Assembly (NCBI GenBank): GCA_963701855.1
Contig: CAVPBK010000006.1
Coordinates: 1,088,001-1,152,000 of the forward strand
DNA from: Nitrospirota bacterium
Lineage (GTDB): Bacteria; Nitrospirota; Nitrospiria; Nitrospirales; Nitrospiraceae
Length of the DNA stretch: 64,000 nucleotides
Reading direction: 5' to 3'
The first letter of the stretch is position 1. Each line of letters starts with the position of its first letter. This document shows, one piece after another, positions 1 to 64,000 of this stretch. Under the pieces are notes generated by a model. It did no database searches, was not told the origin of the DNA, and saw nothing but the letters and a program-made list of their open reading frames with translations. The translations under genes and the position numbers were made by a program.

Positions 1-1470
1 GCCTAGTGCTCGCCCGTGCAAGATCAGGGGAACCGCGCATCCCGATTTCAGGCCTTCGGCCTCTGCCCGTTTCATAATTTCCGCGGGAAACTCCGTGAGG
101 TTGAGACGTCTGACATGAACGGTCTGCTGAGTCGTGAACGCCAACCCTTCCGGAGTTCCTTCCAACGGAATGAGATCTCCCGACTCGACAAAGTCTTGAT
201 TGCCGGGGAAGTCGAGCGCATGAGCCCGCAACTGGTTTATCTCGGGATCATAGAGACAAAACGACGCGAAATCGTGCGGGATGACACGACCGAGGCAAGC
301 AGAGATCGCTTTCAAGAGTGCTCTCAATTCGAGATGCGACACGACGGCGTTGTTGATCTCCAGCACCAAGCTGAGCCGATCTCGCTCTCGAGCCAGAGAC
401 TGTTGCGCGGCTTCCGTACTGGAGAAATTGAGCACATTGTCCACGGCCACTGCCACCTGTTTAGCCACCTGACCGAGCAATCCCAGGTTCTGGTCTCCGA
501 ATGCACGGGGTTCGAGACTCCCGAACCCGATCGCGCCAAGACGTCGCATGGCAGTCGTCAAGGGAAACAGACAGACGGACTGGACGCCGATGTCCTTGAG
601 TGCCGCCATCCCCACCGTGAATCGAGGTTCCTCGGCGAGAAACGGAATGTTTAGCGGTTGCTGGTAGGTCCAGACCCAGCCACTGGAGGACTTCTCGATC
701 GGAAGCTCCAGCCCATCCAATCTGGTGGTGAGGTGATGAGTGGCTGCGGTTTCCAATACGTGGACCTTCATCACGTTCTTTGTGGGATCGTGGAGAATCA
801 AGCCGATAAAGTCGAACGGAGCAACTGTCGGGAGGCGTTGCGCGAGGTCCCGAAAGAGCGCGGACAGGTCGCGGTGCGACACGATGGCTTCGGACACCTC
901 AAGGAGAAGCCGTAACCGGTCGTGATCGTGAGTCAGATCTTGATGATGGAGGACATTATCCACCGCAACTGCGACCTGTTTGCCTACTTGTTGGAGAAAC
1001 TCAAGGTCCGTTTCACCATAGGCCTCTTTCTCTAAACTCAAGAACCCCATGGCGCCCAGTCGGCGTACCGCTGTGGTCAAGGGAACGAAGCAAAACGAAT
1101 TTCCGCCGTCCTCCTGCATGCGCTGAGTGACCTTCGGCCAGCGCGGCTCTTCAGCGACATTCGGTACAAGGACGGGCTGCTGCGTTCGCCAGACCAATCC
1201 GGCGGGACTCTCTTCGACCGGCCCTTCGTGGCCACCCACGAGATCGGCCGGCACGTTCGCCTGAATGCTGTGCAATCGCATCGTGTCACGAGCAGGATCG
1301 TGCAAGGACAGGGCGACAAAATTCACATGAATCACGCGAGGAAGGCGCTGGGCGAGATCTCGAAAGAGTTCGTCGAGGTCGCGGTGTGTGGAGATCGCCT
1401 GCGCAACCTCCAGCAGAGCTTGGTACCGCTCGGCAAGAGTCTCACAGGAATATGCGGGCTGCTTATCCAT
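1..1470 (-). CDS. FhlA/NifA-like regulator with tandem GAF domains (5' part; runs off the window start)
   Basis: Manual translation from ATG at 1470: MDKQPAYSCETLAERYQALLEVAQAISTHRDLDELFRDLAQRL..., with repeated GAF ends 'DLEFLQQVGKQVAVAVDNVL' and 'LLGQVAKQVAVAVDNVLNF'. Missing from the ORF track because the stop lies outside the window; the sigma-54 ATPase domain is not visible. Confidence 0.8.
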   Translation of the reverse strand, partial: MDKQPAYSCETLAERYQALLEVAQAISTHRDLDELFRDLAQRLPRVIHVNFVALSLHDPARDTMRLHSIQANVPADLVGGHEGPVEESPAGLVWRTQQPVLVPNVAEEPRWPKVTQRMQEDGGNSFCFVPLTTAVRRLGAMGFLSLEKEAYGETDLEFLQQVGKQVAVAVDNVLHHQDLTHDHDRLRLLLEVSEAIVSHRDLSALFRDLAQRLPTVAPFDFIGLILHDPTKNVMKVHVLETAATHHLTTRLDGLELPIEKSSSGWVWTYQQPLNIPFLAEEPRFTVGMAALKDIGVQSVCLFPLTTAMRRLGAIGFGSLEPRAFGDQNLGLLGQVAKQVAVAVDNVLNFSSTEAAQQSLARERDRLSLVLEINNAVVSHLELRALLKAISACLGRVIPHDFASFCLYDPEINQLRAHALDFPGNQDFVESGDLIPLEGTPEGLAFTTQQTVHVRRLNLTEFPAEIMKRAEAEGLKSGCAVPLILHGRALG

Positions 1471-1539
1471 GGTGGGCAGTATGGCGTATGAGTCGGTGAC
1501 GGCTCAAGAGGGGGGAGGGATGGAGACTGATGATCTTCT

Positions 1540-1717
1540 GTGCTCGCGCAACGCGCGGCCTCAGAAGGCCCTCGTTGGACGCGCGCAGTGGAAGATCAAT
1601 CAGCCCCCATCCCTGAAGAGATAGCGAGCGGTCTCGGAAGGATGGGGAGGGAGCCCCCAGGTGTCCTCTTTGCTCGCAGAACGCGCACGATAAAACGGTG
1701 CTCGTCCGATGCGCGCA
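1540..1717 (+). repeat. Dispersed GC-rich bipartite repeat, family B copy 1
   Basis: 1540-1589 matches the reverse complement of 11779-11828 at 40/50 nt; second subunit ~1671-1717 resembles the reverse complement of 11690-11730. Confidence 0.7.
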
Positions 1718-1802
1718 AGGAAGGACAGTCTGGCTATTCCCCTGAGGGCAAAGCGGGGGTAATCGGAAGGCTATGCCGGAGGTTCTACACCGGGAAGCCT
1801 CA

Positions 1803-1831
1803 TTGACACGTGCTTAAAAGGTCATGACAAT
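1803..1831 (+). promoter_or_regulatory. sigma70-type promoter
   Basis: TTGACA-17 nt-GACAAT directly upstream of the cyclase-like ORF. Confidence 0.55.
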
Positions 1832-1846
1832 GCTCGAAAATCCGGC

Positions 1847-2617
1847 ATGAAGGAATATGAAAGCTGTTGGGATAGGCCACCATTGAACGACATGGCCCCC
1901 GAAGCTCACTTAATAGTTAGTCATCGAGAGAGATTGCAAATGGTCGACTGGTATCAACGAGATTCTTGGGTTGGGGTATTTGACATTCTCGGGTTTAAGA
2001 ATCTTATTCACCAAGCCGATCATCAAATTCTCCGCGCATTACTAATAGACAAGCTCGATGAGCTGATAAAGAGTCTAGATTCATCTCCGGTTGAGCATGG
2101 ACAACTCAAGTACCTTATCTTCTCTGATACGTTTGTTATTTTCGCACCCAACTTTCAGTCATATGGCTGGTTTCTTAGCGCATGTACAGACCTGATCGAT
2201 AAGTCGATCAATATCGAGTTACCACTTAGAGGAGCAATTAGTACTGGATTAACTTTTACTTCAAAGGACCCCCCTGTTGTTCTTGGACCCGCGTTTGTCG
2301 AGGCGCATGAATATTGTGAAGATCAGGACTGGATTGGTCTTCTGTTGACACCGTCTGCCATATCGGAACTTCGAAAGAAAAACTTGGAACCGCTCCGTCA
2401 TGATTTCGTATCAGACGAGCAGATACCATTACGAATGAAATCATCTACTGAAGTAGTCGCGTATAGATTTCAGAACGGATCTGCGAACTTCGATAGCCCA
2501 TTTCTGTCACACTTGCATCAAATGAAACATTTCGCTCAAAAATGGCAGCAGAAAGAAAAGTATGAAAGAACCATTGCTTTTATACAAAGGCACTACAGGC
2601 ACGATAAGGAAACTTAA
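1847..2617 (+). CDS. Class III nucleotidyl-cyclase-like fold protein (start may be ATG 1940)
   Basis: Motifs FDILGF, FSDT, LRGAISTG and GPAFVEAHE; lower GC than the flanks. Confidence 0.6.
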   Translation: MKEYESCWDRPPLNDMAPEAHLIVSHRERLQMVDWYQRDSWVGVFDILGFKNLIHQADHQILRALLIDKLDELIKSLDSSPVEHGQLKYLIFSDTFVIFAPNFQSYGWFLSACTDLIDKSINIELPLRGAISTGLTFTSKDPPVVLGPAFVEAHEYCEDQDWIGLLLTPSAISELRKKNLEPLRHDFVSDEQIPLRMKSSTEVVAYRFQNGSANFDSPFLSHLHQMKHFAQKWQQKEKYERTIAFIQRHYRHDKET

Positions 2618-2716
2618 GGGGGATATTCTGGTTTTCTTGACGCGTGAGTCGAACTGCCGCCAACAACAATTCAAGATGTCCCTGCTTCTGTTTCTTCTCA
2701 ACACAGCGTCAGCCCC

Positions 2717-3190
2717 ATGAATCATCTCATCGTCACAAATGTTGAAATTTACAAGGCCGTTGCCGATGAGGCTTACGAAGAGATGGTTCAGTTGGCAAGA
2801 ACAGGGCGGAGAACGAAGCCGGATGAAAGTGCTGGTTGGATACTAACCTATGACCCAACTCATGCCAGCTTTAAGAAGGCCATGATTTCACTTGTTTTTA
2901 CGGGTATGTGGCTCGAAGCGTTGGTGCATCTTGTTATCATAAGAAAATTCGGGGAAACGAAATTCAAAGAATACGATTTCAAGGCGTACGAGGAAAAACT
3001 AAGGCTCCTTGGCATAACTGACAAAGAGCTTCTTGACAGCGTATCGAGATTTCGGGCCGTCAGGAAATCCTTGGTTCATGAAAAAGCACATTTTGATGAT
3101 GGCGAAATCAAGACGGCTCAATCAGAGGCAGAGAACGCCCATCAAATGCTTCTTGGTATTCACGCTCGTATTTCGAATGAATTGGGCTAA
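2717..3190 (+). CDS. Small helical protein with a HEPN-like RxxxxH motif (putative RNase)
   Basis: 'WLEAL' helix and 'RAVRKSLVHEK' (R-X4-H); lower GC. Confidence 0.5.
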   Translation: MNHLIVTNVEIYKAVADEAYEEMVQLARTGRRTKPDESAGWILTYDPTHASFKKAMISLVFTGMWLEALVHLVIIRKFGETKFKEYDFKAYEEKLRLLGITDKELLDSVSRFRAVRKSLVHEKAHFDDGEIKTAQSEAENAHQMLLGIHARISNELG

Positions 3191-3337
3191 CAAGCCTGTA
3201 AGCTCGCCAGCAGTGGACATCGGTTTGGCGTTTTCAGTAAAATTGTCGCCGACGTGTTGAGTTGGACGCGCTGGTGGTCGGCGGTGCCTGGTCAGCTCTG
3301 ATTATTTCCCATTTTTTAACAGGAGGAAGAGCTAGCG

Positions 3338-3709
3338 ATGAGCACGAAATCACTCTATGAACGCCTCGGAGGCTATGACGCGATCGTTGCAGTTTCCGGG
3401 AACCTGTTGCCACGCCTCATGTCTGATTCGCGGCTGAAACGCTTCTGGGAGCATCGAGGGCAGGACGGCATCGACCGCGAAAAGCAACTCCTGATCGATT
3501 TTCTCTGCGCGAATTCGGGTGGTCCCATGTACTACACCGGGCGAGACATGAAGGTATCTCATAAAGGGATGAAGATCAATGAAGCCGATTGGACGGCCTT
3601 TATGGGGCACGTCAATGCGACCTTGGATGTGTTTAAACTTCCCCCGACTGAGCGGGGCGAGGTCGTCGGCTTTGTGCAATCTTTGAAAAAAGATATTGTC
3701 GAAGCGTAG
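3338..3709 (+). CDS. Group I truncated hemoglobin
   Basis: SLYERLGG, GGPMYYTGRDM..SH.GM.I motifs; strong RBS AGGAGG. Confidence 0.9.
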   Translation: MSTKSLYERLGGYDAIVAVSGNLLPRLMSDSRLKRFWEHRGQDGIDREKQLLIDFLCANSGGPMYYTGRDMKVSHKGMKINEADWTAFMGHVNATLDVFKLPPTERGEVVGFVQSLKKDIVEA

Positions 3710-3805
3710 GTGCTAGGCTAGGGGGCGTGAGACTCACGCCCCTGGCGGGAAAAATTGCAAAACTTCGATAGTCTGTGCGTCTGGTGCAAGAGCGAACGCT
3801 CATGA

Positions 3806-3927
3806 AGGATGCTCAAAATGGCCGTCCAGCGCGGCTACAGCGAGCGAAGACCGGAGGCGTACCCTCAGGGGTACGTTGAGGATCTAAGCGATGCGAGAAC
3901 AAAGCTGGCGGACTTTTTCAGCATCCT
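3806..3927. repeat. ~120-bp palindromic element, family A copy 1
   Basis: Ends AGGATGCTCAAAA...TTTTTCAGCATCCT; central GAGGCGTACCC-TCAG-GGGTACGTTGAGG hairpin. Confidence 0.9.
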
Positions 3928-3928
3928 G

Positions 3929-4165
3929 TTAGAGTGTCTGGTGCGTGCCGTCGCAGAACGGCGGAGTCTTGGTCTGCTTGCACATGCACAAGGCAACTTC
4001 TTTCATTTCATCTACCGTAAACTCGACCGGCTCGATCCCGGTTCCTTGGTGAGACCCGTCACAGAACGGTTGGTCCCTCGAACGTCCGCATTGACACCAA
4101 TAGTAAGTTCCTGCTTCCAACGTAAGCACTTCGGGCTGCTTGGCTGCAATACGTGGTTTCTCCAT
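3929..4165 (-). CDS. CDGSH iron-sulfur domain protein (two CDGSH motifs)
   Basis: WCQCGRS..QPFCDGSH and LCMCKQT..PPFCDGTH. Confidence 0.9.
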   Translation of the reverse strand: MEKPRIAAKQPEVLTLEAGTYYWCQCGRSRDQPFCDGSHQGTGIEPVEFTVDEMKEVALCMCKQTKTPPFCDGTHQTL

Positions 4166-4185
4166 GAACAGGCCTCCTTTGTAGA

Positions 4186-4641
4186 TTACAAATGTAACGG
4201 CTTGATCGGCGCAAGGACGGCAGCGGGGTTATTTTTCCACACTGACTCATCCGCATCAACATAGATTTCGACTTCGTTGCCATCCGGATCTCGCAGATAG
4301 AGGCTCTGACTCACCGTGTGATCGCTCATGCCGTCAATCGGTATGCCAGCCCGTTCCAGTTCCTGCTTGGCCACTCGTAGCTCGTCCAAGCTGTCTCCGA
4401 CCTTGATGCCAATGTGATAGAGCCCGCGGCGGCGACCCTGTGGAGGCCCAGGGGCGTCTCCAACCTGGATCAGGAGTAATTCGTGATGCGTGCGGCCAGA
4501 AGTGAGCGCGGCGGCGGCGCCATTGAACGCTCTTCCGATCTCATGGAATCCCAGAAGGTCGCGATAAAAAGCCAGCGACCGTTCGAGATCCTTTACATAA
4601 AACACCACATGGCCGAGGTATTGTGCTTTCATCTGAATCAC
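4186..4641 (-). CDS. VOC/glyoxalase family protein
   Basis: LGHVVFYVKDLERSLAFYRDLLG, GLYHIG, YLRDPDGNEVEI. Confidence 0.9.
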   Translation of the reverse strand: MIQMKAQYLGHVVFYVKDLERSLAFYRDLLGFHEIGRAFNGAAAALTSGRTHHELLLIQVGDAPGPPQGRRRGLYHIGIKVGDSLDELRVAKQELERAGIPIDGMSDHTVSQSLYLRDPDGNEVEIYVDADESVWKNNPAAVLAPIKPLHL

Positions 4642-4658
4642 TCCTTGTTGGACGATGG

Positions 4659-5051
4659 CTACCGGAGCAGCGCTCTGACCGCTGCATGTGCCAACACCAC
4701 ATCTGGCTCTCGTTGAAGAGCCTCGTAGTAGTGTCTGCCGAATCCTGATCCCTCTTCCGATGGAGTTAGAAGTGTTCGGATCGACGCGATAAGGGTGGTA
4801 GTATCCAGGCCGTCCGGCGATTTATCTTCTTCACCGAGTTCATCGAGCTTGGCCATCGCTTGAGACAGTGGACGCAACCAGGCAAACCACGCATCTCCCA
4901 ACACCAGCTGCAAAAACGCTCCGTTGGACGGGATACGCCCATGCACACGCTCATAGGACACCCTTTCGTCATCCAGCAAGGCTTTGTGCAGACGAAGCAG
5001 CGCCTGAAATAGATGGTCGAGGTGCGCGTCTCTGTGACCTGGCTCCGACAT
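4659..5051 (-). CDS. Hypothetical protein within the operon
   Basis: 130-aa ORF with GGAG RBS, in line with neighbouring genes. Confidence 0.7.
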   Translation of the reverse strand: MSEPGHRDAHLDHLFQALLRLHKALLDDERVSYERVHGRIPSNGAFLQLVLGDAWFAWLRPLSQAMAKLDELGEEDKSPDGLDTTTLIASIRTLLTPSEEGSGFGRHYYEALQREPDVVLAHAAVRALLR

Positions 5052-5081
5052 GATCCGATCTCCCTATGGGTCACACGACTG

Positions 5082-6215
5082 TTACCCTGTCGGCTCGCTA
5101 TCGAGTTGGTGCGCCTTGCGTCCGCCACGGGCGAGTGGATGCTCAGGAACTTGACCGCCGACCATGAGCTTCGCCATGTCCGCGGCCCGGGCAACGAGTT
5201 GTTGTGCCCCTTCACGTAGCTCCCGGCTATTCTGCACCTCGCTGACGTTCCGTTCCATATCCTCCGCGCTCCAGCCTCGTGAATGGGCAATGAACGGAAA
5301 CTGCGGGAACTGGCAGCCGACTTCCGCGAAAAAGGTCATGAGCTGCCCGACCACGCCTTGGACATTGTCTTGCCCGCCCATGACGATAAACGACGCGACC
5401 TTGTTCTTGAGCAAATGTTTGTTAGCAATGGTCTCCTGATTTTGGATGCAGTTCATCCGCTCGACCATCTTGTAATACAGGCTGCTCGCGTTGCCCCAGC
5501 GGATCGGAGTTGAAATCAGAATCACATCGGCCCAATGCACGATGGCTTCGTACACGCGATCGAGCTGATCGGTCGGGTCCATCTGCGTAATCGAACAAGG
5601 CCAGGTGCAAGCCTGCGCTGATTTGGAATAGAACCCTTCGCACGGACGAAAGTTCAGCTCTCGGAGCCTAATGCATTGCGTCTCCAGCTTGAGCACGCTT
5701 CGGGCATGGTCGAGCGCCACGTCCAGCATCGCGTCGGAGGTACTGTATCGTGGATGTTCCGTGGTCATCGCTGTCGTCGAGATCCCAACTACACGGATCG
5801 GGCCGGCCTGACGCAACACCGGGCGTGCGAGCGGATGAGGCTTGTGCGACTGCTTCCTCCGTTTCGTGGCGGACGACAGGTCAATATAGAGACGGTTGTT
5901 CTCGATCTTGGTGGCATAGCTCGGAACCTGATCTTGTTCGTACCCCGCTTCTCCTTGACCTGTTTTGTGATGGAACTTCCAGTAATGCCAGGGACAGACG
6001 ACATAGTCGCCGTCGAGGGTGCCTTCACCCAACGGGCCACCGGCATGATTACAGGCCCCGGAGATCGCGGTAAACGAGCCATCCTTGTACGTCAGCGCAA
6101 TTGTCGTGTTCCCGGCGGAGACTTCTCGCAAGGGGGTTTTCTTTAGCTCTTCGACGCTTCCTATGTCTGTCCATTGCGTATCCGGCATGACAGGCTCCCT
6201 GGACGATGCGGTCAC
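5082..6215 (-). CDS. Rieske 2Fe-2S domain fused to a flavodoxin/NAD(P)H-dependent FMN reductase-like domain
   Basis: CNHAGGPL...CPWH Rieske motif; C-terminal CEG...CTWPC and STPIRWG flavodoxin-like motifs. Confidence 0.85.
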   Translation of the reverse strand: MTASSREPVMPDTQWTDIGSVEELKKTPLREVSAGNTTIALTYKDGSFTAISGACNHAGGPLGEGTLDGDYVVCPWHYWKFHHKTGQGEAGYEQDQVPSYATKIENNRLYIDLSSATKRRKQSHKPHPLARPVLRQAGPIRVVGISTTAMTTEHPRYSTSDAMLDVALDHARSVLKLETQCIRLRELNFRPCEGFYSKSAQACTWPCSITQMDPTDQLDRVYEAIVHWADVILISTPIRWGNASSLYYKMVERMNCIQNQETIANKHLLKNKVASFIVMGGQDNVQGVVGQLMTFFAEVGCQFPQFPFIAHSRGWSAEDMERNVSEVQNSRELREGAQQLVARAADMAKLMVGGQVPEHPLARGGRKAHQLDSEPTG

Positions 6216-6221
6216 GGCACC

Positions 6222-6593
6222 TTACTTACTCGCACCAGTGTCGTAGTAAAACCTCTCGTGTACGATCTTGCCGTTCTTCCACTTGGCCACGACGACCTGC
6301 TCCATATGCACCGGCTGTCCGCTGGTGGCGATAAAGTCCAGGTTACATTCGTAGAACGTCACGTTGTCGCCCACAGCCGAGCCCGTCACGTTAAATCCTT
6401 TCCATTCCTTGACGCCGCTCATGAACTGCTTTTCCCGCTCAATGTTCGCCGTCAACCCCTTTGTCGGCGGGTTGGCATTGTCCTGCATTACAGTTTCCTT
6501 ATCGTAGAACTCACTCATGGCCTCGATGATCTTACCTTGACGGATGTAACCGAATAGATCGGCTAGCCGCTGTTGCAGATTGGTTGTGCTCAT
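6222..6593 (-). CDS. SnoaL/NTF2-like protein
   Basis: MSTTNLQQ start overlapping the upstream stop; C-terminal KWKNGKIVHERFYY. Confidence 0.8.
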   Translation of the reverse strand: MSTTNLQQRLADLFGYIRQGKIIEAMSEFYDKETVMQDNANPPTKGLTANIEREKQFMSGVKEWKGFNVTGSAVGDNVTFYECNLDFIATSGQPVHMEQVVVAKWKNGKIVHERFYYDTGASK

Positions 6594-7024
6594 GACCGCT
6601 TCTCCTTTCGAGGTGTGCTGGTGAATGTAATCCCGGCCTTCTGCACTTCCTGGTAAGGAAGGAGCCAGACAAGCGACTCGTCGCTGAGGTCGCCGACTTG
6701 AATACGATTCCCCCAGGGATCGCGGAAGTCGCAACGGAAGTTCGGCTGCATTGTGAGTTTGTACTTCTTCGTGAGCTTCTTCCGGACTTCCTTGATCTGT
6801 TGTTCGTCCCGGACCATCAAGCCGAAATGTTTCACACGATCCGGTTGCAGCTTGTCGACTTCAAAGATCGCCATGAATTGATGCTCACCCAACTTGCACC
6901 AGGCGGCGCCTTCACCGCCTCGGAGCATCTTCAAACCGAAGACATCAGAATAGAACTTCACCGCTTTCTTGGCGTTGGTCACCTCAATGACGATGTGGTT
7001 ACATCCGTAGACTTGGACTGCCAT
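6590..7024 (-). CDS. VOC/glyoxalase family protein
   Basis: NHIVIEV...FYSDVFGL, HFGL, FRDPWGNRIQ. Confidence 0.85.
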   Translation of the reverse strand: MAVQVYGCNHIVIEVTNAKKAVKFYSDVFGLKMLRGGEGAAWCKLGEHQFMAIFEVDKLQPDRVKHFGLMVRDEQQIKEVRKKLTKKYKLTMQPNFRCDFRDPWGNRIQVGDLSDESLVWLLPYQEVQKAGITFTSTPRKEKRS

Positions 7025-7671
7025 TATGTCTCCTCCTTACTCTCCACAACTGCTTTCTCGGCCTGCTGGAAGGCCGACACAAAGATATTGGGAGATTGCG
7101 CACCGGAGATTGCAACACGGCCGTTGAGAACGAAATAGGGCACCCCGCGAATGCCCAATCGACGACCAACTGCTTCTTCTTCCTTTACCTCAACCACGCC
7201 TTCCTCACTCGCTAGAAACTCTTCTGCCTCTGTTCGATCCAGTCCGGCTTCGGCAGCGATGTGCGCAAGGGTGTTCAGATCACCGATGTTCTTGCCTTCT
7301 AGAAAATATCCACGAAAGAGAACCTCCACCACTTCGTCTTGTTTCCCTTGCTGTGCTGCATACCACACCAGCCGATGGGCAACAAAGGTGTTTGGCGTCC
7401 GTTGAATCTTCTCAAAGGCAAAGGGGATTTGTTCTTCCAGGCCGGCAGCGAGGAGTTGTTCTTCCATCCGGCCGAAGGCTTCCAAGCTCCCAAACTTAGC
7501 TTTCAGATAGGCGGTTCGATCCATTCCTTCGACTGGCATCGTCGGATTCAGTTGAAAGGGCCGCCACGTCACATGTAGATCGCCACCAACCGAGGTCAAA
7601 GCCCGTTCGAGACGCCGCTTCCCGACGTAACACCAGGGGCAGACGATGTCGGAGTAAATATCGATCTGCAT
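7024..7671 (-). CDS. DsbA family oxidoreductase (FrnE-like)
   Basis: IYSDIVCPWCYVGKRRL, FQLNP, GVPYF, SGAQ. Confidence 0.9.
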   Translation of the reverse strand: MQIDIYSDIVCPWCYVGKRRLERALTSVGGDLHVTWRPFQLNPTMPVEGMDRTAYLKAKFGSLEAFGRMEEQLLAAGLEEQIPFAFEKIQRTPNTFVAHRLVWYAAQQGKQDEVVEVLFRGYFLEGKNIGDLNTLAHIAAEAGLDRTEAEEFLASEEGVVEVKEEEAVGRRLGIRGVPYFVLNGRVAISGAQSPNIFVSAFQQAEKAVVESKEET

Positions 7672-7786
7672 CAAGGACTTTTTCTCTCTCAGGCTAAGGT
7701 CAAGGTTCAGCAAAGATCAGACTCTCTTTATCCTCAGCCTTCAGTCTGAACCTCAACCTTCTTCATGTTGGCGGACTTTTTCAGCA

Positions 7787-8671
7787 TCATGCTAAATGTC
7801 CCATCTTGCCCGCCTGATAGTCTTGCATCGCTTGAATCAATTCATCTTTCGTATTCATGACGAAGGGGCCATAGCGCGCAATCGCTTCGTCGATCGGTTC
7901 CCCGGCCATGACCAAGAGCCTGCTGTCATCGTGAGCAACGACTGCCACCTGCGAACCGTTCCTCGTACAGACAACCAGTTCCGCCTCTCCAGCTGCTTGC
8001 GCCCGATTGACGGAGGCGCGGCCTTGCAAGACAAAGAGCGACGCATTAAGCCCTTCAGGCAATTTCAGGAGTATGCTGGCTCCAGCCTTTAGTTGGAGAT
8101 CATAGAGTTCAATCGGCGTGACGGTGCGAGCGGGACCTCTGTGTCCAAGAAACGATCCGGCGATCACACGCAATCGCCCAGCTCCACTCTCAAGATCAAT
8201 GGCAGGGATGTCGGCGTTGAGAATCGTCTGATAGCCAGGCGCCGACATTTTCGAAGCGCGCGGCAGATTTACCCACAACTGAATGGCGTGAAGCGTGCCG
8301 CCATTCTTTGCAAACTCTTTTTCGTGAAATTCCTCGTGCACGATACCGGATGCCGCGGTCATCCACTGGACATCGCCTGGGCCGATCACACCGGCGTTCC
8401 CAGCTGAATCACGATGGGCCACGACGCCTTCATAGACAATGGTGACCGTTTCAAACCCGCGATGAGGATGTTCGCCCACGCCACGGGGATGATCCGTCGG
8501 CTCGAAATATTGCGGGCCAGCATAATCCAACATGAGAAACGGGCTGACTTCGCGATCAAGGTCGTTGCTGGGAAAGAGATTCCGCACGGGAAACCCGTCG
8601 CCGACCATATGCCGCGACCCAGGCTGATATAGACCGATCAATCCCTTCATGGTGCTCGTTTCTGTGGCCAT
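7787..8671 (-). CDS. Pirin family protein
   Basis: HPHRGFETVT, QWMTAASGIVHEE, GPFVMNT. Confidence 0.95.
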   Translation of the reverse strand: MATETSTMKGLIGLYQPGSRHMVGDGFPVRNLFPSNDLDREVSPFLMLDYAGPQYFEPTDHPRGVGEHPHRGFETVTIVYEGVVAHRDSAGNAGVIGPGDVQWMTAASGIVHEEFHEKEFAKNGGTLHAIQLWVNLPRASKMSAPGYQTILNADIPAIDLESGAGRLRVIAGSFLGHRGPARTVTPIELYDLQLKAGASILLKLPEGLNASLFVLQGRASVNRAQAAGEAELVVCTRNGSQVAVVAHDDSRLLVMAGEPIDEAIARYGPFVMNTKDELIQAMQDYQAGKMGHLA

Positions 8672-8686
8672 AACAACCTTCCTTTC

Positions 8687-9544
8687 TTACGCCATTCTTC
8701 GCAGCGCTTCGGCTAATGTGACGTTCCCGCGCACAAGCGTTGTGGGATGCTCGTACCCAATCGCCCCTGTGGAAAATGATGTGTACATTTCTTCAAATAG
8801 TTTCGCCGCTTCATCGGAAAACCCAAACGATTTAAATGTGGGCACTACTGCGCTCACCGGCGCATGTTGAGCCGAGACCTCTCGCCCAAGGATCTGGCTC
8901 AGGACCGCTGCGACTTGCTGGGGACTGTATTCTTCCGGCCCGGCGAGTTCCACTATTTGTTTGCCCTTTCCACCAGCCATCAATTGCTCCGCTCCGACCC
9001 GACCGACGTCCTTCGTTGAAATCATCGGAATCTTGGCCGCCGGCGCAATGAACGTCGGCAAGACACCTTGTCCCTTAGCTGCGCCGAGAACCGGAGCCCA
9101 GTTGTCCATGAAATAGCATGGGCGGAGGATGGTCAGATGGGGAACCGCCTTACCGAGAACCTGTTCCCCGTAGCGCGCCGCTCTGATCGGACCAGTTCCT
9201 TCGGCAATATGGCCGCCCACAGACGACAGAAATACCACATGGCCGATGCCGCTTCTCTTCACTGCGTCTGCCGCACAATCCATTCTTTCTCGCTGGTCAG
9301 CCAGCCATGCTGCTGCTCCATAGTTCGGCGGCACCAAGAGATAGACACCTTTCGCGCCTTCGAAAGCTTTTGTGAGTGCGGATACATCGTCTAGCGAAGC
9401 GACGGCAATCTCCGCACCCTTCGCTTTCCATGTCGCACCTTTATCCGCCGAGCGCACAACGATCCGCACCGGCTGTTTCCGACTGAGCAAGGTCTCTACG
9501 ACAGCCGATCCCGTATTCCCTGTGGCACCGACAACAACAAACAT
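8687..9544 (-). CDS. NmrA family NAD(P)-binding protein
   Basis: VVGATGNTG Rossmann motif; LRPCYFMDN. Confidence 0.9.
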   Translation of the reverse strand: MFVVVGATGNTGSAVVETLLSRKQPVRIVVRSADKGATWKAKGAEIAVASLDDVSALTKAFEGAKGVYLLVPPNYGAAAWLADQRERMDCAADAVKRSGIGHVVFLSSVGGHIAEGTGPIRAARYGEQVLGKAVPHLTILRPCYFMDNWAPVLGAAKGQGVLPTFIAPAAKIPMISTKDVGRVGAEQLMAGGKGKQIVELAGPEEYSPQQVAAVLSQILGREVSAQHAPVSAVVPTFKSFGFSDEAAKLFEEMYTSFSTGAIGYEHPTTLVRGNVTLAEALRRMA

Positions 9545-9652
9545 GCTGGAACCTCCTTTATGCGCTGACTGTCAGATCTCCTCGGTAATCATTCGATCAG
9601 CCAACCATGCATTGTGAGAATCTTCAACCACACGTTCCTCACGCTGACCCCA

Positions 9653-9682
9653 ATATAATAGTTCTAGCTAGAACTAAGTCAA
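9653..9682 (-). promoter_or_regulatory. sigma70 promoter with a perfect 18-bp palindromic operator
   Basis: Minus strand TTGACT...TATTAT; TAGTTCTAGCTAGAACTA (9659-9676) is its own reverse complement and fills the spacer. Confidence 0.75.
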
Positions 9683-9853
9683 GTGGGAAATTTCTCGATG
9701 AGAGGCAAGAGGGACATTTCTTAATAACAATCAGTTGGTTATAGTGTGAGGAAAACAGAGCTGGGGGTTGCTCCACTGGACCGAAGCTCTTATGATGCGC
9801 CGACATCGTTCGTATAGACGAATCATCAAGCGCGACTCCGTCCCTAAAAAAAC

Positions 9854-10462
9854 ATGCCTCTTGTGCAGAACGAAGTGAATACCAAGTGCTTTAATCGGAG
9901 TGCGAAATTGCCTTTTGGCCTCCGCTTGAAGGATTTTGAAATGGCCATGCAGGACGTCTACGACTTTTTCTACGACGTGAATCTCGGCCTTATCGAACGA
10001 GGGCTTCAACGGCTTGACGACATGCTACGGCCCGCGATCATGTCCGGAGTTTTGTCGGATATGCTCACGGCAAGTCTGGCAAAACATTCCAGGAGCCTGA
10101 CCGTCAACCTGTACCACAACGGTCACCCAGATCTCGTTGTGAACGGGATATACCCGGACAACAAGGTTAAGGCTGGGTCGGAAGGTGTAGAAATCAAGGC
10201 CACCCGGAAGGCTGGTGGTGCCGTAGATACTCACGGCGCACGCGATCAATGGATGTGCGTGTTTGTCTATGACGTGGATAGCTCTACGGAGCCTGCTAAG
10301 GACAGAGCGCCCATGACAGTTACGGAGATCTATCTTGGACAGGTCACGAAGGACGATTTTCGAAAGAATCAACGGGGGGAGCTAGGTACCCGGACAGCCA
10401 CGTTGCATAAAAGCGGCATAGAGAAGCTGAGGAAGAGCTGGGTTTATAAGCTCAATGGATGA
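9854..10462 (+). CDS. Putative type II restriction endonuclease (PD-(D/E)xK)
   Basis: GHPDL...GVEIK motif; convergent with a DNA methyltransferase. Confidence 0.65.
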   Translation: MPLVQNEVNTKCFNRSAKLPFGLRLKDFEMAMQDVYDFFYDVNLGLIERGLQRLDDMLRPAIMSGVLSDMLTASLAKHSRSLTVNLYHNGHPDLVVNGIYPDNKVKAGSEGVEIKATRKAGGAVDTHGARDQWMCVFVYDVDSSTEPAKDRAPMTVTEIYLGQVTKDDFRKNQRGELGTRTATLHKSGIEKLRKSWVYKLNG

Positions 10463-11679
10463 TTACTGCCGTTCTTGAATACGGCTAACCTGGGCAGGGC
10501 CTTTTTCGCTATTTCAAAGTAATGCGGGTCTTTTTCAATCCCGATACTCTCATATCCCACCGATTCAGCCGCAGCAAGCGTCGATCCTGCTCCACAGAAT
10601 GGGTCGAGCACCACCCCCTGTCCAAGCGGAAGAACCCCACGAACTAATGTGCGCATGAACTGTTGGGGCTTCAAGCTTGGATGTGGTGCCAGAGCCCTTT
10701 CGGACTTATGGGTTGGTGCCGATGGAATCACATCCCCGAATGGTTTGTCCAAAGAAGGCCTTCGAAACCCACCCGTGCCCCACTTGCGAAGATTGTCTTG
10801 CGCTCTTCCTTCAAGTGGCTTCCGAAAAAGCAACCAAGGCTCCCACATGGATCGAGGCATCACGCTGACATCCGAAAATTCCTCGTGGGCTGCTTTTGGT
10901 CTATCTCCACCTCGCATGGTCATAACGAGGCGAACGATTTCCCCGCGCCGTTCAAGACCCGCTTTGGCAAGGGCACCAGAAACCACGTATGAAAGGAGCG
11001 GGTTCGAAGCTACAACAACGTTCGCCCCCGGTACCAAAACTCGTATGAGTAACTGGGCCCATTCCAGGAAGAACAACTCAAGAGCGCGAAGGTCTTGCGG
11101 CGAGAGTACCGTGAACCTGGGAAGTGGGGCACGTTGAACTCCGTCAAAAGAAGGTGGAATGCGCCATACGCCGCCCTTGCCACTTCGCAACTTCTCCTGT
11201 TGCTCTGCGGAGTATTCAAACAGTCCGTACGGAGGGTCCGTGACAATAGCATGAACGCTATTGTGCCGTTGCTCACGCAACCAATTCATGCAATCAGCTT
11301 CAAGAAGAGTCGCTCTGCCGAAAGAGGAATTTCTCCAGTACTGGAGTCGAGACTCGGCAGCCTTATTGGCTCGCACTCTCGTGGTCGTTTTTAATCCATA
11401 TTGACCACGGGCGGTGCGTAGAAATGTCGATGGTGTATTCAGCCGTAGATAGGATCGTACGCTGGATCGCGCCGAGTGGCCGATGAGATCGGCCACATGT
11501 TGTTCGATCGTGTGAAGAGGAGCGCCTGCAGGCCTGGCCATAAGAACGGAAAGGATTGCGTCTCTCACTTCACCGGGACGGCGTTTAGTCTGAGTCGATG
11601 GTTTATACACGAGGGGAGAGTATGACGTCTGGACGTCTTTGTCAATGTTCCCATACCCTTCTTCCAGGTACGCAACCAT
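10444..11679 (-). CDS. N6-adenine/N4-cytosine DNA methyltransferase with an N-terminal winged-helix-like extension
   Basis: TDPPY (motif IV) precedes LDPFCGAGST (motif I), i.e. beta-class order; HPSLKP. Confidence 0.9.
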   Translation of the reverse strand: MVAYLEEGYGNIDKDVQTSYSPLVYKPSTQTKRRPGEVRDAILSVLMARPAGAPLHTIEQHVADLIGHSARSSVRSYLRLNTPSTFLRTARGQYGLKTTTRVRANKAAESRLQYWRNSSFGRATLLEADCMNWLREQRHNSVHAIVTDPPYGLFEYSAEQQEKLRSGKGGVWRIPPSFDGVQRAPLPRFTVLSPQDLRALELFFLEWAQLLIRVLVPGANVVVASNPLLSYVVSGALAKAGLERRGEIVRLVMTMRGGDRPKAAHEEFSDVSVMPRSMWEPWLLFRKPLEGRAQDNLRKWGTGGFRRPSLDKPFGDVIPSAPTHKSERALAPHPSLKPQQFMRTLVRGVLPLGQGVVLDPFCGAGSTLAAAESVGYESIGIEKDPHYFEIAKKALPRLAVFKNGSNHPLSL

Positions 11680-11689
11680 ACTATCCTTT

Positions 11690-11828
11690 ACTGCGCGCTT
11701 CGAGCGAGCACATTCCGATCGTGGGCACGACAGATCTCACTCCACATTTCTTGCGGCGAGGCAGCCTGGGATTGCCCAACTGCGCCCGTCGAGTGAGGCC
11801 CTTCCGAGGGCGCGCGCTCCGGGAGCAC
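11690..11828 (-). repeat. Family B copy 2 (inverted relative to 1540-1717)
   Basis: Alignment to copy 1, see above. Confidence 0.7.
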
Positions 11829-11854
11829 GAGGCAATCCTAGACTGTTTCGCTGC

Positions 11855-12328
11855 TCACTTTCTCTCTTTCATCGCCCGCTCAACTTCACGGCTGGCTTCG
11901 CGCGTCTTGATGGTCTCCCGACGGTCATGTTGCTTCTTGCCTTTGGCTAACCCAAGTTCAACCTTCGCAAGGCCTCGCTTGGAGAAATAGATGCGGAGCG
12001 GGATGAGTGTGAGCCCTTGCTGCTGCGTCTTGCCGAGAAGCTTATTGATCTCCTTGCGGTGAAGGAGCAGCTTCCTGGTGCGGAGAGGTTCGTGATTCAT
12101 GATGTTGCCGTGGCTGTAGGGACTGATGTGGCAATGGTGAAGAAATATCTCACCGTCCCTCACGCTGGCGTAACTATCTTGTAGATTCACGCGCCCGTCT
12201 CGCAGGGACTTGACCTCCGTACCCTGGAGCATGATGCCCGCCTCGAACTTCTCTTCAATAAAGTAGTCGTGGTAGGCCTTGCGATTTGTGACAACAGCCT
12301 TTTCGAAACTGTCTTTCTCTTTACCCAT
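11855..12328 (-). CDS. smpB: SsrA-binding protein
   Basis: [39 protein letters not shown]. Confidence 0.98.
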
Positions 12329-12468
12329 CAGGCATCAGACTTTCATGTCCATATTGATGGACAAAGCGTACTGTTCGATGTTCAATTGAGCATGAAGGTG
12401 ATTGTCGTTCCACGATCTCTGAGGGAGTACGCCGTGATTGCCACGTCCGTTTTTGCTATGATGCCGCC

Positions 12469-12969
12469 ATGCGTGGAGTCGGTTCAATCGATTCTCTTTC
12501 CAGCATCCTTGAAGGGGTGGCTCGTCGCCTTGGGCTCGAGTCCAAGTTGCTCGAAAACCGCTTGCGGCGGGACTGGGTCTCCATCGTCGGAGAGCCGATG
12601 GCATCGAATACCTGGCCTGACCAGATTCGCTACAAGAAACTCTATCTCCTGGTCCACAACAGTGTCTGGCTGCACCAACTCACATTCCTCAAGCCGACAC
12701 TGATTCAGAAACTCAACGAAGCAGCAGGCGGGGAGCTCATTACCGAGATTGTGTTGCGTGTAGGCGAGATCCCTTTACGGACAGCTGCTTCTCCTACGAC
12801 ACCTCCCCTCGACGGCGACATCATTCTCTCCGAGGTCTCACTGGCTGAGGTATCATCCCATGTCTCAGCGATACAAAACCCTGATCTCCGCCTGCTGTTT
12901 ACATCGGTGATATCGAGAAATCTTCGAACTCCAACTCCGCCGGGACGGGGTCCGTCACGCGTCCCTTGA
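12469..12969 (+). CDS. dciA: DUF721/DciA family protein
   Basis: W..IVG...A..T.P...LYLLVHNSVW.HQL.F pattern. Confidence 0.75.
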   Translation: MRGVGSIDSLSSILEGVARRLGLESKLLENRLRRDWVSIVGEPMASNTWPDQIRYKKLYLLVHNSVWLHQLTFLKPTLIQKLNEAAGGELITEIVLRVGEIPLRTAASPTTPPLDGDIILSEVSLAEVSSHVSAIQNPDLRLLFTSVISRNLRTPTPPGRGPSRVP

Positions 12970-13525
12970 AGAGAATGCTCGTGGCATCGGAGGCCTCATC
13001 GGTCTTGGGCATGGGACCGAGGCCTCCCTCTTCTTCCTGGTCCTGCAGCCGATAGTATCCCCGCATCGCCTTCTCGTATTTCCTGACCACCTCGGCATCT
13101 CCAGCCAGATACTTATTGAGCATCTCTGGCTCAGCCCATCCGTAATCATCGAACACATACACCACGATCTTTCTGTACCAACCGCCCGGATCGCCCGGCG
13201 TCGTCGGCTGAATCTTCATCTTGGCAAAATGGTGCGTCAGACGACCGACCTTGCGAAAACGCTTCACCAGGGTTTCAACTCCTTGGTCGGTCGTGTCATG
13301 AGGCACGTGCGCTGCCACGATGTGGCCGACTTGGGAACCGACACTATACGGAGGGATTGTTCGATCGGGACGGCTGAGATACATTCCCCCCCAGATCAGC
13401 GTGAAGGACATGACGAGCACGCCGAGGGCCAACTTGACAACCATATCCAGCCGCTTCTTCGGCTTGGATACGGGAAGGGGAGTTGAAGAAGAATCCTGCT
13501 CTAGCATGGAAAACCTAGCCCGCAT
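12899..13525 (-). CDS. Membrane-anchored hypothetical protein
   Basis: Single N-terminal TM segment (VVKLALGVLVMSFTLIWGGMYL). Confidence 0.7.
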   Translation of the reverse strand: MRARFSMLEQDSSSTPLPVSKPKKRLDMVVKLALGVLVMSFTLIWGGMYLSRPDRTIPPYSVGSQVGHIVAAHVPHDTTDQGVETLVKRFRKVGRLTHHFAKMKIQPTTPGDPGGWYRKIVVYVFDDYGWAEPEMLNKYLAGDAEVVRKYEKAMRGYYRLQDQEEEGGLGPMPKTDEASDATSILFKGRVTDPVPAELEFEDFSISPM

Positions 13526-13710
13526 TAATCGTGACGGTTCGTCGCGAAATCGTGGAGTCGTGTCGCGAGACCGGCGCGCGGAGCCGCGAGATCCCGATGC
13601 GTACTCGTGCAGTACGGTGAGGGTCCGAAAGGCGAGCCGGCCGGCCGTAGGCCCGTCGCAGCAGCGGATAGGCGATTGCAGCAGAAGCGTTCATGAATAA
13701 TGAGGGCCAG
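13515..13710. repeat. Long palindromic element related to family A (shared GTAC core, different arms)
   Basis: Ends CTAGCCCGCATTAATCGTGA...TCATGAATAATGAGGGCCAG; core GATGCGTAC-TCGTGCA-GTACGGTGAGG. Confidence 0.7.
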
Positions 13711-13747
13711 GCCCAACGAACAAGGCGTACGATCTCGTGCGTACCCG

Positions 13748-16210
13748 TTATCCGCCGCCTTCCTCAGGGAGCGCCTCGGCGCTTTCCGCCAAACGCGCGA
13801 CGGCCACGACCCGGTCGCCCGCTCCCTCGAGATCGAGGATCCGAACCCCCTGGGTATTCCGGCCGATCTCACGGAACTCATCCACCTTGCATCGAAGCAC
13901 CTTGCCTTGAGCCGCCATCAGCATGATCTCATCGCCATCTCGGACCTGAAGAAATCCTATGGCAAGTCCGTTGCGCTCATTGGTTTTTACACTGATGATA
14001 CCCTTCCCCCCGCGTCCCTGGACGCGATACTCGCTCACCGGCGTGCGTTTTCCGTAGCCGCCCTCCGTGACCGTAAGGATTTGAGTGGTGGAGTCAGGGG
14101 TAATGGTTTCCATGCCGATGACTTCGTTGCCTTCCTCCAGCGTAATGCCGCGCACGCCGTGCGCCGTGCGGCCCATTGGACGGACGCCGTCTTCCTTGAA
14201 GAGAATCGTGATCCCCTTTTTCGTGCCCAACAGAATTTCCCGCTGGCCATCGGTGAGCTGCACACCGATAAGACGATCCCCTTTATCCAATGACAACGCA
14301 ATGATGCCGCCCAGGCGTGGATTGCCGTAGGCCGAGAGTTCGGTCTTCTTGATAATGCCCTGCGCGGTCGCCATCACGATGAATCGATCTTCGCGGAACT
14401 CTTTGACCGGCACAGTCGCAGTAACCTTCTCATCGCCGGACAAGGCCAGCAAATTCACGAGCGCTTTGCCCTTGGCAGCCCGGCCCGCGTCTGGAATCTC
14501 ATGAACCTTCAGCCAATAGACCTTCCCGGCATCTGTGAAAAACAGGAGCGACTCGTGCGTGGACGCTGTGAATAGGGTCACGACAAAATCCTCTTCCTTG
14601 ACCCCCATCCCGATCTTCCCCTTGCCGCCTCGCCGCTGCGCCCGGTACAGGGTGACGGGATTGCGCTTGATGTAGCCGGCGTGCGAGATCGTAACGACTA
14701 CTTCTTCGTTCGCGATCATGTCTTCCAGGGTGATCTCCGCTTCTTCTTTCACGATCTGTGTGCGGCGGTCGTCTTTGTAGGCCTCGCGCACCTCGATCAG
14801 CTCGTCCTTGACGATCGCACGAATCAGCGCCTCGCTGCCCAGGATCGACTTGAGACGCTCGATCTGCTTCAAGACCTCTGTATATTCCTCGATGAGTTTG
14901 TTGCGCTCCAATTGCGTGAGCCGCTGGAGCCGCATCTCCAAAATCGCATTCGCCTGAATTTCGCTCAGCGCAAACCTTCGCATCAGGCCGACACGGGCTT
15001 CATCGGGCGATTGTGCCTGCCGGATCAAGGTAATCACCGCATCCAGATTATCGAGCGCGATCTTGAGACCCTCGAGGATATGAGCCCGCTCTTCCGCCTT
15101 ACGCAACTCGAAGGCGGTTCGACGGACGATGACCTCGCGCCGGTGCTCGATGAAATGGTGCAGGATCTGTTTGAGACTCAACACTTCAGGCCGGTTGTTC
15201 ACCAGCGCGAGCATGATGACCCCGAAGGTCGTCTGGAGTTGCGTCAGCTTATACAGGTTGTTCAGCGTGATGAGCGGGATTTCCCCGCGCTTGAGTTCGA
15301 TGACGACGCGGATGCCTTCACGATCGGACTCGTCGCGCAAATCGGAAATCCCTTTGATCCGTTCGTCCCGGATCAACTCGGCGATCTTTTCGATCAGCTT
15401 GGACTTATTGACCTGATAGGGCAGCTCCGTGACGATCAGCCGTTCACGATCCGTGCGTTCATCCGACTCGACCTTCACTTTCGCGCGCAACGTGAGAAGA
15501 CCCCGTCCGCTCTCGTAGGCGTCCTTGATCCCGGCCGTTCCATAGATGAATCCGGCCGTCGGAAAATCCGGGCCTGGAATCTTCTTCATCAGCTGGGCAA
15601 TCGTGATGTCCGGATTCTCCAAAAATAGGAGGAGCGCCTCGATTACTTCGCCGAGATTGTGGGTTGGAATGTTGGTGGCATAACCCACCGCAATGCCGCC
15701 GGCGCCGTTGACGAGGAGATTCGGGATTTTAGAAGGAAGCACCAGTGGTTCGACTAGCGACTCGTCGTAGTTCGGCCCGAAGTCGACCGTCTCCTTATCG
15801 ATATCGGCGAGCATGTCCTCGGCAACCTTGGTCAGACGGGCTTCGGTATAGCGCATGGCCGCCGGCGGATCGCCGTCGACCGATCCATAATTGCCCTGAC
15901 CGTCCACAAGCATATACCGCATGTTGAAGGGCTGCGCCATACGAACAAGCGTGTCGTAGATCGCACTGTCCCCATGGGGATGGTAATTCCCCATGATCTC
16001 GCCGACGATCTTAGCGGACTTGCGATAGGCCCGGTTCGACGCCAAACCCATTTCGTTCATGCCGTGGAGAATACGGCGATGGACCGGTTTGAGGCCGTCA
16101 CGCACGTCGGGGAGCGCCCGGCCCACGATGACGCTCATCGCATAGCTCAGGTACGACGAGCGCATCTCGTCTTCGATGGCGATTTGTCCTAGTCTCTCAT
16201 CAGGCGGCAT
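13748..16210 (-). CDS. gyrA: DNA gyrase subunit A
   Basis: [29 protein letters not shown], GyrA box QRRGGKG. Confidence 0.99.
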
Positions 16211-16223
16211 CTAATTTCTCCAC

Positions 16224-16343
16224 GGATGCTGAAAATGGTCCCCAGCTTCGTTCTCGACTCGTGAAAACCTTCAACGTACCCCAGGGGTACGCCTCAGGTT
16301 TTCGCTTGCCTGCGGCCTTGCTGGATGACCATTTTGAGCATCC
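16224..16343. repeat. Family A copy 2 (between gyrB and gyrA)
   Basis: GGATGCTGAAAA...TTTTGAGCATCC; core TCAACGTACCCCAGGGGTACGCCTC. Confidence 0.9.
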
Positions 16344-16413
16344 TCCAAAGCAGTCGGCACACATAATGTAGAGGACGGTTCTACTTCTACTGTTGATCGC
16401 CCAGCGTTCAGCA

Positions 16414-18900
<2,487 letters not shown>

Positions 18901-18966
18901 TTACGGCCATCAGCTCTCTGCTTTCAGCCTTCAGCGACCCACATGACCGCTGATTGCTGGGCCCGG

Positions 18967-20094
18967 CTAGATTTTAATTGGCATGACCACGCACTTGAAC
19001 CCGGGACTGTCTGACTCCTGGATCAAACAAGGGCTCAGCGGATTATCCATTTGCAGAGAGATCGTTTCTCCGTCCATCACCCCGAGGACATCCAACAAGT
19101 AACGGGCGTTGAACCCTGTGCTCAAAGCCTCTCCCTCGTACCTTGCCGCTAGTTCTTCGGTCGCCTCTCCAAAATCAGGATTGCTGGAGAACAGCGTCAT
19201 CTGTCCGGGGACAAACGACACCTTCACCGCACTCGCCTTATCACGGGACAGCACGGAGACACGCCGAAGCGCACTTTCGAGTTCGCTCCGATTGACCCCG
19301 ATTTTCCCGCCACTCTCTTTCGGAATCACTTGCTGATAATTCGGGTAGTTCCCTTCCATGAGCCGCGAGGTCAGCAGCAATCCGCTTTTCCGGAAAATCA
19401 TGAGATTTTTGGTAAACCCAATCAAGGGCTCACCCTCGCCGCCTTCTTCCAGAAGACGCTGCATCTCATGCGCGGCCTTTTTCGGAATGATGGCTTTAAT
19501 CTCTTGCGGAGCGCCTTTGGTCCCGGCCTTTCCAACCTCTTGCTCGGCAACTGCTAACCGATGTCCATCGGTGCCGACTAATCGCAATATCGTTTTCTTC
19601 TCCGACGCGATGAGGGTAACCAGCAGACCGTTGAGGATGTAGCGCGCGTCATTGTCTCCGGCAGCAAATAGGGTCTTCCTAATCAGCTCTAAGAAACCGG
19701 CCCCGGCAAGGGGGATAAGCCCTTCTCGTTCAATCGTGGGCAGCGCGGGATAGTCGGTGCTTGGGAGGCCGACAATCTTAAACTGACTCTTGCCGGCATG
19801 GATCGTCGTCCAATTGTTGTCACCGGATATGATTTCGATTTCACCGACCGCCAGTTCCTTGATGATCTCATACAGCTTCCGAGCCGAGATCGTGACCCCT
19901 CCGGGCTTCTCCACGGTCGCTTTGTAGTGCCCGCGCATGCCGATTTCGAGGTCGGTGGCGACGATTTCCACTCCCTCCTGCTTCGCCTCAATCAAAATGT
20001 TCGAGAGGATCGGCATTGTGTTGCGCTTCTCGACGACTCCTTGGACCCGCTGAAGGCCCGTCAAGAGTTCAACTCGTCCCATGCGCAGTTTCAT
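18967..20094 (-). CDS. dnaN: DNA polymerase III beta clamp
   Basis: ATDLE, GTDGHRLA, GFNARYL, C-terminal VVMPIKI; position after dnaA. Confidence 0.98.
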   Translation of the reverse strand: MKLRMGRVELLTGLQRVQGVVEKRNTMPILSNILIEAKQEGVEIVATDLEIGMRGHYKATVEKPGGVTISARKLYEIIKELAVGEIEIISGDNNWTTIHAGKSQFKIVGLPSTDYPALPTIEREGLIPLAGAGFLELIRKTLFAAGDNDARYILNGLLVTLIASEKKTILRLVGTDGHRLAVAEQEVGKAGTKGAPQEIKAIIPKKAAHEMQRLLEEGGEGEPLIGFTKNLMIFRKSGLLLTSRLMEGNYPNYQQVIPKESGGKIGVNRSELESALRRVSVLSRDKASAVKVSFVPGQMTLFSSNPDFGEATEELAARYEGEALSTGFNARYLLDVLGVMDGETISLQMDNPLSPCLIQESDSPGFKCVVMPIKI

Positions 20095-20119
20095 GATCTT
20101 TTCCCCCTGGCCTAGCCCC

Positions 20120-21466
20120 TCACGCTCGTAGGATCTGCTCCTTCAAGCTGTCTAATGTGGCACTCAACGCACTGTCGTTATCTTTCGCTTTGATGACCTG
20201 CTTGCAGGCATGGATAATCGTCGTGTGGTCTTTGCCTCCGAACTGCCGCCCGATCTCGGGATACGAGGAATCTGTAAGTTCCCGACAGAGATACATGGCG
20301 ATCTGTCGCGGATGCACCAGCGTTTTACTCCGGCGACGGGATTTCAAGTCGGAGATTTTTACGTGGAAGCGCGCACCCACCGTTTCTTGGATATCGTCCA
20401 TCGACACGATTTTTTTCTTGGTTCCGATCAGATCCCGGAGTACGCTCTTCGCCATCTCCAGCGTGATCGTTTGGCCGGTGAGCGAGGCATAGGCACCAAG
20501 GCGCACCAACGAACCCTTGAGTTCGCGGATATTGCTCTTCATCGTTGTGGCAAGAAATTGGATGACATCTTCCGGCAACGTGACGCCCTCGTCCTCGGAT
20601 TTTTTCCGTAAAATGGCAATCCGTGTTTCAACGTCCGGCGGCTGGAGATCCGCGATTAGTCCCCATTCAAACCGTGACCTCAACCGTTCTTCGATATCAG
20701 GCATGTCTTTCGGAAAGCGATCGCTTGAGAGGACAAGCTGCTTATGCGCTTCATAGAGGGCGTTGAACGTGTGGAAAAATTCTTCCTGTGTGCGCTCCTT
20801 GCCCGCCAAAAACTGAATGTCGTCAATCATCAGCATGTCGATATGACGATACCGCTTCCGCAGATCCATCATCTTGTCATATCGAATGGAGTTGATGACC
20901 TCGTTGGTAAACTGCTCGGTTGTCAAATAGGCAATCCGGAGATCGGTCCGCTCCGCCACGTAATTTCCAATGGCATTGAGAAGGTGTGTCTTCCCTAGTC
21001 CGGTATCTCCATAGATAAAGAGTGGGTTGTAGGCTTTCGCCGGCTGTTCCGCAACTGCCATACAGGCGGCATGGGCAAATTGGTTTCCTGCTCCTACTAC
21101 GAAATTTTTGAACGTATACTTTGGGTTGAGCTGTATTCCACGTTTTGACCGTATCCCGGTGTTTTGGCGACCAGCTAAAACAGCATTCCCACTAGTCTCT
21201 GGCTGCTTGGTTGGCTGTTTATGAAAGATGACAAATGTGATCGCCGTTTCCACCCCACCTCTAGCTGCAGAAACGGCTTCCGCCAGTAGGGGTCCGTAAT
21301 GTTGACTTAACCAATCACCAAAGAACTTATTCGGGACACTTAATTGAGCCGTGGATTCTTCAATCCGTTCGAGATGAATCGGTGTAAACCACGTGTCATA
21401 AACCTGTTTTGGCACTTTTCCTTGGATATAGGCCAAGGCATTCTGCCATTCATTTGAGATAGTCAT
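20120..21466 (-). CDS. dnaA: Chromosomal replication initiator
   Basis: YNPLFIYGDTGLGKTHL, DDIQFLAGKERTQEEFFHTFN, GGKDHTT. Confidence 0.99.
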   Translation of the reverse strand: MTISNEWQNALAYIQGKVPKQVYDTWFTPIHLERIEESTAQLSVPNKFFGDWLSQHYGPLLAEAVSAARGGVETAITFVIFHKQPTKQPETSGNAVLAGRQNTGIRSKRGIQLNPKYTFKNFVVGAGNQFAHAACMAVAEQPAKAYNPLFIYGDTGLGKTHLLNAIGNYVAERTDLRIAYLTTEQFTNEVINSIRYDKMMDLRKRYRHIDMLMIDDIQFLAGKERTQEEFFHTFNALYEAHKQLVLSSDRFPKDMPDIEERLRSRFEWGLIADLQPPDVETRIAILRKKSEDEGVTLPEDVIQFLATTMKSNIRELKGSLVRLGAYASLTGQTITLEMAKSVLRDLIGTKKKIVSMDDIQETVGARFHVKISDLKSRRRSKTLVHPRQIAMYLCRELTDSSYPEIGRQFGGKDHTTIIHACKQVIKAKDNDSALSATLDSLKEQILRA

Positions 21467-21799
21467 AATCCCTGTATTATTCTACATACACAGACTTATT
21501 CACACCTGTTGATAACCTGACTTTTCATTGGGTGCCCTTGTACGGTTTTAATCATTATCAGACACTAAAACCATCATAGTAATAACTGCGCCAGGACTCG
21601 ACACAGATTATAGACTCTGCATGCAGTGGTTACTCAGAGTCAATCCCCAACTCACTCCACAAATACACCGCTCAATATGCCCTCTAAATTCATTGTCTTA
21701 CTCTCATTCCACAATATCCACTATACCTACTCTTACTCCTCCTCCGACGACTCTTTCTCTCTTACACATATTAAATTCGGAGAAGAACCATCAATTTAT
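21467..21799. other. Probable oriC / dnaA promoter region
   Basis: AT-rich intergenic region upstream of dnaA; TTATTCACA (21496-21504) and TGTTGATAA (21507-21515) DnaA-box matches. Confidence 0.6.
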
Positions 21800-22042
21800 C
21801 TAGAGAACGATATTGTGTTCTGATGAAAAAATTTTCTCTACAAGGTCGTCATATGTTAAAGCCTGTCTGGAGCTATCAATCACCATCCTCTCACCATTAC
21901 CGACAGTGCCCTCTACAATAGAAGAGGCTATAGATGTTGCCTGCTCAATAAAGACGATGTCGATATTTTCATCACTCGCTCGAAAGAGCGCTGAAGAGAT
22001 TTGTTCTGGCTGTTGTCGAAGTAGATAGAGGGTTGCGCTCAT
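21800..22042 (-). CDS. DsrH/TusB-like small protein
   Basis: C-terminal LTYDDLVEKIF pattern; third gene of a DsrE/F/H-like trio. Confidence 0.55.
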   Translation of the reverse strand: MSATLYLLRQQPEQISSALFRASDENIDIVFIEQATSIASSIVEGTVGNGERMVIDSSRQALTYDDLVEKIFSSEHNIVL

Positions 22043-22060
22043 GAAATCACAAATAGATCT

Positions 22061-22402
22061 CTAAAAAACTAAACTTCTGTCAGCTGATCGAATGAACAGT
22101 CTGATTTCATCAGCTGTTCTGGTATTCACAATAAAACCATCGGACAACAGATCTGTTGCCGTGCCAATCTCGACAATAAAGGGAACGGCCAAGTGTTTAA
22201 ATGAAGGAAGATATTTTTCAAGAACATCGATGTCGATAATCTCATCTGATTCTTCCATTAACAGCGAGGAGGCTCGTCCTAGAAGCACGACAGTTGTCTC
22301 ATGATCCCCAGCGCAGAGCCCCAATGCAATACGAAGTGCTTCAACGGGGCGAGCCGTCACATAAGGATCTTCTGAAATCACCACCGCGATGCGTTTCGAC
22401 AT
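22061..22402 (-). CDS. DsrF/DsrE family protein
   Basis: IAVVISEDPY...EALRIALGL; ends ADRSLVF. Confidence 0.7.
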   Translation of the reverse strand: MSKRIAVVISEDPYVTARPVEALRIALGLCAGDHETTVVLLGRASSLLMEESDEIIDIDVLEKYLPSFKHLAVPFIVEIGTATDLLSDGFIVNTRTADEIRLFIRSADRSLVF

Positions 22403-22431
22403 AGACGGTCAACCGCAGTGACAATAACTTC

Positions 22432-22764
22432 TTATGTAAAAGCAAGAAAGCGATCACAGCCATCAATAATTCCCGACAGCACAACTAAACCGGACAAAGA
22501 AACCCGCGAATCGATAGTGGCCGTTAACACACCATGTTGTTGACAGCCGTACGCACAGACAGACATCTTCACCCCGGCATTGATCAAATCAAGATAGCGT
22601 TGATCCACAGCCGTCTTCACCCCTTCATCAATGAGATAGAGATAGACATCGACTCCTTTGCGCAGAGCAGCCTGAGCCAGCTGGACAACAGTCTCAACAC
22701 TGGGATGAGTTGGGGGTGTGGATAACAAGAGACCAAGCTTAAGAGCCGACATAGTTACAAACAA
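22432..22764 (-). CDS. DsrE/TusD-like sulfurtransferase
   Basis: YLYLIDEGV, SVCAYGC, SGLVVLS..I..CDRFLAF. Confidence 0.75.
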   Translation of the reverse strand: MFVTMSALKLGLLLSTPPTHPSVETVVQLAQAALRKGVDVYLYLIDEGVKTAVDQRYLDLINAGVKMSVCAYGCQQHGVLTATIDSRVSLSGLVVLSGIIDGCDRFLAFT

Positions 22765-22854
22765 AATACGTCAATACAATCAATCTATTACGAGTAAAAT
22801 TCCTCGCGAGCCTACGAGGTTTTCAATATAAAGTCAACATCAAAATACGGACGT

Positions 22855-24132
22855 CTATCGGGTGAGAATATGAGCAATATTACGGGAGCGGAGGAGAGTG
22901 GCGAGACCTGCTAGAGGGAGTTCTTCTTGGGCCTTGGACTCGAGATTACGAATAATAGCGGAGCCGCGAGCTACTTCATCGTCGCCCAAGAGAATAGCAT
23001 AACAGCACTTTGATCGATCAGCTTGGCGAAGATGAGCCTTAAGTGTGGTGGCGCGATAGTCGCATTGAGCGGAGAATCCTACCTTACGGAGTTCATCGAG
23101 CAGCACAAGACCGAGCTTGGTCCCGTTCCCTCCAAAAGCCGCGACATAGTACAGACATTCGTGTAACGAAGACGATGGTGAAGGTGGGAGCATCAATGCC
23201 ACTCGCTCAAGCCCGATGGCGAATCCTATAGCCGGAATTGAGGGGCCGCCGAGCGTTTCCACTAAACCGTCATAGCGGCCACCAGCGCCCACCGCATTTT
23301 GAGCTCCCAAATGAGTCGAAGTAATTTCAAAACTCGTCAAACAATAATAGTCGAGTCCCCGAACCAAACGAGGATTAAGTCTATAGGGTACTCCGATAGC
23401 CACAAGACCTTCGAGAACCTGATCGAAATGGGTACGGGCTTCAGGAGAGAGATGGTCGGTCAGCCGGGGCGCAGACTCAGTCACCAGGCGACAGTCCGGC
23501 ACCTTACAATCCAGTACCCGCAAGGGATTCGTCTCCATGCGGCGCCGGCAGTTTGCACAGAGGCGTGATTCCTGCTGTCTGAGGAATGCTAGCAGAATAG
23601 GCTTATAGGCAGCGCGGTCGCCAGAGCTTCCCAGGCTATTGATCTCCAGGGTCAGGTCGGGCAGGGCCAGATCCGATAGGAGACGCCACAGCAGTGCAAT
23701 AACCTCGATATCTATACGAGGGTCCGATGTGCCGAACGATTCAACCCCGAATTGATGGAACTGCCGAAGGCGCCCCGCTTGTGGCCGCTCGTGGCGGAAC
23801 ATCGGCCCGATGTAAAAATACTTCTGCGGGAGCGGATCAGCCGCCCGATTGTGCTCGATGTAGGCGCGGACTGTGCCTGCCGTGCCCTCTGGGCGCAAGG
23901 TCAACGAGGCTCCATCTCGGTCGGGAAATGTATACATCTCTTTTTCGACGATATCTGTCGCAGCACCGATGCTCCGGGCGAAAAGCGTAGTGAGTTCGAA
24001 GATAGGGATCCGGATCTCCTGATACCCATAACAGAGCGCCCAACGCCTCGCCGCATCCTCAATGAAACGCCAACGAGGGGTCTCCTCAGGAAGGATATCT
24101 TTAACACCCTTGATGCCCTTGATTATGTCCAT
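22855..24132 (-). CDS. hisS: Histidine--tRNA ligase
   Basis: LRPEGTAG, FRHERPQAGRLRQFHQ, LVRGLDYY, GGRYDGL. Confidence 0.99.
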   Translation of the reverse strand: MDIIKGIKGVKDILPEETPRWRFIEDAARRWALCYGYQEIRIPIFELTTLFARSIGAATDIVEKEMYTFPDRDGASLTLRPEGTAGTVRAYIEHNRAADPLPQKYFYIGPMFRHERPQAGRLRQFHQFGVESFGTSDPRIDIEVIALLWRLLSDLALPDLTLEINSLGSSGDRAAYKPILLAFLRQQESRLCANCRRRMETNPLRVLDCKVPDCRLVTESAPRLTDHLSPEARTHFDQVLEGLVAIGVPYRLNPRLVRGLDYYCLTSFEITSTHLGAQNAVGAGGRYDGLVETLGGPSIPAIGFAIGLERVALMLPPSPSSSLHECLYYVAAFGGNGTKLGLVLLDELRKVGFSAQCDYRATTLKAHLRQADRSKCCYAILLGDDEVARGSAIIRNLESKAQEELPLAGLATLLRSRNIAHILTR

Positions 24133-24200
24133 GCTCAGCGACCGATGCGGAAAGAGTCGGGACTATAGCGACGGGTGTCGGGCAAGTCAACGCAGGCCTA

Positions 24201-24326
24201 GCAGGATGCTGAAACAGTCCGCCAGCATCGTTCTCGCATCGTTCAGATCCTCAACGTACCCCAGAGGGTACGCCTCCGGTCTTCATTCGCTGCGGCCTTG
24301 CTGGACGAACTTTTTGAGCATCCTGC
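24201..24326. repeat. Family A copy 3
   Basis: GCAGGATGCTGAAA...TTTTTGAGCATCCTGC; core TCCTCAACGTACCCCAGAGGGTACGCCTCCGG. Confidence 0.9.
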
Positions 24327-24463
24327 GATTCGTCCACAAAACCGCCTCCTCAGAGACATTTCCCCTTCTACGAACGACGCATGGCGAGCCACGCCGTGGC
24401 TTCTTGCGCCGACTGGCGTGTGGGCGTATAGTTCGCAGCCTATCTGATGCTTGAGGATGTTTC

Positions 24464-25951
24464 ATGAGCATAGACCAACCGACCCGCCGTGTCATCGCGC
24501 TTGCGCCGATGCCACCCGAAAAATCCGCCTACGCCCTGGCCCGCTACAGCCGTTCGCCGGACTCGATCGAGGACAGCCTCCGCTGGGTACACGGACATTC
24601 TTCTGAAAAGTTCTGGGATCAGTTCTACTTCGACTACGGCCATGCATCCATCGCCGATTTAGGCCATGTCATCATCTGTTTTGAGGAGATCTCCGAACTC
24701 GCCGCGATTCGACTCGAAGACGAGCCCTTGTGGGATGGCCAAGCAAAATCGAGCCGGTATCAGAACTTTGCCTCAGGCGGGTGGTTCGTACCTGATTCCA
24801 TTCGAGGGTCGGAGACGGAAGGCACCTATCACGGCATTCTCCGCAGCCTCGCCGAGATCTATCGGCTGCTACACCAGCCGTTAACCCAATTTATTTCCGA
24901 GCGGGAACCGCGTCCCGAGTCGATGAAACCGGCCGATTATCAACGAACGATCGCCGCGCGCGCATTCGATGTGACACGGTATCTTTTGCCCCTTGCAGCC
25001 AGGACGAACGTCGGGCAAGTCGTCAGCATCAGAACGTTGGAGAAGCAAATCACCAGACTGCTGTCGTCGCAACTACCGGAATTGCGATCAATCGGAGACG
25101 AACTCAAGGACGCCTGCCAACGGTCACCCGTGAATCTCTGGGGCGAACTGAGTGGTCAGACGGCTGGAGGACATGAACCTCTCGCGCCGACGCTCGCTCG
25201 CCATGCGAAGCCGAACGACTATCAAGTTTCGGTCTACCAGGACCTCGCCAAATACGCGAAGGACGCGCTCCGTGGAACCGGCTTGGACCAACCGGCGTCT
25301 TGGGGCGAGCCGGAGCCGGTGGTCCTCATCGAACCCCACGATCCGTTGGATGAACTCGTGACCACGTTGCTGTACCGCGTCTCGCATGCGCCCTATCGAA
25401 GCCTCCTCGCGGTTGTCCGCACCTGGACGGAGAAACAGAAACAGGAGGCGATCGATGTGGCGATAAGCACACGAGGGCCCTACGACGAACTCATCAAAGA
25501 GTTCCGCAGCGGCTACGCTTTCACGTTCGATGTGCTGATGGACATCGGAGGCTGGCGCGACATGCACCGGCATCGGCGCTGTCAGCAGATTCAGCAGAAC
25601 TTTACGACGTTGCACGGTTACGAAGTTCCGCCGCCTCTCGTGCAGGCGGGATTGGACCAGGAGTACCGGCAAGCGATGGACGCAGTCCGATCCGATATCG
25701 AGCAGCTCAAGAAAACGAGCGCGGAGGGATCGCTCTACGCGACGCCGTTCGGATTCAAGGTGCGGTGCCTCTTTAAGATGGACTATGCCGAAGCCGAATA
25801 TATTGCCAGGCTTCGTTCCGGCGTAAAGGGCCATTGGTCATACAGGACCATCGCCTGGTTAATGAAGCAAAAACTTGCCGCACGCTATCCTTCACTCGGG
25901 GATCGCATTCAGGCTACTTCCCCGGACATCGAAGACACCCTCACCAGATAA
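24464..25951 (+). CDS. thyX: FAD-dependent thymidylate synthase (long, two-domain ThyX)
   Basis: YGHASIAD, SSRYQ, RYLLPLA, RDMHRHR. Confidence 0.85.
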   Translation: MSIDQPTRRVIALAPMPPEKSAYALARYSRSPDSIEDSLRWVHGHSSEKFWDQFYFDYGHASIADLGHVIICFEEISELAAIRLEDEPLWDGQAKSSRYQNFASGGWFVPDSIRGSETEGTYHGILRSLAEIYRLLHQPLTQFISEREPRPESMKPADYQRTIAARAFDVTRYLLPLAARTNVGQVVSIRTLEKQITRLLSSQLPELRSIGDELKDACQRSPVNLWGELSGQTAGGHEPLAPTLARHAKPNDYQVSVYQDLAKYAKDALRGTGLDQPASWGEPEPVVLIEPHDPLDELVTTLLYRVSHAPYRSLLAVVRTWTEKQKQEAIDVAISTRGPYDELIKEFRSGYAFTFDVLMDIGGWRDMHRHRRCQQIQQNFTTLHGYEVPPPLVQAGLDQEYRQAMDAVRSDIEQLKKTSAEGSLYATPFGFKVRCLFKMDYAEAEYIARLRSGVKGHWSYRTIAWLMKQKLAARYPSLGDRIQATSPDIEDTLTR

Positions 25952-25965
25952 TCAGATCGACTCCG

Positions 25966-27003
25966 ATGACCGACTACCAAGCCCAATGTGAAGCGAGGCT
26001 ATTGGAGGGCCAATGGGGTCAGGCCCAGCAGGTTGCACTGGCCTGGGCCCGCCATCTTTCTACCGGCGCTAACCGGGATCCTCGACCCCATTTTGCTCTG
26101 AACGTGATCCACCTGCTCCGCGGGGAATTCGCTGAAGCCTGGAAAACTCACGCGAAGTGCCTAGAAGAATCCGAAGACATTGCCCATGTCAAAGAGTGGG
26201 TCGAAGGATTTGTTGCGCAACAACCTGAGCAGGCCAACGCCTATCTTGTAATGGGGTTGTTCCTGGCCCAATCAGGCCAATCTGAACAGTCGATCGCTGC
26301 CTACAAGGAGTCAATCAAACTCGCGCCACAGTCCTCCCACCCCCATTATTTTCTCGCACAGATTCATGAGCGGGCCAACCACCTTGAAATGGCCATCAAG
26401 GAATATCGTGAAGCCGTGCGCCTCGATCCTTCCCATGCTCCGGCCCGGATCAACTTGGGCGTGGCCTATCAAGAGCAGGGCCGGTTGGAAATGGCGATTC
26501 CGCAATATCGGGAAGTGATCAAACTGAAGCCAAACGATGCGACCACTCATGCCAACCTCGCCTGTGCGCTTGCCGAGCAGGGCAAGTTCGAGCCTGCCTT
26601 GCAGTCCTACAAGGAAGCATTGCGCCTGAACCCCAAGGATGCAGAAGTGCATTTCGCGCTGGGAGGGCTCTATGAAACGAGAGGTCGCCTGGATCTGGCG
26701 CAAAAGGAGTATGACGCGGCCCTCATCGCCGATCCGAACTTCGGTCCGGCTCATTCCGCGCTTGGCTGGTTGGCGCTGGGCAGACAACACATGCAGGTCG
26801 CTTATGATGCGTTCAATCGGGCCCTCAAGTCCAACGATCAAGACCCTCGGGCCTACCACGGCATCGGCGAATACTATTTGCAAAAGAGGAAACGGGAGAG
26901 CGCCCTGGACAATTTTGCCAAGGCGCTCAAGTACTACAAAGATCCCGAGAAGAGAAACGCGTTATTGAATCAGCTGTTCCAAGAAGGCCAAATGGCTGAT
27001 TAG
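25966..27003 (+). CDS. TPR repeat protein
   Basis: Multiple 34-aa TPR units (e.g. ARINLGVAYQEQGRLEMAI). Confidence 0.9.
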   Translation: MTDYQAQCEARLLEGQWGQAQQVALAWARHLSTGANRDPRPHFALNVIHLLRGEFAEAWKTHAKCLEESEDIAHVKEWVEGFVAQQPEQANAYLVMGLFLAQSGQSEQSIAAYKESIKLAPQSSHPHYFLAQIHERANHLEMAIKEYREAVRLDPSHAPARINLGVAYQEQGRLEMAIPQYREVIKLKPNDATTHANLACALAEQGKFEPALQSYKEALRLNPKDAEVHFALGGLYETRGRLDLAQKEYDAALIADPNFGPAHSALGWLALGRQHMQVAYDAFNRALKSNDQDPRAYHGIGEYYLQKRKRESALDNFAKALKYYKDPEKRNALLNQLFQEGQMAD

Positions 27004-27005
27004 CC

Positions 27006-27129
27006 GGATGCTGAAAAAGTCCGCCAGCGTCGTTCTTGCATCGTTCAGATCTCCTCAACGTACCCCAGAGGGTACGCCTCTGGGGCTTTCATCGTCTGCG
27101 GCCTTGCTGAACGGCCTTTTTGAGCGTCC
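27006..27129. repeat. Family A copy 4
   Basis: GGATGCTGAAAAAGTCCGCCAGC...TTTTTGAGCGTCC with the GTAC core. Confidence 0.9.
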
Positions 27130-27187
27130 TGCGTGACTGAGCTGCAATCTCCCATGCTCGCAGAGGCCATACAAAGAGGGTAATCAA

Positions 27188-27991
27188 ATGAGCTTCTTTT
27201 TTGATGTTTGGACTGTGCACGGATTTATTCTCGCAAGCGATGTGCGGCTCATGGAGAACGGTCAGGCAAAACTAGGGCGGAAAATCTATTGCTCACAAGA
27301 CGGTTCAAGAGTGAAGTGCGCAATAGCCATTTGCGGCATGTATCCCGATGCCTCTAGAAATCATTTCATCCAAGCCGTGGCTGCCAAGGATACATTGAGG
27401 GACATTGCCTCAAGCTTCGCGGAGAAATGGACTGAGCGCTATGCAGGTACAAATGATTATTCTGCCATTCACTTGGTCGGTTTTGAGAAGGTGACGGTCT
27501 CCGGCAATTCTGTTCCTCAATTGTGGTTCTGGCGAAATTCTGATGATGGGATAAATTTCTTTAAGAAAGAGGATCTGCTCAGAGACCTTGCGACGTTCGC
27601 AGACCCAATTCCAGCTAACAATCATATTCCTTGGGAAATAAAGGAGCTCACAGGAAAATTCCCTGACGACACATTGGAGGACCAGTATTCACTCGTGACA
27701 AGCTTTCTAAGATTGCACCAACCACTGTTTACTTGGAACGGTGATACCAGCTTCTGGAGAAGTGCGGCCAGTTCAGTGGGGTCCGCACCGAATCTCCTGT
27801 GGAAGCAAAAACGTGCTTGGACCATTGATGAGGCAACAACGGTGACATCACTCTGTTTTGAGTTTCTGGCAAAGGTGGGCAACCTGCTGCCCGAGTCAAC
27901 AGTTGGTTTATCACAGGACGGCAAGTTCGATCTCATTACTGTTACACCGGACAATGTTACATGGGTTTCACGAGCCGATATCCAGTCCTGA
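27188..27991 (+). CDS. Orphan protein, possible Ntn-hydrolase/proteasome-beta-like fold
   Basis: N-terminal Ser after Met, GFILASDVR...RKI...AIAICG; lower GC. Confidence 0.5.
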   Translation: MSFFFDVWTVHGFILASDVRLMENGQAKLGRKIYCSQDGSRVKCAIAICGMYPDASRNHFIQAVAAKDTLRDIASSFAEKWTERYAGTNDYSAIHLVGFEKVTVSGNSVPQLWFWRNSDDGINFFKKEDLLRDLATFADPIPANNHIPWEIKELTGKFPDDTLEDQYSLVTSFLRLHQPLFTWNGDTSFWRSAASSVGSAPNLLWKQKRAWTIDEATTVTSLCFEFLAKVGNLLPESTVGLSQDGKFDLITVTPDNVTWVSRADIQS

Positions 27992-28017
27992 TAAACTCTG
28001 TCTGCGGTGGAGTTAGA

Positions 28018-28137
28018 GGCTGCTCAAAATTTCAGCCAGCAAGGCCGCAGGAAGCGGGACGACTGAGGCGTACCCTTGCGGTACGTCGCAGGGAGGCACG
28101 CGACCGAGAACGAAGCTGGAGGGAATTTTCAGCAGCC
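28018..28137. repeat. Family A copy 5 (diverged, inverted relative to copy 4)
   Basis: GGCTGCTCAAAA...TTTTCAGCAGCC; core GAGGCGTACCCTTGCGGTACGTCG. Confidence 0.8.
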
Positions 28138-28139
28138 GA

Positions 28140-28409
28140 TCAGAGGTCGCGGATGGCGCCTTGTAGCACCGTGATCTGCGTCACCGCGTCGCCTGAAGAC
28201 TTCAGTTCTGTACGGATTTGATCTTTGAGGTAAGAGGAATATCCCACGCGGTCGATCAAGAGGTCGAGAAACCGTTCAACCGGCAGTAGACTCTGGGCCT
28301 TGAGCTCTTCCACGATTTCGTCGCTGACGGGCACGTAGCTGCTCCCCATGTGGAACACCACATTGTAGTGACGATTTTTCCCGATGCGCTCGAATCGTAG
28401 ACCTTTCAC
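28140..28409 (-). CDS. Hypothetical protein
   Basis: 89-aa ORF with GAGG RBS and GTG start. Confidence 0.7.
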   Translation of the reverse strand: MKGLRFERIGKNRHYNVVFHMGSSYVPVSDEIVEELKAQSLLPVERFLDLLIDRVGYSSYLKDQIRTELKSSGDAVTQITVLQGAIRDL

Positions 28410-28661
28410 CAGATTTTCCTCGGAAGAATGTTCAGAGAGTCGCCTTGTTCAGTCTCGCCTCGGTCTCAAAATCCGTGAAAGACAAGACGTGATTAGCGAG
28501 GGGAGGGTTGCCAAGCACGCTTCTTCCGAAGCCTTTCATATGTGACGATTCGTTCGCCGGCTTTGTTGAACAGCCCACCCGCTCTGTTAAGAGCACCCCA
28601 TTCTAGACAAGTGGACGCACGAAGACAAGGAGTGGAACACAGCTCTACCGGCATGAGCTGG

Positions 28662-29003
28662 TCAAGCTTCGGTGGTTTTTTTTCCGAAATACTCCTTCCT
28701 GCTGACGGCCACGTCCGTGACGAACATGACCCCGGAGTGTCGATCGAACAGCGGCCTGAGTCCGGCGAGGATCGGATTCACCTTTTCTTCCGGGACGACC
28801 GTCATGATCATTTCGAGACTTTCCTGCTCGCTGAACATGAAGTGCGCTTCATGCATGCCGCCATGGCCTTTCCCCGACACGTTGCCGATGATCGTGTAGC
28901 CGGTCGCCTTGACCTGATCCAGCAGCTCGGTCACGAACGCCCTGTGTTCTCCCGCCACAATCACACGAATTTCTTTCATCGAATGCAATGTCAACGGACC
29001 CAC
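28662..29003 (-). CDS. PII-like/SbtB-like regulator at the end of the DAB operon
   Basis: MKEIRVIV, GYTI..VSGKGH.G, GVMFVTDVAV; directly after dabA. Confidence 0.8.
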   Translation of the reverse strand: MGPLTLHSMKEIRVIVAGEHRAFVTELLDQVKATGYTIIGNVSGKGHGGMHEAHFMFSEQESLEMIMTVVPEEKVNPILAGLRPLFDRHSGVMFVTDVAVSRKEYFGKKTTEA

Positions 29004-29031
29004 AGTCAATCTCCTTCCTTGATGAGTTGAT

Positions 29032-32000
29032 TCATTCCGGCTCCGCTAGCCCGCTCAGTTTAGCCCATTCGCTCGTCGGCCGATAACGATACAATATACC
29101 TTCCTCCGGTTCCAGCGCGACGAGGTGCACCCACTCGTTGTGATAGAAGTGTTTCAGCACATCGTGCCGCGCGATCAGCTTGTCGATCCGTTCGCGCGGC
29201 GCTTCGACGATAGTGAGCAACCGCATCGGTTCGTGATAGGGCACCTCGCCATTCATGACGGTTTGCTTGGCCAATCCAAGCCGGAGATCGCTCCAGGGTC
29301 CCGACATGATACCAAGTCGTCCCACCACGTTGTGATAGATCTTGCTGCCGCTGCCGTACACATCGTTGTCGACCGCAGAGAAATAGTGTTCCATGTTGAT
29401 CCATTGGCCCACGACTTGTGGACCGGTCAACAGCACTTCGAGCAGACGATTGCTGGGATCCTCCCGATAGTCGTAGGAATGAAGAAAGACACGTCCTCCT
29501 AGGTCCAGCCCCTTTGTCAGCTCACGCCGCCCGATCAAGAATGCCGTATTGCTTGAGAGACCCCACTCAGGTCTGACCTGGCTCCAGTCGACGCTCCGTC
29601 GTTTGACGAGTGTTTCGGCCTTTCGCCCCTCCATGGACCGCTGGATGTCGGGAAAGCGGCCGCAGCGTTCCTGGCTGGTGAGCGCGGAAGCCTCCTGCAG
29701 ATCTTTCTGGAGTCGGGCCAAGTCTGCGCGGTGCGTCGGCGGTACGTCTTCCAAGTCGAAGACTTGTACCTCGTCGGTCGTCGTGTCCATCTGGCCGGCG
29801 AGGAAATGCGTATCTGAGGGGATGTCGATCTCGACCTTGGCCAGCAGTTCTCTCACTTTTTGGTTGTTCGCCATCATCGCGAGGACGCGGGCGTTGGGCT
29901 TGCCCTCATTTCCGCCGCAGGCGCCGCAATCCAGGGCGGATTCGTAGGGATTGTTGTCAGATGTGCTGCCGTGAGCGCAGAACAGGACGATCCGCGCGAA
30001 GTTCTTCGTCATTCCCATCATGCGCAGGGCCGTGTCCACAGTGAGCACCTGTTCTTCGAGCGTGAAGCCGGTTCGTGTGATCCGTTCCTTCTGGCGGGAT
30101 GCCGATCGTGCGTTAAGCTTGTAGTCGCGGCGCAAGGTGTCGACAATGCCGCGCAGTGCCTCGCTCGAAAGGCCTGCCTGGTTCGCTGTCTCGATCAATG
30201 CCGGCTCCGCCTCGCCCGGGCCACCCAAAGCCCATTGCCGTAATCCCTCGACCAGCGCAGGCGTAATGCGCGATCTGCGCAGCCCGACCCGTTCGGTCAG
30301 CGCCTTCGTGACCAGAGCCTGCTGCTCAGTTGCCAGCAGTTTAGCGGTTTCGGCCGGCTCCAACTTGTCGACAGTGAGCGTGGTGGCCAGCGCCGGCACG
30401 AACAAGCGCTGCAACCGGGAGGTCCAGCGCCGGTAGAGGGCCGGCAACAACGTTTTACCGAAAATGGGGAGGCTGTAGAACCAACCGAGCGATTCCACCA
30501 TGACATACGGCGTCACCACGTTTTCTTTTAGATCGTGCAATAGTGTGTGGCCTGCGTGGACCCACTTGGTCCAGGCCTCGTACTTCGTGACCTTGTGGTC
30601 GAAATAGCTTCGGGGAATTTCGCGTACTTCGTTCTTGGCACGCATGATCACCGGAAACTGTTCGGTGTCATGTTCCTTTCCCCAGGCCCGATATCGAATG
30701 AATGCAGCAAAAAATCCGGCGAATCCGAAAGTCTCGTTCGGACCGGTGGATTCGAGATGGCGCCGGAAGGGCTCGGATCGCACATCGATGCAGTAGACCG
30801 ACTGCGAATTAGGGCGAGGCGGAGACGCCACACTACTGCTCGTCGAGGTGTGCCGGGAAGAGATCCTGATCTGACTTAACAGACGCTCTTGATAGCCCAT
30901 CTCAAAGGCCTTGAGCCACAGCGGCCCATGGTCCGATTCGGGGAAAGCCTCTATCCACTCGATCAGTTGCTTCAGGGCATCGGGAGCGCTGTCGGCGAGA
31001 GCAATCGCATCGATGTCGGAGGCTTGAGCCAACGCCAGCAGTCTCTTCGCCATCCCACGCCTGGCTGCTGCCAGTTGGCGCGGGACGACCTCGGTTCTGT
31101 AGCGTTCGATCACATTGCCCCAGCCGTTTCGTTTCTGGTGTCGGAGCCGATCGACTTCCTCGGCATAGAGGGCCGGCAATCGGCCGACGACCCTTTGCCG
31201 TCTCAGATAATATTCATCCGGATAACTCCTCATGTAGGTCGTTACGGCATCGTAGCGCCCTTCGATGCCGAGTTCTTCGAGGCAGGTCTTCTGAACCAGC
31301 TCGCGCGCGTACCAGAGTCGGATGGCCAGGAACTTCACGAGTCCCGCAGGATAGGCTTTCTGCCACGGGTAGTCTCGCTCCTCTCCGCGCCACTTGATAA
31401 AGCCAGCCCAACCGGGCAGCGCGGTCAATTGCAGCGACAGATAATCCTGTCGGAGCTCTGCCGGAATGCCGAGTGCATCTAAACTGTCGAGGAGCGCGTC
31501 TTCAGGATGGTCAGGAAGTTGCGCGATCTTTCTGCAGCTGTCCTTGATTCCGCAGAGAGACCATTCGTGAGAGGCGAGCGCTTTCCAGACACCGTAGAGT
31601 CCCTTCTCTCGCTCCGGCATAGACCAGGCCGCATGGCCTTCGTCCAAGAACGCCTCGCACCACCTGACCAATTGATCGTTGATCTGTCGGACGACCTGCG
31701 TGCCGAACGTGTCGTCGCACCAGTGCGAGAGAGTCAGCCATCGTCCCAACGCCGCCTGGTCCCCTGTCACGATCTTGTCGATCCGAGTGCGCAAGTCCGG
31801 CGCCGCCAGAATAGGAGACAGTTTTGCCGAAATGCGCTCGACCGCCTCATACGAGAGGTCCGGCAGCGTTGCATCAAGAGACTCCACGATAGGCGTGCAG
31901 AGTCCTTCGGCCAGACAGGCGCGCAACACATCGCCGTGCCTCAGCGTACGCGATCCGATGCGCACCTCTTCGTGGCTGGCGAGCGGTCTTAACACGGCGT

Positions 32001-32262
32001 CCAGATCTTGGAGTCGAATGCGTCCCGACTTGAGATAGGCGCGATACTGATGGCTGGGCAGGTAGCCGTTGCCTCCCAAGAACTGCTTGCCGCGCCGGAC
32101 GGTCTCTTCGAATGGAAGGTATTCAAGGCTATGGAGCGGGTTATGGTGCACGAAAGTCCGCATCGGCCAATACTGCGCGACCACTTCGCCTGCGAGATGG
32201 ACAATACCTCGCAGCTCCATTCGCCTCGTTTCGATGTCGGGTCGGTTCTCTACTTGTTCCAT
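29032..32262 (-). CDS. dabA: DUF2309 DabA/MpsB inorganic carbon transporter subunit
   Basis: FVHHNPL, YCIDVRSE, AHGS, LDCGACGG (Zn ligands), RPEWGL, SGSKIYHNV. Confidence 0.95.
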   Translation of the reverse strand: MEQVENRPDIETRRMELRGIVHLAGEVVAQYWPMRTFVHHNPLHSLEYLPFEETVRRGKQFLGGNGYLPSHQYRAYLKSGRIRLQDLDAVLRPLASHEEVRIGSRTLRHGDVLRACLAEGLCTPIVESLDATLPDLSYEAVERISAKLSPILAAPDLRTRIDKIVTGDQAALGRWLTLSHWCDDTFGTQVVRQINDQLVRWCEAFLDEGHAAWSMPEREKGLYGVWKALASHEWSLCGIKDSCRKIAQLPDHPEDALLDSLDALGIPAELRQDYLSLQLTALPGWAGFIKWRGEERDYPWQKAYPAGLVKFLAIRLWYARELVQKTCLEELGIEGRYDAVTTYMRSYPDEYYLRRQRVVGRLPALYAEEVDRLRHQKRNGWGNVIERYRTEVVPRQLAAARRGMAKRLLALAQASDIDAIALADSAPDALKQLIEWIEAFPESDHGPLWLKAFEMGYQERLLSQIRISSRHTSTSSSVASPPRPNSQSVYCIDVRSEPFRRHLESTGPNETFGFAGFFAAFIRYRAWGKEHDTEQFPVIMRAKNEVREIPRSYFDHKVTKYEAWTKWVHAGHTLLHDLKENVVTPYVMVESLGWFYSLPIFGKTLLPALYRRWTSRLQRLFVPALATTLTVDKLEPAETAKLLATEQQALVTKALTERVGLRRSRITPALVEGLRQWALGGPGEAEPALIETANQAGLSSEALRGIVDTLRRDYKLNARSASRQKERITRTGFTLEEQVLTVDTALRMMGMTKNFARIVLFCAHGSTSDNNPYESALDCGACGGNEGKPNARVLAMMANNQKVRELLAKVEIDIPSDTHFLAGQMDTTTDEVQVFDLEDVPPTHRADLARLQKDLQEASALTSQERCGRFPDIQRSMEGRKAETLVKRRSVDWSQVRPEWGLSSNTAFLIGRRELTKGLDLGGRVFLHSYDYREDPSNRLLEVLLTGPQVVGQWINMEHYFSAVDNDVYGSGSKIYHNVVGRLGIMSGPWSDLRLGLAKQTVMNGEVPYHEPMRLLTIVEAPRERIDKLIARHDVLKHFYHNEWVHLVALEPEEGILYRYRPTSEWAKLSGLAEPE

Positions 32263-33557
32263 ACGAACAATTCCGTGATGGCGCCGGCTGCCGTCGTGAG
32301 CGTGCCCGTTTCAAACAGATGGGTCGGGACCACGCCCAAAGCCAGCAACACCACAACGAGGATCGTGAGCGAAGCCAATTCGCCAGGAAGCAGATCTGTG
32401 TAGCGCAAATCACAGCGGCGCGCTCCGAAGAGCCACTGCTGCGCCATGCCCATGATGTACCATGAAGCGGCAAGCCAGGCCGTCACGATGATGACGATCG
32501 CGATGGAGAAGGAAACCTCGGACAACAGAAGCAGGCCCATGAAACCGGCAAAGAGGCCGAACGGCGGCAGGCCTGTCGCAGCCAAGGCCAAAAGCGAGAG
32601 AAGAACGGCGTAGCGCGGCATAGTCGCCGCCAACCCACTGATGGATTGCGGGTCCACGTCGTCTCCATAGCGCGTTCGGATGACCTGCCAAGCGAGCAGC
32701 AGTCCGCTGGTGGTGAACCCGACTGCCCCGACGAAGACCGCAGCGCGTGGTGTCGTGGCATTGGTCGAGGCACCAAACCACCACAGCATCGAGTAGAACG
32801 ACAGGCTGCTGTACGACAAGAGGAGTCGTGCGCGCGATTGCGCCAGCGCCTTAACCGCACCGTAGAACGTGCCTGCCAGGGCAAACAGGCTTACAGTCCA
32901 GGCCGCCGCGTCAGGGACTGTCGGCATGACCGATGTTGCGCCGTGCAGTCCGATCACGGGGAAGAGCAACACGATGAACGAAGGTAGGCTGCCGGGGAGC
33001 CGCGTAAGCGCAGTGATATGTCCCTGGTGAAACGGCATAAGCGGCAACAAAACTGCGCAGGTCAACAAGGACGCGACGGAAGAGAGCGGCGGGGCAGCCA
33101 CGAGAGAAATCGTGACGCACCCAACGGCGAGTGCATAGGCGCCGATCCCCAACCAGGAAATTGGCCACAATGGCGTATGGTGGCGGTAGAGCAACGCGAT
33201 GAGTGAACTGAGCAGCACAAGCAAGCACACCTGCCCCATGACGTTTTGGCTCGTCAGGATGACGAATCCCAGTCCGAGAAACAGCAAGGTCGTGATCCAC
33301 GACAGCCGCAGATTCTTGTGACCCGGCTGTCCCAGGAGAGATGCACAGGCGGCAACCGGCAGGAGATAAACCAGCAACAGATTTTCAGGTGAGGTCGTGA
33401 GGGATTCAGACATTCCGGCAGCCGCGACGAGGCTCAGGATCGACAGGACGACCGACCAGTTCCTGAGATAGTCCGGTCGCGACCAGACTGCGAAGCCCAA
33501 CGCTGCTCCCAGAAGAGGAATACCTGCCAGAAGCAATGAAGCGACGGCACCATCCAT
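32250..33557 (-). CDS. Second proton-conducting membrane subunit (NuoM/MrpD-like) of the DAB complex
   Basis: Polytopic; LPLMPFH, GLPPFGLF; start overlaps the dabB stop. Confidence 0.8.
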   Translation of the reverse strand: MDGAVASLLLAGIPLLGAALGFAVWSRPDYLRNWSVVLSILSLVAAAGMSESLTTSPENLLLVYLLPVAACASLLGQPGHKNLRLSWITTLLFLGLGFVILTSQNVMGQVCLLVLLSSLIALLYRHHTPLWPISWLGIGAYALAVGCVTISLVAAPPLSSVASLLTCAVLLPLMPFHQGHITALTRLPGSLPSFIVLLFPVIGLHGATSVMPTVPDAAAWTVSLFALAGTFYGAVKALAQSRARLLLSYSSLSFYSMLWWFGASTNATTPRAAVFVGAVGFTTSGLLLAWQVIRTRYGDDVDPQSISGLAATMPRYAVLLSLLALAATGLPPFGLFAGFMGLLLLSEVSFSIAIVIIVTAWLAASWYIMGMAQQWLFGARRCDLRYTDLLPGELASLTILVVVLLALGVVPTHLFETGTLTTAAGAITELFVWNK

Positions 33558-35257
33558 CACCGCGACCATCCTCGTACGCTTTTGTCGAATCGGACCAGGA
33601 GTCGCCCGGCTACCCCGCCCAGTTTTTGATAGACCTCGTCCGCATAAAGCCGGTTCATGAACAGGACGTACAAGCGAATCCTCACCCCCTCGACCCACGA
33701 CGGCATCCAGACAGTACGCCCATGGGCCCGCATGTAGAGATAGAACCATCCGGCGATCGTCGTCAGCGTCGCCATGATGATCATCAGGTCGAAGAACCAA
33801 TTCGGGAGTTCGGCCGCCTTGAAGTAGGACGCAACTTCATGCGGGTCCGGGTAGAGGAACGCCGTAAAAGATTCCACGGCGAATAGATATACAAACACAA
33901 TGAACAGCAGGGTCAGCAGCATCACGGACGACACTTTCCACGAGGCCACGGCCCTTAATCGTGTAAGTGTCATGATGGCCTGTGAGGAGGTGATCCAGAT
34001 GAAGAACAGAAAGATCACCGTGCCCTGCGACTCAAGCAGTGGAATATGCAACACGCCGTGCGTGACGAGGAGAATCAGCAGGGGAATGAAGAGTGTCGTC
34101 ACGAAACCGGTCGACCAGGTGAGACGGGAGAAGCCCTCTTCCTCCTCCTGATGGTCATGGTGAGGGAAATGAGGTTCCTGCCGGGCCTTATGGATGACGT
34201 TGCCACAGTTCAAAAACACGGTCGCCTTGAACAGTCCGTGCGCGATCAGATGGAAGACTGCGAGAGAAAATGCGCCCAATCCACATTCCATGATCATGTA
34301 ACCCATCTGACCTATTGTGGAGAAACCGAGCGTTTTCTTGATGTCGTTTTGCGCCAGCATCATGCTGGCACCGAGAACAGCTGTCAGGGTGCCGACAGCG
34401 AAGGCTACGTGGAGGGTTGTCGAGCTCAATCCGAAGAGCGGCGCCAACCGGTTGATCAGAAACCCGCCGGCATTGATGATGCCGGCATGGAGCAACGCGT
34501 GCACCGGTGTGGGGGCATAGAGCGAGCGGGGCAGCCAGACGTGGATCGGAAACTGCGCCGACTTGCTCATTCCTCCGATGAACAGCAGCAGCGTGACGGC
34601 TGTGGTTCCGTTGAGTTCCCATCCAGGCAGAGGCGAGAGCGTGACCGGCGTCTCAGCCGCCTTGACGAACAATGGCTGGAACTCCAATGTGCCATAGAGT
34701 GAATGGGCCAGGACGATACCGGAAAGAAACGCCACATCGCCGACGCGCAAAAGCGTAAACGTTCGAAAGGCGCCTTCCAGCGTCGCTGCATGCGCATGAT
34801 TGTGGGCCAGGATATAGAGCAGGTAACTCAGGAGCTGCCAAAAGATGAACAGCATCATGAGATTGCCGCTTGAGACCATGCAAAGCAGTACGAAGGTCGT
34901 AAATCCGATCAGCGAAAGGTACCGGGTTTCATGCGGATCCTGGTACAGGTATCCGACGGAATAAGTGTAGATGATGGTTCCGACGCCGGAGATTAACACC
35001 ATCATGATCGCACTCAGCCGATCGATGTAAAAACCAATGGGAAAAGCCAGCGTCGCAGGGGATGAGGGGTCGTAGAACCGAATGGTGATGGCCCCGTGTG
35101 TCGCCACATACCAGAGGGTCACGATGGCTCCCAGCAAAGCTGCGCCGATGGGATAGGCCGCGATCCTGGCGCGTCGGTGTCGGGAGTTCTCATCGCCGAC
35201 CAGCACGATGAGCCCCGCGAGGAGCGGGAGGAATGGAACTAGGATGACGGAGAACAC
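33557..35257 (-). CDS. dabB: NuoL/ND5-like DabB/MpsA membrane subunit
   Basis: KSAQFPIHVWLP, APTPVHALLHAG, STIGQMGYM, HLIAHGLFKA; GTG start with GAGG RBS. Confidence 0.9.
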   Translation of the reverse strand: MFSVILVPFLPLLAGLIVLVGDENSRHRRARIAAYPIGAALLGAIVTLWYVATHGAITIRFYDPSSPATLAFPIGFYIDRLSAIMMVLISGVGTIIYTYSVGYLYQDPHETRYLSLIGFTTFVLLCMVSSGNLMMLFIFWQLLSYLLYILAHNHAHAATLEGAFRTFTLLRVGDVAFLSGIVLAHSLYGTLEFQPLFVKAAETPVTLSPLPGWELNGTTAVTLLLFIGGMSKSAQFPIHVWLPRSLYAPTPVHALLHAGIINAGGFLINRLAPLFGLSSTTLHVAFAVGTLTAVLGASMMLAQNDIKKTLGFSTIGQMGYMIMECGLGAFSLAVFHLIAHGLFKATVFLNCGNVIHKARQEPHFPHHDHQEEEEGFSRLTWSTGFVTTLFIPLLILLVTHGVLHIPLLESQGTVIFLFFIWITSSQAIMTLTRLRAVASWKVSSVMLLTLLFIVFVYLFAVESFTAFLYPDPHEVASYFKAAELPNWFFDLMIIMATLTTIAGWFYLYMRAHGRTVWMPSWVEGVRIRLYVLFMNRLYADEVYQKLGGVAGRLLVRFDKSVRGWSR

Positions 35258-35288
35258 TGGTACCTCATGATGATCGACGCAGGAACCC

Positions 35289-35350
35289 AAGAAAACAGAA
35301 AAGCCAACCGGGGATTCCCCGACGACTGATCGAGGCAATCCGGTTGGCTT
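35289..35350 (-). terminator. Intrinsic terminator inside the dabB 5' leader
   Basis: Minus strand AAGCCAACCGG...CCGGTTGGCTT (perfect 11-bp basal stem) followed by TTCTGTTTT, ~30 nt before the start codon. Confidence 0.75.
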
Positions 35351-35480
35351 GTACTGCAACCGGCCTCTCTCCTGAATTGCCGGTCGCCCTACGGCCGCTG
35401 ACAGTCGAAGCCGGTGTTTCGCCTGTTTCCGAGGAGTCTCGAGACAGGAGACATCGCCGTACTGTGAAGTCCAGCTCAAT
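35289..35480 (-). promoter_or_regulatory. Structured 5' leader; candidate attenuator/riboswitch
   Basis: Long hairpin 35400-35465, hairpin 35356-35387, terminator 35289-35350 and a mutually exclusive antiterminator pairing; TTGACG at 35504-35509. Confidence 0.6.
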
Positions 35481-35689
35481 CAATAATACTGTCCATAGAC
35501 ATTCGTCAAGCGTCTGCTACGAAATTGGTGTCCCCGATCGTTGGGCGAAGGCCTAAAAGTCCCAGGCGGCGAACCGGTTTGGATAAAAGCCCTACGTTTC
35601 CACTTGTTCAGGCGGGCACCCCCCCTTATAATCTGCTGCCGAGTCGGCTACCACAATCGAATTCCCTCATCATTCGGACAAAGTACCGC

Positions 35690-36034
35690 GTGGAAAACGC
35701 CATTCGCAATATCATCATCAAGTTCGAGCAAGAATTCATGGGTCGCGGACCCGATGAAGTGCGCGCGTTTGTCGTGCGGGATCTGGTCGTTGTCCGGCTG
35801 AAAGGGGTGCTTACGCTCGCAGAGCGCCAATTAGCCAAAACGACAGAAGGCGTCGACATGGTGAAGCGGTTACGGCAAAACTTGATCGCACTGGGTCGCG
35901 ACAAACTCTGCGATCAAGTGAGCGACATCACGGGCGCCAAAACCCTGGCCCTTTTTACCGACATTGACGTACAGATCGGCGAACGGGTTTTCGTGTTCAC
36001 ACTCGATCGCGACATTCAGGGTGGAAGCCGATAG
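35690..36034 (+). CDS. DUF2294 / MpsC family protein (start uncertain)
   Basis: FEQEFMGRGP..VR.....DLVVVRLKGVLT.AERQL, FTDID...GERVFVFTL. Confidence 0.85.
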   Translation: MENAIRNIIIKFEQEFMGRGPDEVRAFVVRDLVVVRLKGVLTLAERQLAKTTEGVDMVKRLRQNLIALGRDKLCDQVSDITGAKTLALFTDIDVQIGERVFVFTLDRDIQGGSR

Positions 36035-36048
36035 CGCAAATACGCACA

Positions 36049-36640
36049 ATGGGACAACTCGCCACAGGCCTCCTCAAGTTTCGATTCGAGATGTTCGGCA
36101 AGAAACAAGAGCTCTTCACCAGGCCTTCAGAACTCCTTGATCCCTTTTCATTACCTGTTTCGATTCACGAGTCGACCCGACTCTCCTGACCCAAGCCGAT
36201 CCCGTGGAGCTCTGTATTCTCAGGAACGTCGGCAATATGGTGGCTGTGTGGCTCGATGCAAGGGGGCGGCACAGCGACCATCGAGTACGCCATTGGCCGT
36301 TCTGAAGGTTCCACCCAGTATTGTCTGCGGACATGAGGCTTGCAGTGTGATGAGAGCGCTCGTGCACCGAAGGATGTGCAGGACCCACCGGCCCTCAGGA
36401 AGTGGGTCGGGCAAGCAGAAGCCTGCCCGGCGCTTGATCAAAGCTTCGCGGGAAAACATGCGATCACAGATCGACCAGCTTCGCACCCCCCCGTCCGTCG
36501 CCGTGCGTCTACGTCCGCGAAACGTGTCTCTCCATGGGTGGGTGTATTCCATTTCGACCGGCGACGTGTGGGTCTATGACTTCGACTCCGAGCGATTCAC
36601 CTCTCTGCTGGACGAGGCTTTTCCTAGCTTGAAAGCATAG
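36049..36640 (+). pseudogene. Frameshifted beta-carbonic anhydrase
   Basis: Segments in different frames: MGQLATGLLKF.., LFITCFDSRVDP..Q..P.EL.ILRNVGNMV, ATIEYA, IVCGHEAC, LHGWVYSISTG. Confidence 0.85.
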
Positions 36641-36670
36641 TGTTTGTCCTGGCAAGCTGTACCCACGACC

Positions 36671-38140
36671 ATGCGCCCACTGGAAACTCTCTCTTTCGAT
36701 AACTCCTATGCCCGTTTGCCCCAGACTTTCTACGCCAAGTTGAACCCCACGCCGTTTGACGTGCCTCCGTATCTCGTCAGTTTCAATCCCGCAGCAGCCG
36801 AACTGATCGACCTTGATCCGGCGCAAGCGAAGCGACCGGAGTTTGCCGGGGTGTTTGGTGGGAGTCTTCTAGTCCCGGGGATGGAGCCGTTGGCGATGCT
36901 CTACTCGGGCCATCAATTTGGGGTCTACGTTCCGCAATTGGGAGACGGTCGCGCAATTCTCCTTGGCGAAATACGGAACGAACGGGGCGAGAAGTGGGAT
37001 CTGCATCTGAAGGGGGCGGGACTTACACCGTTCTCGCGAGAGGGAGACGGCCGCGCGGTTCTGCGTTCGACCATCCGGGAGTATCTCTGCTGCGAAGCGA
37101 TGCATGGGCTGGGCATTCCGACGACGAGGGCACTCTGCATCGTCGGCAGCGATCACAAGGTCTATCGCGAACAGGTCGAGACCGGCGCGATCGTACTTCG
37201 CATGGCGCCCTCTCACGTGCGGTTCGGCTCGTTCGAAATTCTCTATTATCGGAAACAACATGAACAGCTCAAAGTGCTGGCCGACTTCGTGATTGCGCAT
37301 CACTATCCTCATCTCGTGGAAGCAGCAGACAAATATGCGCACTTCTTTCATGAGGTCGTCGAGCGTACCGCGAAGCTGATTTCCCAATGGCAGGCCGTCG
37401 GTTGGGCGCACGGAGTGATGAACACCGACAACATGTCGATCCTGGGGATCACACTTGACTACGGCCCGTTCGGCTTTATCGACGACTACGATCCAGGACT
37501 TGTCTGCAACCACTCCGACCACAACGGCCGTTATGCCTTCAATCAACAGCCCTATATCGGTCTCTGGAATCTCAGCTGTCTGGCGCAGGCGTTGCTCCCG
37601 TTGGCCCAGAAAGAAGATTTGAAGGCCGCACTAGACCGCTACACCCCCCTCTGCGAAGAAGGGTACATGGAGTTGATGCGGGCTAAGCTCGGACTCATCG
37701 AGACGAAGGAGGAAGATGCGTCGATGATCCAAGACCTCTTGGCGCTCATGCACCTACAGCATGTCGATTACACTAGCTTCTTTCGAGCCCTGGGACTGTT
37801 TCAAGCCGGAACTGAATCGCTGAATGAGCTGATCCGCGACTTCTTCCTGGATCGTGAATCGTTCGACCAGTGGGCTCGCCGGTACAAGGATCGGTTGCGC
37901 CAAGAGGGGAGTCGAGACGAGGACCGGTTGGTCCGTATGAACCGCGTCAATCCCAAGTACGTGCTCCGCAACTATCTGGCGCAGACCGCCATCGAGAAGG
38001 CTCAGAAGAAGGACTTCTCCGAGATCGATCGGTTGCTCTCTCTGCTGCAAAATCCCTACAGCGACCAGTCAGGCATGGATGCCTACGCAGCCCCGCCACC
38101 TAACTGGGGCAAACACTTGTCCGTTAGTTGTAGCTCCTAG
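36671..38140 (+). CDS. selO: Protein adenylyltransferase SelO/YdiU
   Basis: YSGHQFG, LGDGRA, GDGRAVLRS, HGVMNTDN, NPKYVLRNY, C-terminal SCSS. Confidence 0.95.
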   Translation: MRPLETLSFDNSYARLPQTFYAKLNPTPFDVPPYLVSFNPAAAELIDLDPAQAKRPEFAGVFGGSLLVPGMEPLAMLYSGHQFGVYVPQLGDGRAILLGEIRNERGEKWDLHLKGAGLTPFSREGDGRAVLRSTIREYLCCEAMHGLGIPTTRALCIVGSDHKVYREQVETGAIVLRMAPSHVRFGSFEILYYRKQHEQLKVLADFVIAHHYPHLVEAADKYAHFFHEVVERTAKLISQWQAVGWAHGVMNTDNMSILGITLDYGPFGFIDDYDPGLVCNHSDHNGRYAFNQQPYIGLWNLSCLAQALLPLAQKEDLKAALDRYTPLCEEGYMELMRAKLGLIETKEEDASMIQDLLALMHLQHVDYTSFFRALGLFQAGTESLNELIRDFFLDRESFDQWARRYKDRLRQEGSRDEDRLVRMNRVNPKYVLRNYLAQTAIEKAQKKDFSEIDRLLSLLQNPYSDQSGMDAYAAPPPNWGKHLSVSCSS

Positions 38141-38248
38141 CACATTCCCGCCTTGCAGTTCCCCTCACTATCTGTTGTACAGTGGCACGATGACCGAGCG
38201 AGTGCCCCGCGCTCGCTCGGCGGCTGATTACAGAAGACGGACTCCTCT

Positions 38249-41200
38249 ATGGCAAAAGGAAGTGGAGAATCGAAGCTCGCCCTAGTGGGGGTGGTCACCC
38301 TCGCAGTTGCGCTTGCCGGCGTGCTGTTGGTGAAAGAGCCTCTACGCAGTTCGCGGCCGGTAGGGACCGGGTTGGATATAAACCAGACCACCGGTGAGGA
38401 GTCGGTCCGCGCGCGGCTATGGGAAGATCCGGTGGCTGCGGTGCAGCGGGGCCTGAGAGGAACTCGGCCACCACCAGCCGGGTCATCCAAGCCCGGCCAG
38501 TCGGGTGAGTCATCTCTCTCGCAGCGTCTGAGGCCACTGCGGCAGGCGATTGCCGATCGAGTCGAGAAGGGCGAGCGGATTACAGTCCTATTGGTGACCC
38601 TGAGCGGCGATCCCTATGCAGAGAGTACGGAGTCCCGCATTCGAGATCGTTATGCGGTCGGCACCGCACTGGGGGTGGCCTGCTATGTTCCGGAAGACGA
38701 AGGACATCTCTCGTTCGTCGAGGGGGACGCTCAGGCGGTCGGTCATGCGTTGCCGTACGAGTGGTATCGGATCCGCAAGACACGAATATGCGGCGAGGAA
38801 CGGGGTCGAATCCAGAGCACGCTCGTGGTCTGGATTCCCGACGACGCCCTGAGTCAAGGGTACTTGGCGACCCTGACCTCCTTGTCGCAGGCCATGGTGT
38901 GTCAGGAGTCGAAACAGAAGAACGAATGCATACTGACCGAGGACAAACGCAGGCTGGTTCGATTGAATCCTGCAGTTCAACAAGCCGTCACGTTCAAGCT
39001 GGTGGGGCCCCGCAGTTCTTCCGCCCTGCGTGATCTCCTGGAAGAGGCTGGAAGCTTGTATGGAGAGCCCCATGAAGGGGTCGGCGTCTGGCCGAATACG
39101 GACGGGACCATCGAACTGTATTCACCATGGGCCAGCGCGATGAAAGGGCTTATGGCCTATGGACTGAAGAAGGAAGGGGGGAAAGGCCCGGCCTGCCAGA
39201 CCTATGAAGCCTGCGAGCAGGAGTTTTTTCATCGGCTGGCGGCCGCGAATATACGGCTTGTCTATGAGATCGGATCTGACGACCGGCTCTTCGACACGCT
39301 GATCGAGGAATTAGAACGTCGCCAGGTACGGCTCGGTTGGGATGCGGTGATCCTCATCGGGGAGTGGGATTCGTTGTATGGTCGAGCGCTGCCCATTGAG
39401 TTCCGTGCGGCAGCTTGTGCGAAAGTGGCGACCTTCACGGAGGCAGAGCTGAAGCAGATCCAGGTGCCGACGACGATCAAAGCCTGGTGTCCGACAGTCC
39501 CGCGTGCAATCGATCTGCAGGTTCAGCGCACGGCGGACTATGAGTCCCTGACCTTGAACGTCTTCCGCTATAGCTATCTGAGCGGTCTCGACGGCGAAGT
39601 GCCGGGCGACGACAGCGTGAAAGCCGCACGTGTAGAGAAACCCAAAACCAGTGAGACGGCGAAGGATGCACTGGCCGGTGGTCTAAAGGAACGGCCCGAA
39701 GGCACCAGTCAGCTTGATTATGTGCGCGCCTTGGCCACGCGGATTCAAGACGAAGGAGAAGGCGCGAAAGCGATCGGTATCCTGGGCTCGGACCCTTACG
39801 ACGCATTGCTCATTCTGAAAGCACTACGGCCGGCATTTCCTTACGCCGTCTTCTTCACCGTCGACCTCGATGCACGCCACCTTCAGGCGAGCGAATATCA
39901 ATGGACCAGGAATATGGTCATCGCCTCGCCATTCGGCTTGCAGCTGGATGGTGGTTTGCAACGCGATGTCCCGCCGTTCAGGAGCAGTGATCAAACGGCC
40001 ACTTATTTTGCCGTACTCCGGGCGGTGAATTACGTTACCTGTCGCGCAGTGGGCGATCGACAAAACCCGGCAGCCCTCTGTCCAGGGGGATATCACGTTG
40101 CGATGACCCCGGATGACCGAATCTACGATGCGGCTGAACATCCTCGGATCTTCGAAGTAGGGCGAGAGGGTGCCGTGGACTTAAGTGTCGTGGATATCGA
40201 AGGTGTGAGAACGATCCATCCCTTACGGGCGGACCTCGACCATACGGACAATCTGGGACAGTTGAAGCAGGGCATCGGTCCCGGCAGCGCAACCGTGACG
40301 GCGTTGGTCGCGATCGGGCTGTTCGTCGGGACGGTGCTCGCCTGGACCAATCAGCGACTCTGGCTCCGGGTCTCGCGCTCCTGGCGTCTGCTTGCCGTGA
40401 CTGGCTTCCTTCTTCTGGCCGGGACATCGGTCTTTTGGGTCATGGGTGGCGGGACAGCCCTCATGGCCCACCACGATGAAGGCGAACCTTTTTCGTGGAC
40501 CGCGGGCGTGAGCATTTGGCCCGGTGAGGGGCTCCGGCTTCTCGCGGGGATCTTGTGCGTCGTCTTCCTGGTCAAAGGATTGCGGGATCTCGTCAAGAAC
40601 AGCGACGATCTCACCGATGCCTTCCAGTTCCGTATCGATCAAGGCCAACGCTCCCGATTCACCTTGAAGACATTCTGGACGAATCTGCAGCGGGTCTATC
40701 ATTCGGCTGCCACCAGAACGGCCACCACGGTCGATCAAGCCTGGGCCTGGTACCTCGATGCAGCAGACCCGTTGCAGCGGACGGCGCGCGTTCTGGTCCT
40801 ATTCCTGCTCTATGGCGCTGTCATGATTTCCCTCGGTCACTGGGTCGTTGACGAAGAGATGATCCATCCCTGTCGAGGGTGGCTGAGCTGTCGAGTGGAC
40901 GAGATCATGACGCTGGTCAGCGTGAGCCTCGTCGTGTTGCTGAACCTGGCGGTGTTCGATGAGGTCATGTTGTGCCGTAGGTGGGTCGGTTGGGTGAACA
41001 GCTCGAGTGGGGGGTGGTCGGAACAGGTGCAGCAGGAATACTTGCGTGAGTATGGGTTGAGCCAGAGCCACAAGACCGAGTTCGAAAAACTCAAGTACTT
41101 AGCCGGGATCGATCTGATCAGCCGGCGGACGGAAGCGGTTAATCGCCTCATCCGGTACCCCTTCATCACCTTGCTGATCATGATCGCCGCGCGCAACGAC

Positions 41201-41521
41201 TACTTCGATATTTGGAATTACCCACTCCTCCTTCTGCTATCCTGGGCCGTGAATGTCGTTCTGGCACTGAGTGGAGCGTTATTGCTCTATCAAGCTGCCG
41301 ATCGGGCGAAACAAGCGGTCTTGGCGGGACTGAGCAAGCAAATGATCCAAGCCCTTGGGCTCGGCAAGGACCACGAAATCCGTGCGAAACAGGTCCAGTA
41401 CATCATCGGCGAGGTTGAGGCCAACCAGAAGGGCGCGTTCGTTCCCTTCTACCAGCAACCCGTCGTTGAATCGTCGCTCTACGGCGTCGTCGCATTGCTG
41501 CAATATCTGTATATGAGATAA
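38249..41521 (+). CDS. Large unknown membrane protein
   Basis: 1090-aa ORF with an N-terminal TM anchor, ~650-aa soluble region and several C-terminal TM helices. Confidence 0.8.
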   Translation: MAKGSGESKLALVGVVTLAVALAGVLLVKEPLRSSRPVGTGLDINQTTGEESVRARLWEDPVAAVQRGLRGTRPPPAGSSKPGQSGESSLSQRLRPLRQAIADRVEKGERITVLLVTLSGDPYAESTESRIRDRYAVGTALGVACYVPEDEGHLSFVEGDAQAVGHALPYEWYRIRKTRICGEERGRIQSTLVVWIPDDALSQGYLATLTSLSQAMVCQESKQKNECILTEDKRRLVRLNPAVQQAVTFKLVGPRSSSALRDLLEEAGSLYGEPHEGVGVWPNTDGTIELYSPWASAMKGLMAYGLKKEGGKGPACQTYEACEQEFFHRLAAANIRLVYEIGSDDRLFDTLIEELERRQVRLGWDAVILIGEWDSLYGRALPIEFRAAACAKVATFTEAELKQIQVPTTIKAWCPTVPRAIDLQVQRTADYESLTLNVFRYSYLSGLDGEVPGDDSVKAARVEKPKTSETAKDALAGGLKERPEGTSQLDYVRALATRIQDEGEGAKAIGILGSDPYDALLILKALRPAFPYAVFFTVDLDARHLQASEYQWTRNMVIASPFGLQLDGGLQRDVPPFRSSDQTATYFAVLRAVNYVTCRAVGDRQNPAALCPGGYHVAMTPDDRIYDAAEHPRIFEVGREGAVDLSVVDIEGVRTIHPLRADLDHTDNLGQLKQGIGPGSATVTALVAIGLFVGTVLAWTNQRLWLRVSRSWRLLAVTGFLLLAGTSVFWVMGGGTALMAHHDEGEPFSWTAGVSIWPGEGLRLLAGILCVVFLVKGLRDLVKNSDDLTDAFQFRIDQGQRSRFTLKTFWTNLQRVYHSAATRTATTVDQAWAWYLDAADPLQRTARVLVLFLLYGAVMISLGHWVVDEEMIHPCRGWLSCRVDEIMTLVSVSLVVLLNLAVFDEVMLCRRWVGWVNSSSGGWSEQVQQEYLREYGLSQSHKTEFEKLKYLAGIDLISRRTEAVNRLIRYPFITLLIMIAARNDYFDIWNYPLLLLLSWAVNVVLALSGALLLYQAADRAKQAVLAGLSKQMIQALGLGKDHEIRAKQVQYIIGEVEANQKGAFVPFYQQPVVESSLYGVVALLQYLYMR

Positions 41522-41531
41522 CGGGTTGTTC

Positions 41532-42251
41532 ATGCGTGAAGAACACATAGGCGGGTTACGGGCACGAGTCACGGGCGGCACAGATGGAAAGGGTGGAGGT
41601 CGCGGTCCGCTTGTCCTGCTTCTGCATGGTTTCGGCGCGCCAGGGGACGATCTTGTGTCGTTGGCTGACGTCTTGAACGTGCCGGCTGGCACGAGGTTTG
41701 TCTTTCCCGAAGGCCCGCTCTCGTTGAGTTTTGGGCCGAGCGATGCGCGCGCCTGGTGGCTCATTGACATGGCGCGCATTGCCGCGGATCAAGCCGCAGG
41801 CCGGGTGCGTGATCTCTCGCAAGACATTCCTAAAGGCCTGGCTCCTGCTCGCGAGACGATGCTGGCGTTTCTGAAGGAAGTCGAACACAAGTTCGGTGCG
41901 GACCCGCGGAAGACCATTCTCGGGGGATTTTCCCAGGGCGCCATGCTTTCTTGTGATGTGATGCTCAGATCGACGCAACCCTATGCCGGGTTGGTCCAAC
42001 TGTCTGGAACGCTCCTCGCCGTACAGGAATGGACTCCGCTTCTCCAGAAACGCAAGGGCCTGCCGGTGTTTCAAAGCCATGGGATGCAGGATGAGCTTCT
42101 GCCCTACGTGGGGGCAGAAAGGCTGCGCGACACTTTGATTCACTCGGGCCTTTTGGTTGAATGGCACAGTTTCCGTGGTGGCCATGAGATTCCAAGAATG
42201 GTTCTGCAGCAGCTGGGGCCGTTCATCAACAAGGCGGTCGCTCAAATATGA
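41532..42251 (+). CDS. Phospholipase/carboxylesterase
   Basis: LHGFGA, GFSQGA, HG..D, GGHEI. Confidence 0.9.
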   Translation: MREEHIGGLRARVTGGTDGKGGGRGPLVLLLHGFGAPGDDLVSLADVLNVPAGTRFVFPEGPLSLSFGPSDARAWWLIDMARIAADQAAGRVRDLSQDIPKGLAPARETMLAFLKEVEHKFGADPRKTILGGFSQGAMLSCDVMLRSTQPYAGLVQLSGTLLAVQEWTPLLQKRKGLPVFQSHGMQDELLPYVGAERLRDTLIHSGLLVEWHSFRGGHEIPRMVLQQLGPFINKAVAQI

Positions 42252-43003
42252 GTAGTCCGCACTCGTTCGAACTCGCAGCCGCAGACGGCAAAATGATTCG
42301 CGGCGATCGCTCAATTGGCCAGGATCGCCAGATTCTCTTCATCACCGGTTTCCTCTCGAAACGCTGGGGCAACAAGAGCAAGGCGCTCGCACAGTGGTGT
42401 GAAGATAAAGGGTGGGGGTTTTGCTGCTACGATGTGCGCGGGTTCGGGGAGTCAGAAGGGAGATTTACCGACTACACGTTGTCCGATTGGATCGCCGATG
42501 CGCGGCTCGTGTTGAATATGCTGCGAGAGGGACCGCCGATTTCCATAGTTGGCAATTCACTCGGAAGTTGGATCGCCTGGCTTATGGCGCAAGAGTTTCA
42601 GGAAGTTGAGCGACTGATTCTCATCGCTCCCGCATTCAACATGATGGGCGTCCGCGCGCGGTCAATTTCAGAAGAACGGCGCCATGCCTGGCTTACCGCC
42701 GGCTGGATGCCCTGGGACGACGAGCTCGCTCACAAGGATTGGCCGTTGTCATGGAAATGGGTCGAGGAAAGCGCCGGCTATTGGAAGACTAGCTTCGATC
42801 GACTCAGGCCGGTGAAAACAACGATCCTCCACGGTCTCCAAGATACGGTGATTCTACCGAGAGGGAGCAGTGAGTTCGTTGAGCAACTGCTCTCGCGCGA
42901 CCCCGCGTTCCCGGTCGAACTTCATCTGATTCCGGGCGATCATCGATTGAGCAGTCATGAACAGGTTGAACGGTTTCGCCGGCTTGTCCTTGAAACCCCA
43001 TGA
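42248..43003 (+). CDS. Alpha/beta hydrolase
   Basis: GNSLG nucleophile elbow, HG.QD, GDHRLS. Confidence 0.9.
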   Translation: MSSPHSFELAAADGKMIRGDRSIGQDRQILFITGFLSKRWGNKSKALAQWCEDKGWGFCCYDVRGFGESEGRFTDYTLSDWIADARLVLNMLREGPPISIVGNSLGSWIAWLMAQEFQEVERLILIAPAFNMMGVRARSISEERRHAWLTAGWMPWDDELAHKDWPLSWKWVEESAGYWKTSFDRLRPVKTTILHGLQDTVILPRGSSEFVEQLLSRDPAFPVELHLIPGDHRLSSHEQVERFRRLVLETP

Positions 43004-43009
43004 GGCACG

Positions 43010-43180
43010 ATGATGCTCACATTGATTCATAAAGAATGCGGTGGGCCCGCCCTGGACGAATCGCCGGTCGGCGAAGTCTGTGCCATCCCCATCGACCGGT
43101 TTCCCTTTGCTTGCTTCAGTTGCCTTGAAGAAATCGACGACGAATCGGAAGTCCGGCTCTCCGAAGAATTGGGCATTTGA
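43010..43180 (+). CDS. 56-aa acidic Zn-ribbon-like protein (not in the ORF track)
   Basis: MMLTLIHKECGG...FACFSCLEEI...; HxxC plus CxxC; GAGG RBS overlapping the upstream stop. Confidence 0.6.
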   Translation: MMLTLIHKECGGPALDESPVGEVCAIPIDRFPFACFSCLEEIDDESEVRLSEELGI

Positions 43181-43288
43181 CGGAACACACCCTTCCTCTC
43201 AGGCTCCATCCAACTGGTTGTGCAACAGGATAGGCTTTTGTTATCGTGAGCCCTTCAGCAGGGCTATATACAAGGAGAACGGTGTTCC

Positions 43289-44968
<1,680 letters not shown>

Positions 44969-44981
44969 TAAATCACCCACC

Positions 44982-45863
44982 ATGGCACCTCGTGCGATCA
45001 TCACCGGGGCGGCAGGATTGATCGGACAGTATCTTGTAAAGACCGCCACGAGATGGGCTCCGGGTTGGGATGTACAGGGGCTGACCCGTGCGGAGCTTGA
45101 TCTGACCGAGATGTTGAAGGTGGAAGCGCGGGTTCATGCGCTGAAGCCCGACCTCCTCATTCATTGTGCCGCGCTTAGCCGAACCAAGGCCTGCGAGCAA
45201 GATCCTGAACAAGCCCGCCGCATCAATGTGGAGGCCACTGCGCACCTCGCACAACTGTCCCAGGACATTCCTTTCATATTTTTGTCCAGCGGGGAAGTTT
45301 TCGATGGGAGGACCGGCTGGTATGGCGAGACGGATGAACCGAACCCGATCAACGTGTATGGTCAGACCAAGCTGGAAGCCGAACAGGCCATCATACAGAA
45401 TCCCAGACATTCAGTCGTTCGGATTGTCCTGACTGCCGGAACTTCTGAGACCGGTAATAGAAGTTTTGTCGAAGATATGTGTCGGGCTGCGAAGGCCGAC
45501 AAGGACGTGACACTCTATGTCGACGAGTTCCGCTGCCCGCTTCCTGCTGTGGTCATCGCCCGAGTCATCTGGGAATTAGTCGATCGCAAGCAGCCAGGTC
45601 TCTATCACCTGGGCGGGAGCGAACGGCTCTCGCGCTGGGAAATCGGAGAAGCCTTGCTGCCTTGGTATCCGGAGTTGAAAGGCCACCTGATAAAAGGTTC
45701 CGCACGGGACCACGTCGGGAGCCTTAGGCCTGCCGACCTCTCGCTCCGCTGCGACAAGATCCAGAGCCTCCTGTCGTTTCGTATTCCGGGGTTTTGTGAA
45801 TGGCTCGCTCAACGTCCGCGCCGAGGTGCCGACCCGTGGGACTATCTCGATAGAAGTCCGTGA
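44982..45863 (+). CDS. RmlD-like SDR (dTDP-4-dehydrorhamnose reductase family)
   Basis: ITGAAGLIG, PNPINVYGQTK, RPADLSL. Confidence 0.85.
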   Translation: MAPRAIITGAAGLIGQYLVKTATRWAPGWDVQGLTRAELDLTEMLKVEARVHALKPDLLIHCAALSRTKACEQDPEQARRINVEATAHLAQLSQDIPFIFLSSGEVFDGRTGWYGETDEPNPINVYGQTKLEAEQAIIQNPRHSVVRIVLTAGTSETGNRSFVEDMCRAAKADKDVTLYVDEFRCPLPAVVIARVIWELVDRKQPGLYHLGGSERLSRWEIGEALLPWYPELKGHLIKGSARDHVGSLRPADLSLRCDKIQSLLSFRIPGFCEWLAQRPRRGADPWDYLDRSP

Positions 45864-46123
45864 GGCGTGAATTTAGGGATCGGAACATCGGAGGACGCGA
45901 TGGTCACGGCTATGGTGGGCCTACGTTGTCAGGGGAGTGAGCATGCCTGGATGGCTCCTGACCTGACCTGGGTTGGTTGGCGCTACCGAAAGTCATCGGT
46001 ATTCCCTGGACGGAGCGACAGGCCCTCGCGAGCCGTGGAGAGTCTATCGAGAGTACCAACGGACGACGAACGCATTCTTCCCATGGTTTTCTCGGGGCTT
46101 GCAGTGAATGCATGAAAAGTGCG

Positions 46124-46486
46124 CTACCAAGATCTTGCCCCCACCAACTCGCAAGACGATTCAGTTTCCACCTGATCCAGAAAACGATTCAGCCTAGCAC
46201 GCGATGTCGCATCAATCGTTTGGATTGTCCACCCGGCATCGCGTCCTTTCGACCATTGGACGATAGCGGAGTCGATCAGTAAATACTTGGACTCTCCACC
46301 ATCGGCAAGTTCAAGGTAAACTGGCATACTCATACCCGGTGTGACCGGGTGGTCTCCCGTGGCTCGCCAGCCGGATGCCGACAGATCCCAGAGGTGACCT
46401 TTTCCGTGAAATTCCTCGCTATGGTACAGAAAGGCACAGCAGACCGAAACACGCTGCCCCGCTCGAACGACATAGGTCCTGGCCAT
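46124..46486 (-). CDS. PilZ domain protein
   Basis: RAGQR (RxxxR) and DLSASG (DxSxxG). Confidence 0.8.
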   Translation of the reverse strand: MARTYVVRAGQRVSVCCAFLYHSEEFHGKGHLWDLSASGWRATGDHPVTPGMSMPVYLELADGGESKYLLIDSAIVQWSKGRDAGWTIQTIDATSRARLNRFLDQVETESSCELVGARSW

Positions 46487-46666
46487 CTCACTCTCCTTGT
46501 CGATCGCCTTTCCTTCCAAGGTGTCTGCTCCAAACATAGCAAGGCAGCTCTTTGGCGCTATGCCTCATAAGAGGGGGCAAGGGTGATCTTGAGAGGGACA
46601 TCTTGCCGCAGTTTGATCAGAAGAAGTGAATGTAAAGGGGACCAGGAGATGGGCGGAGTAGGTGAT

Positions 46667-46888
46667 CTACTGGCTTTGCTTGAGAGTGGCGAGGCGAGCT
46701 TGGGCCGTGGTTGCTTCTTGGCTGGTTGGATAGAGACGGATCACATCTTCGTACAACTGCTTCGCGTGGGGCAGATTCATCTGGCGCTCTTCAAACTGGG
46801 CGGTCTCAAGCAGTTCCTTGGCCTTGTCGCCTGAACAGCCTAGCAACAGCATGCAACAAAACGCGCAGAGTATGAGGCGTATCGTCAT
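46667..46888 (-). CDS. Small TPR-like lipoprotein
   Basis: Lipobox LLGC; AKQLYEDVIRLYPTS..A..A..RL. Confidence 0.7.
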   Translation of the reverse strand: MTIRLILCAFCCMLLLGCSGDKAKELLETAQFEERQMNLPHAKQLYEDVIRLYPTSQEATTAQARLATLKQSQ

Positions 46889-46913
46889 TCTAGTCATCCT
46901 TTCTGGACGCATC

Positions 46914-47258
46914 CTACCGGCCTGACGCGTTGCTGTCCACTCGACCAGATGGTGATCCAACCGAATCGATGCCGTAACGCGGGGCGGTAATGCCCTCGCT
47001 TCGACAATATGGGCATCGGCTTGGGCTCGTTAAGCGTCTGCGGTCGCAAAAAACAAAGTCGCAATCCTGACAGCGTGCCGGGTCCAGAATGAATCGCCTT
47101 GTCTTGTCACGCGCAACGGTTTTCACGACGTGGGTCAGATGCTCCTCGACCTGTCGCTCGCGAATACCCAGTAGCTGTGCCAACTGGTAAGACGATAGCC
47201 TGGTGCCGGTAATCGCGTCGATGATCCGTTGACGCGGTGTCCGTTCGGGAGGCAACAT
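46914..47258 (-). CDS. HTH + Zn-ribbon predicted transcriptional regulator
   Basis: HTH SSYQLAQLLGI.E; CQDC...CPYC. Confidence 0.8.
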   Translation of the reverse strand: MLPPERTPRQRIIDAITGTRLSSYQLAQLLGIRERQVEEHLTHVVKTVARDKTRRFILDPARCQDCDFVFCDRRRLTSPSRCPYCRSEGITAPRYGIDSVGSPSGRVDSNASGR

Positions 47259-47340
47259 GCCACAACATCGTAGGACATCGGGCGAGAAAAACCAAGGCCG
47301 AGTTGAACAGTGCCGGCGTCTCTGCCAGGATACAACCATC

Positions 47341-48807
47341 ATGCTCGGTCATCCGAATCCTCATCAGGACGAACTCGCCGAACTCGTGCTGAAACGCGTG
47401 GTGGCTTCCGGCGCCGAATATGGGGACATCCGCCTCCTCGACAGCGTGACCCAGACCATTCGAGGTGAAGATCGCCGGATCGCCTCCATTCGAGAATCGC
47501 AGGACCGTGGGTTCGGGATACGGGTTCTCTATCATGGCGCTTGGGGCTTCGCGGCCAGTTCTGTGCAGTCGCTGGAAGAAGTCCCTCGTGTGGCTGAATT
47601 GGCGATCGAGATTGCCAAAGGCTCTGCGTCCGTCGCGAGCGAAAAGGTAAAACTTGCCGAAGAGGCGGTCCATCGAGACCGGGTCGTCACGGAACGGCGG
47701 ATCGATCCGTTTGCCGTCGCGATCGAGAAGAAAACAGCGCTGCTCCTGGACACGATGGAGTCTGTCCATCGGCAGCCCGGCATCGTGCGGAGCAGCGCGA
47801 ACCTATGGGCTCGTCGGGACCGTAAGCTCTTCGTGTCGACCGAAGGGTCGCGTCTGGAATTCGACCTCCTTGCCGTGAACGGAGATTTCGATGCCACGGC
47901 GATCCATGACGGGCGGTTCGCCTCGCGGAGCTTCAATACGCCGCATCTTCGAACGGGCTATGAATTGATCGAGGGCGCGAATTTTTTAGCCGAGGCCTCA
48001 CGCCTCGCGTTTCAAGCCGTTGAGAAGGTGAAGGCGCCCATCACCGAACCGGGTCTCTACGATCTCGTCCTTGATCCTGAACATCTGTCGCTCACGATGC
48101 ATGAGTCCTGTGGCCATCCAAGCGAGCTCGACCGCGCGCTTGGGTATGAGGCCAACTATGCGGGCACCAGCTTTCTCACGACCGACAAACGAGGAACCTT
48201 TCGATACGGCTCTCCGCACGTGAATCTGGTGGCCGACAACGGTGAACCGGAGACCCTCGCCGCAACCGGCTACGACGATGATGGCGTGGCATGTCAGCGA
48301 TGGGACATTGTGCGCGACGGGATCTTCGTCGGCTATTGCACGAACCGCGAGGTTGCGACGAAGATCGGCGAGACGCGCTCACGCGGTTCCAATCGTGCGG
48401 ACAGCTGGGGGAGCGTCCCGATCGTTCGTATCGCCAACATCGGCCTTGAGCCAGGTTCCGCCACCCTCGATGAGTTACTTGCCGATGTGACGCGGGGCAT
48501 CTACATCGAAGGCCACGGGTCCTACAGCATCGATCAACGGCGGTATAACTTCCAGTTCGGCGGCGATGCATTTTGGCTGATCGAGAATGGGAAACGAACC
48601 CACATGATTCGCGATGTCGTCTACCATGGAATCACGCCGGAGTTTTGGAATAGTTGCGACGGGGTTGCGGATCGATCGCATCGACGGCGGTATGGGTTTA
48701 TCACGTGTGGAAAAGGCCAGCCTGCCCAGTCCGGCTGGATGACTCATGCGGCGTCCCACGCGCGGTTCCGCAACGTCAGCGTCATCGGAGGGCAGGCCGG
48801 ATCATGA
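47341..48807 (+). CDS. tldD: TldD metalloprotease
   Basis: HESCGHPSELD, DDDGV, CGKGQP. Confidence 0.9.
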   Translation: MLGHPNPHQDELAELVLKRVVASGAEYGDIRLLDSVTQTIRGEDRRIASIRESQDRGFGIRVLYHGAWGFAASSVQSLEEVPRVAELAIEIAKGSASVASEKVKLAEEAVHRDRVVTERRIDPFAVAIEKKTALLLDTMESVHRQPGIVRSSANLWARRDRKLFVSTEGSRLEFDLLAVNGDFDATAIHDGRFASRSFNTPHLRTGYELIEGANFLAEASRLAFQAVEKVKAPITEPGLYDLVLDPEHLSLTMHESCGHPSELDRALGYEANYAGTSFLTTDKRGTFRYGSPHVNLVADNGEPETLAATGYDDDGVACQRWDIVRDGIFVGYCTNREVATKIGETRSRGSNRADSWGSVPIVRIANIGLEPGSATLDELLADVTRGIYIEGHGSYSIDQRRYNFQFGGDAFWLIENGKRTHMIRDVVYHGITPEFWNSCDGVADRSHRRRYGFITCGKGQPAQSGWMTHAASHARFRNVSVIGGQAGS

Positions 48808-50147
48808 ATACGACCGGTCACAAAACCTGGCCGAAGCTGACAAGCCGGGAGGAGTTCAGATTTCTCGCGGATCTGGTCCTCAAACATTCGACCGGCGATC
48901 ACACGCTGGTGTCGTTGCACGATCAGCAGAGCGGGACGACGCGGTTTGCGAACAATCAGATCATTCAGAACATCGATACAAGACGCGGGTCTTTGAATGT
49001 GACGGTGGCGTTCGAGCGTCGTCACGGCACCGCCGGCACGACGGACTTTACCGCGGGGGCGGTGCAAGAGGCGGTGGTCAGAGCCACGCAGATCGCGCGT
49101 TTGTCGCCGGACGATCTAGAATACCTCCCACCGGTGGAGCCACAGCAATATCCGACGACACCTACAACGCGACCAGAAACTGCCGTGGCAGGGCCGGCCC
49201 GTCGGCTGGAATACACGAACGAGGCGATCGGGCAATGCCGGATGGAAAATCTGGGCGCAGCCGGTATTGTATCCTCGTCGATGGCGACGGTTGGAGTGGC
49301 CGCGAGCACGGGGCTTTTTGCCCATGAAGAACGGACTGATGCACGATTCAGTCTCACAGTTCAGGCCGGCGAGGCCACAGGCTGGGGTGCCGCGGCCCAT
49401 CGGTCCATCGATCATCTGAAGGTCCAGGAACGGACACTCACCGCGATCGATAGAGCCAAGCGGGGCCTGGAGGTGCGCGAGCTGCCGCCGGGGCGCTATA
49501 CCGTGATCCTTGAGCCGGCTGCCGTCGCGGGGCTGTGGTCCTCGCTGCTCTGGACGCTCGATGCGAAATCCTACGAGAAAGGGACGAGTGCACTCTCAGG
49601 CAAATTGGGACAATTGATCGTCGACAAGCGATTGACGCTGCGCAATCTGCCGTCGCACGAGGATCTCTTGGGCATTGGGTTCACCACTGATGGATTGCCG
49701 ACCGTGGCATCCGACTGGATTGTAGACGGGATACTCACACAGCTTGCGTATGATCGGTTCACTGCAAAGGAGCGTGGGGTCGACAAGATTCCCACGCTCG
49801 ATGCTCCCTGCCTCTCAGGAAGAGGATCCTTTTTGCCGAGCCTACAGGATTTAATCAAGAGCACGGAACGCGCCATCCTCGTGACGAACTTCTGGTACAT
49901 CCGGACGGTCAATCCGACCGACCTTACCCTGACCGGTATGACGAGAGATGGCACATTTCTCGTCGAAAATGGAGCGATCATGTCGGCGGTGAAAAACTTT
50001 CGGTTTCACGAGAGCCCTCTGCGAGTGTTCAACCGGATCGTGGCTTTCACCAATCCGGCTGAAGCGATCACGTCCGAAACCGGCAAGCTTCTCGTGCCGG
50101 CGATGACGCTTCGCGACTTTAACTTTTCCAGCGTCACCCGATTCTGA
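48804..50147 (+). CDS. TldE/PmbA family protein
   Basis: TRFANN, PPGRYTVILEPAAV, TGMTRDG; start overlaps the tldD stop. Confidence 0.85.
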   Translation: MNTTGHKTWPKLTSREEFRFLADLVLKHSTGDHTLVSLHDQQSGTTRFANNQIIQNIDTRRGSLNVTVAFERRHGTAGTTDFTAGAVQEAVVRATQIARLSPDDLEYLPPVEPQQYPTTPTTRPETAVAGPARRLEYTNEAIGQCRMENLGAAGIVSSSMATVGVAASTGLFAHEERTDARFSLTVQAGEATGWGAAAHRSIDHLKVQERTLTAIDRAKRGLEVRELPPGRYTVILEPAAVAGLWSSLLWTLDAKSYEKGTSALSGKLGQLIVDKRLTLRNLPSHEDLLGIGFTTDGLPTVASDWIVDGILTQLAYDRFTAKERGVDKIPTLDAPCLSGRGSFLPSLQDLIKSTERAILVTNFWYIRTVNPTDLTLTGMTRDGTFLVENGAIMSAVKNFRFHESPLRVFNRIVAFTNPAEAITSETGKLLVPAMTLRDFNFSSVTRF

Positions 50148-50424
50148 GGTTCGCCTGTCCGAGCGGACAACCTACCATCAATTTGTTGACTCGGCGGGAG
50201 AGCAGAGATACACAAGAGTGTGGGGAATGGAGTGAGTCTGACAAGATGGTGTCTCATGGCGGTGCTGGGAGCGAGCTTGTTAGGCGCCGGTTGCAATTTC
50301 GCAAGAACTTCGACGCAAGAGGATCTCGGACAAGGAATCGCGCGGGGCACGCTGAGAGCCCAACAGAGCGGCGACGTGCAGCTCGCTATGCCGACTAATG
50401 TTTTTTCTCTAACTAATCGGAACA

Positions 50425-52137
50425 TTGATCGAGGCGAAGGATCGTACTAAATCAAGCTCAGGTCTGATAAACAGGCTCATGCAGGTTAGAAGAGGATCGA
50501 TGTTCGCTACATTCTTGGTTGTAGGTATGGCCTGTTGGCTTGCGATATTCTCATTGGCGGAAGCCGCGCTTGCTGACCAGACCGATGCTCCGCCGCTCTT
50601 CGACAATCTGGGCTCCCTCCACCATTCCATCACCACCACATCGGAACAGACTCAACGGTATTTTGATCAGGGGCTCCGACTCGTCTATGCCTTCAACCAC
50701 GAAGAAGCGATCCGGTCGTTTGAGGCTGCGATCCAACAGGACCCTCAGGCACCCATGCCCTATTGGGGAATTGCTCTGGCACTCGGCCCCAACATCAATA
50801 GTGCGATGGAAAAGAAACACGAACGTCGCGCCGTTGAGATGGTAGAAAAGGCTCGACGACTGGCAGATCACACAACTCGTGAGGAAAAGGCCTATATCGA
50901 AGCGTTGGTCCTGCGGTACGTGAGCCGGAAGGGGGCCAACCGCCAGGGACTCAATGAGGCCTATGCGAAGGCCATGAGATCGGTGGCGCAGCAATTCCCC
51001 GAGGATGATGATGCGGCCACCCTGTTTACGGAGGCGCTGATGGATTTGCGGCCCTGGGATTTTTGGAAACCGGATGGGCGACCGCAGCCTGGCACAGACG
51101 AGATCGTTACTACGCTCGAGTCTGTGCTCGCGCGAAACCCTGATCATCCGGGGGCCTGCCACTACTACCTGCATGCAGTTGAGGCGTCATTGGAGCCGGA
51201 ACGGGCCTTGCCCTGTGCGGAACGGCTGCCGAATCTCATGCCGGGCGCCGGCCATCTCGTTCATATGCCTGCACATATTTACATGCGGGTCGGGAGGTAC
51301 CACGAAGCAGTGGAGCGGAATCAGCAGGCAGCCCACGTCGATGAGCAATACACGGCCACTCAACACCCAACCGGCGAGTATACCGATGGCTATTACAAAC
51401 ACAATCTACATTTTCTCTGGGCGTCCCTGGCAATGGAGGGGCGTAATGTCGAAGCCATGAAGGCTGCTCGCGACTTGACGGCGACCATTACAGCGGAGGA
51501 AGCCAGCAAAGACCGTTCGAAGGAACTTTACCTCCCGACGCCGATTTTTTCGATGATTCGGTTCAGTCGGTGGGAGGAGTTGCTCAGGGAACCTCCGCCG
51601 CCCAAGGGGTTACGTTTGATGGAAGGGATGTGGAGACTGGGGCGAGGGCTGGCTCTTGTTTCAACCGGCCGACTCCCCGGGGCGGAGGGTGAACACGTTG
51701 TCCTTGCCGGCCTCACAAAGCAGATCCGTCGGGATCGCACGACAGAAGAAAAGACCGAACGGGCGCTTCTCAAGATTGCTGAGCGAGTCCTGTCAGGAGA
51801 GATCGCTGTCCGCCGCCAGCGCTACAATGACGCGATTCGGCTGTTTGAGGACGCGATCAAAATAGAAGAGGCACTTCCATACTCGGAGCCGCCACTCTGG
51901 CCATTGTCCGTACGGCACCATTTGGGGACAGCGCTCTTACTGGCCGATCGCCCGTCAGAAGCGGAAGCGGCCTATCATGCGGATCTTCTGCGACATCCGG
52001 ACAACGGGTGGGCGCTGATCGGATTGATCCAGAGCCTGCGAGCCCAACAGAAGGATGATCAGGCAACTGAGGCCGAAGATCGGTTCAAGAAGGCCTGGGC
52101 TCATGCCGACTTCACTCCGGCTGCGTCTCGGATGTAA
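50425..52137 (+). CDS. Secreted TPR protein
   Basis: Signal-like N-terminus; YAFNHEEA, WGIALALGPNIN, HYYLHAVE, HLVHMPAHIY. Confidence 0.85.
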   Translation: MIEAKDRTKSSSGLINRLMQVRRGSMFATFLVVGMACWLAIFSLAEAALADQTDAPPLFDNLGSLHHSITTTSEQTQRYFDQGLRLVYAFNHEEAIRSFEAAIQQDPQAPMPYWGIALALGPNINSAMEKKHERRAVEMVEKARRLADHTTREEKAYIEALVLRYVSRKGANRQGLNEAYAKAMRSVAQQFPEDDDAATLFTEALMDLRPWDFWKPDGRPQPGTDEIVTTLESVLARNPDHPGACHYYLHAVEASLEPERALPCAERLPNLMPGAGHLVHMPAHIYMRVGRYHEAVERNQQAAHVDEQYTATQHPTGEYTDGYYKHNLHFLWASLAMEGRNVEAMKAARDLTATITAEEASKDRSKELYLPTPIFSMIRFSRWEELLREPPPPKGLRLMEGMWRLGRGLALVSTGRLPGAEGEHVVLAGLTKQIRRDRTTEEKTERALLKIAERVLSGEIAVRRQRYNDAIRLFEDAIKIEEALPYSEPPLWPLSVRHHLGTALLLADRPSEAEAAYHADLLRHPDNGWALIGLIQSLRAQQKDDQATEAEDRFKKAWAHADFTPAASRM

Positions 52138-52144
52138 AGCATGA

Positions 52145-52201
52145 GCGAGACAAATAAGACGTGCGAGACATGAACCGCCCCGCTTTTCTCACAAGTCTCG
52201 C
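52145..52201. repeat. Family D intergenic hairpin repeat
   Basis: GCGAGACAAATAAGACGTG...CCGCTTTTCTCACAAGTCTCGC; similar to 53531-53634. Confidence 0.55.
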
Positions 52202-52259
52202 ATGTGAGGTGTAAGGTTTCACAAAGCTATTCGACCGAGTCAGTGAGGAGGGTTGTTTC

Positions 52260-52880
52260 ATGAGAAGACAAATCACCCGATCGGTTCTTACTGTGGCCAT
52301 CCTTCTCATCGGAGCTTGGAGCGTGCAATCGATCAGCCAGGCTGCAGCTGGTGCGACTCCAGTCAAAGCGTACTTCGCGGGGGGGTGTTTTTGGTGCATG
52401 GAAGAAGTCTTCGAGAAGGTTGAAGGGGTGCTGTCCGCAACCTCGGGGTATATGGGGGGGACGGTCGCCAGTCCGAGCTATGAAGAGGTGTCTGCTGGAC
52501 GAACAGGGCATGCTGAATCGGTCGAAGTAATCTATGACCCGGCCAAAGTGAGTTATCAGAAGTTACTAGAGGCTTTCTGGCACAACGTCGATCCGATCAC
52601 ACCGAACGCACAGTTCTGTGACCACGGCAGTCAGTATCGCTCTGCCATTTTCTTTCAGACGGATGAAGAGAAACGCGCGTCGGAGGCCTCCAAACAGGGA
52701 ATCGAGCAATCGAGGCGATTCACAGAGCCAATCGTCACGCAGATTGTGATGGCCTCGCAGTTCTATCCCGCCGAGGAGTACCATCAGGATTTCTACAAAA
52801 AGAACCCTGTGCGCTACAAATTCTACAAATATAATTGCGGTCGCGCCCAGCGGCTGGAAACGTTGTGGGGAAAACCTTAA
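52260..52880 (+). CDS. msrA: Peptide methionine sulfoxide reductase A (with signal peptide)
   Basis: FAGGCFWCME, TGHAE, FYPAEEYHQDFY. Confidence 0.97.
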   Translation: MRRQITRSVLTVAILLIGAWSVQSISQAAAGATPVKAYFAGGCFWCMEEVFEKVEGVLSATSGYMGGTVASPSYEEVSAGRTGHAESVEVIYDPAKVSYQKLLEAFWHNVDPITPNAQFCDHGSQYRSAIFFQTDEEKRASEASKQGIEQSRRFTEPIVTQIVMASQFYPAEEYHQDFYKKNPVRYKFYKYNCGRAQRLETLWGKP

Positions 52881-52996
52881 CCCGCGCGTCTTACTTTCTA
52901 TTGCCCTGACCCATCGCAAGAGTCTCGCGACAAGCCCCCCGCCCTCGGTGTATATTTCTGATCCCAGCAACTGGTGCCGATTCTTTACCTAATGAG

Positions 52997-53515
52997 GTGC
53001 AGTCCGTGAAACGTCCGATCCGGCAATCGATTAGAAAACCTGTGATCGGTGTCATGGGTCCGGCCAAGGCCGGTATCAAAGAATTGGTCGATGCCAAAAT
53101 CTTGGGAGAACTCATCGCGCGTCAAGGATGGGTGGTGTTGACAGGCGGGCGCGCGAGCGGCGTGATGGACGCGGCTAGCGAGGGGGCGAAGTCGGTGCCA
53201 GGAAGCTTGACGATTGGAATTCTTCCGGATGGCAAAACGCAGGTGTCTCGGTACGTGGATGTAGCGATTGTCACGGATTTAGGCCAGGCGCGTAACAACG
53301 TGAATGTGATGTCCAGCGATGTCATTGTGGCCTGTGGGCTCGGCGGCACAGGAACGGTCTCAGAGGTTGCACTGGCGCTGAAGGCAAAGAAGACTGTGAT
53401 ATTATTGGGAGCCGATAAAACCGGGGTGGGCCTGTTCAAAAACCTCGCGCCGCATCTCGTCCATGCCGCTGCCTCTCCCGAAGAGGCGGTCAAGCTGATC
53501 GGCGATCTCCTGTAG
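52997..53515 (+). CDS. LOG/SLOG family protein (TIGR00725-like)
   Basis: LTGG..GVMDAA, TIGILP, ARN, GTGTVSEVALA. Confidence 0.85.
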   Translation: MQSVKRPIRQSIRKPVIGVMGPAKAGIKELVDAKILGELIARQGWVVLTGGRASGVMDAASEGAKSVPGSLTIGILPDGKTQVSRYVDVAIVTDLGQARNNVNVMSSDVIVACGLGGTGTVSEVALALKAKKTVILLGADKTGVGLFKNLAPHLVHAAASPEEAVKLIGDLL

Positions 53516-53530
53516 CGCATGAAGCCTGAA

Positions 53531-53634
53531 CGAGACAAGCAAGACGTGTGCGATAGGCGCAACTCGGATTTCGAATTTCAGAAAACCTCAGCCGTCAGAT
53601 TATCTCACCCGTCCCGCTTTTCCCGCCAGTCTCG
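53531..53634. repeat. Family D intergenic hairpin repeat
   Basis: CGAGACAAGCAAGACGTG...CCGCTTTTCCCGCCAGTCTCG. Confidence 0.55.
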
Positions 53635-53831
53635 CGCGGCTATCCTGGGGGTATAGGCAACAGTTCTCAAACGTCCATTTCGAGCACATTAGGCCAGAGT
53701 AAGCACTGTGGCAGATATGCCGTTTTCCTATGCCATCAGTACGTTAGTGGAGACTTACCCAGGCATGGGTCTTGAGAGCTTAACAGGCTTCTATGAAGGT
53801 TATCTCGTGCACAGGGATGTAAGCGCACACT

Positions 53832-54395
53832 ATGGCCACCGACAACACAAGGAGCGGATTGCTCTGTTCACGTCTGCTGCGCACCACCGTCTGTGCGCTG
53901 GTGATGCTGTGTCTGCTGATCGCCGCTGTCCCCACGCCGACGCGGCCCGATTACGACGGCGCCTACCCTCGGTATTCTAAACAGGAAATACGTCGGGCCG
54001 TCGAGTGGTACGCCAAGAAGTATCGTCTCGACCCTGCCCTGCTGCGTGCGGTCATCAAAACCGAATCAGATTTTCGCCAGCATGCCGTGTCCCCTAAAGG
54101 AGCAGTGGGCTTGATGCAGCTGACGCCGGCTACCGCAGCCACGTTGCGTGTGAGCGACTCCTACGATTCCGTCCAGAATATCCGCGGAGGCGCCAAGCAG
54201 CTGCGGCATCTGCTGAACCTCTACCAAGGCGATCTTCTCTTGGCCTTGGCGGCCTATAACGCCGGGGTCCACCGGGTTAAAGACCACAAAGTTCCGCGCA
54301 TTCGAGAAACCCGCGCCTACGTGAGGAAAGTACTACGGCACTATGAGATGTTACGTTCTCACCCACAGCCTCTTCCCAAGAACGAAAAGAAGTGA
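53832..54395 (+). CDS. Lytic transglycosylase (SLT)
   Basis: AVIKTES, GAVGLMQL, LAAYNAG, ETRAYV. Confidence 0.93.
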   Translation: MATDNTRSGLLCSRLLRTTVCALVMLCLLIAAVPTPTRPDYDGAYPRYSKQEIRRAVEWYAKKYRLDPALLRAVIKTESDFRQHAVSPKGAVGLMQLTPATAATLRVSDSYDSVQNIRGGAKQLRHLLNLYQGDLLLALAAYNAGVHRVKDHKVPRIRETRAYVRKVLRHYEMLRSHPQPLPKNEKK

Positions 54396-54525
54396 GGGCA
54401 GGGCGTTGACCAGGTCGAGCTCCCATCCTTACGCATACAAAGCTAGCTACTAATACCCCAGATTGTCCTCCACCAGCTTTTCCATCGCTGGCGCATTGGG
54501 CTAGGTTCATCTTGTTGCGGATGTT

Positions 54526-54719
54526 CTAGGGGCCTGTTCGACATTGACCGTTCTACTGCGGCGAATGATCCGCAACCATCTATGTCGTGCTTGGCCCTGA
54601 AAAGTCCTCAACGTGTTGTACTCCAGTGAATACGCCTCAGATTTTTCCGAGCCTGCAGCCTCGCATCTGGCCGCACCTCCTTCGCCTCGCCAGGAAGGCA
54701 ATGTCGGACAGGATCCTAG
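54526..54719. repeat. Long palindromic element related to family A
   Basis: Ends CTAGGGGCCTGTTCGACATTG...CAATGTCGGACAGGATCCTAG; degenerate core TCCTCAACGT...GTAC...TACGCCTC. Confidence 0.65.
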
Positions 54720-54833
54720 GCAACAAGTGGGTCGTGATATGGAGGGATGGTACGAGGGGGGAGATACCATTTCACGCGATAGAGGTAAAGGAAAGACAGC
54801 TGGAATGAAGGAAGGATCTAGGCTAGCAGTTTC

Positions 54834-55202
54834 TCAGAGCTTAGCCTTCATAATGATGGCTCGTACTCGTTCTCGTTGGGCCGGTCTGATTCCCGTCAAT
54901 TCGAGACCGAACTTTTCGCCGTTGACCCACCGCACCAGGGCTTCGTCGATACGCAGAGGCCATTTCTGGTCATCAAGGAACAGAGATAGGCGGAGCACCA
55001 TGCCGATCTGCACCTGGGTAATGGATGTCGCTTGACAGCCGTTCGTGGAGAGATCGAGAACCGTTGCCTCGCCCTCGAAATCATCATCTCCAAAAAAGAA
55101 TAGACGGCAATTCAGACCGAGACGGCGGCCTCGACGTTCCGCCATTGCGGACTCCTGGTCAGAACTCGAAGCGCGGGAGGATCTGGGGTCCTGCGCGTTC
55201 AT
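54834..55202 (-). CDS. PilZ domain protein
   Basis: ERRGRR and DLSTNG motifs. Confidence 0.85.
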   Translation of the reverse strand: MNAQDPRSSRASSSDQESAMAERRGRRLGLNCRLFFFGDDDFEGEATVLDLSTNGCQATSITQVQIGMVLRLSLFLDDQKWPLRIDEALVRWVNGEKFGLELTGIRPAQRERVRAIIMKAKL

Positions 55203-55382
55203 GAATTACGCCCTTTCCCTCAATCACCCAGAGAAGAAATGCATCGACGGTAAGACCACTTTACCGGACATGTTGTTGGCCTGCCTTCCTCAAGTGGAGT
55301 AACCCAAAAGAGGGTACAACAGGGCTTTGATCGCAGTATAGCCAATTAGTTTGTGTATGTAACGAACTAACGGAAATGCGGG

Positions 55383-56546
55383 TCACCTCCCGCCCTCGCC
55401 GCTGGCCCTCCATTCCCCGCTCCTATCAAGGCGTTCCAGTGTTTCCCCCCGCTCATTTTCCACGCCGGTCAGCACGCCTTCGGGCATCTGTTTGGGCTGA
55501 ATTGTCAAGTAACTGTCAAGTGAGCGGGACGATTGGGGGTCCAACACCCGAACTGCCGAGGTGAGGTGATTCGGGGACAGGTGGGCATACCGGAGGGTCA
55601 TTGTCGGAGACGCATGCCCCAGGAGTTTACTCACCGTGGCTAAGGGGACGCCGCGCATCATGAGCCAGGAGGCGAACGTATGCCGGAGATCGTGAAAGTG
55701 GAAGTCCGTAAAGCCAGCCCCTTTACAGGCCGCGCTAAAGAGGTACTGAATATCACGGCGTGGTGTTCCCGCTGCATCGTGAAACACCCACGGCACGTCG
55801 AGCCGAGTCCGTAGCCCGCTCAAGAGTGTCCACAGGGTTTCATTGAGTGGCACCGCCCGTGCCTTTCCGCTCTTCGTCAGCTTCAAGCGGATACACCCGT
55901 TCGTCAGATCTACCGCGTCCCAGGTGAGGCCCAGGAGTTCCCCTTTCCGCATGCCGGTATGAAGCGCCGCTAGGACAATGGGACGGAGAGAATCGTCACA
56001 GGCTTGGAGGAGGCGTTCCGCTTCGGACTCCCCTGACAGATACCGCAGGCGTCCCTCCGGCTCCTGATAGTTCTTACTGGCGGCCAATTCTTCTCGTGAG
56101 GTCTTGTGTAACAACTTCCACTCCACGGCCTTGGTCAGGGCATGTTTCAACGTCGATATTTCACGGTTGACTGTGGCGGGCCCCATCTGTTCACTCAGGC
56201 GCAAGGCGCGGTAGTGGTCCAACGCCTCCACCGTGAAGGTATGAATCGGGGGATTGCCCCACACCCGCCTGAAATGGGCGAAGTGAATCTTCTTGGTCCT
56301 CTCTCCACGCTGATAGCTCGCAAAAGAGAGATACCGTGCTTGGAGATCCGCCAGGGCGAGCGGTTTAATGGGAGGCGAAGGGGCCAAGCCTTCTTGTGCT
56401 TCCTTCCGTCGATTCGTCAGACGTTGATCGGCCTCCTTCTTGTTCGAGGTCTTGCACGACTCAAAACGTTGCGTCCCTAGGGCGTCACGATAGGTCATCC
56501 ACCAGACTTCACCCCGCTTATACAAGCCTCTCGTTGTTCGTGCCAT
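55383..56546 (-). CDS. Tyrosine recombinase/integrase
   Basis: TGMRKGEL, FHDLRHTFAS, LLGH, RYAH. Confidence 0.95.
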   Translation of the reverse strand: MARTTRGLYKRGEVWWMTYRDALGTQRFESCKTSNKKEADQRLTNRRKEAQEGLAPSPPIKPLALADLQARYLSFASYQRGERTKKIHFAHFRRVWGNPPIHTFTVEALDHYRALRLSEQMGPATVNREISTLKHALTKAVEWKLLHKTSREELAASKNYQEPEGRLRYLSGESEAERLLQACDDSLRPIVLAALHTGMRKGELLGLTWDAVDLTNGCIRLKLTKSGKARAVPLNETLWTLLSGLRTRLDVPWVFHDAAGTPRRDIQYLFSAACKGAGFTDFHFHDLRHTFASWLMMRGVPLATVSKLLGHASPTMTLRYAHLSPNHLTSAVRVLDPQSSRSLDSYLTIQPKQMPEGVLTGVENERGETLERLDRSGEWRASGEGGR

Positions 56547-56549
56547 CGT

Positions 56550-56684
56550 TCACCGTCCTTTCTTCAAATCACGTTCGATGAGCGAACGGATATAGCCGTT
56601 GATTGTGTAGCCCTGACTTCGCAGCGCATCGAGTTGTTGCTTCACTGTCGCGGGTATCTGGATCAACACCTTTACCTGCTTCAT
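56550..56684 (-). CDS. 44-aa ribbon-helix-helix regulator (not in the ORF track)
   Basis: MKQVKVLIQIPATVKQQLDALRSQGYTINGYIRSLIERDLKKGR; GAGGAGG RBS. Confidence 0.75.
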   Translation of the reverse strand: MKQVKVLIQIPATVKQQLDALRSQGYTINGYIRSLIERDLKKGR

Positions 56685-56788
56685 GATTCCTCCTCTGTGC
56701 TAGTGTGCTAGCAGTATATCATACTATATATCTATCTAGCAAGCTAGAGTGTTGACGAGCTAGCACGCTGTCCTGTACCGTTCAGCGC

Positions 56789-56968
56789 ATGGCACGAGAA
56801 AAGACGATGGATAAGACAGAGCCCAAGAAAAACTATGGCCTAAGGTTGGACCAAGCGCTTATGGAGGACTTGGGCCATCTCGCCGTGGACGAGGAAAAGT
56901 GGCTCAATGAACTGGTGGAAGAAGCCGTACGGGACTTACTGAAGAAGTACCGAGACAAGCGGAAATAG
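56789..56968 (+). CDS. 59-aa ribbon-helix-helix regulator (not in the ORF track)
   Basis: KKNYGLRLDQALMEDLGHLAVDEEKWLNELVEEAVRDLLKKY. Confidence 0.75.
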   Translation: MAREKTMDKTEPKKNYGLRLDQALMEDLGHLAVDEEKWLNELVEEAVRDLLKKYRDKRK

Positions 56969-56979
56969 CCCCCTTCCCT

Positions 56980-57298
56980 CTATCCCTCTTCTCGTGAGTG
57001 ATCCTCCAAGGCGGGCTGCACGTCCAGCACCGGCCCTGGCTGAGAACCGTACACAACCACCCTTATGCCTTCATTATGTGTCAGGTCCAGCTCTTGGCGG
57101 GGTCTGCCGTAGAGAAGTTCTGCCACGTATCGTTCCATGTGGTCGGCCTTTCCATCGAGCATCCGGCGCTTGAGACTATCGCGATACTCGGTGGACGCTA
57201 AGAACTGTTGCCAGAAGCCCTTAAATTCAGCTGTGGCTCGATTTGGTGTTCCTTCTCTGCGACCGACCAATTTTGGGCTGCCCTGGTTCAAATGGCAT
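56980..57298 (-). pseudogene. Terminase-small-subunit-like gene with a 1-nt frameshift near the 5' end
   Basis: GGAG RBS + ATG 57298 gives MPFEPGQPK; the GRREGTPN motif and the rest are in the next frame. Confidence 0.55.
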
Positions 57299-57315
57299 GC
57301 TATTGCGCTCCTACC

Positions 57316-57564
57316 TTAGAATGGTTCCGAAACCATGCGGCGCAGCCATGTAGTCGGAATCACACACTCAACCTCTGTCAATGGATGTATCACCCGCACT
57401 CCATTCGGAAGATCTTCTTGCACCGTCGCACTTATTAGCCCGAATAGAGGACTATCCCAGCTCACGATGCGCCCGATGAGGTCACCGGGATGAATGGTAG
57501 AGATTGGGGCCTGGGCCTGTTGTTGCCGGAGTGCCTCTTTCGCGAGCCTGACTAATTCACTCAT
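57316..57564 (-). CDS. Hypothetical protein of the element
   Basis: 82-aa ORF with GGAGGAG RBS. Confidence 0.7.
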   Translation of the reverse strand: MSELVRLAKEALRQQQAQAPISTIHPGDLIGRIVSWDSPLFGLISATVQEDLPNGVRVIHPLTEVECVIPTTWLRRMVSEPF

Positions 57565-57630
57565 GTTTTGATTCTCCTCCCATGCGCAAATAGCGCATTA
57601 AGGGTAAAAAGCCCCCCTACTCACCGACCT

Positions 57631-59910
57631 TTACCCCCTTTTTGCGCATATTGCGCACCCTGGTAGAGTACCAACATGCCATTCCGTGACCGATCGGCCT
57701 GCCGTGGATTTGATTGCACCATGAATACGATCCAGCCGTTGCAGGAGGTCAAGCGCTTGCCCTTTTCGGTTTCGATCACCCTCATGCTTCCCCAGTGACT
57801 CATAGAGGTCTGTATCTGTCCGTGGTCCAGCCTTAATGAGTCTCAGGAATCGATCCGCAATCGGATCACCCACCGCATCCCCGAAGATGTGATAGGCCGA
57901 GGCCTTACAGTAATCCCAGACCGCCAGTGCCGCGAGGAGGTGCGGTACACGGATAGCTGTCTCGGTCCGGTTGGCCTCTCCTTCATCAATGAGGGCATAG
58001 ATCAGGCTGAGCCGGAGTACCTGTGCCGCCCCCCGCGCGAGAATCGCCCCAGTTAAGCCTTGTGGAACTTCCGCCAGCTTCCGGTAGACCGAGGCCCAGA
58101 GTTGTTCGGTCTCTCTGTCACGGGTTAATTCTCCCCGTGTTCTCGCTCGCTCCAAAGTGCGCAAGAAGCGCATAAAGAAGGGCTCTAGGATTTCGGGAGG
58201 CGTGCCTTTGCCTGACGGGATGAATTTGGATTGCCGGACCAATGCGAACAAATAGCGATTTGCGAATCCATTCGCCCGCTCGGTTGCCGCGAGACAGCGG
58301 AGCAACTCGTTGACTGTAATATGTCCGATGTTGCAGACATGGGCACCTGTCGCGACCAGTCGGTCTTTTTTCGTGAGCGGAGACAAGTTCCCATGGTCCC
58401 AGACATCGCGCAAGATTGGGGAGAGGGTATTGCCTTCACGCTCCATCACTTTCAATGCGGAGGCAAATTCTGACTCAATAATGAGCAATCGCTTATCGGG
58501 TTCGCCGGGATCTGAAAGGACATCCTCATAGCCAATGATTTCGCCGGTTCTTCGTCCACCCTCTCGAATTGGAACCTTGTCATACTGCGGATCGCGGACC
58601 TGGAAGATCAGGCCTTCCCCGCTGGAAAGTCCGGACTTGACCCGCTTGAGGACAAATGCTTCATCGACCTTCGACAGAAGGTAGCGCGCAGGCCCCCAGC
58701 TGGTGCCCTTCCTCCCTCCCGCTGTCTCCCCCACGATCAAGGCGTTCGTTCTCGCATAGTGCGGGGTGTGTTCGACGAGCACATGGGGGAGTGGTCCGAT
58801 CAATGCGCCTGCTGGGATGAGTACGTTGAGAAGAATTCCAGAGGGGTCAGCTTCCGAGTACGGTTCGACTGCTTTGGTAAATTCACCGGCTAATCCGTAG
58901 AATGCCGCCTCGTCTAATTGGGGCCAAGGATCGGTGTGTAACTCCACTGTGGCCGCTGCCGTGTTCATCATTCTCATCGCCTCCCGCCGGATCGCCATGG
59001 TGATGGCCTCTTTCACGGCATCGAGTCCGCGCTGTGTATGCACGTCATTCCAGTCGCATTTCCGCCCGTCGAGTTCCGGCATGACGAGGACGCCTTGAAT
59101 GGCACGAGCTGCCGCTGTCGCAGCGTCCAGTCCTGTATTGGGTGTCTCGTCATCGCGGAGATCGTTGTCACCACAGACAAGAATCGTGGCCGCCGGATAC
59201 CGTTGGCGCAGATCCTCCGCTACATGTGTCAGGTTGTTTGCGGAGAAGGCCACCACCACCGGAAGGCCGGTGGCTTCGTACAAACTCGCGCTCGTGGCGA
59301 ATCCTTCACACAGCAGAACGGTTGTGGGCTCTGTCAGATCACCGATGGTGTAGCAGCCGCCTTGCATGGCCCCGTTCCGAAGAAAGCGCTTCGCGCCGCT
59401 GCCATAGATGAATTGAAGGCTGGTCATCGTGCCATCGATGGTCACTGGCACGATCAACAAGTCTCCGTCATCGACTCGGACTCGCACGACGCGCAGGCCG
59501 TGGGGACCAATACCTTTCATCTGTAGATATGGCTGCTGTCCCGTCGCTGGTGCGGCCTTGTTCCAGATGGCGTGCGCCCTCTGTGCGGCGTCCACATGCC
59601 GGAGCCGTTCGTCGGCTTCGCGCTGCTGTCGCGCATGCTCCAGACGTGTTCGGTGTTCCTCGCGTTCCATCGCACTCATCTGCCGGTCGGCCTTAGCACA
59701 CCATTTCTGCGTGAGGTTGGATCGAAAACAGCCGAATGATCCAGCCGGAAGACCATCGCCGTAGAGCACATACCACCCGGCATCGTCGGCACGGTTCCCA
59801 TTGCTCGCAAACCGATGGAGCGCGCCATCCGCGACTATGGTAGCTGGAGGAACAAGCCCGGCTTTTTCGATCTCCTGGCGGAAGGCGTCTAATCGCGTGG
59901 TGGTCATCAT
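57631..59910 (-). CDS. TOPRIM primase fused to a DUF3987-like P-loop domain
   Basis: CEGFATSASL, GDND, DWND; GETAGGRKGTS Walker A-like motif. Confidence 0.85.
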   Translation of the reverse strand: MMTTTRLDAFRQEIEKAGLVPPATIVADGALHRFASNGNRADDAGWYVLYGDGLPAGSFGCFRSNLTQKWCAKADRQMSAMEREEHRTRLEHARQQREADERLRHVDAAQRAHAIWNKAAPATGQQPYLQMKGIGPHGLRVVRVRVDDGDLLIVPVTIDGTMTSLQFIYGSGAKRFLRNGAMQGGCYTIGDLTEPTTVLLCEGFATSASLYEATGLPVVVAFSANNLTHVAEDLRQRYPAATILVCGDNDLRDDETPNTGLDAATAAARAIQGVLVMPELDGRKCDWNDVHTQRGLDAVKEAITMAIRREAMRMMNTAAATVELHTDPWPQLDEAAFYGLAGEFTKAVEPYSEADPSGILLNVLIPAGALIGPLPHVLVEHTPHYARTNALIVGETAGGRKGTSWGPARYLLSKVDEAFVLKRVKSGLSSGEGLIFQVRDPQYDKVPIREGGRRTGEIIGYEDVLSDPGEPDKRLLIIESEFASALKVMEREGNTLSPILRDVWDHGNLSPLTKKDRLVATGAHVCNIGHITVNELLRCLAATERANGFANRYLFALVRQSKFIPSGKGTPPEILEPFFMRFLRTLERARTRGELTRDRETEQLWASVYRKLAEVPQGLTGAILARGAAQVLRLSLIYALIDEGEANRTETAIRVPHLLAALAVWDYCKASAYHIFGDAVGDPIADRFLRLIKAGPRTDTDLYESLGKHEGDRNRKGQALDLLQRLDRIHGAIKSTAGRSVTEWHVGTLPGCAICAKRG

Positions 59911-60195
59911 GGTCGCCTTCGTTCTGCATCAAGATACTCAGCGAGCCGTTCCCGAATATGGGTCAGTCGATCAAGCTGAAGGTTCAAGGCCGCGTCCCAA
60001 CCGGCTGGGATGTTTTGCTCAAGCCGTCGATGCTCGGAGCGGAGAAGCCACGCGGCGAGAATGACGAGGAGACTTGAGCCTCTGCGCAGGGAGGCTTGCC
60101 GTGTGTTTCTGGCCGTGCTACGTTCACATTCGCCAACCTCTGTCCCTGCCCCGGTTTGGTGCCAGCCAAGCCGGGGCTTTCCATTTCAAGGAAAA

Positions 60196-60402
60196 TCATT
60201 TTTCCACCTCTTCAACTGACTTTCTTCGCAACGCTTCTCGCACTTCGCGCAGATCGAACCGCACGCCGCCTTTCTTCTCACCGACGGAATAGCTCGGAAC
60301 CGCGCCTGAACGGGAAAGTCGATACACTTGAGAAGTCGCCATCCCCATCGCTTCGCCCACCACTCGCGCCGTAACTAATTTCTCAATCGTTACCTGTTCC
60401 AT
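60196..60402 (-). CDS. Excisionase/AlpA-like HTH protein
   Basis: VGEAMGMATSQVYRL...GAVPSY..G...VRFDL. Confidence 0.8.
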   Translation of the reverse strand: MEQVTIEKLVTARVVGEAMGMATSQVYRLSRSGAVPSYSVGEKKGGVRFDLREVREALRRKSVEEVEK

Positions 60403-60516
60403 GTGCCCCCCTTTGACTTGATAGATTTCATCGTGCCGTGCTGATGCACAGCCTCTACCAGAGGGGAGTAGCGGACAAAGTCATGGAGTTTGTTCTTAAG
60501 AAGGGGGAGAGGCTAA

Positions 60517-61484
60517 CTAGCCTAATTTATTTATGAAATTCCGGGCGTACTGGCACGAGTGGCCGCATTCCTTTCCATGTTCAGGGCAGTCGAAGGTCGT
60601 TATTTCATGGACTAAACGGGTATCAGCGCGATGAGATACATGTTTGCGGGCTTTGAAGGACTTGCGGAAGAGCTTGTACGGTTTCCGGAAGAGAATAAGG
60701 TGGACTCGCTCAACGGATTCACGAACAGAAGATTCTTTAGCCACAGGGGGGCCGATGGAGCGTGTTGGCATTGCCCCCGTACGCTCATAAGCCGCAATCC
60801 AACGATACGGCACGCCATGATAAAAACGTTGTTGAAAGCGGCGGTAGTCACGATCGATGTTCTGTGACCAAGTGGACGGCGGTTTTCTAAGGTTTCTCGG
60901 TAGTGATTTCAGGCATCGCCGAACCGCCCGTTTAAACTCATCTGCCAAATCAGCGAGGCTGTTGCGCTTTACCTGCGAGAGATCCACGTGAAGCGTCATG
61001 ATAGGTGGGGACACGAGGGGGCGTTTCGGCAATGGGGGAGTTGGTACAGTGTTCCACTCTCAGAAGGAAAAACTTGTGCGTTTTTGGGGAGGACATGAAA
61101 TCGCACTACTGGTGAAAAAAAAGAGGTCTCCCAATTTGTTTCTATGCGGAGTCGTTCGTCCGTGGACACCCGGAGGTTAGCAAGCCAGTCTTTCTTTTTG
61201 ACGAGGTATGGATCGCCTCCCCCAAATCCTCTAATCCCGTATCTCTTGCAGATCGCCTTGGATAGACTGGCATGCTGCTTCAACAAGCTCTTCCGGCGAG
61301 CATCAGAAAGCTGGGGGACACGTTCCCCGCTCGCTATGCGCTGTCCTGTCGCTTGAAGAGAATCAAGGACGAGTTGGTAGTGAACGTTTCTATAGTCTTG
61401 AACACGCGGGTCATCACGAAGGGCTAATGCCTTCAGATAGATGGTGGGGTCAGGCGCTGTAGTGGGGTCTTTTTTTCGTGGCAT
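60517..61484 (-). pseudogene. Hypothetical gene apparently split by a frameshift
   Basis: ORFs 60996-61484 and 60517-61032 overlap around a G5 run at 61034-61038; the second has only a TTG start. Confidence 0.45.
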
Positions 61485-62108
61485 TCCGCTCCTGTGCGGT
61501 CCTGATTATGAGGGAGGGCAGCACAAACGCCAGGAAACGTCTACCGGTCAGGAGATCAATCCTACCCGTTGCCGCCCGTGGAATTCGTGCGCCATAATAC
61601 CACCATTTCCCCACGCTCCGCCTTGCGGTTTGCTCACTCCCTCCTAACGCCTTAGCGCCTGCCGCAGAAGCACAAATCCGTGTAAAGAAGCAGTTGAGTG
61701 TCAGAAATGTTTACAGAGTCACTTTTCTGCTCTAAGGCACTGTTAACTCTGCTCTTGTGATGATTCGTCTATCCAAATAAAAATTTTGAGTGTCAGTATT
61801 GTTTACACTCTCTCCATACGGAGAACTCCCTACGATGACTGATTGATCATGGTCAAGACAAACGTCATGCCACACAAGGCCCCCAGAATCGCATATGAAA
61901 AAGGTGGGAAACACAGAAGCAGTCCCGCAGTCCGGTCAATTGTTTCGTGAAGATTTCTGCGTTCCTCTTGTGCCCCTACTCCTATATCTAAGACCCTGGG
62001 GCATAATATTTGCTCGTTTATTTTGTGGGGTACATATGCCATCATGCAGGGCCTCGCAGAGGTATAGGCTCCTCACCACCGCAATCAGATGAAAGGACGG
62101 TTGCGTCC

Positions 62109-63035
62109 ATGAAATACCTCCACAACCGGCGTTTAGGGAGCCTGGCAACCCGAGTGAGACCAGGCCTGCGGATGATCGGACTGGTAGTGGGCCTTAGTGT
62201 GGCCATGTGGCTCCAGGCGTCGGCGTCGCACGCCACCTCATTTTTGGTGGACCTCGAAGCTTTTGTACAAGCCAATGATCAATTTAATCCAAGCAATTCT
62301 CAGCACAACGAGTTCCTCACCCATTCCATCACGCAGCCTTCGGTGACTGGCTCGGCGAGTGCCTCGATACCCACCGCTACCGCAAGCGCAGACGGAACCG
62401 CAGCCCTGGGTTCGCTGGGTGGAACTACGAGTGCGAGTGCCAGTGGGTCCCCGAGTACAACGGTCAACCCCCCCCCTGTCTCGGTCGCTTCAATCATGCT
62501 CACTGCGGAAGACAATGCGACTGTGACTTCTGATACTCTCGTGAGTGGCACAACCGTGGACTTTCGGCTCACGGAGCACGTCGATGGGGTGCTGACAAGC
62601 GGAGGAGACTCTGGCAACCAATTACATTACTTTGTCGACTATTCCAACTTTTCTGGCGGCGTATTTGTTGGTCACGGGATTTTAGAGACGTTTTTCAACA
62701 ATGGTAGCGAAGCCTTTCTCGGCCATGCTTGTTCCGGGTTGTGTTCAGATTCATCAAGCGTGGTCATCCACGTTCCGGTGGGATCTACATTATTTTTCAT
62801 CAACAGACTGGACCTAGCTTCCCTTGCTAATCAGCCGACCTCATTTGCGCAAGTCGACGCAGGCCATACGGCCAGGATGTTTCTTGACCCCCTCACGGCA
62901 GGGGCCAGCTATACCACCGCAAGTGGTGCGACCTATTTCACTCCCACGGCAAACGTGCCAGAGCCTTCCACGATCCTCCTCCTCGGCTCTGGTCTCGTGG
63001 GCCTGGCGGTGTGGCGATGGAAGCGGGCAGCGTAA
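62109..63035 (+). CDS. PEP-CTERM sorting domain protein
   Basis: Signal peptide, Ser/Thr-rich body, VPEPSTILLLGSGLVGLAVWRWKRAA. Confidence 0.9.
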   Translation: MKYLHNRRLGSLATRVRPGLRMIGLVVGLSVAMWLQASASHATSFLVDLEAFVQANDQFNPSNSQHNEFLTHSITQPSVTGSASASIPTATASADGTAALGSLGGTTSASASGSPSTTVNPPPVSVASIMLTAEDNATVTSDTLVSGTTVDFRLTEHVDGVLTSGGDSGNQLHYFVDYSNFSGGVFVGHGILETFFNNGSEAFLGHACSGLCSDSSSVVIHVPVGSTLFFINRLDLASLANQPTSFAQVDAGHTARMFLDPLTAGASYTTASGATYFTPTANVPEPSTILLLGSGLVGLAVWRWKRAA

Positions 63036-63080
63036 GTATGCACCTAACGCATCCCGCCGCTTACAAGAGGAGTTCTGTCC

Positions 63081-63479
63081 ATGCGAATCCCCATCCTCCG
63101 TTTTGCCATGACGGTCACCTGCCTCCTGCTCTGCAGCGCCCCGTATCAAGTCCAGGGTAGCAGTTTTATCTATGACTCCGGCACGTATACCGTATTTGAC
63201 GTTCCCGGCGCCACGGGCACCTACGCCAACGGGATCAATGACTCTGGCCAAATCGTGGGCTCCTATGTCGATGTCGCAGGGCGGTTTCATGGGTTTCTGG
63301 ACAGCGGGGGCAGCTTCACGACGATCGATGTGCCCGGCTCCACCAAGGGGACCATCGCCGCCGGGATCAATAACGCGGGCCAAATCGTGGGCTTCTCGGT
63401 GCCCGAACCCTCCTCCCTACTCTTGTCCGGCATAGCCCTCGTAGGCTTAGCGGCATGGCGGTGGAAGCGGGCGGCATAA
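63081..63479 (+). CDS. PEP-CTERM protein with HAF-like extracellular repeats
   Basis: GINDSGQIVG / GINNAGQIVG repeats; VPEPSSLLLSGIALVGLAAWRWKRAA. Confidence 0.9.
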   Translation: MRIPILRFAMTVTCLLLCSAPYQVQGSSFIYDSGTYTVFDVPGATGTYANGINDSGQIVGSYVDVAGRFHGFLDSGGSFTTIDVPGSTKGTIAAGINNAGQIVGFSVPEPSSLLLSGIALVGLAAWRWKRAA

Positions 63480-63501
63480 ACTCAACGCATAGCGTGATCA
63501 C

Positions 63502-63540
63502 AAACGGCGGTCCCAGCGATGGAACCGCCGTTTTCGTTTT
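63502..63540 (+). terminator. Rho-independent terminator
   Basis: AAACGGCGGT..CC..GGAACCGCCGTTTT followed by a T-rich tail. Confidence 0.8.
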
Positions 63541-63732
63541 GTTCTAGTGAGTGCGCGGCTTGTAGTCTCCGATACTGAGCCGGTGCCGCCGTGGGAGTGG
63601 CGGAAGCGGAAGTAGCACGCCATCAATTATTGAGACGTTCCCCGTATGAGTAAGCTTCGCCTGCTATGAGTGAGACGGCCAGCTAAACGTTCTGGCATCT
63701 CTTCTGACTCAGCCTCGTCCAACGCGTCGTGC

Positions 63733-64000
63733 TCAGTAGAGGCTCTTGCTGACTTCGTCCGACAGTTCACTTTCGTCGCCGGTACTGTTGTAAGCGGAGA
63801 TGGCAAAGTAGTAGGTCTGGCCCTTGGGAAGACGGGAGATTGTATAGCTCGTGACTTTTCCTGTCATGAAGGGAGACCCAGGGAAACTGTACGTGCCGGA
63901 ATTCGTACCGACGTAGATTTTGTAACCGGCCAGATCAGGGTCCACATTCGCCGCCCATCTCAGTGTCGCGTTCCCTGTCGATGGACTAGCAGGAGGCGAA
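63733..64000 (-). CDS. Fibronectin type III domain protein (3' part; runs off the window end)
   Basis: ATLRWAAN.DPDLAGYKIY, YYFAISAYN..G.ES. Confidence 0.85.
   Translation of the reverse strand, partial: SPPASPSTGNATLRWAANVDPDLAGYKIYVGTNSGTYSFPGSPFMTGKVTSYTISRLPKGQTYYFAISAYNSTGDESELSDEVSKSLY

Follow-up and report, generated by a model that had tools for sequence, protein, structure and literature searches.

A conserved terminator-coupled leader RNA of inorganic-carbon-uptake genes in the Nitrospirales, a candidate ON switch upstream of dabB-dabC-dabA

In front of the dabB-dabC-dabA operon in the window (the whole stretch of 64,000 nt that was analysed) lies a leader, a structured RNA that is conserved and, as far as the sampling goes, restricted to the Nitrospirales. 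The leader belongs to an uncatalogued structured RNA class, new as a class though its kind of regulator is known, and on the evidence of the genes that its copies precede it is a cis-regulatory RNA of an inorganic-carbon-uptake regulon. It probably acts as a genetic switch. The reading that we favour, and hold to be reasonably probable, is that the leader is a copy of a new Nitrospirales RNA class in which a closed fold, stabilised by an effector, blocks the terminator, making it an ON switch. The preliminary description of this DNA, which had taken the region for a terminator-coupled leader of the DAB genes, was right in kind. Nitrospira and its relatives, which grow on CO2, are nitrite oxidisers and complete nitrifiers of soils, oceans and treatment plants; we know of no account of how carbon uptake is regulated in Nitrospira.

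The leader region (35289-35509, minus strand) covers ~220 nt between a promoter-like site and dabB. The predicted dabB leader promoter was read from the sequence as a -35-like hexamer TTGACG (35504..35509, minus strand) and, after a 15-nt spacer, a -10-like hexamer TATTAT (35483..35488, minus strand), which is kept in same-family homologues; the 5' end of the leader RNA would lie near 35476. A simple promoter scan did not list the pair, whose spacing is only 15 nt. Among the 99 distinct copies, 45 have a site of the form TTGA[CT]-N14-19-TAnnnT 67-91 nt 5' of the core, against ~2 expected from shuffled sequences, and this site presumably has a promoter role; in the second-family copies a TGGTATAA-type box takes the place of the TTGA[CT]-type site. 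At the other end of the leader, a GAGG ribosome-binding site (35266-35263, minus strand) precedes the dabB GTG start (35257-35255, minus strand), a start set by homologue alignment. TTGACG, the hairpins, the terminator, the U-rich tail and the dabB ribosome-binding site were all found on the minus strand where the preliminary description had placed them.

The genes downstream of the leader are dabB, encoding a NuoL-like proton-translocating subunit (33557..35257, minus strand; PF00361 6.5e-46, PF00662 2.1e-13), a dabC-like gene for a second antiporter-type subunit (32250..33557, minus strand; PF00361 2.1e-9), the ATG of which overlaps the dabB stop (TGATG), and dabA, encoding the DUF2309 carbonic-anhydrase-like subunit (29032..32262, minus strand; PF10070 3.4e-266). 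With a NuoL-like DabB, a second antiporter-like subunit and a DUF2309 DabA encoded together, the genes have the composition expected of a DAB1-type pump operon; the name dabC and the DabB-DabC-DabA layout follow the DAB1 heterotrimer as presented in the available text of its description (bioRxiv 10.64898/2026.05.01.722082).

The divergent neighbour is mpsC (DUF2294; 35678..36034, plus strand; PF10057 8.2e-32), which has no ATG ahead of its Pfam-matching part. A promoter-like pair for mpsC (TTGTTC, 17-nt spacer, TATAAT; 35604-35632, plus strand) has both boxes kept in homologous loci. After mpsC and on the same strand (36137-38140, plus strand) come a short beta-carbonic-anhydrase-like ORF (PF00484 partial, 8.7e-11) and SelO, a protein adenylyltransferase, a partner set that is unusual for a carbon-uptake locus, followed by a 1090-aa ORF (38249-41521, plus strand) with no Pfam family at E<=0.001.

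The leader RNA consists, from 5' to 3', of a P0 domain, an irregular hairpin of the form GGC-N-GUA-GG-[P2]-AG-UAC-AA-GCC, and an intrinsic terminator. P0 (35410..35460, minus strand) has outer and inner stems and an internal loop (RUG / RA) that is small and conserved; of the long hairpin proposed earlier at 35400-35465, the presence of a 5' hairpin domain stood, with its place narrowed to 35460-35410. In a sequence-only alignment (A6, 42 segments) 81.0% of the P0 cells paired as against 73.4% after shuffling, a level reached by 0 of 500 shuffles. Both-side changes were seen in 11 of its 12 pairs, and slid controls gave 36-52%. P0 is common to the aligned dabB-type leaders; the SulP-type leaders are alike by eye only.

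The irregular hairpin is built around a near-invariant core, GGC-N-GUAGGG ... CAGUACAAGCC, which forms the closing helix. GGC (35394..35396, minus strand), the 5' strand of the outer closing helix or P1 extension, pairs with GCC at 35348-35346; the arrangement GGY, 1-2 nt, GUR is found in 92 of the 99 distinct copies and UUGUR in 3. Within the GUAGGG core (35387..35392, minus strand), which is invariant in the 15-sequence seed, GUA (35392-35390) pairs with UAC (35353-35351), and GG (35389-35388) stands opposite AG (35355-35354). The GUA:UAC pairs are standard in 98-99 of 99 copies. Enclosed by the core is the P2 hairpin GCGACCGGC/GCCGGUUGC (35356..35387, minus strand; arms 35387-35379 and 35364-35356, loop variable), a strong 9-bp G+C-rich stem with both-side changes in 10 of 14 pairs and 90.2% of cells paired (helix 1), the matched arms of which bind better than mismatched ones (percentile 0.235). 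The 3' half of the core, AGUACAAGCC (35346..35355, minus strand), reads AGUAC-AAGCC, and its AAGCC (35350-35346) would serve both as 3' strand of the closing helix and as terminator base.

Among the variants, the closing helix takes other registers, namely UGUA:UACA with GGC:GCC in SulP copies and UUGUA:UACAA in others, and the weaker covariance-model matches vary in the core (GUGGGG, GUGUGG, CAAUAUAAGCC). Three mnhE copies from genomes with no detectable MpsC (L202, L204 and L206, in G081, G101 and G090) have a degraded core, e.g. GGGGGA or GGAAAGG for GUAGGG; the SulP copies in other MpsC-less genomes have it intact.

The terminator hairpin AAGCCAACCGG...CCGGUUGGCUU (35301..35350, minus strand; arms 35350-35340 and 35311-35301 with an inner hairpin between them) folds alone at -28.8 kcal/mol and is followed by a U-rich tail read from the sequence (35289..35300, minus strand). 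A G+C-rich stem-loop and then a U run on the transcribed strand are what an intrinsic terminator would be expected to show, and a U run follows the stem in all of the best 29 order-level matches; a simple terminator scan lists only the inner hairpin. AAGCC is nearly invariant, with alignment columns 77-81 showing little or no variation, whereas the next four terminator pairs covary. Helix 2 of the terminator is 99.2% paired with both-side changes in 4 of 9 pairs, and helix 3 has them in 6 of 6; beyond its first five pairs the stem changes on both sides, from AAGCCAACC/GGUUGGCUU to the AAGCCGGUUG/CAACCGGCUU of the SulP copies. Folding of the 241-nt leader gives -93.8 kcal/mol where 200 shuffled versions give -81 +/- 4.9 (z -2.6; 3 of them fold equally well), a single-sequence result that proves little alone; it is the conservation that makes the leader more than chance.

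Conservation was followed with a covariance model, R1, made from 15 homologous cores (alignment A1) by way of an RNAalifold consensus that comprises the short GUA:UAC helix around P2 and, directly 3' of it, the terminator hairpin. RNAalifold gave no structure on a wide 101-sequence upstream alignment, which was too gappy, and the trimmed set was used instead. The leader proved to be conserved in orthologous operons, with an R1 match at E<=0.01 in 109 of the 151 sampled genomes of the order (51/62 in family f1, 51/62 in f2, 6/21 in f3 and 0/5 in f4), the order being Nitrospirales by record titles. In 71 genomes from elsewhere in the class R1 found no match, and the 125 other genomes of the phylum gave 1 weak match (27 bits). 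At the DNA level, a 273-nt leader query finds counterparts in at least 11 genomes of the genus and, with its 3' half, in two further families of the order as well; in homologous loci the leader match sits between the divergent mpsC and dabB. The genome studied has no other leader copy, since its second R1 match is the reverse strand of the terminator hairpin.

Among 106 model-aligned copies, 99 of them distinct, 93.2% of cells pair as against 82.9% after shuffling (0 of 500 shuffles), in an alignment that was fitted to the model. Compensatory changes on both sides occur in 20 of the 29 pairs over the 99 distinct copies, and sliding the partners by 1-3 columns lowers pairing to 21-44%. The invariance of the core in the 99-copy set is partly imposed, because 80 loci were gathered by a pattern that fixed GTAGGG, AGTRCAAGCC and GGYTTTT. 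A conserved and structured domain with covariation, as expected of a riboswitch aptamer, was found. A scan of public genomes with the pattern returned at least 122 stretches, and among the matches listed nearly all titles are Nitrospira, Nitrospiraceae, Nitrospirales or Nitrospirota, with three records titled outside the Nitrospirota (L116, L132 and L146). L116 and L132 are not covariance-model matches even at E<=0.01; L146, a 5-kb contig of a metagenome-assembled genome, is a strong match and presumed to be mis-binned.

Two kinds of departure from the usual layout were observed. In L004, L007 and L017 ~170 nt lie between the terminator and the dabB start, including an extra segment with inverted ends (AGCAGGATGCT... 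/ ...AGCATCCTG) that looks like a small mobile or palindromic insertion. In the close relatives L005 (G018:C6:238507-241638) and L003 (G020:C31:1-1634), with 96-97% identical DabB, P2 and the terminator are kept; L005 lacks P0, has CUAGAG for GUAGGG and AGAGC for AGUAC, and carries the element 3' of a dabA-like ORF on the same strand, and the L003 sequence begins inside the motif. We take the element of these two for a copy that has decayed or been put to new use.

Of the 99 distinct copies, 59 have dabB as first downstream gene, 17 a SulP gene, 14 mnhE and 5 dabA; for 4 the gene was not called, two of these having too little sequence. The occurrence before SulP genes had been anticipated among the checks proposed in the preliminary description. 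The mnhE gene opens an Mrp-like cluster composed of mnhE-F-G, MbhD/E, MnhB, a NuoK-like gene and three NuoL/M-like genes. Independent Pfam scans gave 17 DabB-like proteins, 8 MnhE and 4 mis-picked ORFs for 29 loci, and for 19 loci 4 DabB-like proteins, 4 SulP, 6 MnhE, 3 DabA, 1 HtrA-like protease and 1 other. Single genomes of the second family hold three diverged copies, before SulP, dabA and mnhE, within ~8-18 kb. DabA is present in all 109 motif-bearing genomes and the motif in none of the 17 DabA-less ones; 25 DabA-bearing genomes are without a motif match. A fold kept before four non-homologous genes that serve one physiological task is to be expected of a cis-regulatory element and not of an inherited spacer, and the apparent position of the copies, in cis within the 5' UTR of related but non-homologous genes, is that of a riboswitch.

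In the second family, L062 (G040:C1:1205000-1224500) and L064 (G078:C14:38500-56469) have dabA alone with no adjacent dabB, and in their clusters each unit has its own leader copy. In L062 and L063 an HtrA-like protease follows dabA, and next comes the Mrp-like cluster with its three NuoL/M-like genes. DabA and the Mrp-like complex may form a larger carbon pump. A LysR gene lies upstream of some dabA copies of this family. One second-family genome, G107, is given as ~16 Mb (20 contigs; completeness 98%, contamination 1%), where its relatives have 2-5 Mb (sizes maybe rounded).

The preliminary description had not recognised the leader as a described riboswitch class, and the comparison with Rfam 15 bears this out: none of its 4227 models, which include nhaA-I, DUF1646, guanidine and pH-responsive leaders, gave a plausible match in 34800-36200 of the window at E<=10, where only miRNA and hairpin-ribozyme models appeared, on the opposite strand in both cases and with scores far short of gathering. 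In 30 kb from five other loci there was no Rfam match at E<=1. Literature searches, supplementary motif lists aside, found no description of the leader RNA, nor did a look-up of terms in the main texts of PMC12342949, PMC5737381 and PMC11109978.

Close relatives of the leader occur in RNA libraries. Metatranscriptomes from soil, rhizosphere, wetland and sediment have small word shares with the leader only, and four runs of one soil study contain unstranded contigs with 95-99% likeness to 35292-35624, 35341-35554, 35231-35311 and 35105-35406. Of these contigs, one has its end (35292) inside the U tract, one crosses the terminator into dabB, and one extends 5' past the proposed -35 site, to 35624; were the last minus-strand RNA, it would point to a further or another start. 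Such unstranded contigs give no start, end, strand or level, and gaps in their cover are meaningless.

The favoured mechanism follows from the double use of AAGCC, which could pair either back with GGC, closing the sensor hairpin, or forward with GGCUU, forming the base of the terminator. In the RNA that precedes the terminator 3' arm (35398-35344) the predicted fold is the closed GGC:GCC hairpin, at -26.7 kcal/mol, and in the full RNA the terminator form is better by 7.2 kcal/mol (-51.6 vs -44.4). The closing-helix contact is present in the minimum-free-energy fold of the nascent RNA in 98 of 99 copies, as against a mean of 70.7 of 99 when the flank is replaced by a composition-matched shuffled one. 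GGC:GCC is almost invariant and so beyond a covariation test; a double change occurs in one copy only, L215, in which the three strands read GGU / AAACC / GGUUU. Mutual exclusion of the closing helix and the terminator is on this evidence plausible.

Because the closing helix and the terminator would compete for AAGCC, stabilisation of the closed fold by an effector would make the leader an ON switch. During RNA synthesis such an effector, most likely a small molecule or an ion and less likely a protein, would stabilise the closed sensor fold, hold AAGCC off the terminator, so that RNA polymerase could go on into the carbon-uptake genes; without it the more stable terminator would form and transcription would end at ~35290-35300. 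In this model we infer the transcription start, mutual exclusion in vivo, the ON direction, and both the existence and the identity of the effector.

A protein could take the place of the small effector. According to this explanation, a protein acting in trans, MpsC (DUF2294) or another, binds the internal loops of P1/P2 and stabilises the hairpin against the terminator, and an irregular hairpin over a terminator is indeed the geometry of a protein-bound antiterminator. For 62 of the 99 copies MpsC is the divergent neighbour within 1.5 kb, at a median of 268 nt, and 98 of the 151 genomes have both MpsC and the motif; MpsC is nearby for 0 of the 14 mnhE copies and 3 of the 17 SulP copies, however, and in 11 motif-bearing genomes, several of them recorded as one or two contigs, MpsC is missing at E<=1e-5, with intact cores persisting in MpsC-less genomes (L199, L207, L205 and L208). 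For the MpsC model (pLDDT 88) neither a clear fold relative nor a conspicuous RNA-binding fold emerged: no sequence relative was found in the PDB, the best Foldseek E-value was 0.017, with weak rows for Bet3/TPC6, YslB and H-NOX-like folds, and the best hit of the VIA wide search (Z 6.7) is within the tool's stated noise. Literature searches on MpsC/DUF2294 found only unrelated uses of the abbreviation. The purine-rich GGAGA loop, earlier put forward as a protein site, is not conserved in the alignments and hence unlikely to be one, and P0, as an additional conserved domain, better fits a sensor that folds by itself. We therefore regard protein-dependent antitermination as possible but unlikely.

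Under the favoured reading of an effector-stabilised closed fold, the regulon points to inorganic-carbon limitation as the signal. For an ON switch the signal would have to increase as carbon runs short. Bicarbonate would suit an OFF switch better; as effector of an ON switch, a metabolite or ion that increases under carbon shortage would be the better fit. Alkaline pH and Na+, of which pH and Na+ had been named beside CO2/HCO3- in the preliminary description, are candidate signals in view of the Mrp-like cluster and the cation-coupled carriers. That the leader is a true riboswitch which binds bicarbonate/CO2 or a linked ion signal (pH, Na+), and so sets all the inorganic-carbon pumps of the Nitrospirales, seems rather doubtful to us; if true, this would make the leader the first RNA to sense inorganic carbon. 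The available part of a 2024 review describes the existence of gas-sensing riboswitches as unknown (PMC11259077).

An OFF switch, which would suit a bicarbonate ligand, would follow from the three-hairpin arrangement of the preliminary description, in which P2 is the anti-antiterminator and the 3' arm of an opened P2 (CCGGUUG) pairs with CAACCGG of the terminator 5' arm and blocks termination, so that a P2-stabilising ligand would turn expression OFF. The 7-bp complementarity is real in the window, and the mean pairing potential over all copies is -7.7 kcal/mol, but it does not covary: pairing within a copy (-7.72 kcal/mol) is no better than between unrelated copies (-7.80 kcal/mol), with a mean percentile of 0.55 where the true helices have 0.235 and 0.199. 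Unrelated arm combinations pair equally well or better (-8.2 to -10.4 kcal/mol), as G+C-rich CCGG-type arms would be expected to do. P2 is moreover far stronger than the proposed antiterminator, and a truncated alignment gave a consensus fold without this antiterminator. Such a switch is improbable.

We would also give little credence to an element without any effector, be it a constitutive attenuator, a pause or stability element, a sensor of pH or temperature through folding kinetics, or a small RNA acting in trans. The alx leader is alkaline-responsive. DAB, SulP-type bicarbonate carriers and Mrp antiporters should all be important under alkaline conditions, so that pH-dependent folding would unify the regulon, and a terminated leader would be a stable RNA of ~180 nt. 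The near-invariant unpaired nucleotides (GUAGGG, AGUACAAGCC and the RUG/RA of the P0 loop) nevertheless exceed, across families, what a pause site or terminator needs; the placement of the copies directly upstream of the genes of one regulon (4 of 99 uncalled) favours action in cis over action in trans, and no match to an Rfam pH element was found. Leader-peptide attenuation through a 72-aa ORF (35265-35483) is not credible, because homologues have 5- and 7-column gaps in the P2 loop and conservation follows pairing, not codons.

Whatever its effector, the RNA ties three mechanistically different systems, i.e. DAB, the SulP carrier and DabA beside an Mrp-like complex, into one regulon, and the shared leader is in itself evidence for a carbon-uptake role of the marine lineage's Mrp-like cluster. 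The RNA is an orphan riboswitch candidate whose regulon is sharply delimited, and it makes testable what signals carbon limitation in an autotroph without the Calvin cycle, and a validated effector would give a compact genetic part for CO2-responsive control.

Several known systems resemble the leader in part. CcmR and CmpR are LysR-type regulators of inorganic-carbon transporters that respond to carbon status; they are DNA-binding proteins, whereas the conserved element here is an RNA structure downstream of the promoter. The RAT/LicT antiterminator sites are imperfect hairpins with their 3' side over the terminator 5' arm, a geometry that the leader would share, but the leader is larger, with two domains, and persists in genomes without MpsC, the only candidate partner examined. 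The Li+ riboswitches nhaA-I and nhaA-II are described, in the available texts, as simple hairpin leaders with conserved internal loops that lie before Na+/H+ antiporter genes and activate them (PMC9646797, PMC5737381); no association with DUF2309, SulP or Nitrospira was found in the main texts searched, and the leader has no Rfam match. The Na+ riboswitch (DUF1646 motif, PMC9337991) differs from the leader, again without an Rfam match, in that here P0 and a long irregular hairpin with a different core are found, in that the regulon consists of DAB, SulP and Mrp-like genes, and in that the taxon is, as sampled, the Nitrospirales only. Yet in the available text this riboswitch is a leader of cation-transport genes whose aptamer helix overlaps the terminator shoulder and whose binding leads to read-through (ON), and the likeness lies precisely there, in a closed fold that, as proposed for the leader, would overlap the terminator and an effector that would give read-through.
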